Below are positions 1 through 64,000 of a stretch of 64,000 bases of DNA, piece by piece. A program made the translations under genes and the position numbers. This DNA is from Dehalococcoidia bacterium (lineage in GTDB: Bacteria; Chloroflexota; Dehalococcoidia; Lucifugimonadales; UBA3495). The notes below the pieces were generated by a model, which saw only the letters and a program-made list of their open reading frames with translations, searched no databases and was not told the origin of the DNA. The number at the start of each line of letters is the position of its first letter. Positions within the stretch are counted from its first letter, which is position 1. Where the stretch lies: the NCBI GenBank assembly GCA_965226825.1, contig CBDDED010000003.1, forward strand, positions 2,825,642 to 2,889,641, read 5' to 3'.

Positions 1-489
1 GCGCTGTCACGGATGACCGTGACGCCAACAATGATTCAGGGAGGAATAAAGTCCAACAGCGTTCCCGAGGCGATCAGGTTGACCTGCGATGTTCGCACCC
101 TGCCTCACCAGAACGAAGAGTACGTGCGAGGCGAACTCGACCGAATCCTACAGGGCGCGCCCGGGCTGGACTACGAGATAGACTACATGGCGGTCCCCAA
201 TTCCTCGCCCTTCGAAACGGACTTTGCTCGAAGAATTCAGTCGGTTACCGCTAGGGCGCTGGACCGGGATGACATTCAGTGGGTGCCAGCCATCAGCACC
301 GGCTTCACCGATTCCAGGTTCACCCGGCCCCTGGGGACCATCACCTACGGTTTCTCCGGGGCTCACCCCGACGACGATCCGATGTTGACGCGAAACCACG
401 GCACGGATGAGTCGGTTGGAGTCAAAAGCCTGGTCAGCGGGACCAAGATAATGTTGGCCTTGGCCTGCGACCTGCTGGGAGCCGAGTAG
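1..489 (+). CDS. M20/M25/M40 family metallopeptidase/amidohydrolase, C-terminal part (truncated at window start)
   Basis: Dimerisation-domain motif GGIKSNSVP...DVRTLP, GFTDSRF and C-terminal H-G-T-D-E typical of the M20 family. Confidence 0.85.
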   Translation, partial: ALSRMTVTPTMIQGGIKSNSVPEAIRLTCDVRTLPHQNEEYVRGELDRILQGAPGLDYEIDYMAVPNSSPFETDFARRIQSVTARALDRDDIQWVPAISTGFTDSRFTRPLGTITYGFSGAHPDDDPMLTRNHGTDESVGVKSLVSGTKIMLALACDLLGAE

Positions 490-527
490 GACCCGATCGG
501 ATTCCGAGGGTCACTGCCTACCCGGAC

Positions 528-570
528 TCCTGTGTCCCCTTGGCCGGAGGCGGTGGGAGGACACAGGAGA
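528..570. terminator. Hairpin between convergent genes, probable terminator
   Basis: CTCCTGTGTCC...GGACACAGGAG inverted repeat; no clear U-tract. Confidence 0.4.
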
Positions 571-619
571 GATCTAAATCTTTAGCCCCTAGGGCTCTGC
601 CCGGGGGTGGCAGCACCCG

Positions 620-1963
620 CTAGCCGTGGCTTACGAGGCCCTCTTCCACCATTGCCTGGACCGCTCCATCGAAGGCTTCCAGGCTTTGGTCGATGTCACC
701 GTCGGTGTGCGTGCCGGAGAGCACCCCGCTGGTGCGCGACATAAGATCGACGCCCCTCACCTGCAGCGCCTGTCGGAAGGCGTTCTGCGTCTCCACCGGC
801 TGATTCTTCAACGCGTTGGCGTCCAACCCTGCAACGGATCTCGCCCCGAAGTAAACGTGGAACGTGGAGGAGTCGCCGTATACCGCGGCTTCGATTTCAT
901 TCCGGTCCATGATTTCCTGCAAGCCGCTGCGCAGCTTGGCGGCCATCCGGTCGGCCTGGTCCTGAAGTTCCCCCGTCGCAACCAACCTGAGGGCGGCATT
1001 GCCGGTGGCCGCGGCGTAGGGGTTGGCATTGAAAGTGCCGCCGTGAGACACCCGTTGGTACCGGTCGTGGTCCGGATCGCCGGTCTGCTCCATCACCGCC
1101 ATGATGTCCTGTTTCCCGGCCAAAGCCCCGCCGGGCATGCCGCCAGTCAGAATCTTGGCCATGGTGCAAAGGTCCGGGGTTACGCCGATCTTCTGCTGCA
1201 AGCCGCCCGGGCTCCAACGAAAGCCGGTGATAACCTCGTCGAGAATCATCACTACGCCGTGCTGCTGCGTCAAGCTCCGCACTCCTTCCAGGAATCCCGG
1301 AGGCAAGGGGACTGTTCCGTAAGAAGCGCCGCTGCCTTCTGTTATCACGCCGGCAATGTCGTTGTTGGCGTTGAGCGTCCGCTCCAGTGCGCCCAGGTCA
1401 GGCGGCAGCACCACCACCGAGTCGATAGTCCCCTGGGGAATCCCCGTAGAAGCGGGCACGTCGAAAGGCGGCAGGTTGCCCGGCATAACGTAGTCATGCC
1501 ACCCATGATAGTGGGACTCCCACCGTATGATTTTCTCCTTGCCAGTGAAGGCGCGGGCGACCCGCATGGCCAGCATGGTGGATTCTGCGCCCGACCCTAC
1601 GAAGCGGACCCGGTCGGCGCAGGGCATCAGGCTGATGACCCTTTCGCCCCATTCCAGCACGGACTCCACCGGACCGCCGAAGTGGGACCCGTTTGGCGCA
1701 ACCTGCACCAGGGCATCAACGACGTCGGGATGCGCGTGGCCCAGCAGCAACGATGCGGAACCCATTCCGTAGTCGATGTATTCATTACCGTCCACATCCC
1801 ATTTTCGGGGTCCCTTACCCCTGGCGATGCTCACCGGAAAGGGGGCCGCCACGTACCCATCATGGCCGCCACCTCCCGACGGGAACAGATTCTTGAACCG
1901 GGGATACAGTTCCGCCGACTTGGGACTCCTGCGGATATATGCTTCCCTTATGGTTTCAGCCAT
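620..1963 (-). CDS. Class III PLP aminotransferase (glutamate-1-semialdehyde aminomutase-like)
   Basis: WDVDGNEYID, GSGAES, YHGWHD, ILDEVITGFR, PLP lysine in TMAKILTGG, HGGTFNANP; GGAGGAGG RBS before ATG at 1963. Confidence 0.88.
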   Translation of the reverse strand: MAETIREAYIRRSPKSAELYPRFKNLFPSGGGGHDGYVAAPFPVSIARGKGPRKWDVDGNEYIDYGMGSASLLLGHAHPDVVDALVQVAPNGSHFGGPVESVLEWGERVISLMPCADRVRFVGSGAESTMLAMRVARAFTGKEKIIRWESHYHGWHDYVMPGNLPPFDVPASTGIPQGTIDSVVVLPPDLGALERTLNANNDIAGVITEGSGASYGTVPLPPGFLEGVRSLTQQHGVVMILDEVITGFRWSPGGLQQKIGVTPDLCTMAKILTGGMPGGALAGKQDIMAVMEQTGDPDHDRYQRVSHGGTFNANPYAAATGNAALRLVATGELQDQADRMAAKLRSGLQEIMDRNEIEAAVYGDSSTFHVYFGARSVAGLDANALKNQPVETQNAFRQALQVRGVDLMSRTSGVLSGTHTDGDIDQSLEAFDGAVQAMVEEGLVSHG

Positions 1964-2264
1964 GACCGCCTCCTCCAAATAGAGAATCCGTTGCCTATTA
2001 TCCCAATTCCTTGCTCGCCCAAATTATCTCACGAAATGATGGTTATCATGCAAGGTGATAACAATCTAGCGTGACAGTCGGTCGCCTTGCTCAAGCCGTG
2101 CAAAAAATGTGAATGTGTCCCGGTTGCACGACATTGACGATAGAAGACGATGTACAGAGGCCTTGCTCTTTTCAACCCCACCTTCTTCTGGCCCTGGGAT
2201 GAGGGCCCGCCGAGCACAGTAAGCGAGTTGAAACTTATTACGGCCCTGGCTAGTCATCAAACCG

Positions 2265-3866
2265 CTAGCCTTCGTACACGGTTGCTCCGCCTACGATAGT
2301 CTGCTCCACCGATATGTCCTTGATCCCAAATGGGTCGATTTCGGTGGGGTCTTGCCCCAAGACCACCAAGTCGGCCAACTTGCCTACTTGGACCGAGCCT
2401 TTGATGTCTTCTTCAAAGCCGGCGTAGGCGCTGTGCATCGTATAGATTCGCAATGCCTCTTCCACCGAAATCTTTTGGTCCGGCCCCCAGACGTTGCCGT
2501 CGCTGTCGGTCCTGGTGACACAGCTTTGTATACCCATCAGCGGCTCGTAAGGACCGGGCGGGTAGTCCGTTGCCCCGGTGGCGATTATTCCATAGTCCAG
2601 GAACGAACGCTGCGCAAACATCCATTGCAGGCGCCGCTCCCCGTAGAATTGCATCTTCTCCCCGTGGTGAAACACGTAGGTGCAGAACGGCGTGGCCACG
2701 CAGCCCAGCGCCTTCATCCTGCGGAGGATGTCGGGATTGACCACGGTGCAATGCTCTATCCGGTGCCTGGTATCCTCCCGGGGAAAGGCGTCTTGAGCTT
2801 TCTGGTAGGCGTTGAGCACCATGTCTATGGTAGCGTCGCCATTGGCGTGGATGCAGACTTGAAAACCTGCCTTGTGAATATCCATGACCAATGGCTCCAG
2901 CTCCGGCACGGACATGGCCAGGATTCCGTGGTCATCCTCACTACCCTCGTATGGCTCCGAAAGGTAGGCAGTCCGAGAGGCGATGGCGCCGTCGGCCACC
3001 ATCTTGATACCTCCCAGGCGCAAGCGATCGTCGCCGAACCCCGTCTTGAGCCCTGCTTCTTTCAAAGCGGGGAAATGGGGGTAAGACATCAACATGTAGA
3101 CCCGCAGGTCCAATTCACCGGCGTCTCGGCCCTCCTGATAGGTAATAAGTTCATCATTGGTTACCCGCGCATCGTGGACGCTGGTCAATCCAACCTTGGT
3201 AAGCATCGAATTGATGCGACGCAGACCGGCACGCCGGTCCGATGACGTGATTTGCGGTAGATACTGGTCCCGGAAAACATCCCAGGCGCGTTCGTAGACC
3301 ACGCCATCCAACTCACCGGAGGCCGGGTCTCGCCCGTAGCGCCCCCCTGAGGGGTCAGGCGTGTCCCGCGTTATTCCCGCTATTTCCAGGGCTTTGCTAT
3401 TCACGCCGTACACGTGGCCGGCCCGGTGGCTGACGTAGATGGGATGATCGACGCTCACCGCATCCAGGTCTTGCCTGGTCAGGAAGCGGCGCTCCGGCGT
3501 TTTGGTGTCATCGTACTTGAACCCACGCACCCACTCCCCGGCCGGTGTGGCGTTGGCCTTTTCACGCAACGCCTCCTGCACCCTCGACACGCTCGGCTGC
3601 TCGCAATCCGCCTCGGTGATGTGCTTGATGCCGCTGCTCAACACGTGGATGTGGGCGTCTATGAACCCCGGCATCACCGTCTTGCCCGTCAAGTCCACCA
3701 CCTTCGTTCCGGGACCGATGAAGGATTCCATGTCGTCGTTGTCGCCCACCGCCAGAAACCGGCCGTGGCCCATGGCCAGCGCCTGCGCCCTGGGGCGGCG
3801 GGGGTCTATCGTGATTACGTTGGCGTTCTTCAGAACCGTTTCGGCTTTGGCAATGCCAGTGTTCAT
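2265..3866 (-). CDS. Amidohydrolase 3 family (YtcJ-like) metal-dependent hydrolase
   Basis: PGFIDAHIH, GGIKMVADG, IHANGD, HRIEHC, GATDYP, GKLADLVVL. Confidence 0.9.
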   Translation of the reverse strand: MNTGIAKAETVLKNANVITIDPRRPRAQALAMGHGRFLAVGDNDDMESFIGPGTKVVDLTGKTVMPGFIDAHIHVLSSGIKHITEADCEQPSVSRVQEALREKANATPAGEWVRGFKYDDTKTPERRFLTRQDLDAVSVDHPIYVSHRAGHVYGVNSKALEIAGITRDTPDPSGGRYGRDPASGELDGVVYERAWDVFRDQYLPQITSSDRRAGLRRINSMLTKVGLTSVHDARVTNDELITYQEGRDAGELDLRVYMLMSYPHFPALKEAGLKTGFGDDRLRLGGIKMVADGAIASRTAYLSEPYEGSEDDHGILAMSVPELEPLVMDIHKAGFQVCIHANGDATIDMVLNAYQKAQDAFPREDTRHRIEHCTVVNPDILRRMKALGCVATPFCTYVFHHGEKMQFYGERRLQWMFAQRSFLDYGIIATGATDYPPGPYEPLMGIQSCVTRTDSDGNVWGPDQKISVEEALRIYTMHSAYAGFEEDIKGSVQVGKLADLVVLGQDPTEIDPFGIKDISVEQTIVGGATVYEG

Positions 3867-3937
3867 TCCAAGCTCCTTTCCAGCGGATCGGGTCTCAATA
3901 GACTAGGTGTGTCTCCCTGGACTGATAGAGGCGGCTT

Positions 3938-5905
3938 TTAGTTGGGGCGAAGTCCCTGGTCTTCCCAGGGTTCAGGCCTCGCCTCCGGGTCTACTGCGGG
4001 TTGGCCCGGTGCGCTGCCCACCCCCGCAAGGACCGGGATGCGGGGTGACTGCGGCTGGCTGATCACGGTGCCATCGGACAGGACCATCCCATCCTGGCAA
4101 CGACATTCGACGCGGCCGGAGCCGTACTGCTCGGTGTAGAGAGTAGAGTACAGGCCCCCTTGGGCCAGCAGTTCCGAGTGCGGGCCGTGTTCGGCTATTT
4201 TGCCGTGGTCCACCACGTAGATGACGTCGGCGGACAGAATGGTGGATAGCCGGTGGGCGATGACCATGGTGGTCCGGCCCTTCATCAGGGGCTCCAACGC
4301 GGCCTGGACGTACCGTTCCGACCCGGTGTCCAGGGCCGATGTGGCCTCGTCCAGTATCAAAATCTTGGGCTGATGCAGGATCACCCTAGCAATGGCCAGC
4401 CGCTGCCTTTCGCCCCCGGACAACCTGAACCCGCGTTCGCCCACGATCGTATCATACCCCTCGGGAAATTCCATGATCCGGTCGTGTATGTACGCTGATT
4501 TGGCGGCCTCGACTATTTCGTCATCGGTTGCGTCAGGCTTCCCGTAGAGCAAGTTTTGCCGAAGGGTGGCGTGGAACAGGTAGCTTTCCTGGGTGACGAA
4601 CCCTACCAATTGGGCCAGCGTATCCAGGCGCAGGGTGCGGACGTCGAAGCCGTCGATGCGCACCGCTCCCTCTGTGGCGTCATAGAGCCTGGGAATCAGG
4701 TAAGCAATGGTGGTCTTACCAGCGCCGCTGGGGCCGACAAACGCCGCCAACTGGCCTGGTTCTATTCTCAGGTCTATGCCGTCAAGGGCCCAGCGCAACT
4801 CCGCCTGTTCATCGTGGGTTCCATCCAACTGGTCCTCGGCGACTATGCCGTAATTCACCCTCACCGAATCCAACTCCACCGTGCCACGCACGCCGGCCGG
4901 ACTAAGCGCCACGGCATTGGGATCATCGACGATCTCCTGTTCGAGATCTAGGTACCCGAATATGCGCTCGAACAGCGCCATGGAAGACTGTAGCTCTATG
5001 GAAAGCTGCAACAGCCGGCCGATGGGAAAGTAAAGACGGCTCTGGAGGGTGGTGAACGCAATGATAGTGCCAGCCGACAGGGGCAACGAACCCTCTCCCG
5101 AAATGAGATAGCCGGCCAGCAGGTATATAAAAGCCGGCGAGATCGACATGAAGGTCATCACCGAGGCGGAGAATGACTGGCCGATCATCTGACGGCGCAC
5201 CACCAGGTCGGCAAGGCGCTGGTTTTGCTGGTGAAAGTTGGCCATCTCCTGGCGCTGGCTGCCGAACAACTTGGCCAGCATGATCCCTGACACCGACAGG
5301 GTTTCCTGGGTTATGGCAGTCATTTCCGCCAGGGAGCGTTGGACCAGAGAACTGGTTGCCCGCCGCCGGGCGCCTACGTATTTGGTAAGCACAAAGAAAA
5401 TCGGCGCGGTGGCAATGGCCACCAGGGTGAGCTGCCAGGACAGGATCAGCATGGCCACCAAAGTGCTGACGAAAATCACGGTATTGGAAACCGAGTCGGA
5501 GAGGGTGCTGGTCACTACCTGCTGAATCCCGCCAACGTCGTTGGAAACCCGGGACTGGATTTCTCCGGTGCGGGTGTTGGTGAAGAAGCGAAGGGACATA
5601 CCTTGAAGGTGGTCGTATACTTTGTCCCTCAGGTCCCGCATCACGTTCTGTCCAACCTTGTTGGCCCAGTACGTCTGGATTACCCCCAAACCTCCGCCGA
5701 TTACGGCTATGCAGGACATGACGGCGACGATCTTCCAGAGCAGGTCGATGTTGGGACCGCCGGTGGGTGGGAACAAGGCGGAATCGAACACGACCTTGAT
5801 GAGCAGAGGGTTCACTACGCCCAGGCCGGCTGTGATGAGAATCAGGAATCCGACCAGGGACACCCGGTTCCAGTAGGGTACGAAAAGAGCGACGATCCGC
5901 CCCAA
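3938..5905 (-). CDS. ABC exporter, fused permease/ATP-binding protein (start uncertain)
   Basis: N-terminal TM domain; Walker A GPSGAGKT, signature LSGGERQR, Walker B ILILDEATSALD, H-loop IAHRLST. Confidence 0.93.
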   Translation of the reverse strand: MGRIVALFVPYWNRVSLVGFLILITAGLGVVNPLLIKVVFDSALFPPTGGPNIDLLWKIVAVMSCIAVIGGGLGVIQTYWANKVGQNVMRDLRDKVYDHLQGMSLRFFTNTRTGEIQSRVSNDVGGIQQVVTSTLSDSVSNTVIFVSTLVAMLILSWQLTLVAIATAPIFFVLTKYVGARRRATSSLVQRSLAEMTAITQETLSVSGIMLAKLFGSQRQEMANFHQQNQRLADLVVRRQMIGQSFSASVMTFMSISPAFIYLLAGYLISGEGSLPLSAGTIIAFTTLQSRLYFPIGRLLQLSIELQSSMALFERIFGYLDLEQEIVDDPNAVALSPAGVRGTVELDSVRVNYGIVAEDQLDGTHDEQAELRWALDGIDLRIEPGQLAAFVGPSGAGKTTIAYLIPRLYDATEGAVRIDGFDVRTLRLDTLAQLVGFVTQESYLFHATLRQNLLYGKPDATDDEIVEAAKSAYIHDRIMEFPEGYDTIVGERGFRLSGGERQRLAIARVILHQPKILILDEATSALDTGSERYVQAALEPLMKGRTTMVIAHRLSTILSADVIYVVDHGKIAEHGPHSELLAQGGLYSTLYTEQYGSGRVECRCQDGMVLSDGTVISQPQSPRIPVLAGVGSAPGQPAVDPEARPEPWEDQGLRPN

Positions 5906-6344
5906 TGGCCGGTCCTGAGGGGGTTTTTGTTGAGATGGGGTAATGTTAAACGCCGCTTCGTGTTCGTCGGGATTGCCTGGGGTCTCGCCGGTGACCGCCG
6001 GGGTTGGCGGCCGGGAGTGGCTGCCTCCCGCGGTTCCTAGCTAGCGTTCCTTGCGAATGGACCTGGCTAACGTTCTTGGATTGTAGACCCGGCCAAATGT
6101 CGGGTCAAGAAACGGCGATCCGGATGCGTTGCCGCCGGCCTTTCCTCGATTCACCCAGGGGCGGCGCGGGTTGGGGTTTCCCGGCACAATTACTGGATGC
6201 AATAACCCCGGGTTTTAGCCGAGCCTCCCCGGTATGCGGCCAGGGGAATAGTGTACAATTGCGCTACCGCAGCCTGTCGCCGCCGGCGCGGTTTCGCGGG
6301 GCAGGGACCCCCATCCCTGGCAGCCGGCACTTGGAGGAGAAAAC

Positions 6345-7271
6345 ATGAGCGTCGCCATTGGATATGTCCCCGGCGCCTTCGGCCAGGGAGGCAAGGACCC
6401 GGATTTTCTGCGTCAACTCGTCGAGGTCGGCGACCGTTATAACTACGACTCCCTGTGGCTCAGCGACCGCATTGTCAGCGACCGGTTCAGCTTGGAGCCA
6501 ATGATTGCTCTTTCCATGGTGGCGGCTTACTCCGACCGCATGAAGTTCGGCACCAGCGTGTTGGCGATGCCGCTGCGAAACCCGGTGGTGCTGGCCAAGC
6601 AGGTCGCAACCCTGGACTTTCTGTCCAACGGCCGCTTTTTCCCGGCCGTAGGTTTGGGACAGGAGGAACCGGAGGAGTACGAGGCCTGCGGAGTGCCCAA
6701 GGAAGACCGGGCCAAACGCACCGATGAGGCAATTGCCCTGATGCGGCGGCTCTGGCAGGAAGAATCGGTTACCCACGAAGGAGATTTTTACACCTGCCAC
6801 AACGTAAGCATTACCCCCAAACCCATTTTTGAGCCCTCGCCGCCTGTCTGGATTGGGGGGCGCAGCCCGGCCGCAGCCCGCCGCGTTGGCCGAGTCGGAG
6901 ACGGCTGGCTGGTGTCGGCGGCAACCACCCAGGAGATCAGCGATGGCCGTGACATTGTTTTTGAAACCGCAGAGCAGTGTAACCGGGACATCGAAAGGGA
7001 CCACATCGGCGTCATGCTGGGCTACTACATCACCCCGGACGTGGAGAAAGCAACCGCCAAGGCCCACAAATTCGTGACCCGACACCGCCCCGACGCCCAC
7101 TTCACCGAATACAGCGCCCTGGGCCCGGTGGAAAGAATTGCCGAAGTGATCAACGACTACGCCCAGGCCGGGGCGTCTAAATTCGTCGTGAGGCCAATGT
7201 GCCCGGCAGAAGAGACCATGGAACAACTGGAGATAATGGGCAGCGAGGTCTTGCCCATGTTCCATAAGTAG
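6345..7271 (+). CDS. LLM class flavin-dependent oxidoreductase
   Basis: YDSLWLSD, LRNPVVLAKQVATLDFLSNGR, PPVWIGG; GGAGGAG RBS. Confidence 0.9.
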   Translation: MSVAIGYVPGAFGQGGKDPDFLRQLVEVGDRYNYDSLWLSDRIVSDRFSLEPMIALSMVAAYSDRMKFGTSVLAMPLRNPVVLAKQVATLDFLSNGRFFPAVGLGQEEPEEYEACGVPKEDRAKRTDEAIALMRRLWQEESVTHEGDFYTCHNVSITPKPIFEPSPPVWIGGRSPAAARRVGRVGDGWLVSAATTQEISDGRDIVFETAEQCNRDIERDHIGVMLGYYITPDVEKATAKAHKFVTRHRPDAHFTEYSALGPVERIAEVINDYAQAGASKFVVRPMCPAEETMEQLEIMGSEVLPMFHK

Positions 7272-7326
7272 GATCGCGGCAATAGGTCCCAATGTCCGCG
7301 TCCGCGGCGGCTCCGGCGACAAAAGG

Positions 7327-7356
7327 AAAAGGCCCTTGGGAAACCAGGGGCCTTTG
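7327..7356. terminator. Probable intrinsic terminator hairpin
   Basis: AAAAGGCCCTTGG-GAAA-CCAGGGGCCTTTG stem-loop after the LLM gene. Confidence 0.55.
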
Positions 7357-7454
7357 TTAGGAACATGGGATTCCTCACCACACGGAGCTGAACAAAAACC
7401 GCCGTGTTCTTGGCGGTAAATTCAAACCTCTCGTTTTGAAGAAGGAGAAAGAGT

Positions 7455-8297
7455 ATGGATGTCGGGGTCAGTGGCATACAGATGGAACACGGCGACATTA
7501 CGGTTTTGGCCCAAAAGATGGAAGAGTTGGGTTTCGACTCCATGTGGGTGCCGGAACACACGGTAGTACCGGTCCATCACAACTCAAAATACCGCGGCAC
7601 TGCCGACGGTTCCCTTCCCGAATCCATGAGCCATCAGGCCAACCCTCTGATCGCCCTGGCCCTGGCCGCCGGCGCGACCAAAACCTTGAAATTCGGCACC
7701 GCCGTTCTGCTCGTGACCGAGCACAATCCCCTCGACCTGGCAAAGCAAGTGTCCACCCTGGACTACTATTCCGGTGGCCGTTTCCTCTTTGGCATCGGGA
7801 CCGGCTGGTTCCGGGAGGAAAGCGAAATCATGGGCGGCGACTTCGATCACCGCTGGACCCAGGCCCGGGAGTATGTCTCGGCAATGAAAGAGCTTTGGAC
7901 CAACGACCCGGCAGAGTATCATGGCGAGTACGTGGACTTCCCTCCGGTGCGCTGCCTTCCCCTGCCCGTTCAAAAGCCCCATCCGCCGGTGTTGTTGGGC
8001 GGTGAAGCCAAGAACGTGTTCCGCCGTATTGTGCAGTGGGCCGACGGCTGGCTTCCGCTGCGCATGTCGCCGGAACAGGTCGCAGCCGCCCGGGCCACAC
8101 TGTCCGAAATGGCTGACGCCGCCGGACGGGACCCGAAGTCCATAACCATTACCGTGTCCGGAGTCCCTACCGACAAGGACGCAATCAGGCAGTATGAGGA
8201 CGCCGGCGCCGACCGGGCCTTGGTACGCTTGACCCGGACCGGCCAATCCGAAGTGCTGGCCGAATTGGAAGACATGGCCCAAAAGGTCTTTAGTTAA
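7455..8297 (+). CDS. LLM class oxidoreductase, probably F420-dependent (Rv2161c-like)
   Basis: GFDSMWVPEH, LAKQVSTLDYYSGGRFLFGIGTGW, PVQKPHPP; paralogue of 52641..53489. Confidence 0.88.
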   Translation: MDVGVSGIQMEHGDITVLAQKMEELGFDSMWVPEHTVVPVHHNSKYRGTADGSLPESMSHQANPLIALALAAGATKTLKFGTAVLLVTEHNPLDLAKQVSTLDYYSGGRFLFGIGTGWFREESEIMGGDFDHRWTQAREYVSAMKELWTNDPAEYHGEYVDFPPVRCLPLPVQKPHPPVLLGGEAKNVFRRIVQWADGWLPLRMSPEQVAAARATLSEMADAAGRDPKSITITVSGVPTDKDAIRQYEDAGADRALVRLTRTGQSEVLAELEDMAQKVFS

Positions 8298-8366
8298 AGG
8301 CTACCCGCCGGATTTCAATCCAGCACACCGCGTATAACCCCATCATTTGGAATTGAGAGGAATAGC

Positions 8367-9308
8367 ATGGACGGAAAAGCAATCGGCGTGGCAATCGGAG
8401 GGGCCAGACTCCAGGACATACAATCATCGATAAACCAGGCCGAAAACATGGGAATCGACGCCGTGTGGATGGCCACCGGCGGCGCCCGCCTGGACAGCAT
8501 AACCTCCTTCGCCGCGACGGCGGGGTCAACTCAAGGGATCAAGCTGGGCACATCGATAGTGCCGATATATCCCAGGCATCCCCTGGTGATGGTCCAGCAG
8601 GTCCAGGTCGTGGCCCAAGCCGCGCCGGGTCGGTTCCGCCTTGGCATCGGACCCAGTCACCGGCCTACCATGCGTAACATGGGAATCCAGATGCCCCGTC
8701 CCCTGGGGCATTTGAGGGACTGCCTGCGGATTCTCAAGGCCTTGCTGCAACAGGGCGAAGTCGACTACCAGGGCGAGTATTATCAAGCCCACGACCGGAT
8801 TGCCGAGCCGGTGGACGTTCCGGTGATGGCTTCGGCCCTGCGCCTGGGCTCCTTTGAGCTTTGCGGCGCCGAGTCCGACGGGGCGATAAGCTGGGTCTGC
8901 CCTGGGTCATACCTGCGGGACGCTGCTCTCCCGGCCATGAAAAAAGGGGCCGAGCAGGCCGGCAGGGAGACGCCTCCTCTGATCGCTCACGTCCCCCTTT
9001 GTGTCCACGACGACGCCGAAGAGGTCCGCACCGCTTTTCGGGAGCAGTTCTCGGTTTACCCGACGCTGCCTTTCTACCGGCGCATGCTCATCGAGGCCGG
9101 CCACCCCGAAGCCGCCAGTGGGACCTGGAGTGACGCCATGATCGACGGCCTGGTAATTCACGGCGATGAGGCCGCCGTAACCGCCGGCGTCCGCAACCTG
9201 GTGTCCTTCGGAGCCGGGGAGGTCCTGGTTTCCCCGATACTGGCCGGCCAAGACCGCGGCGCATCGCTGGACCGGACGCTCCGGCTGCTGGGACAACTCA
9301 GCGGCTAG
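8367..9308 (+). CDS. LLM class flavin/F420-dependent oxidoreductase
   Basis: IKLGTSIVPIYPRHP, GRFRLGIGPSH. Confidence 0.88.
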   Translation: MDGKAIGVAIGGARLQDIQSSINQAENMGIDAVWMATGGARLDSITSFAATAGSTQGIKLGTSIVPIYPRHPLVMVQQVQVVAQAAPGRFRLGIGPSHRPTMRNMGIQMPRPLGHLRDCLRILKALLQQGEVDYQGEYYQAHDRIAEPVDVPVMASALRLGSFELCGAESDGAISWVCPGSYLRDAALPAMKKGAEQAGRETPPLIAHVPLCVHDDAEEVRTAFREQFSVYPTLPFYRRMLIEAGHPEAASGTWSDAMIDGLVIHGDEAAVTAGVRNLVSFGAGEVLVSPILAGQDRGASLDRTLRLLGQLSG

Positions 9309-9440
9309 AAGCGCCGGCGCCCGCCTGAAACACCTATACGGCCGCAGTTAGCGGCCCTATTTCTGCGAGTTGGCCGCTCAGCCAACCTCATCTAGGGAAC
9401 CCTGCTTATTCGTTTGAGTCGACTACTTTGGAGGAATCCT

Positions 9441-9821
9441 ATGGAAATCGAACGCAAGGACTACCCCGGTCTACCCCAACCGGCTGGAGCGTTCCACCAC
9501 TCGGTGCGCGTCGGCAACCTGCTGTTCATTGCGGGCTCCACGGCTCGGGGGACCGCCGCTGAGACGGGCGACATTGCCGCCCAGACCGAGGCCATTCTTG
9601 AGAAGTTCAAGACCATCCTGGAAGCTAACGGAGGCAGTCTTGCCAACGTGGTCAAAGTAACCAGTTTCGTGACCGACCTGAGAGAGGCGGCGGCGTCCGG
9701 TGAAGTCAGGCGAAAATACTTCGACGGGGCATTTCCGGCCAGCACCCAGGTACAGGTTGCGGCATTGGGCACGCCGGATTTAAAAATTGAGATAGAAGCC
9801 ATCGCTGCGCTCCCTGATTAG
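9441..9821 (+). CDS. RidA/YjgF/UK114 family protein
   Basis: VRVGNLLFIAG, NVVKVTSFVTD, FPASTQVQV, IEIEAIA; GGAGG RBS before ATG 9441. Confidence 0.9.
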   Translation: MEIERKDYPGLPQPAGAFHHSVRVGNLLFIAGSTARGTAAETGDIAAQTEAILEKFKTILEANGGSLANVVKVTSFVTDLREAAASGEVRRKYFDGAFPASTQVQVAALGTPDLKIEIEAIAALPD

Positions 9822-9927
9822 CGCAGAGTCCCCAAAACGTCCGCGGACCAGCCAGTCTGGTCTGCCATAGTTTTGCCAGGTATACGTGACCGGGATATGA
9901 TGGCGGCCGGACGATAAATTCAAAGAG

Positions 9928-10695
9928 GTGGCTACGATGACTACGCTGGAATGGCAGGGTGAAAGCCTCTGCGAGGGCCAGATTCAGGAAAGACAATTCG
10001 TTGTCACTCGGGGCGAATCGCCAGTCCCGGGAATAATGTGGGCTCCGGAAGATATCAAAACCCCCATCCCCCTGGTCATGTTCGGCCACGGAGGAAGCGG
10101 TCACAAGCGGGTAGCGCGGTCGCTGATGCTGGGACGCAGGTTTGCCGGCGTCTCCCAGTTCGCAATGGTGGCCATTGACGGGCCGGCCCACGGCGACCGG
10201 AAAAATCCCGGTGAATACAACCAGGCAGCCGCCATGTCTGAAGGCGGCGTGGAAGCCGTAGTTGACGGCATGGTTGAAGACTGGAGCGCGGCTCTCGACC
10301 AAATCTCGGGCCTGGACTTCATCGATGCCGGCCGCGTGGCATACATCGGTTTCTCCATGGGCACCCGGTTCGGCCTCCCCTACGTGGCGGCGGCCGGAGA
10401 CAAACTCCGCTGCGCCGCCCTGGGCAAGAACGCCCTGGAAACCAGTGTTGCAGCCAGCGCCCCGTCCCACGCGGGCGGCAGGTTCAGGAAAGACGCTCCC
10501 AACATCAAAACGCCGCTGCTCTTTCACATGCAGTGGGACGACGAACTTTTCTCCAGGGAGTCCCAATGCCAGCTCTTTGACCTGATCGGCTCCGAAGACA
10601 AGCGGCTGATCGCATTTCCCGGCCCCCACGCCCTCTCCTGCCCCGAGTCCGTAGACCTCTGGTGCACCTTCATCGAACGCCACCTAAACGGCTGA
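9928..10695 (+). CDS. Alpha/beta hydrolase (dienelactone hydrolase-like)
   Basis: HGGSGHK, nucleophile elbow GFSMG, acid WDDE, His in PGPH. Confidence 0.8.
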   Translation: MATMTTLEWQGESLCEGQIQERQFVVTRGESPVPGIMWAPEDIKTPIPLVMFGHGGSGHKRVARSLMLGRRFAGVSQFAMVAIDGPAHGDRKNPGEYNQAAAMSEGGVEAVVDGMVEDWSAALDQISGLDFIDAGRVAYIGFSMGTRFGLPYVAAAGDKLRCAALGKNALETSVAASAPSHAGGRFRKDAPNIKTPLLFHMQWDDELFSRESQCQLFDLIGSEDKRLIAFPGPHALSCPESVDLWCTFIERHLNG

Positions 10696-10769
10696 CGTTC
10701 CCGGCCCGTGATTACAGAGTTACCCCTTTCCCACTCGGCCCGGAGGGGTCCGCACAATAAAGGGCTCAA

Positions 10770-13700
10770 ATGCCTCACGACAAAATCCTGGACAACCGAA
10801 CTAACACCGTTCACGACGCTTTACGCTCCAAGCTGCGTGGCGCCGACGCTTTTAGTTTCGTGTCGGCGTACTTCACCATCTACGGCTACGAACTTCTGGA
10901 AGAAGAACTAAACGGCATTGATGAGGTGCGTTTCCTTTTCGGCGACCCCGCGTCGGTGGAGGACCTCGACCCGGGCGAAAAGGGACCGAAATCGTTTGAC
11001 CTCACGGAACAGGGGTTGGTTCCTACCCTTGCGCTGCAGCAAAAAAATTTGGCCCGGCGCTGCGCGAAATGGATCGCCAACGATTCGGTGTCCGTCCGCT
11101 CCATCAGCCGTTCCAATTTCCTCCACGGAAAAATGTACCTGACTCAAGCAGGCGGAGTGGTTGGCAGCTCCAACTTCACCAAGCGGGGGCTGGGCGGCAG
11201 CGACCAGTCAAACTTGGAAATCAACCTTGCCACCACCGACCCCGAAACCCTAGCCGAGTTAATGGACTGGTTCGACCGGGTATGGAACAACAAGCAACTC
11301 ACCGAGGACGTCAAGCAACAGGTCCTGGACGCCCTGAATCGCCTCGGCAAGAACTACGCGCCGGAAGAGGTGTACTACAAGACACTGTATGAGTTGTTTC
11401 GCAGAGATATCGAAGCGCGGCTGGCTGGAGACGAAATGCTCGCGGCCACCGGCTTCAGGGACAGCCAGGTCTGGCAGGAACTCTACGAATTTCAGAAAGA
11501 CGGGGCCAAAAGCGCCATAGCAAAACTTAGGGAGCACAACGGCTGCATCCTGGCCGACAGCGTAGGGCTGGGTAAGACCTACACCGCGTTGGCGGTCATC
11601 AAGTACTTCGAGCAGCGCAACGAGCGGGCGCTGGTGCTGTGCCCCCGCAAGCTCTACGAGAATTGGTCCCTTTACCAAACCAGCAACGGGCACATCCAGA
11701 ACCCCTTTCCAAAGGACCGGTTTGCCTACACCCTGTTGGCCCACACGGACCTGTCCCGCGACTCCGGTATGTCGGGCGGCGTTGACCTGGCGAGCTTCAA
11801 CCGGCGCAACTACAACCTCATCGTGATTGACGAGTCCCACAACTTCCGCAACAGTGACGGAACGCGCTACCAGCGGCTATTGGACGAGGTGATACGGCAG
11901 GGGACCACAACCAAGGTGCTGATGCTATCAGCAACGCCGGTGAACACTTCACTTATCGATCTGCGCAACCAGATTTACCTGATGACAGAGGGGCGCGAGG
12001 ATGCCTTCCGCGAAAGTTTGGACGTTGGCAACATAGGAAACCTGATGGCAGCGGAGCAAAGGAAATTCAGGCAGTGGGAGAACAGCCACGCAGGACAGGG
12101 CCGCCGGGACAAAACAAAGCTGCTGGAAATTCTCGGGGCCGACTTCCTCCGGTTGCTGGGCGGCGTCTCCATCGCCCGCTCCCGCCGCCAAATCGAGAAG
12201 TTCTACGCCGACGAAATCGAAAGGATCGGACGGTTCCCCAGAAGGGAACCCCCCGTCAATCATTACCCGCCAACGGACCTCCAGGGCCAACTCTCCTACA
12301 AGGACTTAGAAACTATCTCAAAACACCTACCTTATCCTCCTCTCCCTGGATGGGAGATCATTGAAGTGAGGGTGACAGATACAATTCGACCTCATCCTAA
12401 CCTTCTCGCGTGGCGGGAGAAGGGACTTTTGAGATAGTTTCTTAGCAGACCGTATCAGCAAATTCAAACTGGCGGTCTACCAGCCGAGCCACTACGCTTA
12501 TGCCGACGCCTTGCAACGGGCGCCGGCGAGGCCGCACCTTAACCCAAACTTCACCCAGTTGGATAGAGAGACTTACCTCGTTGCAATGATGCGCACCAAC
12601 TTTCTGAAACGGCTGGAAAGTTCCGCGCATTCCCTCACTCTTACGCTGGAACGCACCATCAGGAAGATTGACGCCCTGCTGGACAAGATAGAGCGGTTCC
12701 AGACCGGCGGGGCTAGCGCGGCCGTAGATTTGGGGGATTCGGACGTTATTCCCGAGGCCGACGACGAAGACGAGGAATTCTTCGTCAACCGCGGCCGCCA
12801 GCCCTTCCACCTACGGGAATTGGACCTACCCCGATGGCAAGCCGACCTGATGGAGGACAAGAGGACCTTGGACGGCGTCCGCCAGCGGGTCGCCGCCATC
12901 ACGCCGGAGCGCGACGGAAAACTCCGAGAAATAACGCAGGTAGTCCGGCAACGGGTGAAAAACCCGACGCAGGACCGGGAAGGCAATCCCAACCGGAAAC
13001 TGCTGCTGTTCACCACCTTTAAGGACACGGCTCAGTACGTATACGACCACCTGGCCGGACTGGCCGGTGAACTCGGCCTGAATATGGCCATGGTGTCCGG
13101 CGACGAGACCCGGACCACCGCGGGCGTCAACAAATTCAACGACATCCTCACCAACTTCGCCCCCGTTGCCCACAAACGCCCCGACGCGAACTCTGCAACG
13201 GACATCGACCTGCTCATTGCCACCGACTGCATTTCCGAGGGGCAGAACCTTCAAGACTGCGACACCGTGGTCAACTACGACATTCACTGGAACCCGGTGC
13301 GCCTCATCCAGCGCTTCGGGCGCATCGACCGCATCGGCAGCCGCAGCCAATCCGTGCGAATGTTCAACTACTGGCCCACCGAAGACATGGACGCCTACCT
13401 CAAGCTGGAAAGCCGCGTACAAGCGCGGATGGCCCTGGCCGACATCACAGCCACCGGCGACGGAAACCCCCTTGTCGAAGAAGCCGCAAAAGCCGCCCAA
13501 CTGGAGATTAACTTCCGGGACCAGCAACTCCTTAAACTCCGTGACGAAGTCCTGGAACTCGACGACCTGGACGACGGCCCAGTCATGGGCGACTTCACCT
13601 TGGACCACTTCATTACCCAACTGCTGCGCTACCTGGAAAAGAACAAGGACCAGTTGGAAGCCATGCCCCACGGCGTGTATGCCATCGTTGAGCCCGTCCT

Positions 13701-14139
13701 GGAAGCCATGCCGGGCGTCGTATTTTTCTTACGCCGGCGCAACGCTGCCACCGGCCCCCGCCGGCAGGCCGCCAGCCCAGTGCATCCCTTCTATTTCACT
13801 TATATCCAGAATGACGGCACGATTCGATTTGGCTGCGGGAACGCCCGCCAGACCCTGGCAGTGTTCGAGGCCGCCGCCGCTGGTAAGACGCAGGCGTTAA
13901 CCACTCTCTGCGACCAATTTGACCGGGAAACCGATCAGGGCCGGGACATGGCCTTCTACAACAAGCTGCTGACCGAGACCGTCGCCCACATCAGCCGGTC
14001 ACATAGCCGGGTACAGACCGCGGGCCTCGGCATCGGCGGCCGCCGGGACTTCAAACTGATTCCCGATTCGGAATCGCCAAGCGATATCAGTGACTTCGAG
14101 TTGCTAACCTGGCTGGTTATTGTCCCGCCGGAAAGCTGA
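10770..14139 (+). pseudogene. PLD-nuclease + SNF2-type helicase fusion, disrupted by a MITE at 12309..12441
   Basis: HKD-type FLHGKMY...GSSNFT; LADSVGLGKT, IDESHNFRN, LSATPVN in the first ORF; LIATDCISEGQNLQ, QRFGRIDRIGS in the second ORF. Removing the 136-bp insertion restores one frame (YKD-L-ADRISKFKLAVYQP). Confidence 0.88.
12309..12441. mobile_element. MITE family A (TIR GAAACTATCTCAAAA) with REP-like cargo
   Basis: Perfect 15-bp TIRs; TTA (or CTTAG) target duplication; interrupts the helicase ORF; same ends at 63015..63134. Confidence 0.9.
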
Positions 14140-14145
14140 CCTTCC

Positions 14146-14424
14146 GTGATCCAGTCATTCGGGGACAGAAATACTGAAGAACTTTTCCTGACTGAACAAA
14201 ACCGCCGCTTTGCCGTCATTTCCAGGTCCGCGCTACGGAAACTGATCCAGCTGAACCAGGCCCGATTCCTCGGCGACCTCTCCGCCAACCCCGGCGACCA
14301 TCTCGAAGCTCTGCGCGGCAATCTGTCGGGTTTCCACTCAATTCGCATCAACGACCTGTGGCGCCTTATCTTCCGGTGGACGAACACCGGGCCGGAGGAC
14401 TTCGCCATCGTTGACTACCATTGA
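14146..14424 (+). CDS. higB: HigB/RelE-family toxin
   Basis: MIQSFGD...[26 protein letters not shown]...IVDYH is a characteristic HigB pattern. Confidence 0.92.
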
Positions 14425-14455
14425 CAAACACCCTATAACGCCATACGTTATAGCA

Positions 14456-14758
14456 ATGCAAGAACCAATTACACCCGGCGAGATTCTCCTGGAAGAGTAC
14501 CTCAAGCCGATGGGCATTTCTCAAAATGCCATGTCACGCGCCGTTGGAGTAGCTCCCCGGGCAATCAATGAAATCGTTCATGGCAAACGCGCTATCACAC
14601 CCACAATGTCCATTCGCTTCGGGGCTTTCTTCGGCCAGTCTGACGAGTTCTGGCACGGCATCCAGGTCGAGTGCGACTTTCGGCGGCTAGCCCACGCCAA
14701 GCAGAAGCTCACCGCCGGCATCCGGCCAGCCTCATCCCTGTCCACGGAAGCTCCATGA
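14456..14758 (+). CDS. higA: HigA antitoxin (XRE HTH)
   Basis: [19 protein letters not shown]...[12 protein letters not shown]...FFGQSDEFW; follows the toxin. Confidence 0.92.
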
Positions 14759-17700
14759 CCACCACCACACTGCTGAACAGCATCCAGACCGCCCTGTCCG
14801 CGGCGGGTAAGGGCGATTTTAGTGAGGGAGCTCAAGCGCTGCTGGAAGCTATGGGCTACCGCAGCCAATTGACCGTTCCCGGCCAGACCGGCAATGTCGG
14901 CGACTTTATCGCCGGCTTGCCCGGCCAAAATCAGGGCACCAAGACCGAGCAGGAATTCCTGGAAGAAGCAACGTCGGCCCGGATACTCTTCCAAATCACC
15001 GACGAAGAAATTAGAGGTTCGACCCAAGGCCGCTTGTTCGAGGCCTCGGCCTTCAGCTATAGCAACGCCAGGAGTTTCATCTTCGCCGCCGTCGAACTCA
15101 AAGATGAAGCCTACGCCCGGGGCCGCTATGCCGCTTTCACTCGGGAAATAAACAAGCGGTTTTCGATACCTGGGGTTGTCCTGTTCCGGGCAGCCTCGGG
15201 GAAAATCACTCTGGCCTTCGTCCACCGGCGGGCCAACAAGAGGGACCCCAACCGCGACGTGCTGGGCAGCGTGTCCCTGGTACGGGAAATAGATCCCGTC
15301 GAATCCCACCGGGCCCACCTGGACATCCTATCGGACATCACCCTCGACAACCGCTTGGCCTGGATGAAGACCCGGGGCCGCCGGGAAGACTTCGACGGCC
15401 TCCTGGGCGCCTGGTTGGCCGCCCTGGACACTGAGGAACTAAACAGGCAGTTCTACCGTGACATGATCGGCTGGTTCAACAGGACCGTAGGAACGGCAAA
15501 ATTCCCCACCAACCAAAAAAGGACCCTTTCTTCCGAAGGACACGTCATCCAGCTCATTACACGCCAGTTATTCGTCTGGTTCATTAAAGAGAAAGGACTT
15601 GTGGACGGCGACCTGTTCATAGAGGAGCGGGTCTCTGCCCTGCTCAAGGACTATGACCCCGAAAACGGCGACTCCTACTACCGGGCCGTGCTGCAGAACC
15701 TCTTCTTCGCCACCCTGAACACCGAGATTAACCAGCGAGGGTTCAGTAGCGGGGGCGATACAACCCACCGCGACCCTTCCCGCTACCGATACAAGGCGGA
15801 AATGAGCGACCCAGACGCCTTGTTGGACCATTTCTCGCGAACTCCCTTTATCAACGGCGGCCTGTTCGACTGCCTCGACACCTTTGAAGCTACACGCAGG
15901 GGCGGCTACCGGATTGACTGCTTTACCGACAATATCAACGACCCCAAGCGCAGCGAATATCGCATCCTCTCCATCCCCAACAGGCTGTTCTTTAGTGAAA
16001 AAGCCGGCGAAGAGGGTCTGATAACCCTGTTCCACCACTACAAGTTCACCGTGGAGGAGAACACCCCCACCGACGTGGAGGTTGCGCTGGACCCTGAGCT
16101 GCTTGGCAAGGTATTCGAGAACCTGCTGGCCGCCAACACCGAAGAAACTAAGGAGTCCGCCCGCAAGCAGACCGGCTCCTACTACACTCCCCGCCCCGTG
16201 GTGGACTACATGGTGGACGAGGCTTTGGTAGAGACCATTTTAGACAAGGTCCACCACGGCGGTAATGACGCCGGTGGGTGGCGGGACCGGTTGCACTACC
16301 TTCTGGACTACAACGACGCCTTTAACGACACCAATGACGCGTTCACCTTGGGGGAACGCCAACTTCTCGTCAAGGCGATTTCCAGCCTACGGGTCCTGGA
16401 CCCCGCCGCCGGCTCCGGGGCCTTCCCCATGGGCATCCTGCACAAGCTCACCCTGGCACTGCGCCGTCTGGACCCGGAAAACAAAGAATGGGAGAAGCTT
16501 CAGATAGACCTGGCCACCCAGCGCGCAAGAACTGCTTTCGGTATGGCCAGCCAAGAGGAGCGAGAGCAATCTCTAGCGGCCATTAGGGCCACCTTTGAGC
16601 GCTACCGTGACAAGGACTTCGGGCGCAAGCTTTTCCTAATCCAAAATTGCATCTACGGGGTGGATATTCAGCCTGTAGCAACCCAGATCGCCAAACTCCG
16701 CTTCTTCATCTCCCTAGCCATCGAGCAGGAACCCGACCCCTCCGAGGACAACTTCGGCATCCGTCCCCTGCCCAACCTGGAAACTAAGTTCGTGGCCGCC
16801 AACACGCTCCTGGGGCTTGAGCGGCCGCCCCAATTGTCCTTGGGCCATTCCCAACAGATTGAAAGCCTATGGGTAGACATTAACGCCAACCGGGAGATGT
16901 ACTTTCACGCCAACAACCGCAACGAGAAGCGGGACCGCCAAGGTGATGACAAAAAGCTGCGGGGAGAACTGGCCGCGGTCTTACAGCAAAACGGTTTCAG
17001 CAGCGGCGACGCGGCGAAACTCGCCGAATGGGACCCTTTTGACCAGAACCGGTCGGCTGACTGGTTTAGCGCCGAGTACACTTTCGGCGTCACCAGCGGC
17101 TTCGACGTGGTGATTGGCAACTCGCCGTACCGGCAGGTAAATAAGGGTCAATTCCCCACCTCACGATTCCCTTATTCGGAGGGCAAGGACAAAGGAAAAC
17201 AGAACTTGTACAAGCTGTTTGTGGAACAATCATATAATCTCTCTAAAGACAGCGGCGTAGCCACCTTGATTGTGCAAAGCAGCCTAATGTGCGACCTTTC
17301 ATCGGCCGCAACCCGCCAACTGCTGCTGGAATGCACCCGATTGCAGCGAGTTATTGAATTTCCCGAAAGAGCACAAACGCGGGAAGCGCAGATTTTCACT
17401 ACCGTGACACAAGGCACGTGCATTTACCAGTTCAAGAAGGCCCCCCCCCCGATGAGAAACCCATAGAGATTTCTGTGGGCAACGATGCCCATACCATTGC
17501 CAATTTAAGCTTCGCCCCGATTACTAAGAATACGATTACGACCCTATATCCTGACCTACGCTATTTCCCGCACATTCGAGCGGGTAGCGTTTCGATTTTA
17601 GAGAAAATCGCCCGCAACAATAGCATCAAAAAGCTCCTTCATTACACTGCCAGCATTATCCAAGGTGACCTTAACCTCACCATAAATAAGTCTGAGTTTT

Positions 17701-18254
17701 CCACGAATCGTACTTCAGTATCCCTCTTGCGTGGACGAAACGTTGCCCGATTCGTGGTAACGTACGGCGACACCACCGAGTATTGCAAAACAGGGTTCCT
17801 GACGCATGCAGTTGAAGCGAATAAAAGCGAAACATTCCTGATTTCGCAGCAAGTAATGAACCAGCAAGCTCACCGCCGCTTGAACTTCGCAATGACCGCA
17901 GCGTCATCAAGGGGTTTTCTATGGGGAAATTCCGTCAACAAAATCCGATTGAAAAATCAGGCGCATAGCAAAGCTTTTTTGGCACTGCTCAACTCCAACT
18001 TCATGGACTGGTTTTTCCGCACAAGTTCCACCAACAATCACGTGCAAATATACGAGCTAGAGCAACTTCCGATCCCAGCGATGACTGCGATGCACCGAAA
18101 ACAGCTCGATGACCTAGCAACAGAAATTCTTGACGCTAAGAAAGCAGACCCGGCGGCGGACACCGCTGGAACCGAAAGCGAGATAGACCGGCTAGTGTAC
18201 GACCTCTTCGGGTTGACAGAGGAGGAGATAGAAGCGGTGGAAGGGTATACATGA
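14755..18254 (+). pseudogene. Eco57I/TaqI-like N6-adenine DNA methyltransferase with target-recognition domain, frameshifted at a C10 tract (17441..17450)
   Basis: TPFINGGLF, ELLGKVFENLL, RKQTGSYYTP, motif I VLDPAAGSGAF, IYGVDIQ, motif IV VVIGNSPY; second frame has a TaqI_C-like end (LLNS...EIDRLVYDLFGLTEEEI); ATGA overlap with the higA stop. Confidence 0.85.
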
Positions 18255-18301
18255 GTGGCACCGGCGTCTCCACACAATCCGTTGTTTTGAGGGGTTTCAG
18301 T

Positions 18302-19255
18302 ATGGGTTTCAAGCTGGTGATTTGCCCTCCCAACTATCAGGAGGACTGGCCGGACAGGCTCAGGGGGGCTGTGCCGGACATTGACGCCCAGCTTTGCCCC
18401 ACGGTGGGCGAGGCCATGGAGGTAATCGGCGACGCCGACGCCGCTTTTGGGGACATAGTCCCCGAGCTTTTGGCCCGGGCGCCCAAACTGCGGTGGATCG
18501 CCTGCCCACTGGCCGGGCCGCAACCCGGTTACTACCACCAAGCCTTGGTCGAAAGCGACGTGGTGGTTACCAACACCCGGGAGATCTACAACGACCACAT
18601 CAGCGCCCATATCATGGCCTTTGTCCTGGCTTTCGCCAGGGGGTTCCAGCTATACATCCCCCAGCAGATAGCCGGCGTGTGGCAGCAGCATGACGCCTCG
18701 GTGCACCTGCCCGACGCTACCGCGGTGATCGTGGGCGTAGGTGGAATCGGCGCAGAGGCGGCCCGCCTGTGCTCCGAGTTCGGCATGACGGTGTTGGCGG
18801 TCGACCCCAGGGTCGCCGCACCGCCTCCCGGCGTTGCCGAACTTCATCCCCCCGACGCCTTGGACGCAGTCCTTCCCAAGGGTGACTTCGTCATTGTCAC
18901 CGCGCCGCAGACTCCGGCCACCCAGGGAATGTTCCACGCCGGCAGGTTCCGGTTGATGAAGGACCAGGCCTTTTTCATTAACATCGGCCGGGGAGCAACG
19001 GTGGTCTTGGACGACCTGACAGCATCCCTTCAACAGGGCCAGATAGCAGGCGCCGGGCTGGACGTGTACCAGGTGGAACCACTGCCCGCCGATCACCCGC
19101 TTTGGCGCATGCCGAATGTGTTGCTAACGCCCCACGTCGCCGGAAACGGCCCTTACCTGGACCAGCGACGCACCGAATTGTTCATCGACAATTGCAAGCG
19201 GTTTAATGCCGGGGAGCCCCTGCGCAATGTGGTGGACAAGGCCCTATGGTTTTAG
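18302..19255 (+). CDS. D-2-hydroxyacid dehydrogenase
   Basis: GVGGIG, FINIGRG, AGLDVYQVEPLP, LLTPHVAG. Confidence 0.93.
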   Translation: MGFKLVICPPNYQEDWPDRLRGAVPDIDAQLCPTVGEAMEVIGDADAAFGDIVPELLARAPKLRWIACPLAGPQPGYYHQALVESDVVVTNTREIYNDHISAHIMAFVLAFARGFQLYIPQQIAGVWQQHDASVHLPDATAVIVGVGGIGAEAARLCSEFGMTVLAVDPRVAAPPPGVAELHPPDALDAVLPKGDFVIVTAPQTPATQGMFHAGRFRLMKDQAFFINIGRGATVVLDDLTASLQQGQIAGAGLDVYQVEPLPADHPLWRMPNVLLTPHVAGNGPYLDQRRTELFIDNCKRFNAGEPLRNVVDKALWF

Positions 19256-19331
19256 GGCCTTCTCACTTCCTCGGGAGTAACGAGGAACGAGGGTAGTAGC
19301 TCCGGGAATGCCCTCAGCGCTTACCCCGGCT

Positions 19332-20435
19332 TTATGAGGGGATGGGCTTTCTCGCTGGCGCTTCTACGGCGATGGTGTGGATGGAGTTGTTGGCGTACCC
19401 TCGGAAATTCCAGGCGATGGAACCGGGCTGAACGTTGCCCGCCGAGTCGGTGGCGCGGGACATCAGCAGGTAGTGGCCGGACGAGGGGACCTGCCAGACT
19501 AACTCCCATTCCCGCCAGGCATGCTGGGTGGGCTCGCCAAGCAACGTAGACTCTGCCCATGTCCGCCCACCGTCGGCGCTTACTTCAACCTTCGCAATCT
19601 GCCCTTCCCCGCTCCAGGCGAACCCCCGGATTGTGAAGGACGATTCTTGGATCACTTCGCCGTGCCGGGGGCTTGCGATCAGGGACTTGACTCGCACCAA
19701 CGTTACCGGCTCCCGCTCCAGCGAGTCCTCCCGGCCCTCGTTGATCATCACGTATCGCCGTTGCTGGAAAAATCCGTCGAAGACCTGGTCCGTAAGATGG
19801 ATGCGGGTCAGCCACTTTACCGACGCCATGCCATACCAGGACGGCACAATCAATCTCAGCGGAAACCCGTGGTGGGTTGTAATCGGTTCGCCGTTCATCT
19901 CATAGGCGAGCAGGGTGTCGTCGTCCAGTGCTTTGGCCAAGGGCAAGCTGCGACGGTAGCTCAGATCAAAGGCCACTCCGTCTTCCTCTTCCTCGCCCCG
20001 GTCGGCTCCCTCGAAAACCACCGAAGTAGCCGATCCCTGGATGCCCGCCATCTCCAGCACTGCTTTCAAAGAGACGCCCTTCCAACGGGCGGTGCTCACG
20101 GCGCCGTGTCGAAACGCCAGGCCTTCCGCCGGGGGGGTGACGTAGGAGCGGCTGTTTCCCGCACATTCCATGGTCAGCGCCAACTCCTTACCGGGGAGTC
20201 GGGCCAGGTCCTCAAAGGCCAGGGTCAACGGTTGATTGACCAGGCCGTCAACCTCCAGCCGCCAACTCGAAAGGTCCAAGGCTGGGACGTGAGAGAAATG
20301 GTTCCGTATGTAATACCGTTCGGTCGGGGTAATCCAGGAATCAAGCGAAGGCAGGGTCGCCTCTCTGCACAAAGGGTCGTCGGCAACCGGCAACAGAGTT
20401 GATGATTCCCAGTCGATGTTGGATTCCGAATTCAT
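19332..20435 (-). CDS. Sulfite oxidase family molybdoenzyme
   Basis: YIRNH, Moco Cys in MECAGNSR, LAYEMNGE, HGFPLRLIVP, SVKWL, C-terminal dimerisation domain. Confidence 0.92.
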   Translation of the reverse strand: MNSESNIDWESSTLLPVADDPLCREATLPSLDSWITPTERYYIRNHFSHVPALDLSSWRLEVDGLVNQPLTLAFEDLARLPGKELALTMECAGNSRSYVTPPAEGLAFRHGAVSTARWKGVSLKAVLEMAGIQGSATSVVFEGADRGEEEEDGVAFDLSYRRSLPLAKALDDDTLLAYEMNGEPITTHHGFPLRLIVPSWYGMASVKWLTRIHLTDQVFDGFFQQRRYVMINEGREDSLEREPVTLVRVKSLIASPRHGEVIQESSFTIRGFAWSGEGQIAKVEVSADGGRTWAESTLLGEPTQHAWREWELVWQVPSSGHYLLMSRATDSAGNVQPGSIAWNFRGYANNSIHTIAVEAPARKPIPS

Positions 20436-20578
20436 TCCTGCTCCTGCGGGCCCGCGGATTGCCGCCTATTCTACCAGAGACCGCATTCGCCGGGGCAAGG
20501 ACGCTTAGCCCCATGCACCAAAGAGAGCACGGAGGCCGCGGAGTTTTTTCGGTTTGGCCTGTTAGCCCTGAAACCTCT

Positions 20579-20851
20579 CAGGGTCTTTCGATTATCTTTG
20601 AATTCTCCGTCACTCTTGCCGCAACGGGAATCTGGAGCCCATTTGGATCCCTACTTCCCGTCATTCTCGTCGCAACGGGAATCCAGAGCCCTTTTCCCAA
20701 TCCAACCTGGTTCGTGTCTGCAGGAATGTTCCAGTTGGGACGTCAACCTGTCCACCCGGCGCGTCATATTTGGCATAACCGTCTTGGTACATAATCAGGG
20801 CTCTGGATTCCCGCTGCGGCGGGAATGACGGGGAACAATCGAAAGACCCTG
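20579..20851. mobile_element. MITE family B (TIR CAGGGTCTTTCGATT) enclosing a REP-pair cassette
   Basis: Perfect 15-bp TIR; flanking 10-bp direct repeats TGAAACCTCT/TGAAACCCCT; internal GTCATTCTCG..GGGAATCCAGAGCCC palindromes. Confidence 0.88.
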
Positions 20852-20894
20852 TGAAACCCCTGCGGTCTCTTTGCTACCTGTGCTAAGACGACGT

Positions 20895-21287
20895 TTACGG
20901 GCGTTCCACCAGCTCAATCAGAACGTCGTCGGGACCTTCGATGTAGGCCAGCTTGGTTCCTCCGGTCACCTCGGTGAGGGGCAGCACCACGCGGATGCCG
21001 TCCTTCTCAAACCGGTCGATTTCCGACTTGAGGTCCGTGACGTTGAAGCCGAAATGCTCCAACCCCAGGCGGTTGAGTTCGGCGACCGCCTTTTCCTTGG
21101 AAGAACCCTCGGGTTGAGAGGAAATGTTGAGGCGGACGGGCCCGCCCACTTCGGTGGTTATGGTTATCGTGCCCGGCATGACCTCTCGTTCGGCGACTAT
21201 CTTGGCGTTGAAATACTTTGCATACCACTCCGCCGTGGTCCGGGGGTCGGCCGACCTGATGTGCACGTGGTTGATCATATATTCCAT
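20895..21287 (-). CDS. VOC/glyoxalase family protein
   Basis: INHVHI, GLEHFGF, YIEGPDDVLIELVE. Confidence 0.9.
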   Translation of the reverse strand: MEYMINHVHIRSADPRTTAEWYAKYFNAKIVAEREVMPGTITITTEVGGPVRLNISSQPEGSSKEKAVAELNRLGLEHFGFNVTDLKSEIDRFEKDGIRVVLPLTEVTGGTKLAYIEGPDDVLIELVERP

Positions 21288-21385
21288 GAGATTCTCCTTG
21301 GATTGTTTGAATGCCGGGCCCGCCCAAGCCGTAGGCGGGCCCTGTTCCTCGGACTCTCTTTGAGGCCGTGCTAAAGCGCTAATTC

Positions 21386-22009
21386 TCAGGCGGCGGCCCC
21401 GTCGGCATCGGCGGTGGTCCTGGCCCTGCCTCTGGCGGATGGGGTCTTGTCCTGGTCCTTCAGGCGTTGCAAGAGCTGCCGGTTTTCCTCCTCCAGTTCT
21501 TCCAACCGTTCCTCGATGCCGATCACCCGCTCGAACAACCGGTCCATCTGGCTTCTCGAAGGCAGGTTGAAGGCCTTGAGGGCCGCGTCGGTCTGGGGGT
21601 TAACGGCCTGGTAAAACTTGTCCTGCAAGGTCAAGCCTTGCTCGATGGTCTTGCCCAGCATGCTGGAGTAAGCCTCGGTGCTCATGGCCTCGGAAAAGGA
21701 GTTGGCCAGGGTTTCCAGTTGCTCCATCCATTTCCGCTGCGCATCTTTGAACACATCGGGCGACGCCGCGCCGGACAGGTTCTTGATCCAAAACTCCGAA
21801 CAGGAATCGAAATACTGCTTCAAAACCTGCTGCCAAACCTGGTAGGGGTCCGACTGCTGGAATGGGTTGAAGGACTGAAACTGATTGAACATGTTGGCAG
21901 TGTCAAAATTCGGCCAAGAGCCGCCGTTTTTGGTCCACACCTCGGTCCAATTTTGGGTCATCTCTTTCCAGTATTCAAAGGGATTGGCAGCCGTGCTTTC
22001 CGTGGTCAT
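21386..22009 (-). CDS. PHA synthase second subunit (PhaE/PhaR-like)
   Basis: Trp-rich helical N-terminus; C-terminal NLPSRSQMDRLFERVIGIEERLEELE coiled coil; directly downstream of phaC. Confidence 0.7.
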   Translation of the reverse strand: MTTESTAANPFEYWKEMTQNWTEVWTKNGGSWPNFDTANMFNQFQSFNPFQQSDPYQVWQQVLKQYFDSCSEFWIKNLSGAASPDVFKDAQRKWMEQLETLANSFSEAMSTEAYSSMLGKTIEQGLTLQDKFYQAVNPQTDAALKAFNLPSRSQMDRLFERVIGIEERLEELEEENRQLLQRLKDQDKTPSARGRARTTADADGAAA

Positions 22010-22054
22010 TTCCCGACTCCTCTAAGTTTTGGTGAAAGTATATTGGTGAAAAAT

Positions 22055-23143
22055 TTATCCACACCTGGTGGATAGCCAATCTGCAACCTTGGGCCACAGA
22101 TTTTGATTCGCTTGCCGGCCGGAGAACACCGAAATGTGACCTCCGGGCAGTTGCACATATTCCTTGTCCCGGCTCGAAACCAGGTCCATCAGTCCTTTCG
22201 CTGCCAGGGGCGGAACGATGTTGTCCTGACCAGCGGATACGACCAGGATGGGCTGCTGAATGGCCCCCAGGTCGACGCGGCGGCCGCTTATCTTGAACTG
22301 TTTGCCCACCAACCGGTTGTTGGCGTAATGGTCCTTGCTCAACTGGCTGAAGAACCTGCCGGGCATCCCGATGTAATCGGTGGCCCACTTGTTCATCGCC
22401 TTGTAGCTCGTCACGTATTCCCGTTTATCCATATTGGCCCAGAGCGCCGACATAGCCTAGGCATCCTGGGTGGGCCGCAGCATCTTGAAAGCCGTTCCCA
22501 TAAGGCTGGCCGGGTTTCCCCGGTACCGTTGAACTATCAAGTCCGTGGGAAAGTACTTACCATTCAACCAAGCCTTGAACAAGCCCCCATGGTCGAAATC
22601 GACCGGAGCCACCATGCACACGAAATTCCGCACCGGGGCGTCCGGGTTGAGGGCCAGATAACAGGAAGAAATCGTACCCCCGAGGCAAATGCCGTTCAGG
22701 GTTACTTCGTCGGCGTCCGACAACTCTAAAGCGCGGTTGATGGCCCTGGGAAGGATTTTCTCCACCGCATCTTCGAATCCAAGGTCCTTGTCCTCCTCGG
22801 CAATCTCCCCCCAATCCAGCAGGTAAACGTCGTGGCCCTGGTTGACCATAAACTCCACGTAGCTGTTCCCGGGCAGCATGTCCAAAACGTTGGTGCGGCT
22901 GATGCCCAACCAGGGGACAATGATGTAGGGCATCCTGGACGGCGTTGAATTCTGGGACTCATCCGGGCGGTGATACCGGTACAATCGGGTTTTGCCCCGC
23001 TTCCAAACGACGTCCTTGGGGGTTGTCGCCATGACCGGGTCCGCCGTGTTGACCACAAAGGCGTCAACCATGTTTTTGACCCGATTCATGGTCTTTTGCG
23101 CCTCATCCTGAAAGGCCTGGATAAACTCCGCCGACTCAACCAA
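22055..23143 (-). pseudogene. phaC: PHA synthase PhaC (class III/IV-like) with an in-frame TAG at 22457..22459
   Basis: TPKDVVW, DVYLLDWG, lipase box GICLGG, GQDNIV (Asp), GGHIS (His); both ORF-track halves are in the same frame and separated by one TAG. Confidence 0.85.
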
Positions 23144-23236
23144 AATCGATTCTCCTCATTTGATGGTATAGCGTCAGATGGCATGGGAAGGTGCCTGCAT
23201 ATCTTTGGGGCGTGCGCTCCTTAGTCAGCCCGCTTC

Positions 23237-23665
23237 TTAATCAGGGGATTTGGTTGTTGACTCAGACTCGCCGGCGTCCTCGACGTCCGGGGGTTTGGTT
23301 CCGACAGCCTCAGCGTAAAGATCGAAGAAGCCGTTGATCATTCTTTGGTAGCCGGCCACGACGTCCGCCCAACCGCGCAACATCTCCTCTCCGGCCTCGG
23401 TCAGGCTGTAGATCCTCTTGGCCGGGCCGCTGCCGTCGGTCTGCCACTCCGAGGAGACAAACCCCCCTTTTTCCAAGTTGCGCAGCTCCTTATACAGGGT
23501 TGCGTGGTCAACACAGAAGAACCCCATGTTTCTGACATACTGCAAAAGGAGGTACCCGTGCAAATGCCACTGCTTCAGCAGGAGCAGTATCCAGGGGGTC
23601 AGAAAATTTTTGGGCATCCGACCGCCGGCAACGCCACGATCAGATGCTGGCTCACTCTGTTGCAT
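23237..23665 (-). CDS. phaQ: PadR-family repressor, PhaQ-like
   Basis: MPKNFLTPWILLLLKQWHLHGY...LYKELRNLEKGGFVSSEW...GPAKRIYSLTEAG resembles Bacillus PhaQ; lies upstream of phaC. Confidence 0.78.
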   Translation of the reverse strand: MQQSEPASDRGVAGGRMPKNFLTPWILLLLKQWHLHGYLLLQYVRNMGFFCVDHATLYKELRNLEKGGFVSSEWQTDGSGPAKRIYSLTEAGEEMLRGWADVVAGYQRMINGFFDLYAEAVGTKPPDVEDAGESESTTKSPD

Positions 23666-23666
23666 A

Positions 23667-23685
23667 TATGTGCTTATATCACATA
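23667..23685. promoter_or_regulatory. Putative PadR/PhaQ operator
   Basis: TATGTG-N7-CACATA palindrome (ATGT-N9-ACAT) at the phaQ start. Confidence 0.45.
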
Positions 23686-23750
23686 CATGGTGGTTTGTCA
23701 TCCCCAGTATCGCAACAGGGCCATCGCAAGCGAGGATTGGGCAATTGTTT

Positions 23751-24071
23751 TCATCCTTGCCAGAAGGCGGGAGCGGGATAGCGCCGGGACCAGGGGACGA
23801 GGCAGCGAAGGAGGTCTTCGCGGTCGGGGAGGATGGTTTTCCCCCGGCACCTCTCGAGGTATTTGTGGACCGCCATGAAGCATGGGAGCCGGAAGCCGGC
23901 GGAGGCCACCCGTTGGATAAAGGCATGGGGCTGGGGCGCCGGTTGGCCGCTGGCGCGGACCGCCGACGATTGGAGGCAGAACTCCCCGGCCAACCGGCGG
24001 AGCCGGAAGCCGGCGAGTTCCTGGGCCAGGGTTCGTTGGAGGGCACGGACGCGGGCTCTGAGAGCAGCCAT
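23751..24071 (-). CDS. Hypothetical protein
   Basis: 106-aa ORF with AAGGTGA RBS, following the HTH gene on the same strand. Confidence 0.5.
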   Translation of the reverse strand: MAALRARVRALQRTLAQELAGFRLRRLAGEFCLQSSAVRASGQPAPQPHAFIQRVASAGFRLPCFMAVHKYLERCRGKTILPDREDLLRCLVPWSRRYPAPAFWQG

Positions 24072-24131
24072 AAAGCATTCACCTTATTTTCTTGATGGAT
24101 TATTGGGCATTGGAGAGTGCAACGGCGTCTT

Positions 24132-24644
24132 CTACTTGTCGGGGTGTTGGGCGTTGCAGAGTGCAACGGCGTCTTCGAGGTCCTGGATATCCTTTTTGAG
24201 TTTCTCGGTCTCGCTAACCCGGACTGCGAAAGACATAGCGTAGCGGGCGGCGCGCAGGCGGATAGCTTTATCGGGGTCGTCCATGGCTTGGGACAGGACG
24301 GAGACACTACGGAGCATGAGTCCCTGGAGTTCCAGGCGAGCGAGTTCGGCGGACTCCTGGCGGAGGCGGGTCAGTTCGCCGCGGAAGTCATCGTCATCAA
24401 GCCAGCGGCGCAGAGTTCTCTCGGAGAATCCGGATATGCGGGCGGCCTGAGCCAATGACGGGGCGGACGCCATGACGGGCAAGACGGCCTGTTGGCGGTG
24501 GGAAAGGTTGGGATTTTCAATCCGCCGGACATTTCCGGACAATTCCGGACATTCTGCCTTGGTGCCGGGTTCGGTAACGGACTCGGGGGATGACGGGTTG
24601 CCAGTGGGATGGGGTCGTTGGGGGTTGGCACGATTTCTGGACAT
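24132..24644 (-). CDS. HTH protein resembling phage terminase small subunit / phBC6A51-like HTH
   Basis: LSHRQQAVL...SLAQAARISGFSERTLRRWLDDDDF followed by helical RLRAAR segment. Confidence 0.6.
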   Translation of the reverse strand: MSRNRANPQRPHPTGNPSSPESVTEPGTKAECPELSGNVRRIENPNLSHRQQAVLPVMASAPSLAQAARISGFSERTLRRWLDDDDFRGELTRLRQESAELARLELQGLMLRSVSVLSQAMDDPDKAIRLRAARYAMSFAVRVSETEKLKKDIQDLEDAVALCNAQHPDK

Positions 24645-25013
24645 TAAGCGCCATGTTGCCTCAGTGGCATAGTTAAATTTTGTTCGCGTCTTCGGGCAAG
24701 CTCCGGGCGACAAGCTTCGGGATGGACGGCGGGAGGTTGCACCGGACAGATGTCATGGTAGAGATGTGTTTCGCGGGTTGGGAAGCGGCAAGTGTCAGCA
24801 GGGGGCGGAGGGAACGTTCGCATCTTAATCGGGGTTTACATTAGCAGTGGCTGCAATGCCGCGTTTCTGGTGCTCGTCAACTCATGAACTGGCGAGGACT
24901 CGCGTTAGGAGGATGGGGTCAAGGAACAAGATGCGATTGCCCCTACGGGTGGTCCAATTGGTAACGCCTACGGGCCAAGCTGTCGTATCTTCGTTGCCAT
25001 AACCGCGTTGGCG

Positions 25014-25410
25014 CATCGAAAGGGCTCTGGATTCCCACTGCGGTGAGAATGACGGGGGGAGGTCAAGACACGCGGGGTGGTCAGGACGACGTTGTACCTG
25101 GAGTGGTTCTTCAGTCCCGGATCAGGTTGGCTCATCGAAAGGGCTCTGGATTCCCACTGCGGTGGAAATGACGGGGGGGAAAGACACGTCGGTTGGTCAG
25201 GACGACGTCCTACCTGGAGCGGTTCTTCAGTCCCGGATCAGGTTGGCTCATCGAAAGGGCTCTGGATTCCCACTGCGGTGAGAATGACGGGGGAGGTCAA
25301 GACACGCGGGGTGGTCAGGACGACGTTGTACCTGGAGCGTTTCTTCAGGCCCGCAGCAGGTTGGATGGGAGAATGGGCTCTGGATCCCCGCTGCGGCGAG
25401 GATGACGGGG
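25014..25410. repeat. Tandem array of about 3.3 copies of a ~118-bp REP-derived unit
   Basis: GGGCTCTGGAT recurs at 25022, 25141, 25257, 25376 with near-identical intervening sequence. Confidence 0.85.
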
Positions 25411-25539
25411 CGTGGGGGGCACAACGATTTGGGGCGATTGACAAACCCTGGTGGTAAAAGCCTTGGTGGTAAAGAAACTGGATTATGAAAACGTCAAGGG
25501 CCGTAAACGCCGGTGGGCCGGGTGGCCGGGTGGCCGGTG

Positions 25540-26799
25540 CTACCCTCCGGGGCCGTCGGGTCCTGCGAAGTCGGGGCCGTCCCCGGCATCGCCGCCCTGT
25601 ACATCCGGATTGGGAAATACGTGGGTTGCCGGACGGGCTGGTCGCCCCCGGCGCCGCTTGATTCGCGACGCGGAGCGGGCAGATTTAGACAGCCTGTTTT
25701 GCTGGAGCACGGTTTCCGGATTCAGCCCGTCGGGGAATTGCAGGGTGCGCACCGGGTAGTTAATCACGATCCCTTCCTGCCGCAGGCGCTGGTGCAGATT
25801 CTTCATCAGGGCGCTCTGAATTTCGAAGCTGGCCAGACGGTTTCTCGCCTGGACAAAAAGCCAGAAGTTTACGTTGGAGTCGCCGAAACTCTCGAACCCG
25901 AACCACCCGCCGTACTCTTTCACGGCCTGGGGTTCTGTATCCAACATCTCATCCATAACCTCCCGGCAAACCCTCTCCACCACGAACAAGTCGCTGTCGT
26001 AGCTGACGCCGCAGGTCAGATAGACGTTCACCGCCGGCACGGGACGTTGGTAGTTGGTGATGATGGTTTCGGCGAAAGTGGAATTCGGCACGACCACCAG
26101 GTTGTTTCCCCAGGTCCGCAGCCGGGTGCTGCGCCAACTCACGTCCATCACGTACCCGCTTATGCCATTTGCCAGTTCAATATAGTCCCCGGAGGCAATC
26201 ACGCCTTCGGTCATCACGTAGGACCCGGCAAACAGGTTCGCCAGGGTTGGCTGCAAGGCCAGGGCTACTGCCAGGCCGCCGAGTCCCAGACCGGCAATCA
26301 ACGGGCTGATATTGATGGACAGGAGGTCCAGAATCAGCAACCCGCCCAGGCCGTAAATCACCACGGCGCCGGCCCGGCGGAGCATTGGCAATACACGGGT
26401 GTCAATCCCAGGCCCGGCCTTTCCGGCCAGGTTCTCCAGGTACCAGTCCAGTCCGTTGGAAACGACTGCGGACACGGCCACTATCCCCAACGCTATCCCT
26501 ACGGTGGCAAACCCCTTGTCGGCGGCGTCCTGGAAAGCCGTCCCAAGTTCCAGCGGCAACCGTAGGGCCAGGTAGCCGCCCAACACCACCACTCCCAACG
26601 TAACGGGCCAATGGACGGCATTGATCAGCTTTGAGTCCAGGTCTGTGGGGACTCGGTTCGCCAAACGTAGCGACAGGGGGAACAGGGCCTTATGGGTGAT
26701 CAGGGTCAGCAGCAGGAAAACAAGGAAAATCGCCCCTGCGGTGGCCGGGCCCACCCAGGCATGGTCTCCCAGGCGGAGGCCGAACATGTCTGGAAACAC
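25540..26799 (-). CDS. MscS family mechanosensitive channel
   Basis: LIAGLGLGGLAVALALQPTLANLFAG, GDYIEL, WRSTRLRT, VPNS, GVSYDSD. Confidence 0.93.
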   Translation of the reverse strand: MFPDMFGLRLGDHAWVGPATAGAIFLVFLLLTLITHKALFPLSLRLANRVPTDLDSKLINAVHWPVTLGVVVLGGYLALRLPLELGTAFQDAADKGFATVGIALGIVAVSAVVSNGLDWYLENLAGKAGPGIDTRVLPMLRRAGAVVIYGLGGLLILDLLSINISPLIAGLGLGGLAVALALQPTLANLFAGSYVMTEGVIASGDYIELANGISGYVMDVSWRSTRLRTWGNNLVVVPNSTFAETIITNYQRPVPAVNVYLTCGVSYDSDLFVVERVCREVMDEMLDTEPQAVKEYGGWFGFESFGDSNVNFWLFVQARNRLASFEIQSALMKNLHQRLRQEGIVINYPVRTLQFPDGLNPETVLQQNRLSKSARSASRIKRRRGRPARPATHVFPNPDVQGGDAGDGPDFAGPDGPGG

Positions 26800-26980
26800 G
26801 GGGTGCAGTTACTCCAGATCGCCGAGGTCGATAGGAGAGTGCCCGGGGATACCCGCGAGCGCTTGACGAAATTATATCACCTACTTCCGACCACACCGCT
26901 GGACGCAGGATGGTTCTGGTCTGTGCTAGCCTCGCTCTTCATAAACATTTTCTGGATTTCCGCAGCGGGAATGACGGGAG

Positions 26981-27229
26981 CAGGGCCTTTCAATTGTCCC
27001 CCGTCATTCTCGCCGCAGTGGGAATCCAGAGCCCTGATCATGCGCCGAGACGGTTATGCCAACTAAGACGCGCCGGGTGGACAGGTAGACGTCCCTCCTG
27101 GACCATTCCTGCAGACCCGCATCAAGTTGGATGGGAGAAAGGGCTCTGGATTCCCGCTGCGGCGAGAATGACGGGGGCACTGGATTACCCATGCGCGATG
27201 GATATCAGTAGACAGCTGAAAAGACCCTG
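26981..27229. mobile_element. MITE family B copy with REP-pair cassette
   Basis: CAGGGCCTTTCAATTGTC...GACAGCTGAAAAGACCCTG; flanks AATGACGGGAG/GATGACGTGAG. Confidence 0.75.
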
Positions 27230-27330
27230 GATGACGTGAGAGACGCCGTTGACCCTTGTATCGGCCCGTGATAAGCTCGCTGCGATTCGTTACGCGCGCC
27301 CAGAATTTAGCATATTTCTATATATTTCAG

Positions 27331-27990
27331 TTGGTAAAATCACCTGTAGAAGACGCCAAATGGCTCTCGTTGGGAGAGGCCTGCCGAGTGCTGGAAGTCA
27401 ACGAAGCCACCCTCCGTCAATGGGCCGATAACGGTTACCTGCGGATATACCGGACTCCCGGGGGCCACCGCCGCTTCTGGAGCGGCGACGTAACGGCCCT
27501 GACCGCAGCACCGGCGTCGGCTGTCGGTTCCCACAGCGGCGTTACGGGCGACGTCACAATGGAGGGCCCAGCGCTTCGACGCATTCGCCGCCGGTTGCAC
27601 CAGCAAAAAGTTGCCCGCCAGCCATGGTTTCAAAGCATCGAGGAAGAAGGCCGCGACCGGATGCGGCTGTTCGGCCGGCGTCTCCTTTCTCTTCTGGCCC
27701 AGGAACCCCTGCGGCGGCGCAAGCGTCCCGGAGCGTTCGCCGAGTCCAACTCGCTGGGCCGCGAGTACGGCGCAGCGATGGCCGACCGGGGAGTTCCCCT
27801 CGTGGACACCCTGGAGGCGTTTGTATTTTTCCGTTCAATGGTGCTAGAATCCGCCGACTCCCAGCACTGGGGCCGCATCTTGGAGCTAGCCGACCGGGTG
27901 CTGGTTGGCGTCGCCGAGTCTTACCAGAACCGGAGTGCGAACCAGGGCGAAAACCGGAGCGAGAACCGTAACGAATTCCAGAGCGCCTGA
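27331..27990 (+). CDS. Excisionase/MerR-type HTH regulator with a helical C-terminal domain (start uncertain)
   Basis: WLSLGEACRVLEVNEATLRQWADNG...RTPGGHRRF HTH; C-terminal LGREYG...LVDTLEAFVFFR. Confidence 0.8.
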   Translation: MVKSPVEDAKWLSLGEACRVLEVNEATLRQWADNGYLRIYRTPGGHRRFWSGDVTALTAAPASAVGSHSGVTGDVTMEGPALRRIRRRLHQQKVARQPWFQSIEEEGRDRMRLFGRRLLSLLAQEPLRRRKRPGAFAESNSLGREYGAAMADRGVPLVDTLEAFVFFRSMVLESADSQHWGRILELADRVLVGVAESYQNRSANQGENRSENRNEFQSA

Positions 27991-28081
27991 TCAATTCCAG
28001 GTCACCGGCCCGGGTCATTGGCCCCCGATCTTGCCAGGACAATCTCCGACCGTACAATCTCCGAAAGGAGCCTCAAAGCTT

Positions 28082-29131
28082 ATGGACATCACCGACCGGA
28101 AACTGCTGAACATCATCCAAGGGCCTTTCCCCCTGGTCGAACAACCATACCTGGAAATTGGCCGGGAGTTGGAGATCAGCGAGGATGAAGTCCTCGAGCG
28201 CCTGGCTAAACTGAAGCAGCAAAACGTGCTGCGGCAGATCAGCTCGATCTTCGACACCCGCCGGCTGGGCTACAAGACTACGCTGGTTGCCATGGCGTTT
28301 GATCCCAAGGCTCTCCACAAGGGCGCTCTTGAAATCAACAAGCATCCGGGGGTCAGCCACAACTACGCCCGGGAGGGTTCCTACTACAACTTGTGGTTCA
28401 CCCTGGCCGTCCCGCCCGACCACGACTTGGAAACGACGGTCCAGGTAATGGCCCAAAAAACCAACGCCCAGAACGTACGCATTATGCCCACGATCCGGTT
28501 CTTCAAAATCGGCGTCAACTTCGACATGGTCAAGCAGAAGGGTTCGTCGTTCAACTACAGTCCCGACGGTTACGACAAGGAAGCCGCCCAAAGCTGGAAC
28601 CAGGCGCAGACGGTCACCGAAGAAGAGAAAGAGATTATCCGGGCCATGCAAGAGGATCTGCCTCTCGTGTCCAGGCCCTTCGACCCCATCGCAGACAAGC
28701 TGGGTATGACCACGGCCCAGCTTTTCCAGCAGGCCGCAGACTTCCAGGAGCGGCGGTTGATGCGCCGCTACAGCGCCGTGCTGCACCACCGGCGCTCCGG
28801 GTTCCGAGCCAACGCAATGATCGTCTGGAAAGTGCCGACCGAACGGTCCGAAGAAGTGGGCATGACCATGGCGCAGCACACCGCAGTGACCCATTGTTAT
28901 GAACGCCCCACCTTCCCGGACTGGCCGTATACCCACTTCACGATGGTCCATGCCACCAATGCCGAAGGATGCGAGGAGATCGAGAAGGAAATCGCCGCCG
29001 CAACCGGCATCGAGGACCGCCTGCTCCTCTACAGCACCCGGGAATATAAAAAGACCAGGGTCCGCTATTTTGTCGACGACTACGAAAAATACCGGTCGCT
29101 GGAAACCGCCTCGACCGGGGCGGCTGGCTAA
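28082..29131 (+). CDS. ahbAB: Siroheme decarboxylase, fused AhbA/AhbB (NirDL/GH-like)
   Basis: Two Lrp/AsnC-like repeats: GVSHNYAR...NLWFT and VTHCYERP...WPYTHFTMVH. Confidence 0.88.
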   Translation: MDITDRKLLNIIQGPFPLVEQPYLEIGRELEISEDEVLERLAKLKQQNVLRQISSIFDTRRLGYKTTLVAMAFDPKALHKGALEINKHPGVSHNYAREGSYYNLWFTLAVPPDHDLETTVQVMAQKTNAQNVRIMPTIRFFKIGVNFDMVKQKGSSFNYSPDGYDKEAAQSWNQAQTVTEEEKEIIRAMQEDLPLVSRPFDPIADKLGMTTAQLFQQAADFQERRLMRRYSAVLHHRRSGFRANAMIVWKVPTERSEEVGMTMAQHTAVTHCYERPTFPDWPYTHFTMVHATNAEGCEEIEKEIAAATGIEDRLLLYSTREYKKTRVRYFVDDYEKYRSLETASTGAAG

Positions 29132-29164
29132 CACCGCCTACTGCCCCGCCCTCGCGAGCATGTA

Positions 29165-29896
29165 ATGCCGAAATACTATCCCGTGTACTTGAAACTCGCC
29201 GGCCGCCGGTGCGTGGTCATTGGCGGGGGCGCCGTTGCTGAAGGCAAACTCTCCAAACTGCTCGAATCCGGGGCCCGCGTCACGGTGGTAAGCCCCCGGG
29301 TGACTCCGGTCATCAACGACCTCGCCCTCACCGGGACCATACAATGGACCCCCCGCGTTTACCAGGACGGGGACCTGGAAGGCGCTCACCTGGCAATTGC
29401 CGCCACCGATGACCGGCAGGTGAACCAGCAAATCGCCCACGAGGCCGAACTGCGGGGCGTCATCCTCAACGTGGTGGATGACCCCGACCTCTGCGGCTTC
29501 ATCGCCCCTTCGGTGGTGGAGCGCGGTCCGGTGACTCTGGCCATCTCCACGGGCGGCGCCAGCCCGGCCCTGGCTCGCAAGCTGCGGGAGGCCCTTACCG
29601 ATACACCCGCCATGGAATGGGCCGATCTGGCCCCGGTGCTATCGCGGGCGCGCAAGGAATTGAAACACCGGGGCGCAACGGTGGACGCCCAGCGGTGGCG
29701 TTGCTGCTTGACGCAATCACTGTTGCGCATGACCCAGGCGGGCAGGGAAGAGAAGGCGTTCGAGACACTCCTCTCCGGCCTCCTGGACCAGACCACTCCG
29801 TCGCTCTGTCCGGACCGGGCACGATGCCAACCACAGCAGTGCGCGGCCGCCGCTTCGGACTCCGTGGCTCAACCTGCAGGCACGCAATTGGGCTGA
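29165..29896 (+). CDS. Precorrin-2 dehydrogenase/sirohydrochlorin ferrochelatase (CysG N-domain/Met8/SirC)
   Basis: VIGGGAVA, IAATDD, NVVDDPDLCGF, ISTGGASPALA. Confidence 0.9.
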   Translation: MPKYYPVYLKLAGRRCVVIGGGAVAEGKLSKLLESGARVTVVSPRVTPVINDLALTGTIQWTPRVYQDGDLEGAHLAIAATDDRQVNQQIAHEAELRGVILNVVDDPDLCGFIAPSVVERGPVTLAISTGGASPALARKLREALTDTPAMEWADLAPVLSRARKELKHRGATVDAQRWRCCLTQSLLRMTQAGREEKAFETLLSGLLDQTTPSLCPDRARCQPQQCAAAASDSVAQPAGTQLG

Positions 29897-29975
29897 CTAT
29901 GGGCATTTTGGACGAAACCCCCGCTCGAAATTGTCCGGCAACGCTCAACATCCATAGGATGATTTGGACTGACCG

Positions 29976-30908
29976 TTGATCAAGAATCGAATCATCAGAG
30001 TCGGCAGCCGGGCCAGCGCGTTGGCGTTGCGGCAGACGGAAGAGGCGTTGGCGCCGCTTCGCCTTGCCCATCCCGACCTGGAATTCCAGGTGGTCACGGT
30101 CCGCACCGGCGGTGACGCCAACCAGACCGCGTCGCTGGCCGACCTGGGCTCCAACATCGGCCAGGGGGTCTTCGTCAAAGAAATCGAGCTGGATCTACTG
30201 GCAGGCAACCTGGACCTGGCGGTCCACAGTCTTAAAGACCTGCCCACGGTTCAGCCAGATGGATTGACCCTGGGGGCAATCATGAAACGCCAGGACCCCA
30301 GGGACGTCCTGGTCAACCGGTGGAATTGTTCCTTGGACCAGCTACCGCAGGGCGCGCGTATCGGCACCAGCAGCCCCAGGCGAAGGGCCCAGTTGATGGA
30401 CCTGTGTCCCCAGTCCGAGGTGCTGTCGATGCGCGGCAGCGTTGCCACCCGCCTGGAAAAAGCAAAAAGCGACGAATATGACGGCGCGGTTTTAGCCGCC
30501 GCCGGCTTGATTCGCCTGGAACAAACCGGAGCTATCGCCGAGTTCCTTTCCCCCCAGGAGTTCGTGCCCCCGCCCGGTCAGGGGGCCCTGGCCGTGCAAA
30601 TCCGCGACGGCGACCTGGACACGCAAGACCTGGTGAGGCCGCTGGAAGATACCGAGACCAGGTATGCCATCACCGCCGAGCGGGCCTTCCTGGAGAAGTT
30701 GGGTGGCGGCTGCACCCTGCCGGTGGGGGCTTACGCCCGGTCCACCGGCGTAAATCTGTTCCTGACCATCTTCCTCTCGTCCGCCGACGGTACCAAGTGT
30801 TTCCGGGCAAAGATTCAGGGTCTGCCCAAAGACCCCCTGCAACTGGCGGGAGACGCCTACATGGCCTTACTGGAGCGGGGCGGCCGGTCGCTGCTGGCGT
30901 CAGGGTAA
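29976..30908 (+). CDS. hemC: Hydroxymethylbilane synthase
   Basis: GSRASALALRQ, GVFVKE, AVHSLKD, GTSSPRR, GQGALA, LGGGC. Confidence 0.95.
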   Translation: MIKNRIIRVGSRASALALRQTEEALAPLRLAHPDLEFQVVTVRTGGDANQTASLADLGSNIGQGVFVKEIELDLLAGNLDLAVHSLKDLPTVQPDGLTLGAIMKRQDPRDVLVNRWNCSLDQLPQGARIGTSSPRRRAQLMDLCPQSEVLSMRGSVATRLEKAKSDEYDGAVLAAAGLIRLEQTGAIAEFLSPQEFVPPPGQGALAVQIRDGDLDTQDLVRPLEDTETRYAITAERAFLEKLGGGCTLPVGAYARSTGVNLFLTIFLSSADGTKCFRAKIQGLPKDPLQLAGDAYMALLERGGRSLLASG

Positions 30909-30968
30909 GAAACACTTCGGTCGAGAATCCAGTCCCCCCATATAGTGCAACAGGTTCCAAAGCAGAAC

Positions 30969-32483
30969 ATGCCGGAAATTTGCGGAAAAGTCTACCTCGT
31001 GGGCGCCGGTCCCGGCGATCCGGGGTTGATCACGGTCAAGGGCAAAAGCTGCCTGGCTCAGGCCCAGGTGGTGGTTTACGACCGCCTGCTTGACCCCTCG
31101 TTGCTCCGGATTGCTCCCGAGTCGGCGGAACTGGTCTTCGTGGGCAAGGAGCGCGGACGCCAGGCTTTGAGCCAGGACGAGATCAATAACCTGCTTCTGG
31201 ACCGGGCAGCTGCGGGCAAGGTCGTCGTGCGATTGAAGGGAGGAGATCCCTTCGTTTTCGGCCGCGGCGGCGAAGAAGCCCTGGCGTTGGCCCGCGGCGG
31301 AACGCCCTTCGAGGTTGTGCCGGGCGTGACTTCCGCGGTTGCCGCCGCCGCCTACGCCGGGATACCCGTCACGCATCGGGGATTGGCCACCACGTTCACC
31401 GTGGTCAGCGGCAGTGAAGACCCGGCGAAACCCAACTCATCGGTCCGCTGGGATATCCTGGCCCAGACCGGCGGCACCCTGGTGGTGATAATGGGGCTGG
31501 CCGCCCTGGACAACATCACCGCGGCTCTGCGCCGCCACGGCATGGCCGACAATACACCCGCCGCCCTGGTCCAATGGGGCACCTGGAGCCGGCAGGTCAC
31601 GGTAACCGGAGATTTGCAGACGATAGCCCGGTTGGGGGCGGAAGCGGGGCTCAAACCGCCGGTTGCGGCCATCTTCGGGCCGGTCGTAGGCTTGAGAGAA
31701 GCCATCGCCTGGTTTGACCGCCGCCCGTTGTCCGGAAAACGGGTCCTGATCACCCGTTCCCGAACCCAGGCCTCCCAGTTAGTACGCCTATTGGAGGACC
31801 AGGGAGCGCAACCCGTTGAGCTTCCCGCCATCCAGGTATTGCCCCTGGATGATTTCACCCCGTTGGACCGGTCTGTGGGCCGCCTGGGGGAGTACCGTTG
31901 GACCATATTCGCCAGCACCAATGCGGTCGATTGGGTGTTCAACCGGTTGGCGGCCAAGGGCCTGGACGCTCGCGCCTTTGGCGGCGTTACCATCGGAGCC
32001 ATCGGCACGGCTACTGCCCAGGCCCTGGCCCAACGCGGCATTACCGCCGATTTTGTCCCCAAGAGGTCGACATCCGAGGCGGTGTTGGACGAATTGAAGG
32101 ACCGCGAGTGGCAAGACGTACCGGTTTTCCTGCCCGGCGCGGACATCGGGAGAGACGCCCTGGCCAATGGACTGGTTGCACTGGGCGCACGGGTGGACCG
32201 GGTTGCCGCCTACCGCACGGTCCCGGCCCCGGGCATGGGGGACTTGGCCCGAACGGAGTTGGCCGCGGGCATGGATGCGGTGACCTTCGCCAGTTCCTCT
32301 TCGGTGACCAACCTCGTGGGAATGTTGGACTCTGACAAGTCCCTGCTGGAGCAGTGCCCGGTGGTCTGCATCGGACCCACCACCGCGGCGACGGCCAAAA
32401 ATCTGGGTCTCCGGGTAGACGTGGTGGCCCAACCCTACACGGTCGAGGGCCTGGTGCAAGCCCTGGTGGATTTCTTTCAGTAG
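30969..32483 (+). CDS. cobA: Uroporphyrinogen-III methyltransferase/synthase fusion (CobA-HemD)
   Basis: VYLVGAGPGDPGL, RLKGGDPFVFGRGGEE, VPGVTS; HemD domain (LITRS, FASTNAV, FASSSSV, CIGPTTA). Confidence 0.93.
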   Translation: MPEICGKVYLVGAGPGDPGLITVKGKSCLAQAQVVVYDRLLDPSLLRIAPESAELVFVGKERGRQALSQDEINNLLLDRAAAGKVVVRLKGGDPFVFGRGGEEALALARGGTPFEVVPGVTSAVAAAAYAGIPVTHRGLATTFTVVSGSEDPAKPNSSVRWDILAQTGGTLVVIMGLAALDNITAALRRHGMADNTPAALVQWGTWSRQVTVTGDLQTIARLGAEAGLKPPVAAIFGPVVGLREAIAWFDRRPLSGKRVLITRSRTQASQLVRLLEDQGAQPVELPAIQVLPLDDFTPLDRSVGRLGEYRWTIFASTNAVDWVFNRLAAKGLDARAFGGVTIGAIGTATAQALAQRGITADFVPKRSTSEAVLDELKDREWQDVPVFLPGADIGRDALANGLVALGARVDRVAAYRTVPAPGMGDLARTELAAGMDAVTFASSSSVTNLVGMLDSDKSLLEQCPVVCIGPTTAATAKNLGLRVDVVAQPYTVEGLVQALVDFFQ

Positions 32484-32549
32484 CCAGCGCCGCCGCTGGC
32501 TACGCGCCGGCAACACGGCACATTTCTAACCAGACGCAAGGGGGATAAA

Positions 32550-33533
32550 TTGGCTACTTTCCCAGACATGAGGCTTCGTCGCCTGCGAGAACAGGAGCCC
32601 ATGCGAAGAATGGCCCGGGAAACCCGGCTTTCTCCGTCGGAGTTCGTTTACCCCGTGTTCGTGACTCACGGTGAAAACTCGAGAGAGCCCATCGAGCCAA
32701 TGCCGGGTTGCGACCAGATTTCTCTTGACCTGCTGGCCGAGGAAGTAGGAGAAGCGGCCGACCTGGGAATCCCCGCGGTCATGCTGTTCGGCCTGCCATC
32801 CAAGAAGGACCCTCTGGGAACCGAGGCGTACGACCCGGAGGGAATTATCCAGGAGGCAATCAAGGTCATCAAACGGTCGTCAACCGGCATGATGGTCATC
32901 ACCGACGTGTGCCTCTGCGAGTACACCGACCACGGACACTGCGGCGTGATTGACGGCGGCCGCGTGGACAACGACGCTACCCTGGAGTTGCTGGCGCGGA
33001 CCGCGCTTTCCCACGTACAGGCCGGCGCAGACATGGTGGCGCCTTCGGCAATGATGGACGGCCAGGTCCGCGCCATCCGGGACGCTTTGGACAGTCACGA
33101 CTATTCCGAATCGCCTATTATGGGCTACGCTGCGAAATTTGCTTCCGCCTTCTACGGCCCCTTCCGGGTGGCCGCCGACTCCACGCCCCAATTCGGCGAC
33201 CGCCGCAGCTACCAGATGGACCCGGCCAACGCTCGCATGGCGATGCGGGAAATTGAAAGCGACATCGCCGAAGGCGCTGACATCGTTATGGTAAAACCGG
33301 CAATGGCCTACCTAGACATCATCCGACAGGCCAGGGACCGGTTCGACCATCCCCTTTCGGCCTACAACGTCAGCGGCGAGTATTCCATGATCAAAGCGGC
33401 GGCCAGCCAGGGTTGGATCGACGGCAAGTCCGCGACCCTGGAACTGCTGACCGCCATCAAGCGGGCCGGCGCCGACATCATCCTCACCTACCACGCCAAA
33501 GAAGCAGCGCGCTGGCTCAAAGAGGACGGCTAA
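32550..33533 (+). CDS. hemB: Porphobilinogen synthase
   Basis: RLRRLR, DVCLCEYTDHGHCG, SAFYGPFR, MVKPA, AYNVSGEY. Confidence 0.96.
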   Translation: MATFPDMRLRRLREQEPMRRMARETRLSPSEFVYPVFVTHGENSREPIEPMPGCDQISLDLLAEEVGEAADLGIPAVMLFGLPSKKDPLGTEAYDPEGIIQEAIKVIKRSSTGMMVITDVCLCEYTDHGHCGVIDGGRVDNDATLELLARTALSHVQAGADMVAPSAMMDGQVRAIRDALDSHDYSESPIMGYAAKFASAFYGPFRVAADSTPQFGDRRSYQMDPANARMAMREIESDIAEGADIVMVKPAMAYLDIIRQARDRFDHPLSAYNVSGEYSMIKAAASQGWIDGKSATLELLTAIKRAGADIILTYHAKEAARWLKEDG

Positions 33534-33886
33534 CCACCGCTCAGATACGCCGTGATGGGTCCAGCAGCGTGGCGGTCCAGGTTCACGCGAATTGGCGAAA
33601 GTGGCACGATTTCTTCTCCCGCTCGTTCGAGGAGTGGGAGAAGGCCGCCGGTGGATTCATTAACGTGGACCGCGATTCCGAACAACACCTCCCCACGTAG
33701 TCTCTGTAACCCTGACGGACGTGAACTCACACGACCCGGTCTAGCAACGGAAAGTCACCATAGAAGTCAAGGTCACCGACACCAACGGAAGAGTAGGCCA
33801 AGACCGGCACGTAATTACTGTGATTCCTTGATTCGTCAGGCGTTTGCCACAGGGAACAGGGGAATCTGTTCGAACGAACGGTACAA

Positions 33887-35184
33887 ATGGATGACATCTT
33901 GGGTTTAGGCGAAAGGCTCCAGGTGAAAGGTGCGGCTGCATTCTGGCGGATTGTCAGCCTGCGGCTGACCCCCGGGTTGTTGTTGCCACTGGCGATATTG
34001 TCCGGTTTCCTAACTTTGGGCAATTATTGGGGCGGATACCCTAGCGACATTACCAGTCGGGCACCCCAGTGGACACCCGACGGGAATCATATCGTATTCG
34101 AACATCGCGATAGCAACCGAGGTAATCGGGCCTCCATATATGTTGTCCGAGCTGACGGTTCCGACCTGAAGAGAATACCGCCGGGCGGCGAAGACCGAGA
34201 CGGCGATTACCGGCCTGACATCTCCCCCAACGGTTCGAGGATCGTTTACACCACCACCCGCCACAAGACGAAACTGAGAGGGCAGTGGCAATACGAAAAC
34301 GAAATCGAGACATCGAAGTTGGACGGTTCGGACCGGCGCCGGCTTACTTACCACGATGTGGGCCAATCAATCCCGGCACGGTCCCGGACGGCACGCGCAT
34401 AGCTTTCTCCAGTAAACATGACATTGACGGGCCGTATATTGGGCAGGTGGTGGTTATGGAGGCGGATGGGTCGAACAAGCGAATCGTCTTCGATTCGGAG
34501 ACCTTTGATCTCGGGGTTATTGGTTTGAAACAGGGATCAGCCAAGATTGGTGGCAGTTTTGGGCGCCCCGTGTGGTCGCCGAACGGAGAAACGATTTCGT
34601 TTGTTGGTGCCGCTTTTGGAAAAAATCGAGTCGGCGAATATGTATATGACAACCCTTTCGTGTTTCTTTTCAAAGCTGGAGCCGACGGACAGGGATTGAT
34701 GCCTCTGGTCGTATCGAATAGGGAAAAGGGTGCAGTAGCGGGTGAGAAGGCGTGGTCGCCGGACGGGCGCGAACTGGCCTTCCTGCAATATGACCCCGCC
34801 GCCGGGGAATTGGGGAAATGGATATTATACGCGATAGGCCATGACGGCTCGGGTCTCCGAAAGGTGTCTGAGCTCGACTACAGGGGACGGTTTAGCAGCT
34901 TGTCCTGGTCGCCAAACGGGGATGAAATCCTGGTCGTATCGGACGGAGACCTGTATGTCGCCAAAGCGGACGGCTCGGGATATCGAGAGGTGGCACAAGC
35001 TCCCTACGCATCCTGGAGCCCGGACGGCTCCAGGATAGCAATAAGTGGACGTTCCGGTTTCTATCTCACTACCATTGCCGCGGACGGGTCGGACGAACAG
35101 GTGCTGGTGTACAGATACACCGACGGAAGCCTGAGGGCTGCAAACCCCGAGCCTAAGAAGTGCATCTTATGGATCTGCTGGTGA
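33887..35184 (+). pseudogene. TolB-like (PD40/WD40-like) beta-propeller protein, frameshifted near 34360-34390
   Basis: Repeated WSPDG/WTPDG/ADGS motifs across two overlapping frames; hydrophobic N-terminus; ends KKCILWICW. Confidence 0.75.
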
Positions 35185-35216
35185 CGGAATATACGGGCGG
35201 GACGGAGCGACCATAG

Positions 35217-36523
35217 ATGAAGGACATGACTGGCGCCCGAAATCCGTTGCGTCGGATTCTCCACATGCAGCTTACTCTCAAGCAGTTGGTTCCCCTGGCG
35301 ATGCTGGCCGGACTGCTGGCCGGACTGCTGGCCCTTGGGGGTACCGTGAACTTCTGCATCGACCCCAACAAACCCGGGGCGGGCTGGATGCAACGAGAGG
35401 GGCATCCTCAGTTTACGCCTAAGTGGACCCCCGACGGGAATCACATAGTGTTCGGCGACCAAAGCCCGGGGCATCTATATCTAGCTCGAATTGACGGCAC
35501 CAAGGTTGAGGAGATTGCCGGGGGTCGAGGAGAGTACGAAATTTACTACTCCCCGGACATCTCTCCCGATGGCTCCCGTATTGTGTACGGTACTGCTCGT
35601 TACCCGGGCGAAAGGGCTCGCTCGTGGGAAATAGAGACGGCGGACCTGGACGGCTCCAACCGGCGCGATCGCGAGGATAAGAGGATCATCGGTAAATCTC
35701 CGGTTTGGTCTCCCGACGGCAGCCGAATCGCGTTCATATATCCTTCAAATGGGCACTCGGTCATGGCTGCCGACGGGTCAGCAGAGCGTACCGTTTTCGG
35801 ACCCGAGTACTATGGCCAGCCTTTTGAGTTGGGGCAAAATATAACTGGGATTTACCCGAAGTCATACTCACCCCCGGCTTGGTCACCGGACGGGACCAAG
35901 CTGGCGTTGGCGGTCCATTTTCCTACTGTCAATAACCCTTCAGGAGACCATGACTCTTGGAGAGCAATCTACACAGTTGGTGCGGATGGCACTGGATTGG
36001 CCCTCTTGTATGCCAGCCCAACCTCCTGGTATGGGCCACGGACATCCCCGGCCTGGTCGCCGGATGGACGGAGGCTGGCGTTCATGCTCGACGGTGCTTC
36101 CACTGACAACAGCGGTAGGGTTAGGAACGTGTACACCATCGGAGTTGATGGTTCAGAACTGCGAAAAATAGCTGAGGTTAGCCTCGGCTCCGGGCCAGGT
36201 GGCAGTCTGTCATGGTCACCCGACGGGACTGAAATTCTGTTTACCGTGGCCGCAACATATAGGTCTCCCCATTGGTCTCCCCCAGGAGACGTATACATCG
36301 CCAGGGCGGACGGTTCGGGGCTTCGAACGGTGGGAGAGCGGGGGATTACGCATCCTGGTCCCCAGACGGCTCCAGAATAGCGGTAATCGAGAGATTATCC
36401 AACTATCTATCCACCAGGCCGCCCGAAGGCCCGGACGCCTTGGGGCTGGTCACCCAGGATCAGGACGGTAATTTCAAGGCCAGTAACCCCGACCAAAGGT
36501 GCATCTTGTGGATTTGCTGGTGA
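35217..36523 (+). pseudogene. TolB-like beta-propeller paralogue, frameshifted near 36339
   Basis: Multiple WSPDG repeats; last blade GDYASWSPDG and the tail QRCILWICW are in another frame. Confidence 0.75.
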
Positions 36524-36551
36524 GCCTCATGGAAGCAGTGCGAAGGTTGGC

Positions 36552-36956
36552 ATGACGTCCAAACGACACATTACGTTTGCTATTGTTGCGGTCTCCGCGC
36601 TGGCGGTTTTGGCTGCGACCCTACTTTGGCTGGACTTTGACCCGCAGCAGGTTGTCCCACCTTGCGACGATGGGGATTGCGAAGCCCGAAACGTCGGCGC
36701 CTTCCATTTCATCACTGGGGTTCCCAACCTGGGCGCGGCCCAGCAAGCCAACACCGACGCGGACAGCGTGGAGGAGGTTCTGGAGAAGGGAATGGCCCTG
36801 GCGGAAGCATCTCCGGTGCATCTGGCGTTCCGGGGAACCGGCGCCGCCGGCTCGGTGCGGTGTGAGTGGAGGGGTATCGCTCGAACGGCGGGGCAGAGTG
36901 AGGCGAAAATTTTTCCGCCCGCAGCACCTGTTCCAGCGTTGGTTGGACTAACTTAG
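36552..36956 (+). pseudogene. N-terminal fragment of a secreted/membrane-anchored protein, apparently truncated
   Basis: Signal/TM segment then a globular start; reading becomes junk near 36900 where an imperfect inverted repeat (CACCTGTTCCA...TGGACAGGTG) and the repeat array begin. Confidence 0.45.
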
Positions 36957-37018
36957 AAAGTCGTACAAGCTCTGTGGACAGGTGAACAGCACGTAGAAAC
37001 CCGGCGCCGTTCGCCGCC

Positions 37019-38545
37019 CAGGGTATGTCAATTGGCTTGCCGTCATCCTCGCCGCAGCGGGGATCCAAAGCCCTTTTGTCCCCCACTCCCGTCATCCTCG
37101 CCGCAGCGGGGATCCAGAGCCCTAATCATGCGCCAGGACTGTTATGCCAGCCGGGTGGTCAGGCCGGTGTTCTGCCTGGGGCGTTCCTGCAGACCCGCAT
37201 CAGGTTGGATGGGAGAAAGGGCTCTGGATTCCCACTTCGGTGAGAATGACGGGGGGCTCGCCCAGGTCACACATGAGGATGAAAATGGCCTGTTCCATAG
37301 TAACCCGGAGGCCCTTTTTATCCCCCACTCCCGTCATCCTCGCCGCAGCGGGGATCCAGAGCCCTGATCAAGCGCCAGGACTGTCATGCCAGCCGGGTGG
37401 TCAGGCCGGTGTTCTGCCTGGGGCGTTCCTGCAGACCCGCATCAGGTTGGATGGGAGAAAGGGCTCTGGATTCCCACTTCGGTGAGAATGACGGGGGGCT
37501 CGCCCAGGTCACACATGAGGATGAAAATGGCCTGTTCCATAGTAACCCGGAGGCCCTTTTTATCCCCCACTCCCGTCATCCTCGCCGCAGCGGGGATCCA
37601 GAGCCCTGATCAAGCGCCAGGACTGTCATGCCAGCCGGGTGGTCAGGCCGGTGTTCTGCCTGGGGCGTTCCTGCAGACCCGCATCAGGTTGGATGGGAGA
37701 AAGGGCTCTGGATTCCCACTTCGGTGAGAATGACGGGGGGCTCCCCAGGTCACACATGAGGATGAAAATGGCCTGTTTCCATAGTAATCCGGAGGCCCTT
37801 TTTATCCCCCACTCCCGTCATCCTCGCCGCAGCGGGAATCGAGAGCGCTGACCCCGTGTCAAGGCGGTTATGCCAGCTAAGGCGAGCCGGGTGGTCAGGC
37901 CGGTGTTCTGCCTGGGGCGTTCCTGCAGACCCGCATCAGGTTGAATGGGAGAAAGGGCTCTGGATTCCCACTGCGGTGAGAATGACGGGGGGCTCGCCCA
38001 GGTCACACATGGGGATAAAAATGGCCTGTTTCCATAGTAATCCGGAGGCCCTTTTTATCCCCCACTCCCGTCATCCTCGCCGCAGCGGGGATCCAGAGCC
38101 CTGATCATGCGCCAGGACTGTTATGCCAGCTAAGACGAGCAGGGTGGTCAGGCCGGTGTTCTGCCTGGGGCGTTCCGGCAGACCCGCATCAGGTTGGATG
38201 GGAGAAAGGGCTCTGGATTCCCACTGCGGTGAGAATGACGGGGGGCTCCCCAGGTCACACATGAGGATGAAAATGGCCTGTTTCCATAGTAATCCGGAGG
38301 CCCTTTTTATCCCCCACTCCCGTCATCCTCGCCGCAGCGGGGATCCAGAGCCCTGATCATGCGCCAGGACTGTTATGCCAGCTAAGACGAGCAGGGTGGT
38401 CAGGCCGGTGTTCTGCCTGGGGCGTTCCGGCAGACCCGCATCAGGTTGGATGGGAGAAAGGGCTCTGGATTCCCACTGCGGTGAGAATGACGGGGGGCTC
38501 GCCCAAGTCACACATTAGGATGAGAATGGCCTGTTTCCATAGTAA
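37019..38545. repeat. Tandem array of six 242-253-bp units, each containing a REP-pair cassette
   Basis: CCGTCATCCTCGCCGC at 37089, 37331, 37573, 37815, 38068, 38320; preceded by a family-B-like left end CAGGGTATGTCAATTG. Confidence 0.93.
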
Positions 38546-38603
38546 TGAAGGGGGTGGGGGAGATTCATTGACGGGTGGAACGGTCGGCCATCCCGACCTC
38601 GGC

Positions 38604-39125
38604 TTAGCCGCGCTCCTGGGCTTGCCCCTCCACCGGTGAGAACTCCACAGTCTCGCCCGGGTTAACCTTGAACCAACCCTCGCCGGGCGGGGGAAGCTGC
38701 CGTTCTTCGGCGCCGCTCTTCGGCCTGCGGACTACCCGCACACCTATGGTTGCCAACATTCCGTCCACCCTCTTGATGGACCCAGCCATAGCGCCGGGGG
38801 AGTGCTCATCGGACGTAAGCTGCATCCGCAACTCCAACAGTTCGTTGGTAAGTTGGAGCGCTAGCTCTACGCCGGAAAGGTTCAACCTCAGGTCGTCGAC
38901 AAAGTGCTTGATTAACCGCAGGCGCGCGATGTCCTCGTCGGAGTAGGCGCGCAGCGTACCCATGCGCAGCGGCTCGATGAATCCGGCCCGCTCGTATTTG
39001 CGCAGCGTCTGCGGGTGCATTTCCAAGGTCCGCGCCGCCACGCTGATCAGGTAAACCCCTCTGGTCTGGCGCATAACTTCCTCCGGCCCTGGTCTCACTG
39101 ACACTGGCAACTTATTTATATACAA
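38604..39125 (-). CDS. hspR: MerR-family heat-shock repressor, HspR-like (start may be 39074)
   Basis: GVYLISVAARTLEMHPQTLRKYERAG...YSDEDIARLRLIK...LNLSGV; divergent from hsp20. Confidence 0.8.
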   Translation of the reverse strand: MYINKLPVSVRPGPEEVMRQTRGVYLISVAARTLEMHPQTLRKYERAGFIEPLRMGTLRAYSDEDIARLRLIKHFVDDLRLNLSGVELALQLTNELLELRMQLTSDEHSPGAMAGSIKRVDGMLATIGVRVVRRPKSGAEERQLPPPGEGWFKVNPGETVEFSPVEGQAQERG

Positions 39126-39211
39126 TCAATCACTGCAGTGTCAAGTTAATATCCTATGAATGCTTTCAAGAGAAACATTGACTTGACACAGTATATATCA
39201 ACTAGTACACT
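39115..39211. promoter_or_regulatory. Back-to-back sigma70-type promoters with a degenerate HAIR-like operator
   Basis: + strand TTGACA(39183)-17 nt-TACACT(39206); - strand TTGACA(39144)-18 nt-TATAAA; CTTGACA-N7-TATCAAC resembles HAIR CTTGAGT-N7-ACTCAAG. Confidence 0.65.
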
Positions 39212-39241
39212 TGTCACATACTCTAACAAGGAGGTTGCGCC

Positions 39242-39433
39242 GTGGCATCAGTAGAGCTTCTCGAACCCGCAGTGAAACCCGAACCGTCCCCTGAGACGCT
39301 CAACCGCAAGCTGGACGAGCAAGTGGCTGAAGTCGTCGAACGGGTGGAGGGCGCCCAGGCCCCGGAACCGCGCCAAGCTGCGGAATGGTCCTACCGCGTA
39401 CCCTTTGCCGGCGTCCGATACTACTCATTCTAA
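39242..39433 (+). CDS. Small hypothetical protein (63 aa)
   Basis: Strong AAGGAGGT RBS, GTG start, host-like codon usage, first ORF after the promoter. Confidence 0.7.
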   Translation: MASVELLEPAVKPEPSPETLNRKLDEQVAEVVERVEGAQAPEPRQAAEWSYRVPFAGVRYYSF

Positions 39434-39492
39434 AGCATGAAACTGCCTCAGGCATGAGGTTGAAAAAGTTGGAAATTCAGGAGGGAAACAAA

Positions 39493-39969
39493 ATGCAACG
39501 AATGCAACGATGGTATCCATTCAACGACTTCTGGACCACGCACTACGCTCAGGACCGCATCCGGCCCCGGTTTGTACAGGACTCCGGCTCGGCAACCAAC
39601 GGCTCCGCTGACCGGACCTGGGCCGTGCCCTTGGACGTGGCCACCAAGGGCGAGGACACGATAGTCAGGGCATCCCTGCCCGGCGTTGCCCCCGAGGACA
39701 TCCAGGTTTCTATCGAGGATCGCGTGCTGACCATCAAGGGACAGACCGACGAGAAATTCCAGGACTCTGACGGGCAATTCGTAATGCGGGAACGGCGGAC
39801 CGGCACTTTTTCCCGGGCCCTGCGGCTGCCGGACTCGGTGGACCCTGAAAAGGTGCAACCGCACTACGAACACGGCGTCCTGACCATCACGCTGCCCAAG
39901 GCGGAAGCCAAGCGGGCTCGCCAGCTTCCGATTCATGTGGGCGCGGGGCCGGCCGTCGTAGGTTCCTAA
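39493..39969 (+). CDS. Hsp20/alpha-crystallin small heat-shock protein
   Basis: VPLDV, ASLPGV, VLTIKG, RERRTGTFSRALRLP, YEHGVLTITLPK. Confidence 0.93.
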   Translation: MQRMQRWYPFNDFWTTHYAQDRIRPRFVQDSGSATNGSADRTWAVPLDVATKGEDTIVRASLPGVAPEDIQVSIEDRVLTIKGQTDEKFQDSDGQFVMRERRTGTFSRALRLPDSVDPEKVQPHYEHGVLTITLPKAEAKRARQLPIHVGAGPAVVGS

Positions 39970-40024
39970 TCCCTTCCCCCGGTCGATCCCGTCCGGGGGC
40001 CGACGGCCCCTGGACCACCCAAGC

Positions 40025-40062
40025 AAAGACCTCTCCCAGCAGTCGCTGGGAGAGGTCTTTTT
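40025..40062. terminator. Bidirectional intrinsic terminator
   Basis: AAAGACCTCTCCCAGC-AGTC-GCTGGGAGAGGTCTTTTT between convergent hsp20 and sodN. Confidence 0.88.
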
Positions 40063-40146
40063 GGGTTCGGCAGGGTTATCGCCGCTAACCCGCAGCGCGA
40101 GACTCCGGAAAGCCGGGCGCCGGGGCTTATCGGTAAAAGCTAGGTC

Positions 40147-40617
40147 CTAGGCCCCGTAGCGCACAGCGGCGTTCGGGTCACTGTACTCCACGTTCTTGGT
40201 GCCCCAGAACGCGGCCGCAATGGAGTCGCAGGCCGCCACCAAGCCTTCGGCGTTTTCCATGCTGACAGTCTGTTTGCACTGTCCGGCCAGTTTCAGTGCG
40301 GCGTTGAACTGGGAAGCAATTTCGTTGGCGTCCACGCCGGGCCAGCCGTAGTCCGCCCACAGGATGCGCAGTTCTTTCTTGACTATCTCGGCGTGTTCCT
40401 CTTTTACCGAGGCGTACCGGGACATGGTGTTCACGTAAGCCTGGGTCGCGGAGCCCTCTCCGTGGGCATCGGGCACTTCCAGCGCCTGCATCCGGAGCAC
40501 CATTTTCTGCACTGTCTGGGCGGCGATTTTTGCCGCGATGGGATCGTATATCCCGCAGGGAATATCACAGTGGGCCTGAGCCTCCCTAGGTCGGAACAGA
40601 GAAAGCGGGTTCAACAT
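40147..40617 (-). CDS. sodN: Nickel superoxide dismutase precursor
   Basis: Short leader, then Ni-hook HCDIPCGIYDP; KEEHA...LRILWADY. Confidence 0.93.
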   Translation of the reverse strand: MLNPLSLFRPREAQAHCDIPCGIYDPIAAKIAAQTVQKMVLRMQALEVPDAHGEGSATQAYVNTMSRYASVKEEHAEIVKKELRILWADYGWPGVDANEIASQFNAALKLAGQCKQTVSMENAEGLVAACDSIAAAFWGTKNVEYSDPNAAVRYGA

Positions 40618-40702
40618 TCTAGACTTACCTCTTTGCCAATTTTAGAGTTCGCCTCAGCCTACAATAAAAGCAATACCGTCGCAAGTCCCGCTGTCCTCCC
40701 GC

Positions 40703-41251
40703 CAGGATCGTTCGATTGTCCCCGGCCATTCTCTCACCGCCGCGGGAATCCAGAACCCCGAATATGCACCAAGACTGTTATCGCAACGGAGGCGCGGCGG
40801 ATGGACAAGTCGACGTCCCACCTGAGTTTGCCCCAGAAGTCCAAGGTTATAACGACATTCGGATTATGGGTGCCATTGAAGACAGAATGGTGTTGTCTAC
40901 CAGCAACCTTCCGTAAATGGACGCTGCCTTGATAGCGACATTCGTACTGCCAAATACTTCTGAAACAGGCTCACCTGGAACATTCCTGCAGGCACGCACC
41001 AAGTTGGATGGGGAAAAGGGCTCTGGATTCCCGCTGCGGCTAGAATGACGGGAGTAGGAGTCAAAATGGGCTCCGGATTCCCGCTGCGGCAAGAGTGACG
41101 GGAGTAGGAGTCAAAATGGGCTCCGGATTCCCGCTGCGGCAAGAGTGACGGGAGTAGGAGTCAAAATGGGCTCCGGATTCCCGCTGCGACGAGAATGACG
41201 GTGAGCTGCGGCGAGAGTGACGGGGGATTCAGTGATAGTCGAACGACCCTG
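40703..41251. mobile_element. MITE family B copy, enlarged by a nested MITE and 50-bp tandem repeats
   Basis: CAGGATCGTTCGATTGTC...GATAGTCGAACGACCCTG; 10-bp flanks GTCCTCCCGC/GTCCTCCGGC; ~50-bp unit repeated 3-4 times at 41019-41200. Confidence 0.85.
40824..40972. mobile_element. Nested MITE family C
   Basis: TIR GAGTTTGCCCCAGAAGT / ACTTCTGAAACAGGCTC; 4-bp ACCT duplication; splits a cassette that is contiguous in the 51503 copy. Confidence 0.75.
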
Positions 41252-41363
41252 GTCCTCCGGCGCTGCTTAACATTGTGCCGGTATATCCGCCGCAGATATA
41301 ATTGGGGGCACTCCGCTCAGTTCGGCTACGAGCATCCACGTTTAAAATCCAGGAGGTCTCCCG

Positions 41364-43064
41364 GTGACAACCACTAAGAGGAGCCCCGAAAAAATCCTGC
41401 AAATGAAACACCGCAGCCGGGAAATCACTAGTGACCCGCACCGAGCCCCGGCCCGGTCTTATTTGGCGGCCATGGGCCTGACCCGGGACGACATGGACAA
41501 GCCTTTCGTGTCCATCGCCAACCTCGCCAGCGACGTCACTCCCTGCAACGTCCACCTTGACCGTTTCGCCGTGGCGGCCAAGGAAGGAGTGAGACTGGCC
41601 GACGGTGTGCCCTTCGAGTTCGGCACCATCACAGTCAGCGACGGCATCTCCATGGGGACCGAAGGCATGAAGACCTCATTGGTGAGCCGCGAGGTCATCG
41701 CAGATTCCATCGAGCTGGTCACATTCGGCGAGCGCATGGACGGCCTGATCACCATCGGGGGCTGCGACAAGAACATGCCCGGTTGCCTGATGGCCTCCGC
41801 CCGGCTCAACGTTCCTGCCATCTTTATCTATGGCGGCTCCATCATGCCGGGCCGGTACAACGGCCAGGACGTAAATATCCAGGACGTTTTCGAAGCGGTA
41901 GGCGCATATGCCAAGGGCGATATGACCCTGGAACAGCTTACCGAACTCGAGCGCAGCGCCTGCCCCGGTGAAGGCTCCTGCGCCGGACTGTTCACCGCCA
42001 ACACCATGTCCACCGCCATTGAAGCCATGGGCATGTCGTTGCCCGGCGACGCCTCGATGCCGGCTATCGATCCCAGGAAGGTGGACGAGGCCCGGGAAGC
42101 CGGGGTAGCGATCATGCGGCTGTTGGAGGAAGACCTCCGCCCCCGGGACATTCTGACCAAGCAAGCCTTTGAAAACGCAATAACCGTGGCCGTGTCCATG
42201 GGAGGCTCCACCAACGTGGTGCTGCACCTGTTGGCCATCGCGTGGGAGGCCGGCATTGATCTCACCCTGGAGGACTTCGACCGCATCAGCCGCAACACCC
42301 CCTACGTTGCCGACATGAAGCCCGCCGGCCGTTACGTCATGGCCGACCTCAGCCGCTACGGGGGCGTCGCCCTGGTGATGCGGCGTCTGCTGGCCGCCGG
42401 ATTGCTCCACGGCGACGCAATCACCGTGACCGGCAAGTCCCTGGCGGAGAACCTTCAAGGCTCGGAGACGATCGAGGACCAACCCATCATCACCCAGGTC
42501 GATTCTCCCCGGAGTCCCACGGGGGGATTGGCGATTCTGAGAGGGAACGTGGCCCCGGAAGGCGCGGTGATAAAGGTCGCCGGACACCAGGAGCGCGTCT
42601 ACCAAGGGCCGGCCAGGGTTTTCAATCAGGAGCAGGGCGCTTTCGACGCCATCCAGCGCGGGGAAATTGTGGCAGGAGACATCGTAGTCATCCGCTACGA
42701 GGGCCCCAAGGGCGGCCCCGGCATGCGGGAAATGCTCGCCGTCACCAGCGCCCTTATCGGACGTGGACTGGGTGACGACGTGGCCCTACTCACCGATGGA
42801 AGGTTCTCCGGCGCGTCCCACGGCCCAATGGTGGGCCATGTGGCCCCGGAAGCTGCCGTCGGCGGACCCATCGCCCTGTTGAAGGAGGGGGACGAAGTAA
42901 CCCTGGACATTCCCAACCGCCAGTTGAACGTCAAACTGACTGAGGAAGAGTTCACCGACCGCCAAAAAGCCTGGCAGCCCCTGCCGCCCAACTACACCAG
43001 CGGCGCTCTAGCCAAGTACGCCAAGCTCGTCGGTTCCGCCTCCCAGGGCGCAGTGACCCAATAA
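41364..43064 (+). CDS. ilvD: Dihydroxy-acid dehydratase
   Basis: [65 protein letters not shown]. Confidence 0.96.
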
Positions 43065-43145
43065 AAACGGTCGCTATTTCGGAGTTTTGCGCCATTTGAC
43101 AGGCATCAACAGAAATCCCGAAATTGCCGCGTCCCAAGGCCGGAC

Positions 43146-43691
43146 ATGCGCAAAGTAGTTCTGTTCATCGCCACCAGTCTGGACGGTTTCATTGCCCGGT
43201 TTTGGTGGGACGTCGACTGGCTGTTTCAGGACCAGGACCAAGACTACGGTTACGACAGCTTGATCGCCGGGACCGATACCGTGGTGATGGGCCGGCGCAC
43301 TTACGACCAAATCCTTACCTTCGGCGACTACCCTTACCACGGCATGTCTGGCTACGTCTTTTCGACCACCCGGAGCGGCGAACGGGATGCCAACGTAGAG
43401 TTTGTTTCCGGCGATGTTGCCCGTTTCATTGCAGGATTGAAAGCAGGACTGAATGCTGGCCCCGGAGAAAATAGCGAGAAGAATATTTGGCTGGTTGGAG
43501 GTGGGGAGTTAAATCAAGCATTCCTGGAGCAGGGCCTGATTGACGAGTTTATTTTGTCCATTCACCCGGTCATCCTTGGGGAAGGCATCCCGCTGTTTCA
43601 GGGCAATTCGCCCTCGCAGGAATTGGACTTTCGCCACTGCCAATCCTTCGAAAACGGCCTGGTACAACTAACCTATGCCCGCAAATCTTGA
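43146..43691 (+). CDS. Dihydrofolate reductase/RibD C-terminal family protein
   Basis: IATSLDGFIA, VMGRRTY, IWLVGGG, IDEFILSIHPVILGEGIPLF. Confidence 0.9.
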   Translation: MRKVVLFIATSLDGFIARFWWDVDWLFQDQDQDYGYDSLIAGTDTVVMGRRTYDQILTFGDYPYHGMSGYVFSTTRSGERDANVEFVSGDVARFIAGLKAGLNAGPGENSEKNIWLVGGGELNQAFLEQGLIDEFILSIHPVILGEGIPLFQGNSPSQELDFRHCQSFENGLVQLTYARKS

Positions 43692-43699
43692 CTCCCCCG

Positions 43700-43918
43700 G
43701 TTGCGACAACCATCTGCCCAATGAAAGACTGCGACCTAATGGCCCCACATATTCCCAACTACCAGATGCCCAACTGCGATTTGAACGTTAAACTAACTGG
43801 AAAAGAATTCCCGGACCGCCGAAAAGACTGGCAGGCACTGCCGCCCAACTACACCAGCGGCACTTTGACCAAGTTCGGTAGGCTCGAGGGTTCTGCCGTC
43901 CAAGGTACTGTAACCAAG
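43700..43918 (+). pseudogene. Degenerate duplicate of the ilvD 3' end
   Basis: [45 protein letters not shown] versus ilv[46 protein letters not shown]. Confidence 0.85.
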
Positions 43919-43980
43919 TTTGGGACTCGGCGGGCTCAACTTGTTGGTCTAGATACCCAAGGGGTAGGAGCACAAACTTG

Positions 43981-45045
43981 ATGACCGAACCTGAGGATTC
44001 AATCGAACGAATAGAATCGGAGGAAGAAGACCTCGATTTCAGCACTCCCGTTTACCCAATCAAGTCCTACCCTTCCGATCCGGACTTAGAGACACTTCAC
44101 TCAAGATGGAAGCGCGGCGAGATTATTATCCCCACCTTCCAGCGTGGGTTTGTTTGGAAACCCGCTCAGGCAAGCCGACTAATTGAATCGTTCCTAATGG
44201 GATTGCCGGTTCCCGGCATCTTTGTATTCGTAGAGGGTCGTGACCAGGGAGAAGGCAGTCAAAGGCAATTGGTAATTGACGGCCAACAACGGTTGCGGAG
44301 CGTATTCGGGTTTCTCGACGGCAATCTGCCTGACGGAAGAGTTTTCTCGCTAACCGGCGTAGACGATCGGTGGGAGAGCAAAAAATTCGTGGACCTTGAA
44401 CCTGCCGAGCAGAGAACCTTGCTGTATTCGGTGCTTAGGGTTATCAACATCGAACAAGGGGAACCCGAAGACGACAGTTCAAGCATTTATCAAATTTTCG
44501 AACGGCTGAACACGGGTGGAACTACCCTCACCCCTCAGGAAATACGGAATAGTTCCTACCATGGTCCATTCAACGACATGCTGCTGGAGACGAACCAAAA
44601 TCCTATTTGGCGGGACGTATTCGGTGTCTCGCAACCCGACTCCAGAATGCGGGACATCGAAATGATAGCGCGATTTCTGGCCTTGTACGAAGGTCCTGAT
44701 TCATACGCCAAGCCGATGAAGAAATTCATTAACGATTACATGGAGACCCATAAGAAGGAATCAAACCCTGAAACGTACCAGAGCATCTTCCTCGATTCCG
44801 CGCATCGCGTGGTATCTTCCTTGGGTAAACGGCCCTTCCATGTACGACGGGGCATCAACGTCGCGGTATACGACGCCACTATGGTAGCATTCGCTACGTC
44901 GGATTCAACACCACCTAACATCTCTGAGCGATATAAGATCCTATTGGCGGATGACAGTTTCACTAAAGCTACGACTTCGGGCACAACTGATGTTGACACT
45001 GTTAGGGAGCGGTTGGAAATTGCTCGCCGAATTCTTTTCGGATAA
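43981..45045 (+). CDS. DUF262 (ParB/GmrS-like) domain protein
   Basis: IPTFQRGFVW, LIESFLMGLPVP, LVIDGQQRL, IFERLNTGG. Confidence 0.9.
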   Translation: MTEPEDSIERIESEEEDLDFSTPVYPIKSYPSDPDLETLHSRWKRGEIIIPTFQRGFVWKPAQASRLIESFLMGLPVPGIFVFVEGRDQGEGSQRQLVIDGQQRLRSVFGFLDGNLPDGRVFSLTGVDDRWESKKFVDLEPAEQRTLLYSVLRVINIEQGEPEDDSSSIYQIFERLNTGGTTLTPQEIRNSSYHGPFNDMLLETNQNPIWRDVFGVSQPDSRMRDIEMIARFLALYEGPDSYAKPMKKFINDYMETHKKESNPETYQSIFLDSAHRVVSSLGKRPFHVRRGINVAVYDATMVAFATSDSTPPNISERYKILLADDSFTKATTSGTTDVDTVRERLEIARRILFG

Positions 45046-45563
45046 TGCTCCAAGACGCTTATGTGGCACAAAGGTGCTCCGAGATTGAGAGTAGTCTTCG
45101 ATATGCGGCCAACAAATCCAGAACTGACCCAGAGTTAGGGGGCCATCTAGCATCTTATATCAGTGTGCTGATATCCGGCGTGGTCGAGGACTCCATAGAG
45201 CACCTAGTAGTCGAACGGGCAAGGAAGGCAAACGATACCCAGCTTCAGGAGTTCGTCCGATCTTCAATAGGCCAGCAATTCAGAAATCCCCGCTCGCAAG
45301 ATATAGCGAATGTCTTGGGGAGATTCAGCGAGAACTACCAAGGTTCATACCAGCGTTCGGTCAGCCGAGCAGCACGGGAGGCGCTAGGCAGCATCGTCGG
45401 GAACCGGATGTCCCTGGCACACCGTGGCGCGTCGCAATTGAGTCTAACCGTCAATGATGTCCGCATGTATTTCGAGTTGATAATTGAGATATTGACAGTT
45501 GTAGAGAGTATATTGTTATCGGACAACCAAGCCAATGAGATTGCCCACGAAAGTCCGGAATAG
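45045..45563 (+). CDS. HEPN-domain protein (RiboL-PSP/MAE_28990-like)
   Basis: N-terminal ISGVVE helix and R-x4-H motif RMSLAH; 1-bp stop/start overlap with DUF262. Confidence 0.75.
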   Translation: MLQDAYVAQRCSEIESSLRYAANKSRTDPELGGHLASYISVLISGVVEDSIEHLVVERARKANDTQLQEFVRSSIGQQFRNPRSQDIANVLGRFSENYQGSYQRSVSRAAREALGSIVGNRMSLAHRGASQLSLTVNDVRMYFELIIEILTVVESILLSDNQANEIAHESPE

Positions 45564-45613
45564 CCGGGCTCACACCCTTTTTCTCACGATAATAGCTCAA
45601 AAGGAGAAAAACC

Positions 45614-46762
45614 ATGACCATGGACTACGGAGCGATAGCCATCGAGCGCCACCGGGAGAGTCGCGGCAAGGTGAGTATCGCCTCCAAGATGAAAGTGGAG
45701 ACCCTGGAGGACCTGTCTATTGCATACACTCCGGGTGTGGCCTCCGTCTGCATGGCCATCCATGCCGATAAGTCGCAATCGTACCTGCTGACCAACCGCA
45801 GCAACACCATCGCCGTGATCACTGACGGCTCGGCGGTGTTGGGCCTGGGCAACATCGGCGCCGAAGCAGCCATGCCTGTAATGGAAGGCAAGTCCATTCT
45901 ATTTAAGACGTTGGCCGATGTGGACGCCTATCCAATCTGCATCGCCTCCCAGGATAACGACATAATTATCCAGACTGCGCGCGCCATCGCCCCCAGCCTG
46001 GGCGGCATCAACCTTGAGGACATCGCCGCTCCCCGTTGCTTTGAAATAGAAGACGCCCTGCAGGACCTGGGAATCCCCGTGTTTCACGACGACCAACACG
46101 GCACCGCCGTAGCCGTGCTGGCGGCCGTCATCAATGCCCTGGAAGTCACCGGACGAAAGATTGAAGACAGTAAGTTCGTTTTCGCCGGGGCCGGCGCCGG
46201 AGGCATCGCTTCGACCAAGCTGTTGTTGGACTTCGGAGCAACCAACGTTGTGCTGGTGGACAGCGTCGGAATCATCCACCGGAACCGCACCGACCTCACC
46301 CCAATCAAGACCTCCATGTTGGACATCACCAATCCCGACAACCTGGAGGGAGGCCTGGCCGAAGCCATGGCGGGCGCAGACGTGTTCATCGGCCTGGCTG
46401 TCGCCGACCTGGTAACCCAGGAGATGGTCGCCTCCATGGCCAAGGACTCCATCGTTTTTGCCATGGCGAATCCCGTTCCCGAAATCATGCCCGACCTGGC
46501 CCGCGCCGGCGGGGCCCGCGTGGTGGGCACCGGTCGCAGCGACTTCCCCAACCAGATAAACAACAGCCTGGTGTTCCCCGGTGTGTTCCGTGGCGCCCTG
46601 GATGCCCGGGCCACCCGGATTACCACCAAGATGAAGCTGTCGGCAGCCCAGGCATTGGCCGCCATGGTGCCGGAGGTTACCGCCGAGTGCGTCATCCCCT
46701 GGTCGTTGGACAAGGAAGTAGCCAAAGTAGTGGCCAGGGCGACTGCAGAAGCCTGGGGCTAA
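45614..46762 (+). CDS. NAD(P)-dependent malic enzyme
   Basis: AYTPGVA, TDGSAVLGLGNIG, PVMEGK, INLEDI, FHDDQHGT, AMANPVPE, TGRSDFPNQINN. Confidence 0.95.
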   Translation: MTMDYGAIAIERHRESRGKVSIASKMKVETLEDLSIAYTPGVASVCMAIHADKSQSYLLTNRSNTIAVITDGSAVLGLGNIGAEAAMPVMEGKSILFKTLADVDAYPICIASQDNDIIIQTARAIAPSLGGINLEDIAAPRCFEIEDALQDLGIPVFHDDQHGTAVAVLAAVINALEVTGRKIEDSKFVFAGAGAGGIASTKLLLDFGATNVVLVDSVGIIHRNRTDLTPIKTSMLDITNPDNLEGGLAEAMAGADVFIGLAVADLVTQEMVASMAKDSIVFAMANPVPEIMPDLARAGGARVVGTGRSDFPNQINNSLVFPGVFRGALDARATRITTKMKLSAAQALAAMVPEVTAECVIPWSLDKEVAKVVARATAEAWG

Positions 46763-46779
46763 GCCCCTTATTCCCCGGT

Positions 46780-47001
46780 CAGGGCTTTTCAACAGTCCCC
46801 CGTCATTCTCACCGCAGTGGGAATCCAGAGCCCTGACTATGCGCCATGCCGGTTATGCCGCCCAAGAAGCGCCAGGTGGACAGGTCGACGCCGCACCTGG
46901 ACCATTGCTGCAAACCCGCATCAGATTGGATCGGAGAAAGGGCTCTGAGTTCCCGCTGTCGCAGGTGACCGGGGAGAATTAATGACAATCGGATGCACCA
47001 A
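46780..47001. mobile_element. MITE family B copy (right end decayed)
   Basis: CAGGGCTTTTCAACAGTC left end, REP-pair cassette, flanks ATTCCCCGGT/TATCCCCGGT. Confidence 0.65.
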
Positions 47002-47169
47002 TATCCCCGGTGCATCCCCCTGAAAGCGCCGGGCGGAAAAAGTTGGGAGCGAAATGCTCGACCGCATCCGCCCCAACCTGGTTACCCCGGTTCTTCGCCA
47101 GTATGCGAGGGGGATTTGCGGGATTTAGCAAGGTTTAGCGGCGAACCCTGCTCCCAACGGAGGACCAAC

Positions 47170-47973
47170 ATAGCTTCAGACTTGGTACCTCTCAAGATTG
47201 ACCGTGCCGTGGGTCTCATCACCCTCAACCGACCGGAGGCCCGCAACGCCTTTTCCCAGGAAATGCTGGCCCGCCTCTCCGCGGCGTTGGACGAGTGCCG
47301 CTCCAGTGAGGTGAGGTCGGTCCTGCTGACCGGGTCCGGCGAGGCTTTTTGCTCGGGGGCTGACGTGCGAGAGTTCACCAGTCAGCTCAACTCCGGCGGG
47401 CCCGCGGGAATTTCGGACCACTTGCGGGAACTTGCCGGATTTTTCCACGACAAGGTGATTTTGCCGATACGGCAACTGGAAAAACCGGTGGTGGCAGGAG
47501 TCAACGGGGTGGCTGCCGGGGGCGGGTTCAGCCTGATGGCCGCCTGCGACCTGCGGGTGGCCGCCGACAATGCCAGGTTTTTGATGGCTTACGCCAACAT
47601 CGGAGCCACCGCAGACGGCGGGTCCACCTTTTTTCTGCCCCGTCTGATCGGGACCAGCCGGGCCATGGAATTGTACCTGTCGAACCAGCCGTTGAGCGCA
47701 GAAGCGGCCCTGTCCATGGGTCTGGTCAGCCAGGTTTTCCCGGCGGCGGATTTCAACCAACGCGCCATGGAAACGGCTCTACGCCTCGCCCAGGGGCCCA
47801 CCGTTGCCTACGCCAAGGTCAAGGCCATGTTCGAGTCCACCTGGCAGGCGGGGCTGGAGACCCAGTTGGACCAGGAAACCGATTTCATCTCCGACATCGC
47901 CCTGACCCACGACTTTCAAGACGGGATCCGGGCATTTTCCGAGAAGCGCCGGCCGGAGTTTAACGGGAGTTGA
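47170..47973 (+). CDS. Enoyl-CoA hydratase/isomerase (PaaG-like); start uncertain (ATA 47170 or TTG 47182)
   Basis: ITLNRPEARNA, AFCSGAD, VNGVAAGGG, DFQDGIRAFSEKRRPEF. Confidence 0.9.
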   Translation: MASDLVPLKIDRAVGLITLNRPEARNAFSQEMLARLSAALDECRSSEVRSVLLTGSGEAFCSGADVREFTSQLNSGGPAGISDHLRELAGFFHDKVILPIRQLEKPVVAGVNGVAAGGGFSLMAACDLRVAADNARFLMAYANIGATADGGSTFFLPRLIGTSRAMELYLSNQPLSAEAALSMGLVSQVFPAADFNQRAMETALRLAQGPTVAYAKVKAMFESTWQAGLETQLDQETDFISDIALTHDFQDGIRAFSEKRRPEFNGS

Positions 47974-48002
47974 CCCCCTCCACGCTGGGGTGTTTCCTGG
48001 GG

Positions 48003-50519
48003 CTACTTCAGTTGGACCATCGTGACGCCTTCACCGCCCGCCCCTTCTCCCGGACCCGATTCAACCACCAAGGGATGCCCTAGCAGGTACTCCCGGATTG
48101 CCCGGCGCAAAGCCCCCGTGCCCTTGCCGTGAATTATCTTAATCTCGGCCGATTCGTCCAGGGCCGCGTCGTTCAGCAAGGTTTCCACCTGGTCCAGGGC
48201 CGTTTCCACCCTCAAACCCCTCAGGTCGATTTCGTTGCCGGCTGGGCGGCGGGGTTTACGGTCTACGTGAAAGTCCCGGGGGCTAGGGGTTGGCTGCACG
48301 GCCTGCGCCGGACGCTCCAGTTGGTACACCGGAATTTTGGCCCGCATCGCGCCCAGAAGCACCTCTATCTGGCCCTGCCCGTCGGCTTCAGACACCACCT
48401 CCAACGGTCGGGCAATCCCCCGCACGTACACCCGGTCGCCGGGGGCAACTTGCCCTTGCCATTCCGGCCGCAGGACCGGGATGGGCTGCCATTGGGGGTT
48501 GTCCAGGGCCCGGCGAACCTGCTCCAGGTTGTCTCTCTGCTCCCTTAACTGAATCCTGGGTTGTTGAGTCCTGGGCTGGCCCGCCGCGGGTTCTTGTTCC
48601 CGCCAGGCCCGCTCCAGAACGCGTTCCGCATCCTGGATTTGGGCCGAGAGAGCCCCGGTCCGGTCCTGCAGCTCCCGCCGCGCCTGCTCCACCAGGTCCA
48701 GTTTCGCCGACTCCACGTTGGCCAGTTCGGTCTCGATCCGCGCCTGCTGTTCCCTGGCGGAGGCCGCCGATTCCTCGGCTTCCCGGCGCAGGTCCTCCAC
48801 CACAACCCGTTCACGTTGCAATTCCCCCAGGAGGTTCTCGGTAGCCAGTTCCACCGGAGAGAGGGAGGTCCGCGCCTGCTCGACAATCGCTTCCGGCATC
48901 CCCAAGCGGCTGGCAATAGTCAACGCGTAGCTCCGTCCGGGCAACCCCTGGGTGACCCGGTAGGTCGGCTCCAGGGTCTGAGGATGAAGATCGACGCTCG
49001 CGTTGACCATGCCTGGGGTTTCCTGGACGTAGCGGGCCACGCCGCGGTGATGGGTTGTGGCCACTAGCAGCAGCCCCATCTCCTGAAAATGCGACAAAAT
49101 TGATTTAGCCAGCGCAGACCCTTCCTCCGGATCGGTGCTGGTCCCCAGTTCGTCCAGCAGCACCAATGACCGGTCGGTCGCCCGGCCCATGATCGAGAGG
49201 ATGTTGCTGATATGGGAGCTGAACGTGGAGAGGGATTGCTCAATACTCTGCTGGTCGCCAATATCGGCATACACGCCGTCGAGGGCGGGAAATCTGGCCT
49301 GTTCCGCCGGCACGTGCAGACCGGCGTGAGCCATCAGCGCCAGCAACCCCGCCGTTTTCAGCGCCACGGTCTTGCCCCCGGCATTGGGCCCGGTAATTAG
49401 CATCACCGTCTGCGCGGCGCCCAAACTCACGCTGATCGGCACCACGTCGCCCGACAGAAGCGGATGCCGCGCCGCGGTGAGCGCCAACCGGCGTTCGGCC
49501 ATGGCGCCGCCGGGGTTTCCTGCGTCGATGCCTTGGAGTGTATCCAAGGGGCGGGAAACCGACGGCTCAATGGCCTTCAGGGCTATGGACTGCCGCCCTT
49601 TGGCCATTGCAAGGTCCAACCGGGCCAACAGGTCCAGCAGCAGCAGCAGGTCTTGCCCGGCCATGCCCACCCGTGTCGACAGTTGCCGGAGAATACGCTC
49701 CTCCTCGCGTTCTTCTGCCCGGCGCACTTCCCGCCAGCGGTTCCCCAGTTCAATAGCCGGCATGGGCTCAATGAACACCGTTGCGCCGCTGTCGGAAACG
49801 TCGTGGACAATGCCCGGAGCCTTGGACCGCATGTCGGCTTTAATCAGCAAAACCAGCCGGCCGTTGCGCTCGGTGATGATGGGTTCTTGGACCACCTCCT
49901 GCGCCTGAAACCGCCGGAGGCTCCGCTCCATGGTCTGGTTCAACCGCTGGTAAGCGGCCCGGGTTGCCTGCCTCAGGTCTCTCAAAGACGGGCTGGCGTC
50001 GTCCAGAACTTCTCCGGCTACACTGATGGCCGAGAAAATCTCCCGGGCCAAGTCTCCCGGGTCCGGCAGGTTTTCCGCAACGCTCGAAATAAGAGGCAAT
50101 TCCTCGTGGCGCAGCAGCGCCGCGCGGTTGGACCGCGCCGCCTCAACCAGCAGCCGGGTGGAGTGCAACTCATGGCCCCGGAGCAAGCCCCCCAGAATCG
50201 CCCGTTGGAAATACTCCTGGAAATCGACGCCGGGCCCAAACTCCAGGCCGCCCCCCGATTCCAGAAAACGGCGGGCCTCGCTGGTCTCCTGTTGCCGGGT
50301 GGCAATCTCCAGCACATCCGAGACCGGCGCCAATTCCCGAGCGCGTTGGCGTCCCAACACGGTGCGGACAAACCCGGAAAGTCCGTCTCGAATTTGATCG
50401 AACTCCAACAGGCCGGCCGCCTGGGAAAACCCGTCCAACGCACCGCTTAATGCAATGGTGGCCCCGCCCGAATCCGAAGCTGAATTTACCTGCGTTTGGT
50501 CCTCTCTTTTATTCGTCAC
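48003..50519 (-). CDS. mutS2: MutS2 (endonuclease / ribosome-collision factor family)
   Basis: GIVHDVSDSGATVFIEP, Walker A TGPNAGGKT, DIGDQQSIEQSLSTFS, LLDELGTSTDPEEG, coiled coil, KOW-like PGDRVYV, Smr domain IDLRG...IIHGKGTG. Confidence 0.95.
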   Translation of the reverse strand: MTNKREDQTQVNSASDSGGATIALSGALDGFSQAAGLLEFDQIRDGLSGFVRTVLGRQRARELAPVSDVLEIATRQQETSEARRFLESGGGLEFGPGVDFQEYFQRAILGGLLRGHELHSTRLLVEAARSNRAALLRHEELPLISSVAENLPDPGDLAREIFSAISVAGEVLDDASPSLRDLRQATRAAYQRLNQTMERSLRRFQAQEVVQEPIITERNGRLVLLIKADMRSKAPGIVHDVSDSGATVFIEPMPAIELGNRWREVRRAEEREEERILRQLSTRVGMAGQDLLLLLDLLARLDLAMAKGRQSIALKAIEPSVSRPLDTLQGIDAGNPGGAMAERRLALTAARHPLLSGDVVPISVSLGAAQTVMLITGPNAGGKTVALKTAGLLALMAHAGLHVPAEQARFPALDGVYADIGDQQSIEQSLSTFSSHISNILSIMGRATDRSLVLLDELGTSTDPEEGSALAKSILSHFQEMGLLLVATTHHRGVARYVQETPGMVNASVDLHPQTLEPTYRVTQGLPGRSYALTIASRLGMPEAIVEQARTSLSPVELATENLLGELQRERVVVEDLRREAEESAASAREQQARIETELANVESAKLDLVEQARRELQDRTGALSAQIQDAERVLERAWREQEPAAGQPRTQQPRIQLREQRDNLEQVRRALDNPQWQPIPVLRPEWQGQVAPGDRVYVRGIARPLEVVSEADGQGQIEVLLGAMRAKIPVYQLERPAQAVQPTPSPRDFHVDRKPRRPAGNEIDLRGLRVETALDQVETLLNDAALDESAEIKIIHGKGTGALRRAIREYLLGHPLVVESGPGEGAGGEGVTMVQLK

Positions 50520-50564
50520 ATCTCCTCAGTGACCCGGAATTCGCTCCTGTTGCATCCCCACCAA

Positions 50565-51344
50565 TCACCAGTCAAGGGGCCATACCCGGCTGTCCCAAAG
50601 CATCTCCCCGACCTTTTCCAGGGTGTCCCGCTTGGGGTCTCTAACGTTCAGACGCCTTCCCTGGAGTATCTTCCGGTGACGCTGCAAGAACGGACACGAC
50701 TTCAGGAAGCCATTCAGCGTGGAGCTTTCTCCACCCAGCACGATGTAGTCCAAAGCGCCAACGTAGGGCGTCAACTGCGCCTCCATCGCCCGGCAGGCCG
50801 AGCCGTAGATGCTTTGAATCTGCCCCTCTCGAATCCGGGAAAACCGTTTTTGAGAGGTCCCCCCGGCGCTGTGGCGCCCCTTCACGTACCGGCTGTCAGT
50901 CTTGCTGGAAAGCAATTTCTGGCCCTGGAACACCGCCGCCGAGAACCTTCCCAACCGGAGCAGCACCACGCCAATAGTGTGGTCCGCATCCAGCAGGGTC
51001 AACAACGGCTGTTGGTCCCACGGTTCGCCAATTCGGTTTTCCGGCACGGGAAACGGCGGAGCCAGGACCAAACCCCGCGGCCCGTTCCTCAGGCACACCA
51101 ACCCGGTTTCCAATTGAAGCACGTCGGCCTTCAGAGACGCCAGGTGCACCAGCCACTGGGCCCCCAGGTCACTCTGGGTCTTCAAAAATGCCTGGGCCTC
51201 CCCGGGTTTGAGGTAAACCGATGAGGTCGAAGCCGCGTTGTCCATCCCCGGCGGCTGCACCCAACCGCCGAGCATTCGGACCAACCCATCTTTGCCGATC
51301 AATTGCCCCGGTTGAACCCGGAAGGTTTCAACGCCTTCTGCCAT
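50565..51344 (-). CDS. acVLRF1 / Vms1-ANKZF1-like (eRF1-fold) peptidyl-tRNA release factor
   Basis: LAPPFP, GVVLLRLGRFSAAVF, catalytic-loop-like VKGRHSAGGTSQKRFSRIRE, YIVLGG. Confidence 0.82.
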   Translation of the reverse strand: MAEGVETFRVQPGQLIGKDGLVRMLGGWVQPPGMDNAASTSSVYLKPGEAQAFLKTQSDLGAQWLVHLASLKADVLQLETGLVCLRNGPRGLVLAPPFPVPENRIGEPWDQQPLLTLLDADHTIGVVLLRLGRFSAAVFQGQKLLSSKTDSRYVKGRHSAGGTSQKRFSRIREGQIQSIYGSACRAMEAQLTPYVGALDYIVLGGESSTLNGFLKSCPFLQRHRKILQGRRLNVRDPKRDTLEKVGEMLWDSRVWPLDW

Positions 51345-51502
51345 TGACACTCCCACGAGTAGTTCCGCTCAAATTGTAACATTGGCCCTTCTACCCCCGA
51401 ATCAACCCCCCACCAACCCCACCTCCGTTCGACACCCAACAAAAAAAGTTTCGCGCAGCTTTTCCAATAGCGGGTACCTCGTCCCCAACCTCAAACGGCT
51501 AC

Positions 51503-51773
51503 TAAGGCCTTTCCATTGTCCCCCGTAATTCTCGCCGCAGCGGGAATCCAGAACCCTGATTATGTGCCAAGACTGTTATGCCAACTAAGACGCGCCGGAT
51601 GGACAGGTCGACGTCCCACTTGGAACATTCCTGCAGACACGCTCCAGGTTGGATGGGGAAAAGGGCTCTGGATTCCCGCTGCGGCGAGAATGACGGGGTA
51701 GGAGTCAAAATTGGCTCCAGCTTCCTGTTGCGGCAAGAGCGACGGGGGATTCGATGATAATCGACAGACCCTA
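51503..51773. mobile_element. MITE family B copy with REP-pair cassette
   Basis: TAAGGCCTTTCCATTGTC...GATAATCGACAGACCCTA; perfect AACGGCTAC duplication on both sides. Confidence 0.85.
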
Positions 51774-51899
51774 AACGGCTACCGTTGGAATTGCTTGGGG
51801 AATTCGATTTTGCTACACTAGCCCTCACTCCCGTCGGGTTAAACGCCCCGGCAAATGCTCCGAAAAATCCGTCTCAGATGGTCCCTCAAAGGAGTCAAC

Positions 51900-52520
51900 A
51901 TGATTTACGAAGTACGCACCTACACTCTGAAACCCGGCTCAGTGGCAACCTTTGAAGAAAACTTCGCCAAGGCCCTTCCCCATCGGGAAAAGTACTCCAA
52001 GCTGGCAGCGTTCTGGCACACCGATATTGGCCCGCTCAACCAGGTAATCCACGTTTGGCCCTACGAAAGCCTGGATCAGCGCGAGGAGATCCGGGCGGAA
52101 GCGGTAAAAGACCCCAACTGGCCGCCCGCCAACGACCCCGACATGTACCTGCGACAGGAATCAGAGATTTTCACCCCTGCGCCGTTCATGCGCCCCATGG
52201 GCGGAGACCAGGCGCTGGGCGGCGTCTATGAGATGCGGATTTACACTTACAAGACCGGCTCCATGGGCGAGGTGCTCAAGCGCTGGGGCGCCGCCATCCA
52301 CCACCGGGAGGAGTACTCCCCGTTGGCGGCAGGCATGTCCAGCGAGTTGGGCGGTCTCAACCGGTGGATGCACGTATGGCCCTACAAGGACCTGGGCGAG
52401 CGTGACCGCATTCGCAACGAAGCCCTGGGCAACCCGAACTGGCCTCCGCCCACTAGGGAGTTTCTGCAGAGTCAGGAGAACAAAATCCTGGTCCCGGCTG
52501 CTTTCTCGCCGATGCACTAG
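51900..52520 (+). CDS. NIPSNAP family protein (two domains)
   Basis: IYEVRTY...GPLNQVIHVWPY repeated as VYEMRIY...GGLNRWMHVWPY; FSPM end. Confidence 0.92.
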   Translation: MIYEVRTYTLKPGSVATFEENFAKALPHREKYSKLAAFWHTDIGPLNQVIHVWPYESLDQREEIRAEAVKDPNWPPANDPDMYLRQESEIFTPAPFMRPMGGDQALGGVYEMRIYTYKTGSMGEVLKRWGAAIHHREEYSPLAAGMSSELGGLNRWMHVWPYKDLGERDRIRNEALGNPNWPPPTREFLQSQENKILVPAAFSPMH

Positions 52521-52640
52521 GCAACCCAACCCCGGTGCATCTCGACCAACGCACCGTCTGCGTTACCGGCTAATTTCAGGTAATTCATCTTAGGGGTCGG
52601 CCACAATCTCCAGCGCCGGCCCCTTTGCATAGGAATCAAC

Positions 52641-53489
52641 ATGAAAATCGGCATCTCTCTGTCGCTTACAGACACCACCGTCGACATCGTGACCCTGGCG
52701 CGAAAGTGCGAGGAGTTGGGTTTCGAGTCGCTATGGATGCCCGAGCACACGGCCATTCCGGTGCATGTCTCGTCCCCGTGGGTCGGCAGCGCCGACGGTT
52801 CGATCCCAGAGGACATGGCCCACATCGTGGACCCGTTTATCGCCCTGGCCCACGCCTCGGCGGTGACGACCACGCTCAACCTGGGCACGTCGGTCTGCCT
52901 GGTCCCGGAGAGGAACCCCATAGTGCTGGCCAAGGAGATTGCATCCCTGGACTATTTCTCCAAGGGCCGCGTCCTGTTCGGCATCGGATCGGGCTGGCTG
53001 AAAGAGGAGACCGAGCTTTACGGCATCAGGTTTGAAGACCGGGCCGCAGTCATGCGGGAAAACATCCTGGCGATGAAGGCCCTGTGGACCAACGACGAGG
53101 CGGAGTTCCACGGTAAATTCGTCGACTTCCCCGCAATCAAGGTATACCCCAAGCCGGTGCGCCAACCCCACCCTCCCATCTTTTTGGGTGGCCGCGCCAA
53201 GAACGTTTTCCGGCGAATTGTGGCCTGGGGCGACGGCTGGATGCCCACCCGCACCACCCCCGAAGAGATTGAGCAGGGACGCCGGGAAATCGACCGCCTG
53301 GCTCAAGCAGCAGGACGCGACCCGTCCAGCATCGAGGTGATGGTGCACGGGCAAGCCGGGGACCCGGAACTGCTCCGCGACTTTGAAAACGCCGGCGCCG
53401 AACGAGCAATGATCGGGCTGCCCCGGGGCGCAAACGAAGCCAATGCCCTAACCGCCCTGGAAGAGATTGCCGGCAAGGTTTTAACCTGA
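52641..53489 (+). CDS. LLM class oxidoreductase, probably F420-dependent
   Basis: GFESLWMPEH, LAKEIASLDYFSKGRVLFGIGSGW, PKPVRQPHPP. Confidence 0.9.
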   Translation: MKIGISLSLTDTTVDIVTLARKCEELGFESLWMPEHTAIPVHVSSPWVGSADGSIPEDMAHIVDPFIALAHASAVTTTLNLGTSVCLVPERNPIVLAKEIASLDYFSKGRVLFGIGSGWLKEETELYGIRFEDRAAVMRENILAMKALWTNDEAEFHGKFVDFPAIKVYPKPVRQPHPPIFLGGRAKNVFRRIVAWGDGWMPTRTTPEEIEQGRREIDRLAQAAGRDPSSIEVMVHGQAGDPELLRDFENAGAERAMIGLPRGANEANALTALEEIAGKVLT

Positions 53490-53557
53490 CCAACCCGCGC
53501 CGGTCCGCGCTGCTCTAATCCTTCCCGCTTTGACCGGCCGACATCACAACAGGACCC

Positions 53558-53968
53558 ATGCAGGCTGACGCATCTGAAATCCAGGTATTGAAGGACGCCA
53601 ACCAGCGTTTTTACGACGCGTTTGGAGCCTTGGACATCGGCCTGATGGAAGACGTTTGGGAGGATTCCGACCAGGCCATGTGCGTCCATCCCGGCTGGCA
53701 GCCCCTTATCGGTTGGGATCCGATCCGCGCCAGTTGGCGGGGGATTTTCGACAACACCAGCCTGATGCACTTCAACATCCAGTACGTGAACGTGGTGGTG
53801 GAAGGTGACGTTGGTTGGGTCACCTGCTTCGAGCGCATAACCTCCGTTTTGCAGGGACAGGCCAGCAACTTCAGCACCTTGGTGACGAACATATTTGTCC
53901 GTTCCTCCCTGACCAGAGACCGCCAGTGGAAAATGATCGCCCACCACGCCTCGATCGGCATGGGTTAG
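53558..53968 (+). CDS. SnoaL/NTF2-like protein
   Basis: ANQRFYDAF, CVHPGW, TNIF, WKMIAHHAS. Confidence 0.88.
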   Translation: MQADASEIQVLKDANQRFYDAFGALDIGLMEDVWEDSDQAMCVHPGWQPLIGWDPIRASWRGIFDNTSLMHFNIQYVNVVVEGDVGWVTCFERITSVLQGQASNFSTLVTNIFVRSSLTRDRQWKMIAHHASIGMG

Positions 53969-54354
53969 AGCGGCCCGGAAAGTCCGATACCCGCCCGTGA
54001 CTCCACGGTGCCCATACCCCCTACGGTCCGCTTCGATCATGGGGCGAGTCTCGCTTGATGAAGAGGATGATTCCCAGCCCTGGCCCCTGGAATTCATACC
54101 TTCTCAGAGTTGCGTCCATCCCCTTGCCCCAACGGATACGCTCCGAAAATTCTTCCTCAATTCCGCAACTTGTTCTCCAACCCCTAGACGCCGGATTCCG
54201 TCGGGCCCACAATAGATATAGGCCGTTGGCGAATCTCGCTCCGGGTCAACAGAATAAATCGCCCTCCGGTGGCAGATGCCCCAAATCAACCGGCTCCGAG
54301 AAAACATCGCCATTCTATTGCCTCCCCAGGTACCCTTAATTTGAGGATGCCACT

Positions 54355-55614
54355 ATGGCCGCGGAAATATCCCAACTGAGCAACACCGACAAAAACCTCT
54401 GGCGAGCCATTGTTTCCGAAGCGTTGGCCAACCTGAAGTACAACGCTTACGCCATCAAGGCCATGGAAGAGGGCCTGCCAGAAGTCGCCCAGATTTTTCA
54501 GGAGGTGTCGGGCGCCGAGACGATTCACGGGATCAACCACCTGCGAGTTTCCGGGGAAATCGGCACCAGCCTGGAAAACCTGCGGGCGGTTTCCGCGGAA
54601 GAATCCAAGGAGTTCAGCTCCTTCTATCCCCGGATGATCAAAGAAGCTATCGAGGAAGGACAAACCGACGCTGCAAACTCCTTCTCAGTGGCCATGGAAA
54701 GGGAGATTCATCATCTCGACATGTTCTCCAGGACCCTGGAACGGCTTGAAGCCAAGCAGACCGCCGAACTGGGGCCGGCCGCCCCTACGGCCCCGGTGAT
54801 AACGCTGCCCCCTGCTGCTCCGAGAGCAGGAGACACCTCAATTCAACCCACGGACCCCCCCAAGAAATTGGCGGAAATTGCCAATCTGGAGACCTACGTG
54901 ACCGCCGCGATGGAAGTGGACCGGGAACGGGGGCGGGTTGCCAACCTCGGCCGCCTACGGGAGGTGGTCTTTGGCGCCCAAGACGGCATTCTCAGCACAG
55001 TGGCCCTGGTGACGTCGGTGGCGGTGGCGGTGGGGGACACGTCCGTGGTGCTGGTGGCCGGTCTGGCCGCCGCCTTTGCCGGCATGGTTTCCATGGCCAC
55101 CGGGGCCTTCCTGGGATCAAGGGCGGAGCTGGACGTGCAGCGTTCAGAAATAGCGAAAGAGGCCCGCGAGTTGGAGGACCACCCTGCGGAAGAACTGGCC
55201 GAGCTGGTGTTCATGTTCCAAAGAGAGGGACACACCTACGCAGAAGCCCAGGACATGGCCAACGAAATTTCCAAGGACAAAGACTTGTGGCTACGCACCC
55301 TGCTGGAAAAGGAGTTGGGCATCCGCATGGATGAGACCACCAACCCCACCAAGGACGCGCTGGTCATGGGGGCCTCATTTATTGTGGCCGCGATAATCCC
55401 CATCGTGCCATATCTGTTCCTGGAAGGCGGCGCGGCAATAAGCGTTTCAATAACCGCCGCTTTGCTGGGCCTGCTGGCGCTTGGCGCGGGCAAAGGCCGG
55501 TTGGTCCAAAAGTCTCCCCTGTGGCAGGGTCTGGAAATTCTCGGGATCGGCGCGTTGTCGGCAGGGATCGGCTATGCCCTGGGAGATGTGATTCCGCGGT
55601 TGGTCACGCGGTGA
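54355..55614 (+). CDS. Rubrerythrin/ferritin-like domain fused to a VIT1/CCC1 transporter (MbfA-like)
   Basis: EALANLKY, ETIH, EREIHH diiron motifs; REVVFGAQDG, GMVSMATGAFL, IIPIVPY. Confidence 0.85.
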   Translation: MAAEISQLSNTDKNLWRAIVSEALANLKYNAYAIKAMEEGLPEVAQIFQEVSGAETIHGINHLRVSGEIGTSLENLRAVSAEESKEFSSFYPRMIKEAIEEGQTDAANSFSVAMEREIHHLDMFSRTLERLEAKQTAELGPAAPTAPVITLPPAAPRAGDTSIQPTDPPKKLAEIANLETYVTAAMEVDRERGRVANLGRLREVVFGAQDGILSTVALVTSVAVAVGDTSVVLVAGLAAAFAGMVSMATGAFLGSRAELDVQRSEIAKEARELEDHPAEELAELVFMFQREGHTYAEAQDMANEISKDKDLWLRTLLEKELGIRMDETTNPTKDALVMGASFIVAAIIPIVPYLFLEGGAAISVSITAALLGLLALGAGKGRLVQKSPLWQGLEILGIGALSAGIGYALGDVIPRLVTR

Positions 55615-55798
55615 CGTCATTGGATTCCCCTCGACAGGTAGCGTCATGCCATCTCCCTGGCTCAGTAGAAGCCGGGTTTGAATTGCCGGAGGTAGACCTC
55701 TCCGGCTGGTAATTGTGACTTTGCCCCGCACGCCGCGAGAGACGCGGTGTTAAAATAACACCCAACCATTCAAGTAACCGGGCAAAGGCAACCCAAGA

Positions 55799-56152
55799 AT
55801 GCTGAACCAGGATTCAGAATATAGGATTGCCAGCAGGCAATTGCTGGCCCAAGGATTCACAGAATTGGCGTCGGGCGACGTAAGACAGGCCTCTGAGAAG
55901 GGTTGGGGAGCCGCCGCTCAGATGCTTAAGGCGGTTGCGGAACAACGAGGCTGGCAGCATAACAGCCACGGTGCGCTGTACCGGGTCGTGGACAGATTGG
56001 TGCAGGAAACCAACGATAGAGAGATCCACAATTTGTTCCACGTTGCCAACGGCTTGCACGTCAACTTCTACGAGAATTGGGCCACTGATGCGTCCATCGA
56101 AGATGGCCTCCAGGACATGGAGCGCCTCTTGGATAAGTTGGAGCGCGTCTAG
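55799..56152 (+). CDS. PaREP1/HEPN-like protein
   Basis: GDVRQASEKGWGAAAQMLKAVA...LHVNFYEN. Confidence 0.75.
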   Translation: MLNQDSEYRIASRQLLAQGFTELASGDVRQASEKGWGAAAQMLKAVAEQRGWQHNSHGALYRVVDRLVQETNDREIHNLFHVANGLHVNFYENWATDASIEDGLQDMERLLDKLERV

Positions 56153-56240
56153 CGGGGCAATCGACCCGAGCAAACGATTACCACATAGTGCACAGAGAAC
56201 GGCGAGTTTTTTGTCACCCGATGGCTATTAGACCGGAAGT

Positions 56241-57155
56241 TTATCCCCGAGAACCGTAGACGCGGTCCAGCAACTTGGAAGCCTCAGCCAGGAAATCCGC
56301 CGGATTGTCGCCCTGCACCAGGTGGCCGGCCCGGGCGACGGTGGCGGTGGCACAATCCGGGATAACCTGCCCCATCCGTTCCAATGTCTCCGGCGCAAAT
56401 ATGTCGCTGCGTTCCCCTCGGACCACCAGCGTGGGGCAATCGATCCGCTCCACGCACTCCCAAAGCTGCTCGGGAGTCCAGCCGGGGGGACGGGCGCCCG
56501 CGGTGCGCAGGATCTTATCGTACTTCCAGGTCCACTTGCCGTCGGCCCGTTGGCGAATGCTGTACCGCAACGCGCCCAAAACCTGCTCCAGCTGGCGGCC
56601 GGTGTATTCCTGGACCCGTTGAGCAAACTCATCGAAACTGTCCAATTCGTCCGGAAGCTGCTGGAACTGCTGAATCCTCCGGGTGCCGGCCTGTTGCCCC
56701 TGGGGGCCCGTATCTACAATCACCAGGGAGTCCAGCACGCCGGGGTGTCTTGAGGCCCAAACGTAGCTGTTCCGGCCTCCCATGGAATGACCCATCAGGG
56801 TAAACCGGCCCAGTCCCAGGGCTTCCACCACCGCGTCTATATCCGCTTGCTGGGCCTCTATGGAGTAGTCGCCGTCGGGCGCCCAATCGCTGTCGCCGTG
56901 ACCCCTCTGGTCCAGAGCGATAGCATGGAACCGGCCGGAGAGGGACAGGGACACAAAATCCCAACTGTGGGACTGCTGAGAGACGCCGTGGAGCATCAAC
57001 ACTGTGGGGTTCCCGGCATCGCCCCATTCCAGGTAGTGGAAGTCAAGACCGTTGGCCCGGATCGTCCTATCCGCGGGCTGGCTTTCCTGGGTGAACGGCA
57101 CACCCATTGCCCTGGCAGCATTGTAAAGACTTAGACCCACAGATTGGGACGCCAT
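56241..57155 (-). CDS. Alpha/beta hydrolase
   Basis: LHG, LDQRGHGDS, GHSMG, AGHLVQGD. Confidence 0.92.
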   Translation of the reverse strand: MASQSVGLSLYNAARAMGVPFTQESQPADRTIRANGLDFHYLEWGDAGNPTVLMLHGVSQQSHSWDFVSLSLSGRFHAIALDQRGHGDSDWAPDGDYSIEAQQADIDAVVEALGLGRFTLMGHSMGGRNSYVWASRHPGVLDSLVIVDTGPQGQQAGTRRIQQFQQLPDELDSFDEFAQRVQEYTGRQLEQVLGALRYSIRQRADGKWTWKYDKILRTAGARPPGWTPEQLWECVERIDCPTLVVRGERSDIFAPETLERMGQVIPDCATATVARAGHLVQGDNPADFLAEASKLLDRVYGSRG

Positions 57156-57512
57156 TGGCTACCTCCCGGCACGATTCAAGGCAATAATAAACCGCCTGTC
57201 AAGAACACCCCAAACCCATAGCTCCAAGCCCCGACTTTGGTAGCAGTTCGATGGTAATATTCACGTGCTCGCATATCGCTTTCCAAAGTTACCGCATTTG
57301 AGAATATCACTGTACCCACGACCATTTCCGGACAACACCTGAGCATTGCTTCAGGGTAGGGCAGGAGCGAGTTGAGGCAGAATTTATTGGCGACACAACA
57401 TATACAGTCCTTCTGGTTTTCGGAAATGGCGGTGAAATGAACCGGAAACGATTACGGTATAATGGTGGTAATCAAATACGATTTCTCGAAATGAAGTGGA
57501 AATGAACCGGAA

Positions 57513-58742
57513 ATGACCATCGCAAGTATTAGCCGCTACGCGCCCCCGCGCCGGTGGATCAACTACGACAAGACGGCAATCCTGGAGCAGTTGATCGAAG
57601 CCAAAACCGCCGCGGGAGTGCTGCGCCAACTTCCTTATCTGACCCAGTGGATTGAAGCGGTGCACCAGGAACAACTGCGGCTGGAGGCCGCCGGCACTTC
57701 CCGCATCGAAGGGGCCGAGTTCACCCCCCAGGAAGAGAACGAAGCCCTGGCTCCCGACGCCGGCGCTCGTACCGACTTGACCTACTCCCAGCGTCAGCTG
57801 CGGGCTGCCGAGGCGGCCTACAAATGGATAAGTGAACAACCGGCGGAACGTCCCGCCAACCAGGACTTCGTGCTGCAAGTCCACCGGCGCATCGTTACCG
57901 GCTGTGAAGACGACCACTACGAGCCCGGAGCGCTCCGAGGGAAAGAGCACAATGTCACCTTCGGATTACCGATCTGCCGGGGAGCGGACGGCGGCGAGGG
58001 TTGCCAGAGTGCTTTTGGGGCCCTTTGCAACGCCATCAGCGGGGAGTTCCGAGAGCACGATGGAATTATCCAGGCCATGGCGGCCCAATACCATCTCGGT
58101 GCAATGCACCCCTTTGGCGACGGCAACGGCCGCACCGCCCGGGCCGTGGAAGCCTTCATGCTCAGGCAAGCCGGCGTCAACGATCGGGTGATGGTCAGCC
58201 TGTCCAATTACTACTACAACCACAAGGATGAGTACCTGGGCGCGCTGTTCGAGTCCCGCCAAAGGGGACACGACCTGACGCCATTCCTACGTTTTGCGCT
58301 GCCAGCGGTGACCGAGCGATGCAACGCAGTCGCGGGACAAATTCTGGTCAACCATAACCGGCTCCTGTTCCGGGAATTCGCGCGGTCGTTGTTTGGGCAG
58401 CTCCGCAGTCCACGGCGGCGGGTTCTGGCGGAACGGCAGCTGCAAATGCTGGAGACTCTCCTGGACAGCACCTCCATAGACTTGGGTGTTTTCTTCGCGC
58501 GTACCTTGTCACACTACCAAGGTATCAAGCACCGGTTGCGGGCCCAGATCCGAGACTTGGTTGGACTGATGGACTTGGGCGCAGTAACGCTTAATGGCGC
58601 CCATTTCCAGGTAAACATGGAATGGCCGCAACAGTTTTCCCAATCGGAACTTTTGGAGCGGTATGAAAACATGCCCTCCGCCGTATCTGCAAATCATCCG
58701 GCGACGGCAGAGTTGTCGCGGTTGCTGGGCCGCCGAAGCTAG
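57513..58742 (+). CDS. Fic family AMPylase
   Basis: Canonical HPFGDGNGRTAR; N-terminal inhibitory motif TSRIEG. Confidence 0.92.
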   Translation: MTIASISRYAPPRRWINYDKTAILEQLIEAKTAAGVLRQLPYLTQWIEAVHQEQLRLEAAGTSRIEGAEFTPQEENEALAPDAGARTDLTYSQRQLRAAEAAYKWISEQPAERPANQDFVLQVHRRIVTGCEDDHYEPGALRGKEHNVTFGLPICRGADGGEGCQSAFGALCNAISGEFREHDGIIQAMAAQYHLGAMHPFGDGNGRTARAVEAFMLRQAGVNDRVMVSLSNYYYNHKDEYLGALFESRQRGHDLTPFLRFALPAVTERCNAVAGQILVNHNRLLFREFARSLFGQLRSPRRRVLAERQLQMLETLLDSTSIDLGVFFARTLSHYQGIKHRLRAQIRDLVGLMDLGAVTLNGAHFQVNMEWPQQFSQSELLERYENMPSAVSANHPATAELSRLLGRRS

Positions 58743-59017
58743 TCACTAGTCCCGGGTCCGAGGACTACAACCATAGCACCGGACGGAGGCATTCCCGCGT
58801 CCCCCGTTCCATCTCTTGTTCCATTCGCGTTGCCGCCAACGTCTCAGGACCGGTTTGAACACTTACCGGTCAGACGCCGCTGTTTTAATTGCAAAGCCGT
58901 GGTGCTATCATTAGCTGTTGCTCGGGCCAATGAGCCGGCAGCGCGGACCCGCGTCTACGACGGAAAACCGCCCGGACCCGGCAGCCGGAGCGTTCAGGGA
59001 AAGGAGAATCCAGCGCC

Positions 59018-59674
59018 ATGACCACAGGAGCCATTGACCTAGAACTTGAGCCAAGGACCTTGATCGGTAAAAAAGTCCAGCGGCTACGCCGCCAAGGGAT
59101 CATACCGGTCCACCTTTATGGGCCGGACACGGATTCCCGGGCGTTGCAGTGCCAGTCCCAGCGGTTGATACAGGCGTTGTCGGCCGCCGGAGCAAGCACG
59201 CCCATCAACATCACGATACAAGGCGAATCGGAGACCCAACTGGCGTTCGCCAGGGAAATCCAGTGGGATCCCAGGCGAGGGGACATCGTTCACGTCGATC
59301 TCCTCGTGGCCGACTCCTTCAAACCGGTTTCAGCCCAGGTGGCTATCGTACTCATCGGGGAGTCCCCCGGAGCCCGCGCGATCGGTGGCGCGGCCGTCCA
59401 ACAGCTACGGTTCTTGGACGTGCAAGCCCTGCCTATGGAAATGCCGAGCCAGATCGAGATTGATCTGGAAACCTTGACCGAATCCGACGGCGTAGTCCGA
59501 GCCGGCGACCTGGACCTGCCCGCCGGCGTCACCCGGTTGACCGACGCCGACGAAGTCATGGTGCGGGTGGAAGGGCCCAGGGTAGAAGCAGTGACGCCTC
59601 AGTTGCAACCAGACGGCGAGGGAGCGGAATCGGCTGAAGATTCCCAGGCGTCCTCCGAAGGAACTTCCGGGTAA
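59018..59674 (+). CDS. rplY: 50S ribosomal protein L25/CTC
   Basis: RLRRQGIIPVHLYG, REIQWDP...HVDL, CTC C-terminal domain and acidic tail. Confidence 0.92.
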   Translation: MTTGAIDLELEPRTLIGKKVQRLRRQGIIPVHLYGPDTDSRALQCQSQRLIQALSAAGASTPINITIQGESETQLAFAREIQWDPRRGDIVHVDLLVADSFKPVSAQVAIVLIGESPGARAIGGAAVQQLRFLDVQALPMEMPSQIEIDLETLTESDGVVRAGDLDLPAGVTRLTDADEVMVRVEGPRVEAVTPQLQPDGEGAESAEDSQASSEGTSG

Positions 59675-59761
59675 AGGAACTTCCGGGTAGAGGCGGGCAA
59701 CTAACCGCCGCCCCAGTTTCCCAGTCTTGTTCCCTGCTACCGGCCCCGCGGAGGCTGTGTT

Positions 59762-60529
59762 TTGTTTTTGGTATATCTTGGCGAGTCCGGCGACACCGGA
59801 ACCAGCATAGACGACGCTAACCAGCCTCACCACGTACACGTTGGCCTACTGGTCCACGAAACCCAGTCCATATCGATAAACGGCGAATTCAACGCCCTTT
59901 TTCGACGGCATTTCGGAATGCCCCCAGGGGAACCGGGGGCGCCGCCGGAAATCCGTCCCGGCGACCTGTTTCAGGGGCGCGGGTTTTTCAGGACCTGGGC
60001 GCCGGCCAAACGCGCCGAGCTAATCCAGGACTGTTTGAACGTTCTCATTCGGCGGGAAACCCCACTGATTGCCGCCTACGTCGACAAGCGTAATTTCGCG
60101 GAGGTCCGCGCCGGCGGAGACAACCCTGGCATGGACTGGCAATCCCCGTCCGAGCCCGCCATCAGCCGTTTCCTGCTGGCATTGAACATGTTCGTCGACG
60201 AGTTGAACATGTCGAAGATGGACAGCCAGCAGTTAATGGAAAGCGCCTGGCCCATTGCGGACTATGCCCTGGTGGTGGCCGGGCAATCCCAGTCGGTCAA
60301 GCCCACCTTCATGTCCGAATTCCTGAAATCCCCCGACGGGATGGATTCGACCGCCGTCCTGGACAATATCTGTTATGCCGGCCCGGAACACTCGGTGGGA
60401 ACCCAACTGGCCAACATGTGCGCCTATTTCGCCCGCCGCTGGCTACAGGATTCAACCCGTCCCCATCCATACTTCGACGCCCTCCGAGACGGCAGGGTGG
60501 TCCAGGTCATTTACCCCGTAACGATTTAA
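59762..60529 (+). CDS. DUF3800-like protein
   Basis: N-terminal VYLGESGDTG (family usually YxDESG) and C-terminal TQLANMCAY (usually QxAD). Confidence 0.6.
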   Translation: MFLVYLGESGDTGTSIDDANQPHHVHVGLLVHETQSISINGEFNALFRRHFGMPPGEPGAPPEIRPGDLFQGRGFFRTWAPAKRAELIQDCLNVLIRRETPLIAAYVDKRNFAEVRAGGDNPGMDWQSPSEPAISRFLLALNMFVDELNMSKMDSQQLMESAWPIADYALVVAGQSQSVKPTFMSEFLKSPDGMDSTAVLDNICYAGPEHSVGTQLANMCAYFARRWLQDSTRPHPYFDALRDGRVVQVIYPVTI

Positions 60530-60697
60530 CGTCCGTTACATGAAATTGCGGGTGTGGAGCCCGGAAAGGGCGGCCTGCTCCTCCGGGAACCCCTACCGCA
60601 TGAGTTGACCGCGTCGTCCAGCATCCATTACCTGTAGCAGTTGGGTCACCCGGCGGCTTCCCTCCCGCAGGTCTTCGTGAATCCAGGACCCCACACT

Positions 60698-60976
60698 TCA
60701 AGACCCCGCGGCGATCAATTCCACGGCGTCGTGAACTTCCTGGTTAAGCCCGGCGGTCTGCCGTAAAGCCTCGTGGCAGCGGTGAACCGACTGGGCCAAC
60801 CTGAGTCCGCCGACTCCCGTGGAACTTACGTCCTCAACAGGCCGGCGTCTTTCAGGGTTGTGATATGCCTGGTCAGGGAATACGACGCCCCGGTCTACTT
60901 TCTCCGCCTGGTCGGCGATAGCTGGGGCGCAGACCTCTTCAAGAACTTGCAGGTGGTTTTCTGGGGTAGCTGTCAT
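60698..60976 (-). pseudogene. Probable acyl-CoA dehydrogenase N-terminal remnant
   Basis: APAIADQAEKVDRGVVFP...GVGGL resembles an ACAD N-terminus, then degrades. Confidence 0.4.
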
Positions 60977-61026
60977 ACATCTCCACGATTGCCGGATTGC
61001 ACCGGCATTCGCGAGTCAACAGCTAG

Positions 61027-61126
61027 GAATCCTCTGAACAAGTCGGGAACGACGGCGATCCTCTGTTTGAATCGTGCCTAGCTAAGCCGTTGTCTGGGGC
61101 AATCCAACAACTTATTCAGAGGTTTC
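61027..61126. mobile_element. MITE family D (100 bp)
   Basis: TIR GAATCCTCTGAACAAGT / ACTTATTCAGAGGTTTC flanked by CTAG on both sides. Confidence 0.75.
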
Positions 61127-61129
61127 CTA

Positions 61130-62361
61130 GTAGTCCATCAGTGTTGGATTGATGGGTAAAGAGACTTCAGTTTGATGCGCGCATCCTCGGAGGTAAAGCG
61201 CCAGTCCACTCGTATGCCGTCCCGGTTGCGCTGAGCCTGCCACGCTCCCACCTCCCGCCGCAGGACGCTTTGGTCCGGTATGCGCCGGTCCAGGCATTGC
61301 CGAACCATCACCCCAATTTCAATCTCGGCCATATCCAGCCAACTGCCATGCTTGGGAGTGTAGTGAATCTCCAACCGTTCGGCGATGCGCCGCGCTTCGG
61401 CAGGTTCAAATTCCTCGTACAGCGAGGACGGGTGGTGGGTGTTCAAATTGTCCATCACCAGCACAATACGGTCCTTGTGCGGGTAGTCCTCGTCCACCAG
61501 TTGCTTGACCACCCGGGCCCAATCGGCTTTCGTGCGCCGGTCCGTCACTTCCACCCGGCGCCACCCTTCCAGCGGAGCGAACAACATGAACAGGTTGCTC
61601 ACCCCGTTGCGCTCGTATTCGTAATCGTAGGAGGCCGCTGCTCCAGGCCGGGCCGGACGCGGCAGACGCGTCTCTTTCACCTGCTGTTTGCTGGTCTCGT
61701 CCAGGCAGACCAGAACTTCGTTGTCCGCATACCGGCGCTGATAGACTTCCAGCACGTCTTCCATCGCACAGACAAACTCGGCGCTGCCTTGCGGAGGGAT
61801 GCACCAGCATTCCTTCAGCCAAGGCTTGAGTTCGTTTTTTTGAGCGTCTGGCGCACCGTTTCAGTGCTGATGCTTTCCACGATCTCGCATTCAACCAGCC
61901 GGTGGGCCAACAGTGTCAGCGTCCAACCGGCCCGGCCTTCCGGCGGTTCTCCGCAGGCCAGGGCAATCAGGTGGGCTTCCCCTTGACCGTCCAGTCGCTT
62001 CGGACGACGATTAAGCTGCCGCTTTCGTCCCAGCGCCGCCTCAATCCCTTCCTCCGCGCAACGGCGGCGCACCCGCTCCACCGTCGCGCGGCCAATCTGC
62101 AGGACCCGGGCAATGTCTTCATCCTTCATGGCCCCGTCCGCATGGGCCTCATCACTCAGCAGCAGGATGCGCCCGTGGGTCTGCTTGTAAGCCGCCACCC
62201 GGCCACGGGACACCAATGTCTTCAGTTCCTGCCGCTCCTCCGCACTCAGCTTGACCCGGTATCTCTTCATCAGCATCCCCTCCTCACACGCCCCAATCCT
62301 CTTCGCCCTGTGCTTGGTAGACTACTCTCGCTCAGTACTCAATTCAAAAATGTTCGACTAC
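61130..62361 (-). mobile_element. IS630 family insertion sequence
   Basis: Imperfect ~23-bp TIR (GTAGTCCATCAGTGTTGGATTGA / TCAATTCAAAAATGTTCGACTAC), TA duplication. Confidence 0.92.
61138..62276 (-). CDS. IS630 transposase, orfA/orfB joined by a probable programmed -1 frameshift
   Basis: HTH orfA ends TLKKTNSSLG over an A7 run (61835-61841); orfB has DDE motifs CLDE, VMDNLNTH, HGSWLDMAE. Confidence 0.92.
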
Positions 62362-62650
62362 TAGTAGGTCACCTGAGGTAGCCGACGCCCGTTTCCAGCC
62401 CGATCCCGTGGGGTCTTGAGTTGCTCAACGATGGTGCATAGGTCCCTTTCCTGGCGCGTCGGCCAGGCGATTGTAATAACACAATCGGTCCGAAACCACG
62501 CCCGTGGCGGCTCCATGGGCAGGGTCTTTTCGTTGTTAGCCGTGATTTTCGCCTCGCCCGGAATCCAGAGCCCCTTTTTGAGCATGACATCTTTGAGTTG
62601 CCTTGTGGCATGCGGGCGGTTGCCCAGCATACCGGCAAGGAGCCCGGACT

Positions 62651-63001
62651 ATGCCAGTGATCGACATAGGGCGTTACCCATCCAGCTTCGACGTTTTCGT
62701 TTTGCTGCTGGCAATGACAACCCCCTTTTCACTGGGCCTGATAGCCGGGGGCCTGTACGGATGGTTAATCCCCCGGTTGGGGTTTTTGAGCGGCCTGTCG
62801 ATTGGCTTTTACATTGGCCTCGCGGTCAATTTCATTACGCCTTGCACATTCGCTGTCGTGGCCTACGCCAGCAGGGTCATTACGTTTGTATCCATACCGT
62901 TGCCCGAATACCTCGCTTGGCTATCCGTTGCTGTCAGCGTCGCGGTTACGGTTGGCATGTGCTGGAAGCATACCCCCAGCCAGGCCTTCCCCAAGTCCTA
63001 A
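62651..63001 (+). CDS. Small hypothetical membrane protein
   Basis: AAGGAG RBS; several hydrophobic helices; paralogue of 63196..63519. Confidence 0.6.
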   Translation: MPVIDIGRYPSSFDVFVLLLAMTTPFSLGLIAGGLYGWLIPRLGFLSGLSIGFYIGLAVNFITPCTFAVVAYASRVITFVSIPLPEYLAWLSVAVSVAVTVGMCWKHTPSQAFPKS

Positions 63002-63014
63002 GCTCCCCGGCTTA

Positions 63015-63134
63015 GAAACTATCTCAAAACGCGGTTCGACAAGCTCACCGTGAGCGGAACGAACCTTGTAATCCGTTCACCCTGAGCTTGTCGAAGGGCG
63101 CCGCCAAGAGCAAAGGCAGTTTTGAGATAGTTTC
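63015..63134. mobile_element. MITE family A copy with different REP-like cargo
   Basis: TIR GAAACTATCTCAAAAC / GTTTTGAGATAGTTTC, TTA duplication; interior TTCGACAAGCTCA...TGAGCTTGTCGAA. Confidence 0.9.
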
Positions 63135-63195
63135 TTAGTAACTTGCCCCAACCTGGCCGGGCAATGGCCTGGACTACAAACAAGGAGCTTGGACT

Positions 63196-63519
63196 ATGTG
63201 GCTTGACCTTTCCTTTGGCCCATTAGAAGTCATGGAGTTTCTGTATTGGGCCACACTCCCCTTTTGGACGGGCCTAATACCTGGGGTGCTATTGGGCAAG
63301 CTATGGCCCCGGCTGGGGGTTTTCGAAGGAACAATGACTGGCTTTGTTGTTGGATTCACCATCAATGCCGTAGCGGTTGGAACAGGGTTCTTTGTGTTGG
63401 TCGCTGGCATACGCATACCTGTGTCCAGCGAAGCTTACATGCTGGCCCCTGTTGCCTCATTGGCGGCTACGGTTGGCATATGTTGGTGGAATGGCGGCAG
63501 AGCGCAAGGGGCCGACTGA
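63196..63519 (+). CDS. Small hypothetical membrane protein
   Basis: AAGGAG RBS; TLPFWTGLIPG...PRLG...ATVGICW matches the upstream paralogue. Confidence 0.62.
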   Translation: MWLDLSFGPLEVMEFLYWATLPFWTGLIPGVLLGKLWPRLGVFEGTMTGFVVGFTINAVAVGTGFFVLVAGIRIPVSSEAYMLAPVASLAATVGICWWNGGRAQGAD

Positions 63520-63709
63520 ACCCCCAGGGCGGCTGTGCTTCCATGCCGGGACCGGGCGGTCTCAATGCTAGCGTTGACGCCGGAATGCTTCAGAGCCGTT
63601 TGCTCCGGCATCAAGACGGCGCGAGTCCCGCCGCTAGGTATTCTACGGCGGGACCCGCGCATTTCTTCATTAGGGTTATTGGGGCTGGAACCCCAGACTT
63701 GGAGGCGGG

Positions 63710-64000
63710 CTAGCGCCTCGCGCTGTCGTGGACGCTCAGCGTGCGCGGGGTCAGGTCGGCGAACTCGGCCACGTCGGAACCACGAGGCAGGAGGCCTTGC
63801 ACCCGGCGGGCCTGTGCTACTACGTCTTCCAGGTTGCCGTCCTGGGCCCAGTAGCTCTCACGAAGTATTTCGGCGTATTCGGCTACAACTGCCGCCAACT
63901 GGAACCTCGCCGAGGCATCCTCGAACCCCGCGGATAATTCACTCTGCTGCAAGGTCCGGGAGATCTCCAAGACCTCGCTGGTGTCAGGGTCCTGGTAGCG
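63710..64000 (-). CDS. C-terminus of a YfbK/DUF3520-like vWA-domain protein (truncated at window end)
   Basis: ASARFQLAAVVAEYAEILRESYWA...DVAEF. Confidence 0.7.
   Translation of the reverse strand, partial: RYQDPDTSEVLEISRTLQQSELSAGFEDASARFQLAAVVAEYAEILRESYWAQDGNLEDVVAQARRVQGLLPRGSDVAEFADLTPRTLSVHDSARR

What the first reader, a model, noticed from the sequence alone, without database searches (positions are those of the whole stretch)
48003..51344. Vms1/ANKZF1-like release factor apparently co-transcribed with MutS2: candidate bacterial ribosome split-and-release module
Seen: an eRF1-fold protein with the loop KGRHSAGGTSQKRF lies 45 bp upstream of mutS2 on the same strand with no evident terminator between them; the MutS2 keeps its ATPase, coiled-coil, KOW-like and Smr (DLRG) domains. 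Established: Bacillus subtilis MutS2 senses collided ribosomes and promotes splitting, which leaves peptidyl-tRNA on the 50S; eukaryotic Vms1/ANKZF1 frees nascent chains from split 60S subunits using a Gln-containing loop; bacterial VLRF1 proteins are, to my knowledge, largely uncharacterised. Inference: the two genes form a ribosome quality-control pathway in which MutS2 splits and acVLRF1 releases the chain, a eukaryote-like solution in a bacterium.
Basis: partly seen in the sequence, partly recalled or inferred. Interest (0 to 1): 0.8.

Follow-up and report, generated by a model that had tools for sequence, protein, structure and literature searches.

The report
MutS2-paired ribosome release factor candidate
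A small gene related to archaeal and eukaryotic protein-release factors sits beside the ribosome-splitting gene mutS2 here and in three separate lineages of one bacterial class in which the usual clean-up factor RqcH was not found, so it likely frees unfinished proteins from ribosomes that MutS2 has split.

Summary
In detail: an acVLRF1 gene (PF18859) lies 45 bp upstream of an intact mutS2 on the same strand. The pair is adjacent in 28 of 69 class genomes holding both genes and in 19 families overall, in both orders, with unrelated flanks. Trees point to three separate junctions. In this order the genes co-occur (66 both, 30 neither, 15 one only, of 111). RqcH was found in 0 of 261 class genomes.

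Against: most genomes with both genes keep them apart; 102 of 260 have MutS2 without acVLRF1; actinobacterial acVLRF1 occurs without MutS2; mutS2 also keeps unrelated neighbours (selA) across 8 families; one transcript is not shown.

Correction: the Gln is not invariant (42 of 112 homologues have none in the loop). Arg157 and Gly161-Gly162, spaced as Vms1's essential residues, are conserved instead.

Best reading (0.5): MutS2 splits collided ribosomes and acVLRF1 would free the chain from the 50S without alanine tailing. No paper linking the two was found in four searches and one supplement. This scan noted the same pairing earlier on other DNA (e1-1088487).

The parts
50565..51344 (-). acVLRF1-family gene, 259 aa: degenerate eRF1 N-domain plus eRF1 middle (RNase H-fold) domain; no C-terminal domain
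50982..51308 (-). N-terminal domain (residues 13-121): eRF1/aRF1 N-domain fold, with the stop-codon-reading NIKS loop deleted in the family profile
   Evidence: Z 8.0/7.9/7.9 to aRF1/eRF1, rmsd 3.4-3.6 over 101-104 residues; next unrelated row Z 4.0; alignment; Foldseek alone gave only E 0.13
50841..50882 (-). Loop K155-F168 (KGRHSAGGTSQKRF). G161, G162, S164 and R167 invariant; R157 and H158 nearly so; T163 and Q165 variable
50520..50564 (.). 45-bp intergenic gap; no terminator-like site found
48003..50519 (-). mutS2, 838 aa from a GTG (start uncertain; the family model aligns from residue 36)
48858..49403 (-). MutS2 ABC-ATPase domain (residues 373-554); Walker A GPNAGGKT and Walker B LLDELG intact
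48327..48443 (-). KOW/SH3-like segment (residues 693-731), weak match
   Evidence: PF20297, E 4.7e-5, below cut-off
48006..48230 (-). Smr domain with DLRG and HGKG, the non-cleaving type described for B. subtilis MutS2
51373..51381 (-). Extended -10-like element (TGTTACAAT) about 30 nt upstream of the acVLRF1 ATG; candidate promoter for the pair
   Evidence: read by eye; not reported by the promoter scan; untested

Best explanation
The two genes likely form a two-step ribosome rescue route without alanine tailing: MutS2 would split collided ribosomes, and acVLRF1 would enter the empty A site of the leftover 50S-peptidyl-tRNA and free the unfinished chain. Shown here: family identity, intact MutS2 motifs, predicted fold, repeated adjacency, co-occurrence, and no RqcH match in 261 class genomes. 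Taken from B. subtilis papers: MutS2 splits disomes by ATP hydrolysis and leaves peptidyl-tRNA on the 50S. Inferred: acVLRF1 needs no codon (NIKS loop and C-domain lost) and no Gln side chain. Its R-H-x-x-G-G-x-S loop would reach the peptidyl-transferase centre and release the chain, either by ester hydrolysis through the loop backbone (about 55 in 100 of this reading) or by a Vms1-type cut near the tRNA 3' end (about 45 in 100). The partnership is optional, not obligate.
For: Adjacent on the same strand in 28 of 69 class genomes with both genes, 15 of 27 families; in 15 of 15 further own-family genomes with the gene; and in four more families of the order. Both gene orders occur. Among 2129 neighbour-cluster pairs in 147 loci this pair reaches 14 families and the next 6; the flanks sampled were unrelated genes. 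Three junctions use three different acVLRF1 clades: one clade for all linked rows is rejected for acVLRF1 (p-AU 0.0001) and for MutS2 (p-AU 3e-6). Own order: 66 both, 8 acVLRF1 only, 7 mutS2 only, 30 neither; the association holds in small and large genomes. NFACT_N (RqcH) 0 of 261, with the control ringing in B. subtilis and 9 others, against mutS2 in 172 of 261. G000 has only two RF-1-family genes, so no ArfB was found. R157 is R/K in 107 of 112 and G161/G162 are invariant, with the spacing of Vms1 R288 and G292/G293, the mutants that had no release activity even at 10-fold excess, whereas Q295L was described as strongly impaired (PMC5989216). The Gln backbone amide is described as catalytic in GGQ factors (PMC6742477).
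Against: 41 of 69 class genomes and 54 of 66 order genomes with both genes keep them apart. 102 of 260 class genomes have MutS2 with neither acVLRF1 nor RqcH, so MutS2 works without it. 12 of 81 acVLRF1 genomes gave no mutS2 match. 0 of 80 mostly actinobacterial loci have mutS2 within 5 kb, and Actinobacteriota have mutS2 in 0 of 3213 genomes (PMC11633108). mutS2 keeps unrelated neighbours by descent: selA in 13 of 40 unlinked loci from 8 families and rarA in 8 of 40, DUF192 in 12 of 15. Phylogenetically independent pairs lean the right way but are not significant (6.4 same vs 0.6 opposite, median p 0.06). One acVLRF1 clade for two of the three junctions is not rejected (p-AU 0.24-0.34). The conserved loop residues are largely shared with aRF1, so none marks a new active site. 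Pth and SmpB are present in G000 and could do the job.
Confidence: 0.5

Rival explanations
1. acVLRF1 is a non-catalytic A-site occupant, like Pelota/Dom34 or Balon. It would help the MutS2 ABC-ATPase split ribosomes or hold split or idle subunits; Pth or tmRNA would release the chain.
For: The GGQ Gln position is Gln in 0 of 49 linked members, and 42 of 112 homologues have no loop Gln. An N-domain fold is kept. Dom34, Pelota and Balon match the fold at Z 11-12, above Vms1 at 8.4-8.8.
Against: G-G-x-S-x-x-R is invariant in 95 of 95 aligned sequences, whereas the inactive families have poorly conserved loops of variable length (PMC6514570 section 2.3). The C-domain of eRF1/Pelota/Balon is absent.
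Confidence: 0.2
2. acVLRF1 is a stand-alone, codon-independent rescue factor for stalled or non-stop 70S ribosomes (an ArfB-like role). It sits next to mutS2 only because the two are usefully expressed together under translation stress.
For: It occurs without MutS2 in Actinobacteria and in 12 of 81 class genomes. Burroughs and Aravind describe bacterial VLRF-1 proteins as standalone. No ArfB-type gene was found in G000.
Against: Tight co-occurrence with mutS2 in the order is expected of one pathway rather than of parallel back-ups. Many Actinobacteriota already have arfB (2245 of 3213).
Confidence: 0.15
3. The adjacency is gene-order history without function: an old neighbourhood, locally reshuffled, with co-loss driven by genome streamlining.
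For: Most genomes keep the genes apart. selA, rarA and DUF192 persist beside mutS2 across families. The independent-pairs test is not significant.
Against: Three different acVLRF1 clades abut mutS2, in two orders. The selA, rarA and DUF192 contexts were absent from the linked loci searched (0 of 43; 0 of 5). The association holds within genome-size classes.
Confidence: 0.15

Closest known systems
acVLRF-1 family (Burroughs and Aravind 2019, PMC6514570; Pfam PF18859; NCBIfam NF041024)
   Same: Best family match; GGxSQ loop in this protein; no C-terminal Pelota domain; Actinobacteria/Chloroflexi distribution.
   Different: The paper calls the family standalone, with a conserved Gln and a lost stop-codon domain. 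Here it is repeatedly beside mutS2, the Gln varies (68 of 112 at position 165), and a degenerate eRF1 N-domain fold is kept. 'MutS' occurs 0 times in the main text and 0 times in the supplement.
B. subtilis RQC: MutS2 (RqcU), RqcH, RqcP/YlmH, Pth (PMC10897456, PMC11317155, PMC11633108)
   Same: MutS2 with ATPase, KOW-like and DLR/HGxG Smr domains; Pth present.
   Different: RqcH not found in 261 class genomes; no stand-alone S4 protein found in G000 (86% complete). [quoted passage not shown]
Yeast Vms1 / human ANKZF1 (eVLRF-1), with the ABC-F ATPase Arb1
   Same: VLRF-1 clade by the 2019 classification; fold match across both domains (6r86, 5whg: Z 8.8 and 8.4, rmsd 4.6-4.9 over 171 residues); R-x-x-x-G-G spacing.
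   Different: No sequence match at E up to 1; loop one residue longer; Gln not invariant; no zinc-finger, ankyrin or VIM domains; acVLRF-1 is not the sister family of eVLRF-1.
Archaeal aRF1 / eRF1
   Same: Nearest solved relatives: the profile aligns over residues 8-272 of 3agk at E 3e-24, without gaps through the loop.
   Different: GGQ Gln replaced by S/T in linked members; NIKS loop deleted; C-domain absent.
Balon / baeRF hibernation factors and Pelota/Dom34
   Same: aeRF1 fold in bacteria (Z 11-12); weaker match to baeRF family 10 (53.6 bits).
   Different: Two domains only; invariant GG-x-S-x-x-R loop; neighbour is mutS2.

Membership tests
acVLRF-1 | PF18859 above the gathering score and best among aeRF1-superfamily models | tested here: met
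   95.1 bits vs 27.1; baeRF10 53.6; eRF1_2 31
acVLRF-1 | NCBIfam NF041024 cut-off (125 bits) | tested here: inconclusive
   121.4 bits, E 4e-35, just below the cut-off; an NCBI-named acVLRF1 protein is 53% identical (P0017)
acVLRF-1 | GGxSQ loop followed by an arginine-rich helix | tested here: met
   GGTSQKRFSR in this protein; across 112 class homologues the Gln is present in only 68
acVLRF-1 | No C-terminal Pelota domain | tested here: met
   The protein ends with the middle domain
acVLRF-1 | Stop-codon-binding domain lost, replaced by a short N-terminal extension (as worded in 2019) | tested here: inconclusive
   The N-terminal 120 residues keep the eRF1 N-domain fold (Z 8.0) but lack the NIKS loop: recognition motif lost, fold kept. 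The shorter actinobacterial form was not folded.
acVLRF-1 | Peptidyl-tRNA release activity (predicted for the family, never shown) | not testable with these tools
   Needs an in vitro assay
MutS2 | TIGR01069 above cut-off; no mismatch-recognition domains | tested here: met
   732.8 vs 400; MutS1 models far below cut-off; no MutS_I or MutS_II match
MutS2 | Intact Walker A and B; Smr with DLR and HGxG | tested here: met
   motifs as described in PMC10897456
MutS2 | KOW/SH3 domain that binds uS10 | tested here: inconclusive
   PF20297 23.4 bits, under 26.8; G694, D695, V697 and G723 conserved
MutS2 | Splits collided ribosomes | not testable with these tools
   Shown for B. subtilis; inferred here
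B. subtilis-type RQC pathway | RqcH (NFACT) | tested here: not met
   PF05833 0 of 261 genomes; PF05670 0 in G000
B. subtilis-type RQC pathway | Pth | tested here: met
   (G000 only)
eVLRF-1 (Vms1/ANKZF1) | Invariant Gln in GxxQ | tested here: not met
   Gln present in this protein but not invariant in its family
eVLRF-1 (Vms1/ANKZF1) | Essential Arg four residues before the Gly-Gly | tested here: met
   R157: R/K in 107 of 112 vs R288/G292/G293; aRF1 also has a basic residue there
eVLRF-1 (Vms1/ANKZF1) | Cleavage of the tRNA CCA end | not testable with these tools
   Activity known from a review passage (PMC7026593)
Classical aRF1/eRF1 | GGQ, NIKS loop and C-domain | tested here: not met
   GGT; NIKS deleted; no C-domain
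Balon/baeRF | Three-domain architecture | tested here: not met
   259 aa, two domains; Balon chains are about 360 aa
Balon/baeRF | Neighbouring hibernation-factor (HPF) gene | not tested
   Not searched by family; no such neighbour among the 74 neighbour proteins scanned

The most novel reading that the evidence does not exclude
Probability: 0.3. Interest if true: 0.85.

Novelty: new variant of a known kind. Interest (0 to 1): 0.66.

Why it matters
How a nascent chain leaves a split 50S is the least understood step of bacterial RQC, and no dedicated factor is known (PMC11317155). This class has MutS2 in two thirds of the genomes searched and no detectable RqcH. The pair names a substrate, a partner and mutants for an untested family, and would show release-factor-fold chemistry working without the Gln. 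It can be tested with two small purified proteins or in B. subtilis.

Tried and rejected
Single transcript: contigs from 4 RNA runs of one study bridge the gap in 2 runs at depth 2.5-3.5, but 2 runs also bridge the convergent echA/mutS2 junction, so this is uninformative.

Fused acVLRF1 forms: none among 7994 longer candidates; weak evidence.

The first RpoB tree held 4 wrong reading frames; its independent-pairs values (p 0.016 and 0.039) are discarded in favour.

Loop counts in the actinobacterial loci are not used, because the search pattern demanded the Gln.

tRNA-repair genes in G000 (two PolyA_pol-family genes, one 2',3'-cyclic phosphodiesterase) are common and do not separate the two chemistries; 45 of 50 tRNA genes encode CCA.

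No Rfam match in 44000-56000. No acVLRF1 remnant beside 40 unlinked mutS2 genes. Verma et al. 2018 is not held.
Full report
OBSERVATION. The first is acVLRF1 by Pfam (95.1 bits; NCBIfam 121.4, cut-off 125), the second MutS2 (732.8 bits, cut-off 400). MutS2 keeps Walker A, Walker B and a DLRG/HGKG Smr domain, the type that binds collisions without cutting mRNA in B. subtilis (PMC10897456, passages). The class is probably Dehalococcoidia; this rests on one NCBI name of a 53%-identical protein.

IS THE PAIRING MORE THAN LOCAL? The same 261 class genomes (at least 85% complete) were searched for three families: PF18859 86, mutS2 172, RqcH NFACT_N 0. Four genomes with only weak, long baeRF-like matches were counted as negative. 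Of 260 genomes, 69 have both genes, 12 acVLRF1 only, 102 mutS2 only and 77 neither. In loci of up to 8 kb on each side, the two are adjacent on one strand in 28 of the 69 genomes, from 15 of 27 families; 5 unlinked loci have under 1 kb of flank on one side, but their mutS2 lies elsewhere. In 14 families the order is mutS2 then acVLRF1, with gaps of 63 bp or less in 16 of 26 loci. In the window's family it is the reverse, in 15 of 15 further genomes with the gene. In 111 genomes of the own order, 66 have both, 8 and 7 one only, 30 neither. Only 12 of the 66 are linked, read off the coordinates: acVLRF1-first in f1, f129, f170 and f178, and mutS2-first in f164.

HOW MANY ORIGINS? MutS2 proteins of the 14-family group and of the window's group lie in separate, fully supported clades, the latter nested among unlinked relatives. 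One clade for all linked MutS2 is rejected (p-AU 3e-6 on 30 rows; 0.012 for the two main groups on 48 rows). The f164 acVLRF1 belongs to a third clade (GGSSS loop, support 100/99) and is rejected as a member of either other linked group (p-AU 0.002 and 0.001, 41 rows); 4 further metagenome loci of that subclade are also linked (9 of 63 loci linked in all). The acVLRF1 tree alone does not reject one clade for the two main groups (p-AU 0.34 and 0.24). Trees were built on subsets, with near-copies and long branches left out. I read this as three junctions, at least two of them newly formed (inference). A rough inference: a random move lands co-oriented beside a given gene about once in 3000 moves, so about a hundred moves across the class would seldom give two more junctions; local shuffling would raise that chance.

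CONTROLS. Among 2129 near-neighbour cluster pairs in 147 loci (crude gene calls), this pair spans 14 families and the next spans 6, with a large dehydrogenase family; the loci were chosen for holding one of the two genes. The sampled flanks are unrelated genes, except a convergent enoyl-CoA hydratase shared by f1 and f129. But mutS2 also keeps unrelated neighbours by descent: selA in 13 of 40 unlinked loci (8 families) and rarA in 8 of 40, DUF192 in 12 of 15. Wide adjacency alone is therefore not proof. Those contexts were not seen in the linked loci, which suggests the linked states are derived. On a corrected RpoB tree of 85 genomes, independent pairs go the same way 6.4 times and the other way 0.6 times, median p 0.06: suggestive only. 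Within the order the association holds among small (11/2/3/10) and large (21/4/1/6) genomes, 58 genomes in all.

OUTSIDE THE CLASS. Of 80 mostly actinobacterial loci (the best 80 of 576), none has mutS2 within 5 kb, and 3 of 3 such genomes tested lack it. A published survey gives mutS2 and rqcH in 0 of 3213 Actinobacteriota (PMC11633108, Table 1 passage). An ABC-F-type ATPase lies downstream in 34 of the 80 (19 within 700 bp), echoing Vms1 with Arb1 (PMC7026593, passages), but inside a suf-ABC-F-echA block and in a sample rich in close kin. acVLRF1 was found in 7 of 201 evenly drawn genomes of that phylum.

THE PROTEIN. The model is confident (pLDDT 94). The C-terminal half is the eRF1 middle domain (Z 15.0 to aRF1); Vms1 aligns across both domains at rmsd 4.6-4.9 where aRF1 needs 13-15, suggesting a Vms1-like compact arrangement (predicted). 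The N-terminal 120 residues, folded alone, match the aRF1/eRF1 N-domain (Z 8.0), and the family profile shows the NIKS loop deleted: the fold is kept and codon reading is likely lost. In 95 aligned homologues the invariant residues are G161, G162, S164 and R167. The loop aligns to aRF1 without gaps, which puts the GGQ Gln on T163 and Q165 on a position that is Q or A in aRF1 itself. Among 112 class homologues position 165 is Gln in 68 and position 163 in 19; 42 have neither; among 49 linked ones, 0 have Gln at 163, 48 have a small residue there, and 15 have no Gln. In yeast Vms1, R288A and G292A/G293A abolished release while Q295L strongly impaired it (PMC5989216, passages); R157 and G161/G162 have the same spacing. 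The GGQ backbone amide is described as the catalyst in bacterial factors (PMC6742477, passage). Both chemistries stay open, and the Gln is the wrong test residue.

MECHANISM. MutS2 splitting leaves peptidyl-tRNA on the 50S; in B. subtilis RqcH adds alanines that expose the ester to Pth. No RqcH was found in this class. A codon-blind, two-domain A-site factor with an invariant Gly-Gly loop fits the gap, so I put 0.5 on release from split 50S, 0.2 on a non-catalytic helper, 0.15 on stand-alone 70S rescue and 0.15 on chance. It cannot be the only route: 102 genomes have MutS2 alone, and E. coli, also without RqcH, is reported to route HrpA products to tmRNA (10.64898/2026.04.23.720132, abstract; HrpA splitting: PMC11419001, abstract). 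G000 has Pth, SmpB and two RF-1-family genes.

NOVELTY. Both families are known. Searches for 'VLRF1' (7 papers), 'VLRF-1/aVLRF/bVLRF/Vms1-like', 'MutS2' with 'Vms1' (1 work, passages read) and 'MutS2/ribosome collision/gene neighborhood' (listing, with two papers read in passages) showed no link. Burroughs and Aravind 2019 (abstract, sections 2.2 and 2.3, passages, supplement searched by term) call these proteins standalone and never mention MutS. The library is open-access only: Verma 2018 with its supplements was not held, and Cerullo 2022, Svetlov 2024, Su 2019, Yip 2019 and Kuroha 2018 were seen only through other papers; they may bear on novelty. This scan noted the pairing earlier on another genome (e1-1088487); its wording 'most related Chloroflexi' overstates my count of 28 of 69. 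Verdict: a real, recurrent pairing and a testable candidate pathway; new variant of a known kind; interest 0.66.

Noticed in passing
window 51521-51698; also 38067-38494, 40732-41201, 46794-46974: REP/REPIN-like repeat (two inverted arms of about 37 nt, 104 nt apart) upstream of acVLRF1; 279 arm matches of 30 nt or more in the genome; high contig depth over it in RNA libraries, probably from many copies.
   Followed up: partly
L090:6835-7284, L069:8723-9187, L157:8666-9203, L085:1215-2726: Genes inserted between acVLRF1 and mutS2: REP-associated tyrosine transposase-like ORFs in two genomes, a RelB/RelE toxin-antitoxin pair in one, a DUF2779 protein in one.
   Followed up: no
L405:4426-6115 (also L406): selA followed by a 103-aa Smr-only protein, at the place where mutS2 usually follows selA, converging on a Gln-less acVLRF1 whose stop overlaps it: a possible fourth contact with a collision-sensor domain.
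   Followed up: partly
L290:2596-3063 (G000 contig C2): A second, stand-alone 155-aa Smr-domain protein with a DLH motif in the window's genome; it could be an mRNA-cutting collision sensor.
   Followed up: no
L163-L242, e.g. L237:5974-7569: ABC-F-type ATPase downstream of acVLRF1 in 34 of 80 actinobacterial-type loci, within a suf...echA block.
   Followed up: partly
L092, L094, L096, L098-L100, L103-L106, L108, L109, L112: A second acVLRF1 paralogue clade (13 loci; loop often GGRSE), never linked to mutS2; 9 of its 13 genomes gave no mutS2 match.
   Followed up: partly
L243-L282, L296-L310: Conserved mutS2 neighbours in unlinked lineages: selA upstream, rarA or DUF192 downstream; in several own-order genomes mutS2 lies within about 15 kb of rpoB.
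   Followed up: partly
G000 whole genome: SmpB is present but ARAGORN found no tmRNA gene; the genome is 86% complete, and a permuted or unassembled gene is possible.
   Followed up: no
window 42909-43058 and 43766-43915: A 150-nt, 77%-identical partial duplicate of the 3' end of the preceding 566-aa gene.
   Followed up: no
L150 (G623) and G933: mutS2 reads in two pieces beside acVLRF1; assembly error or pseudogene not told apart.
   Followed up: no
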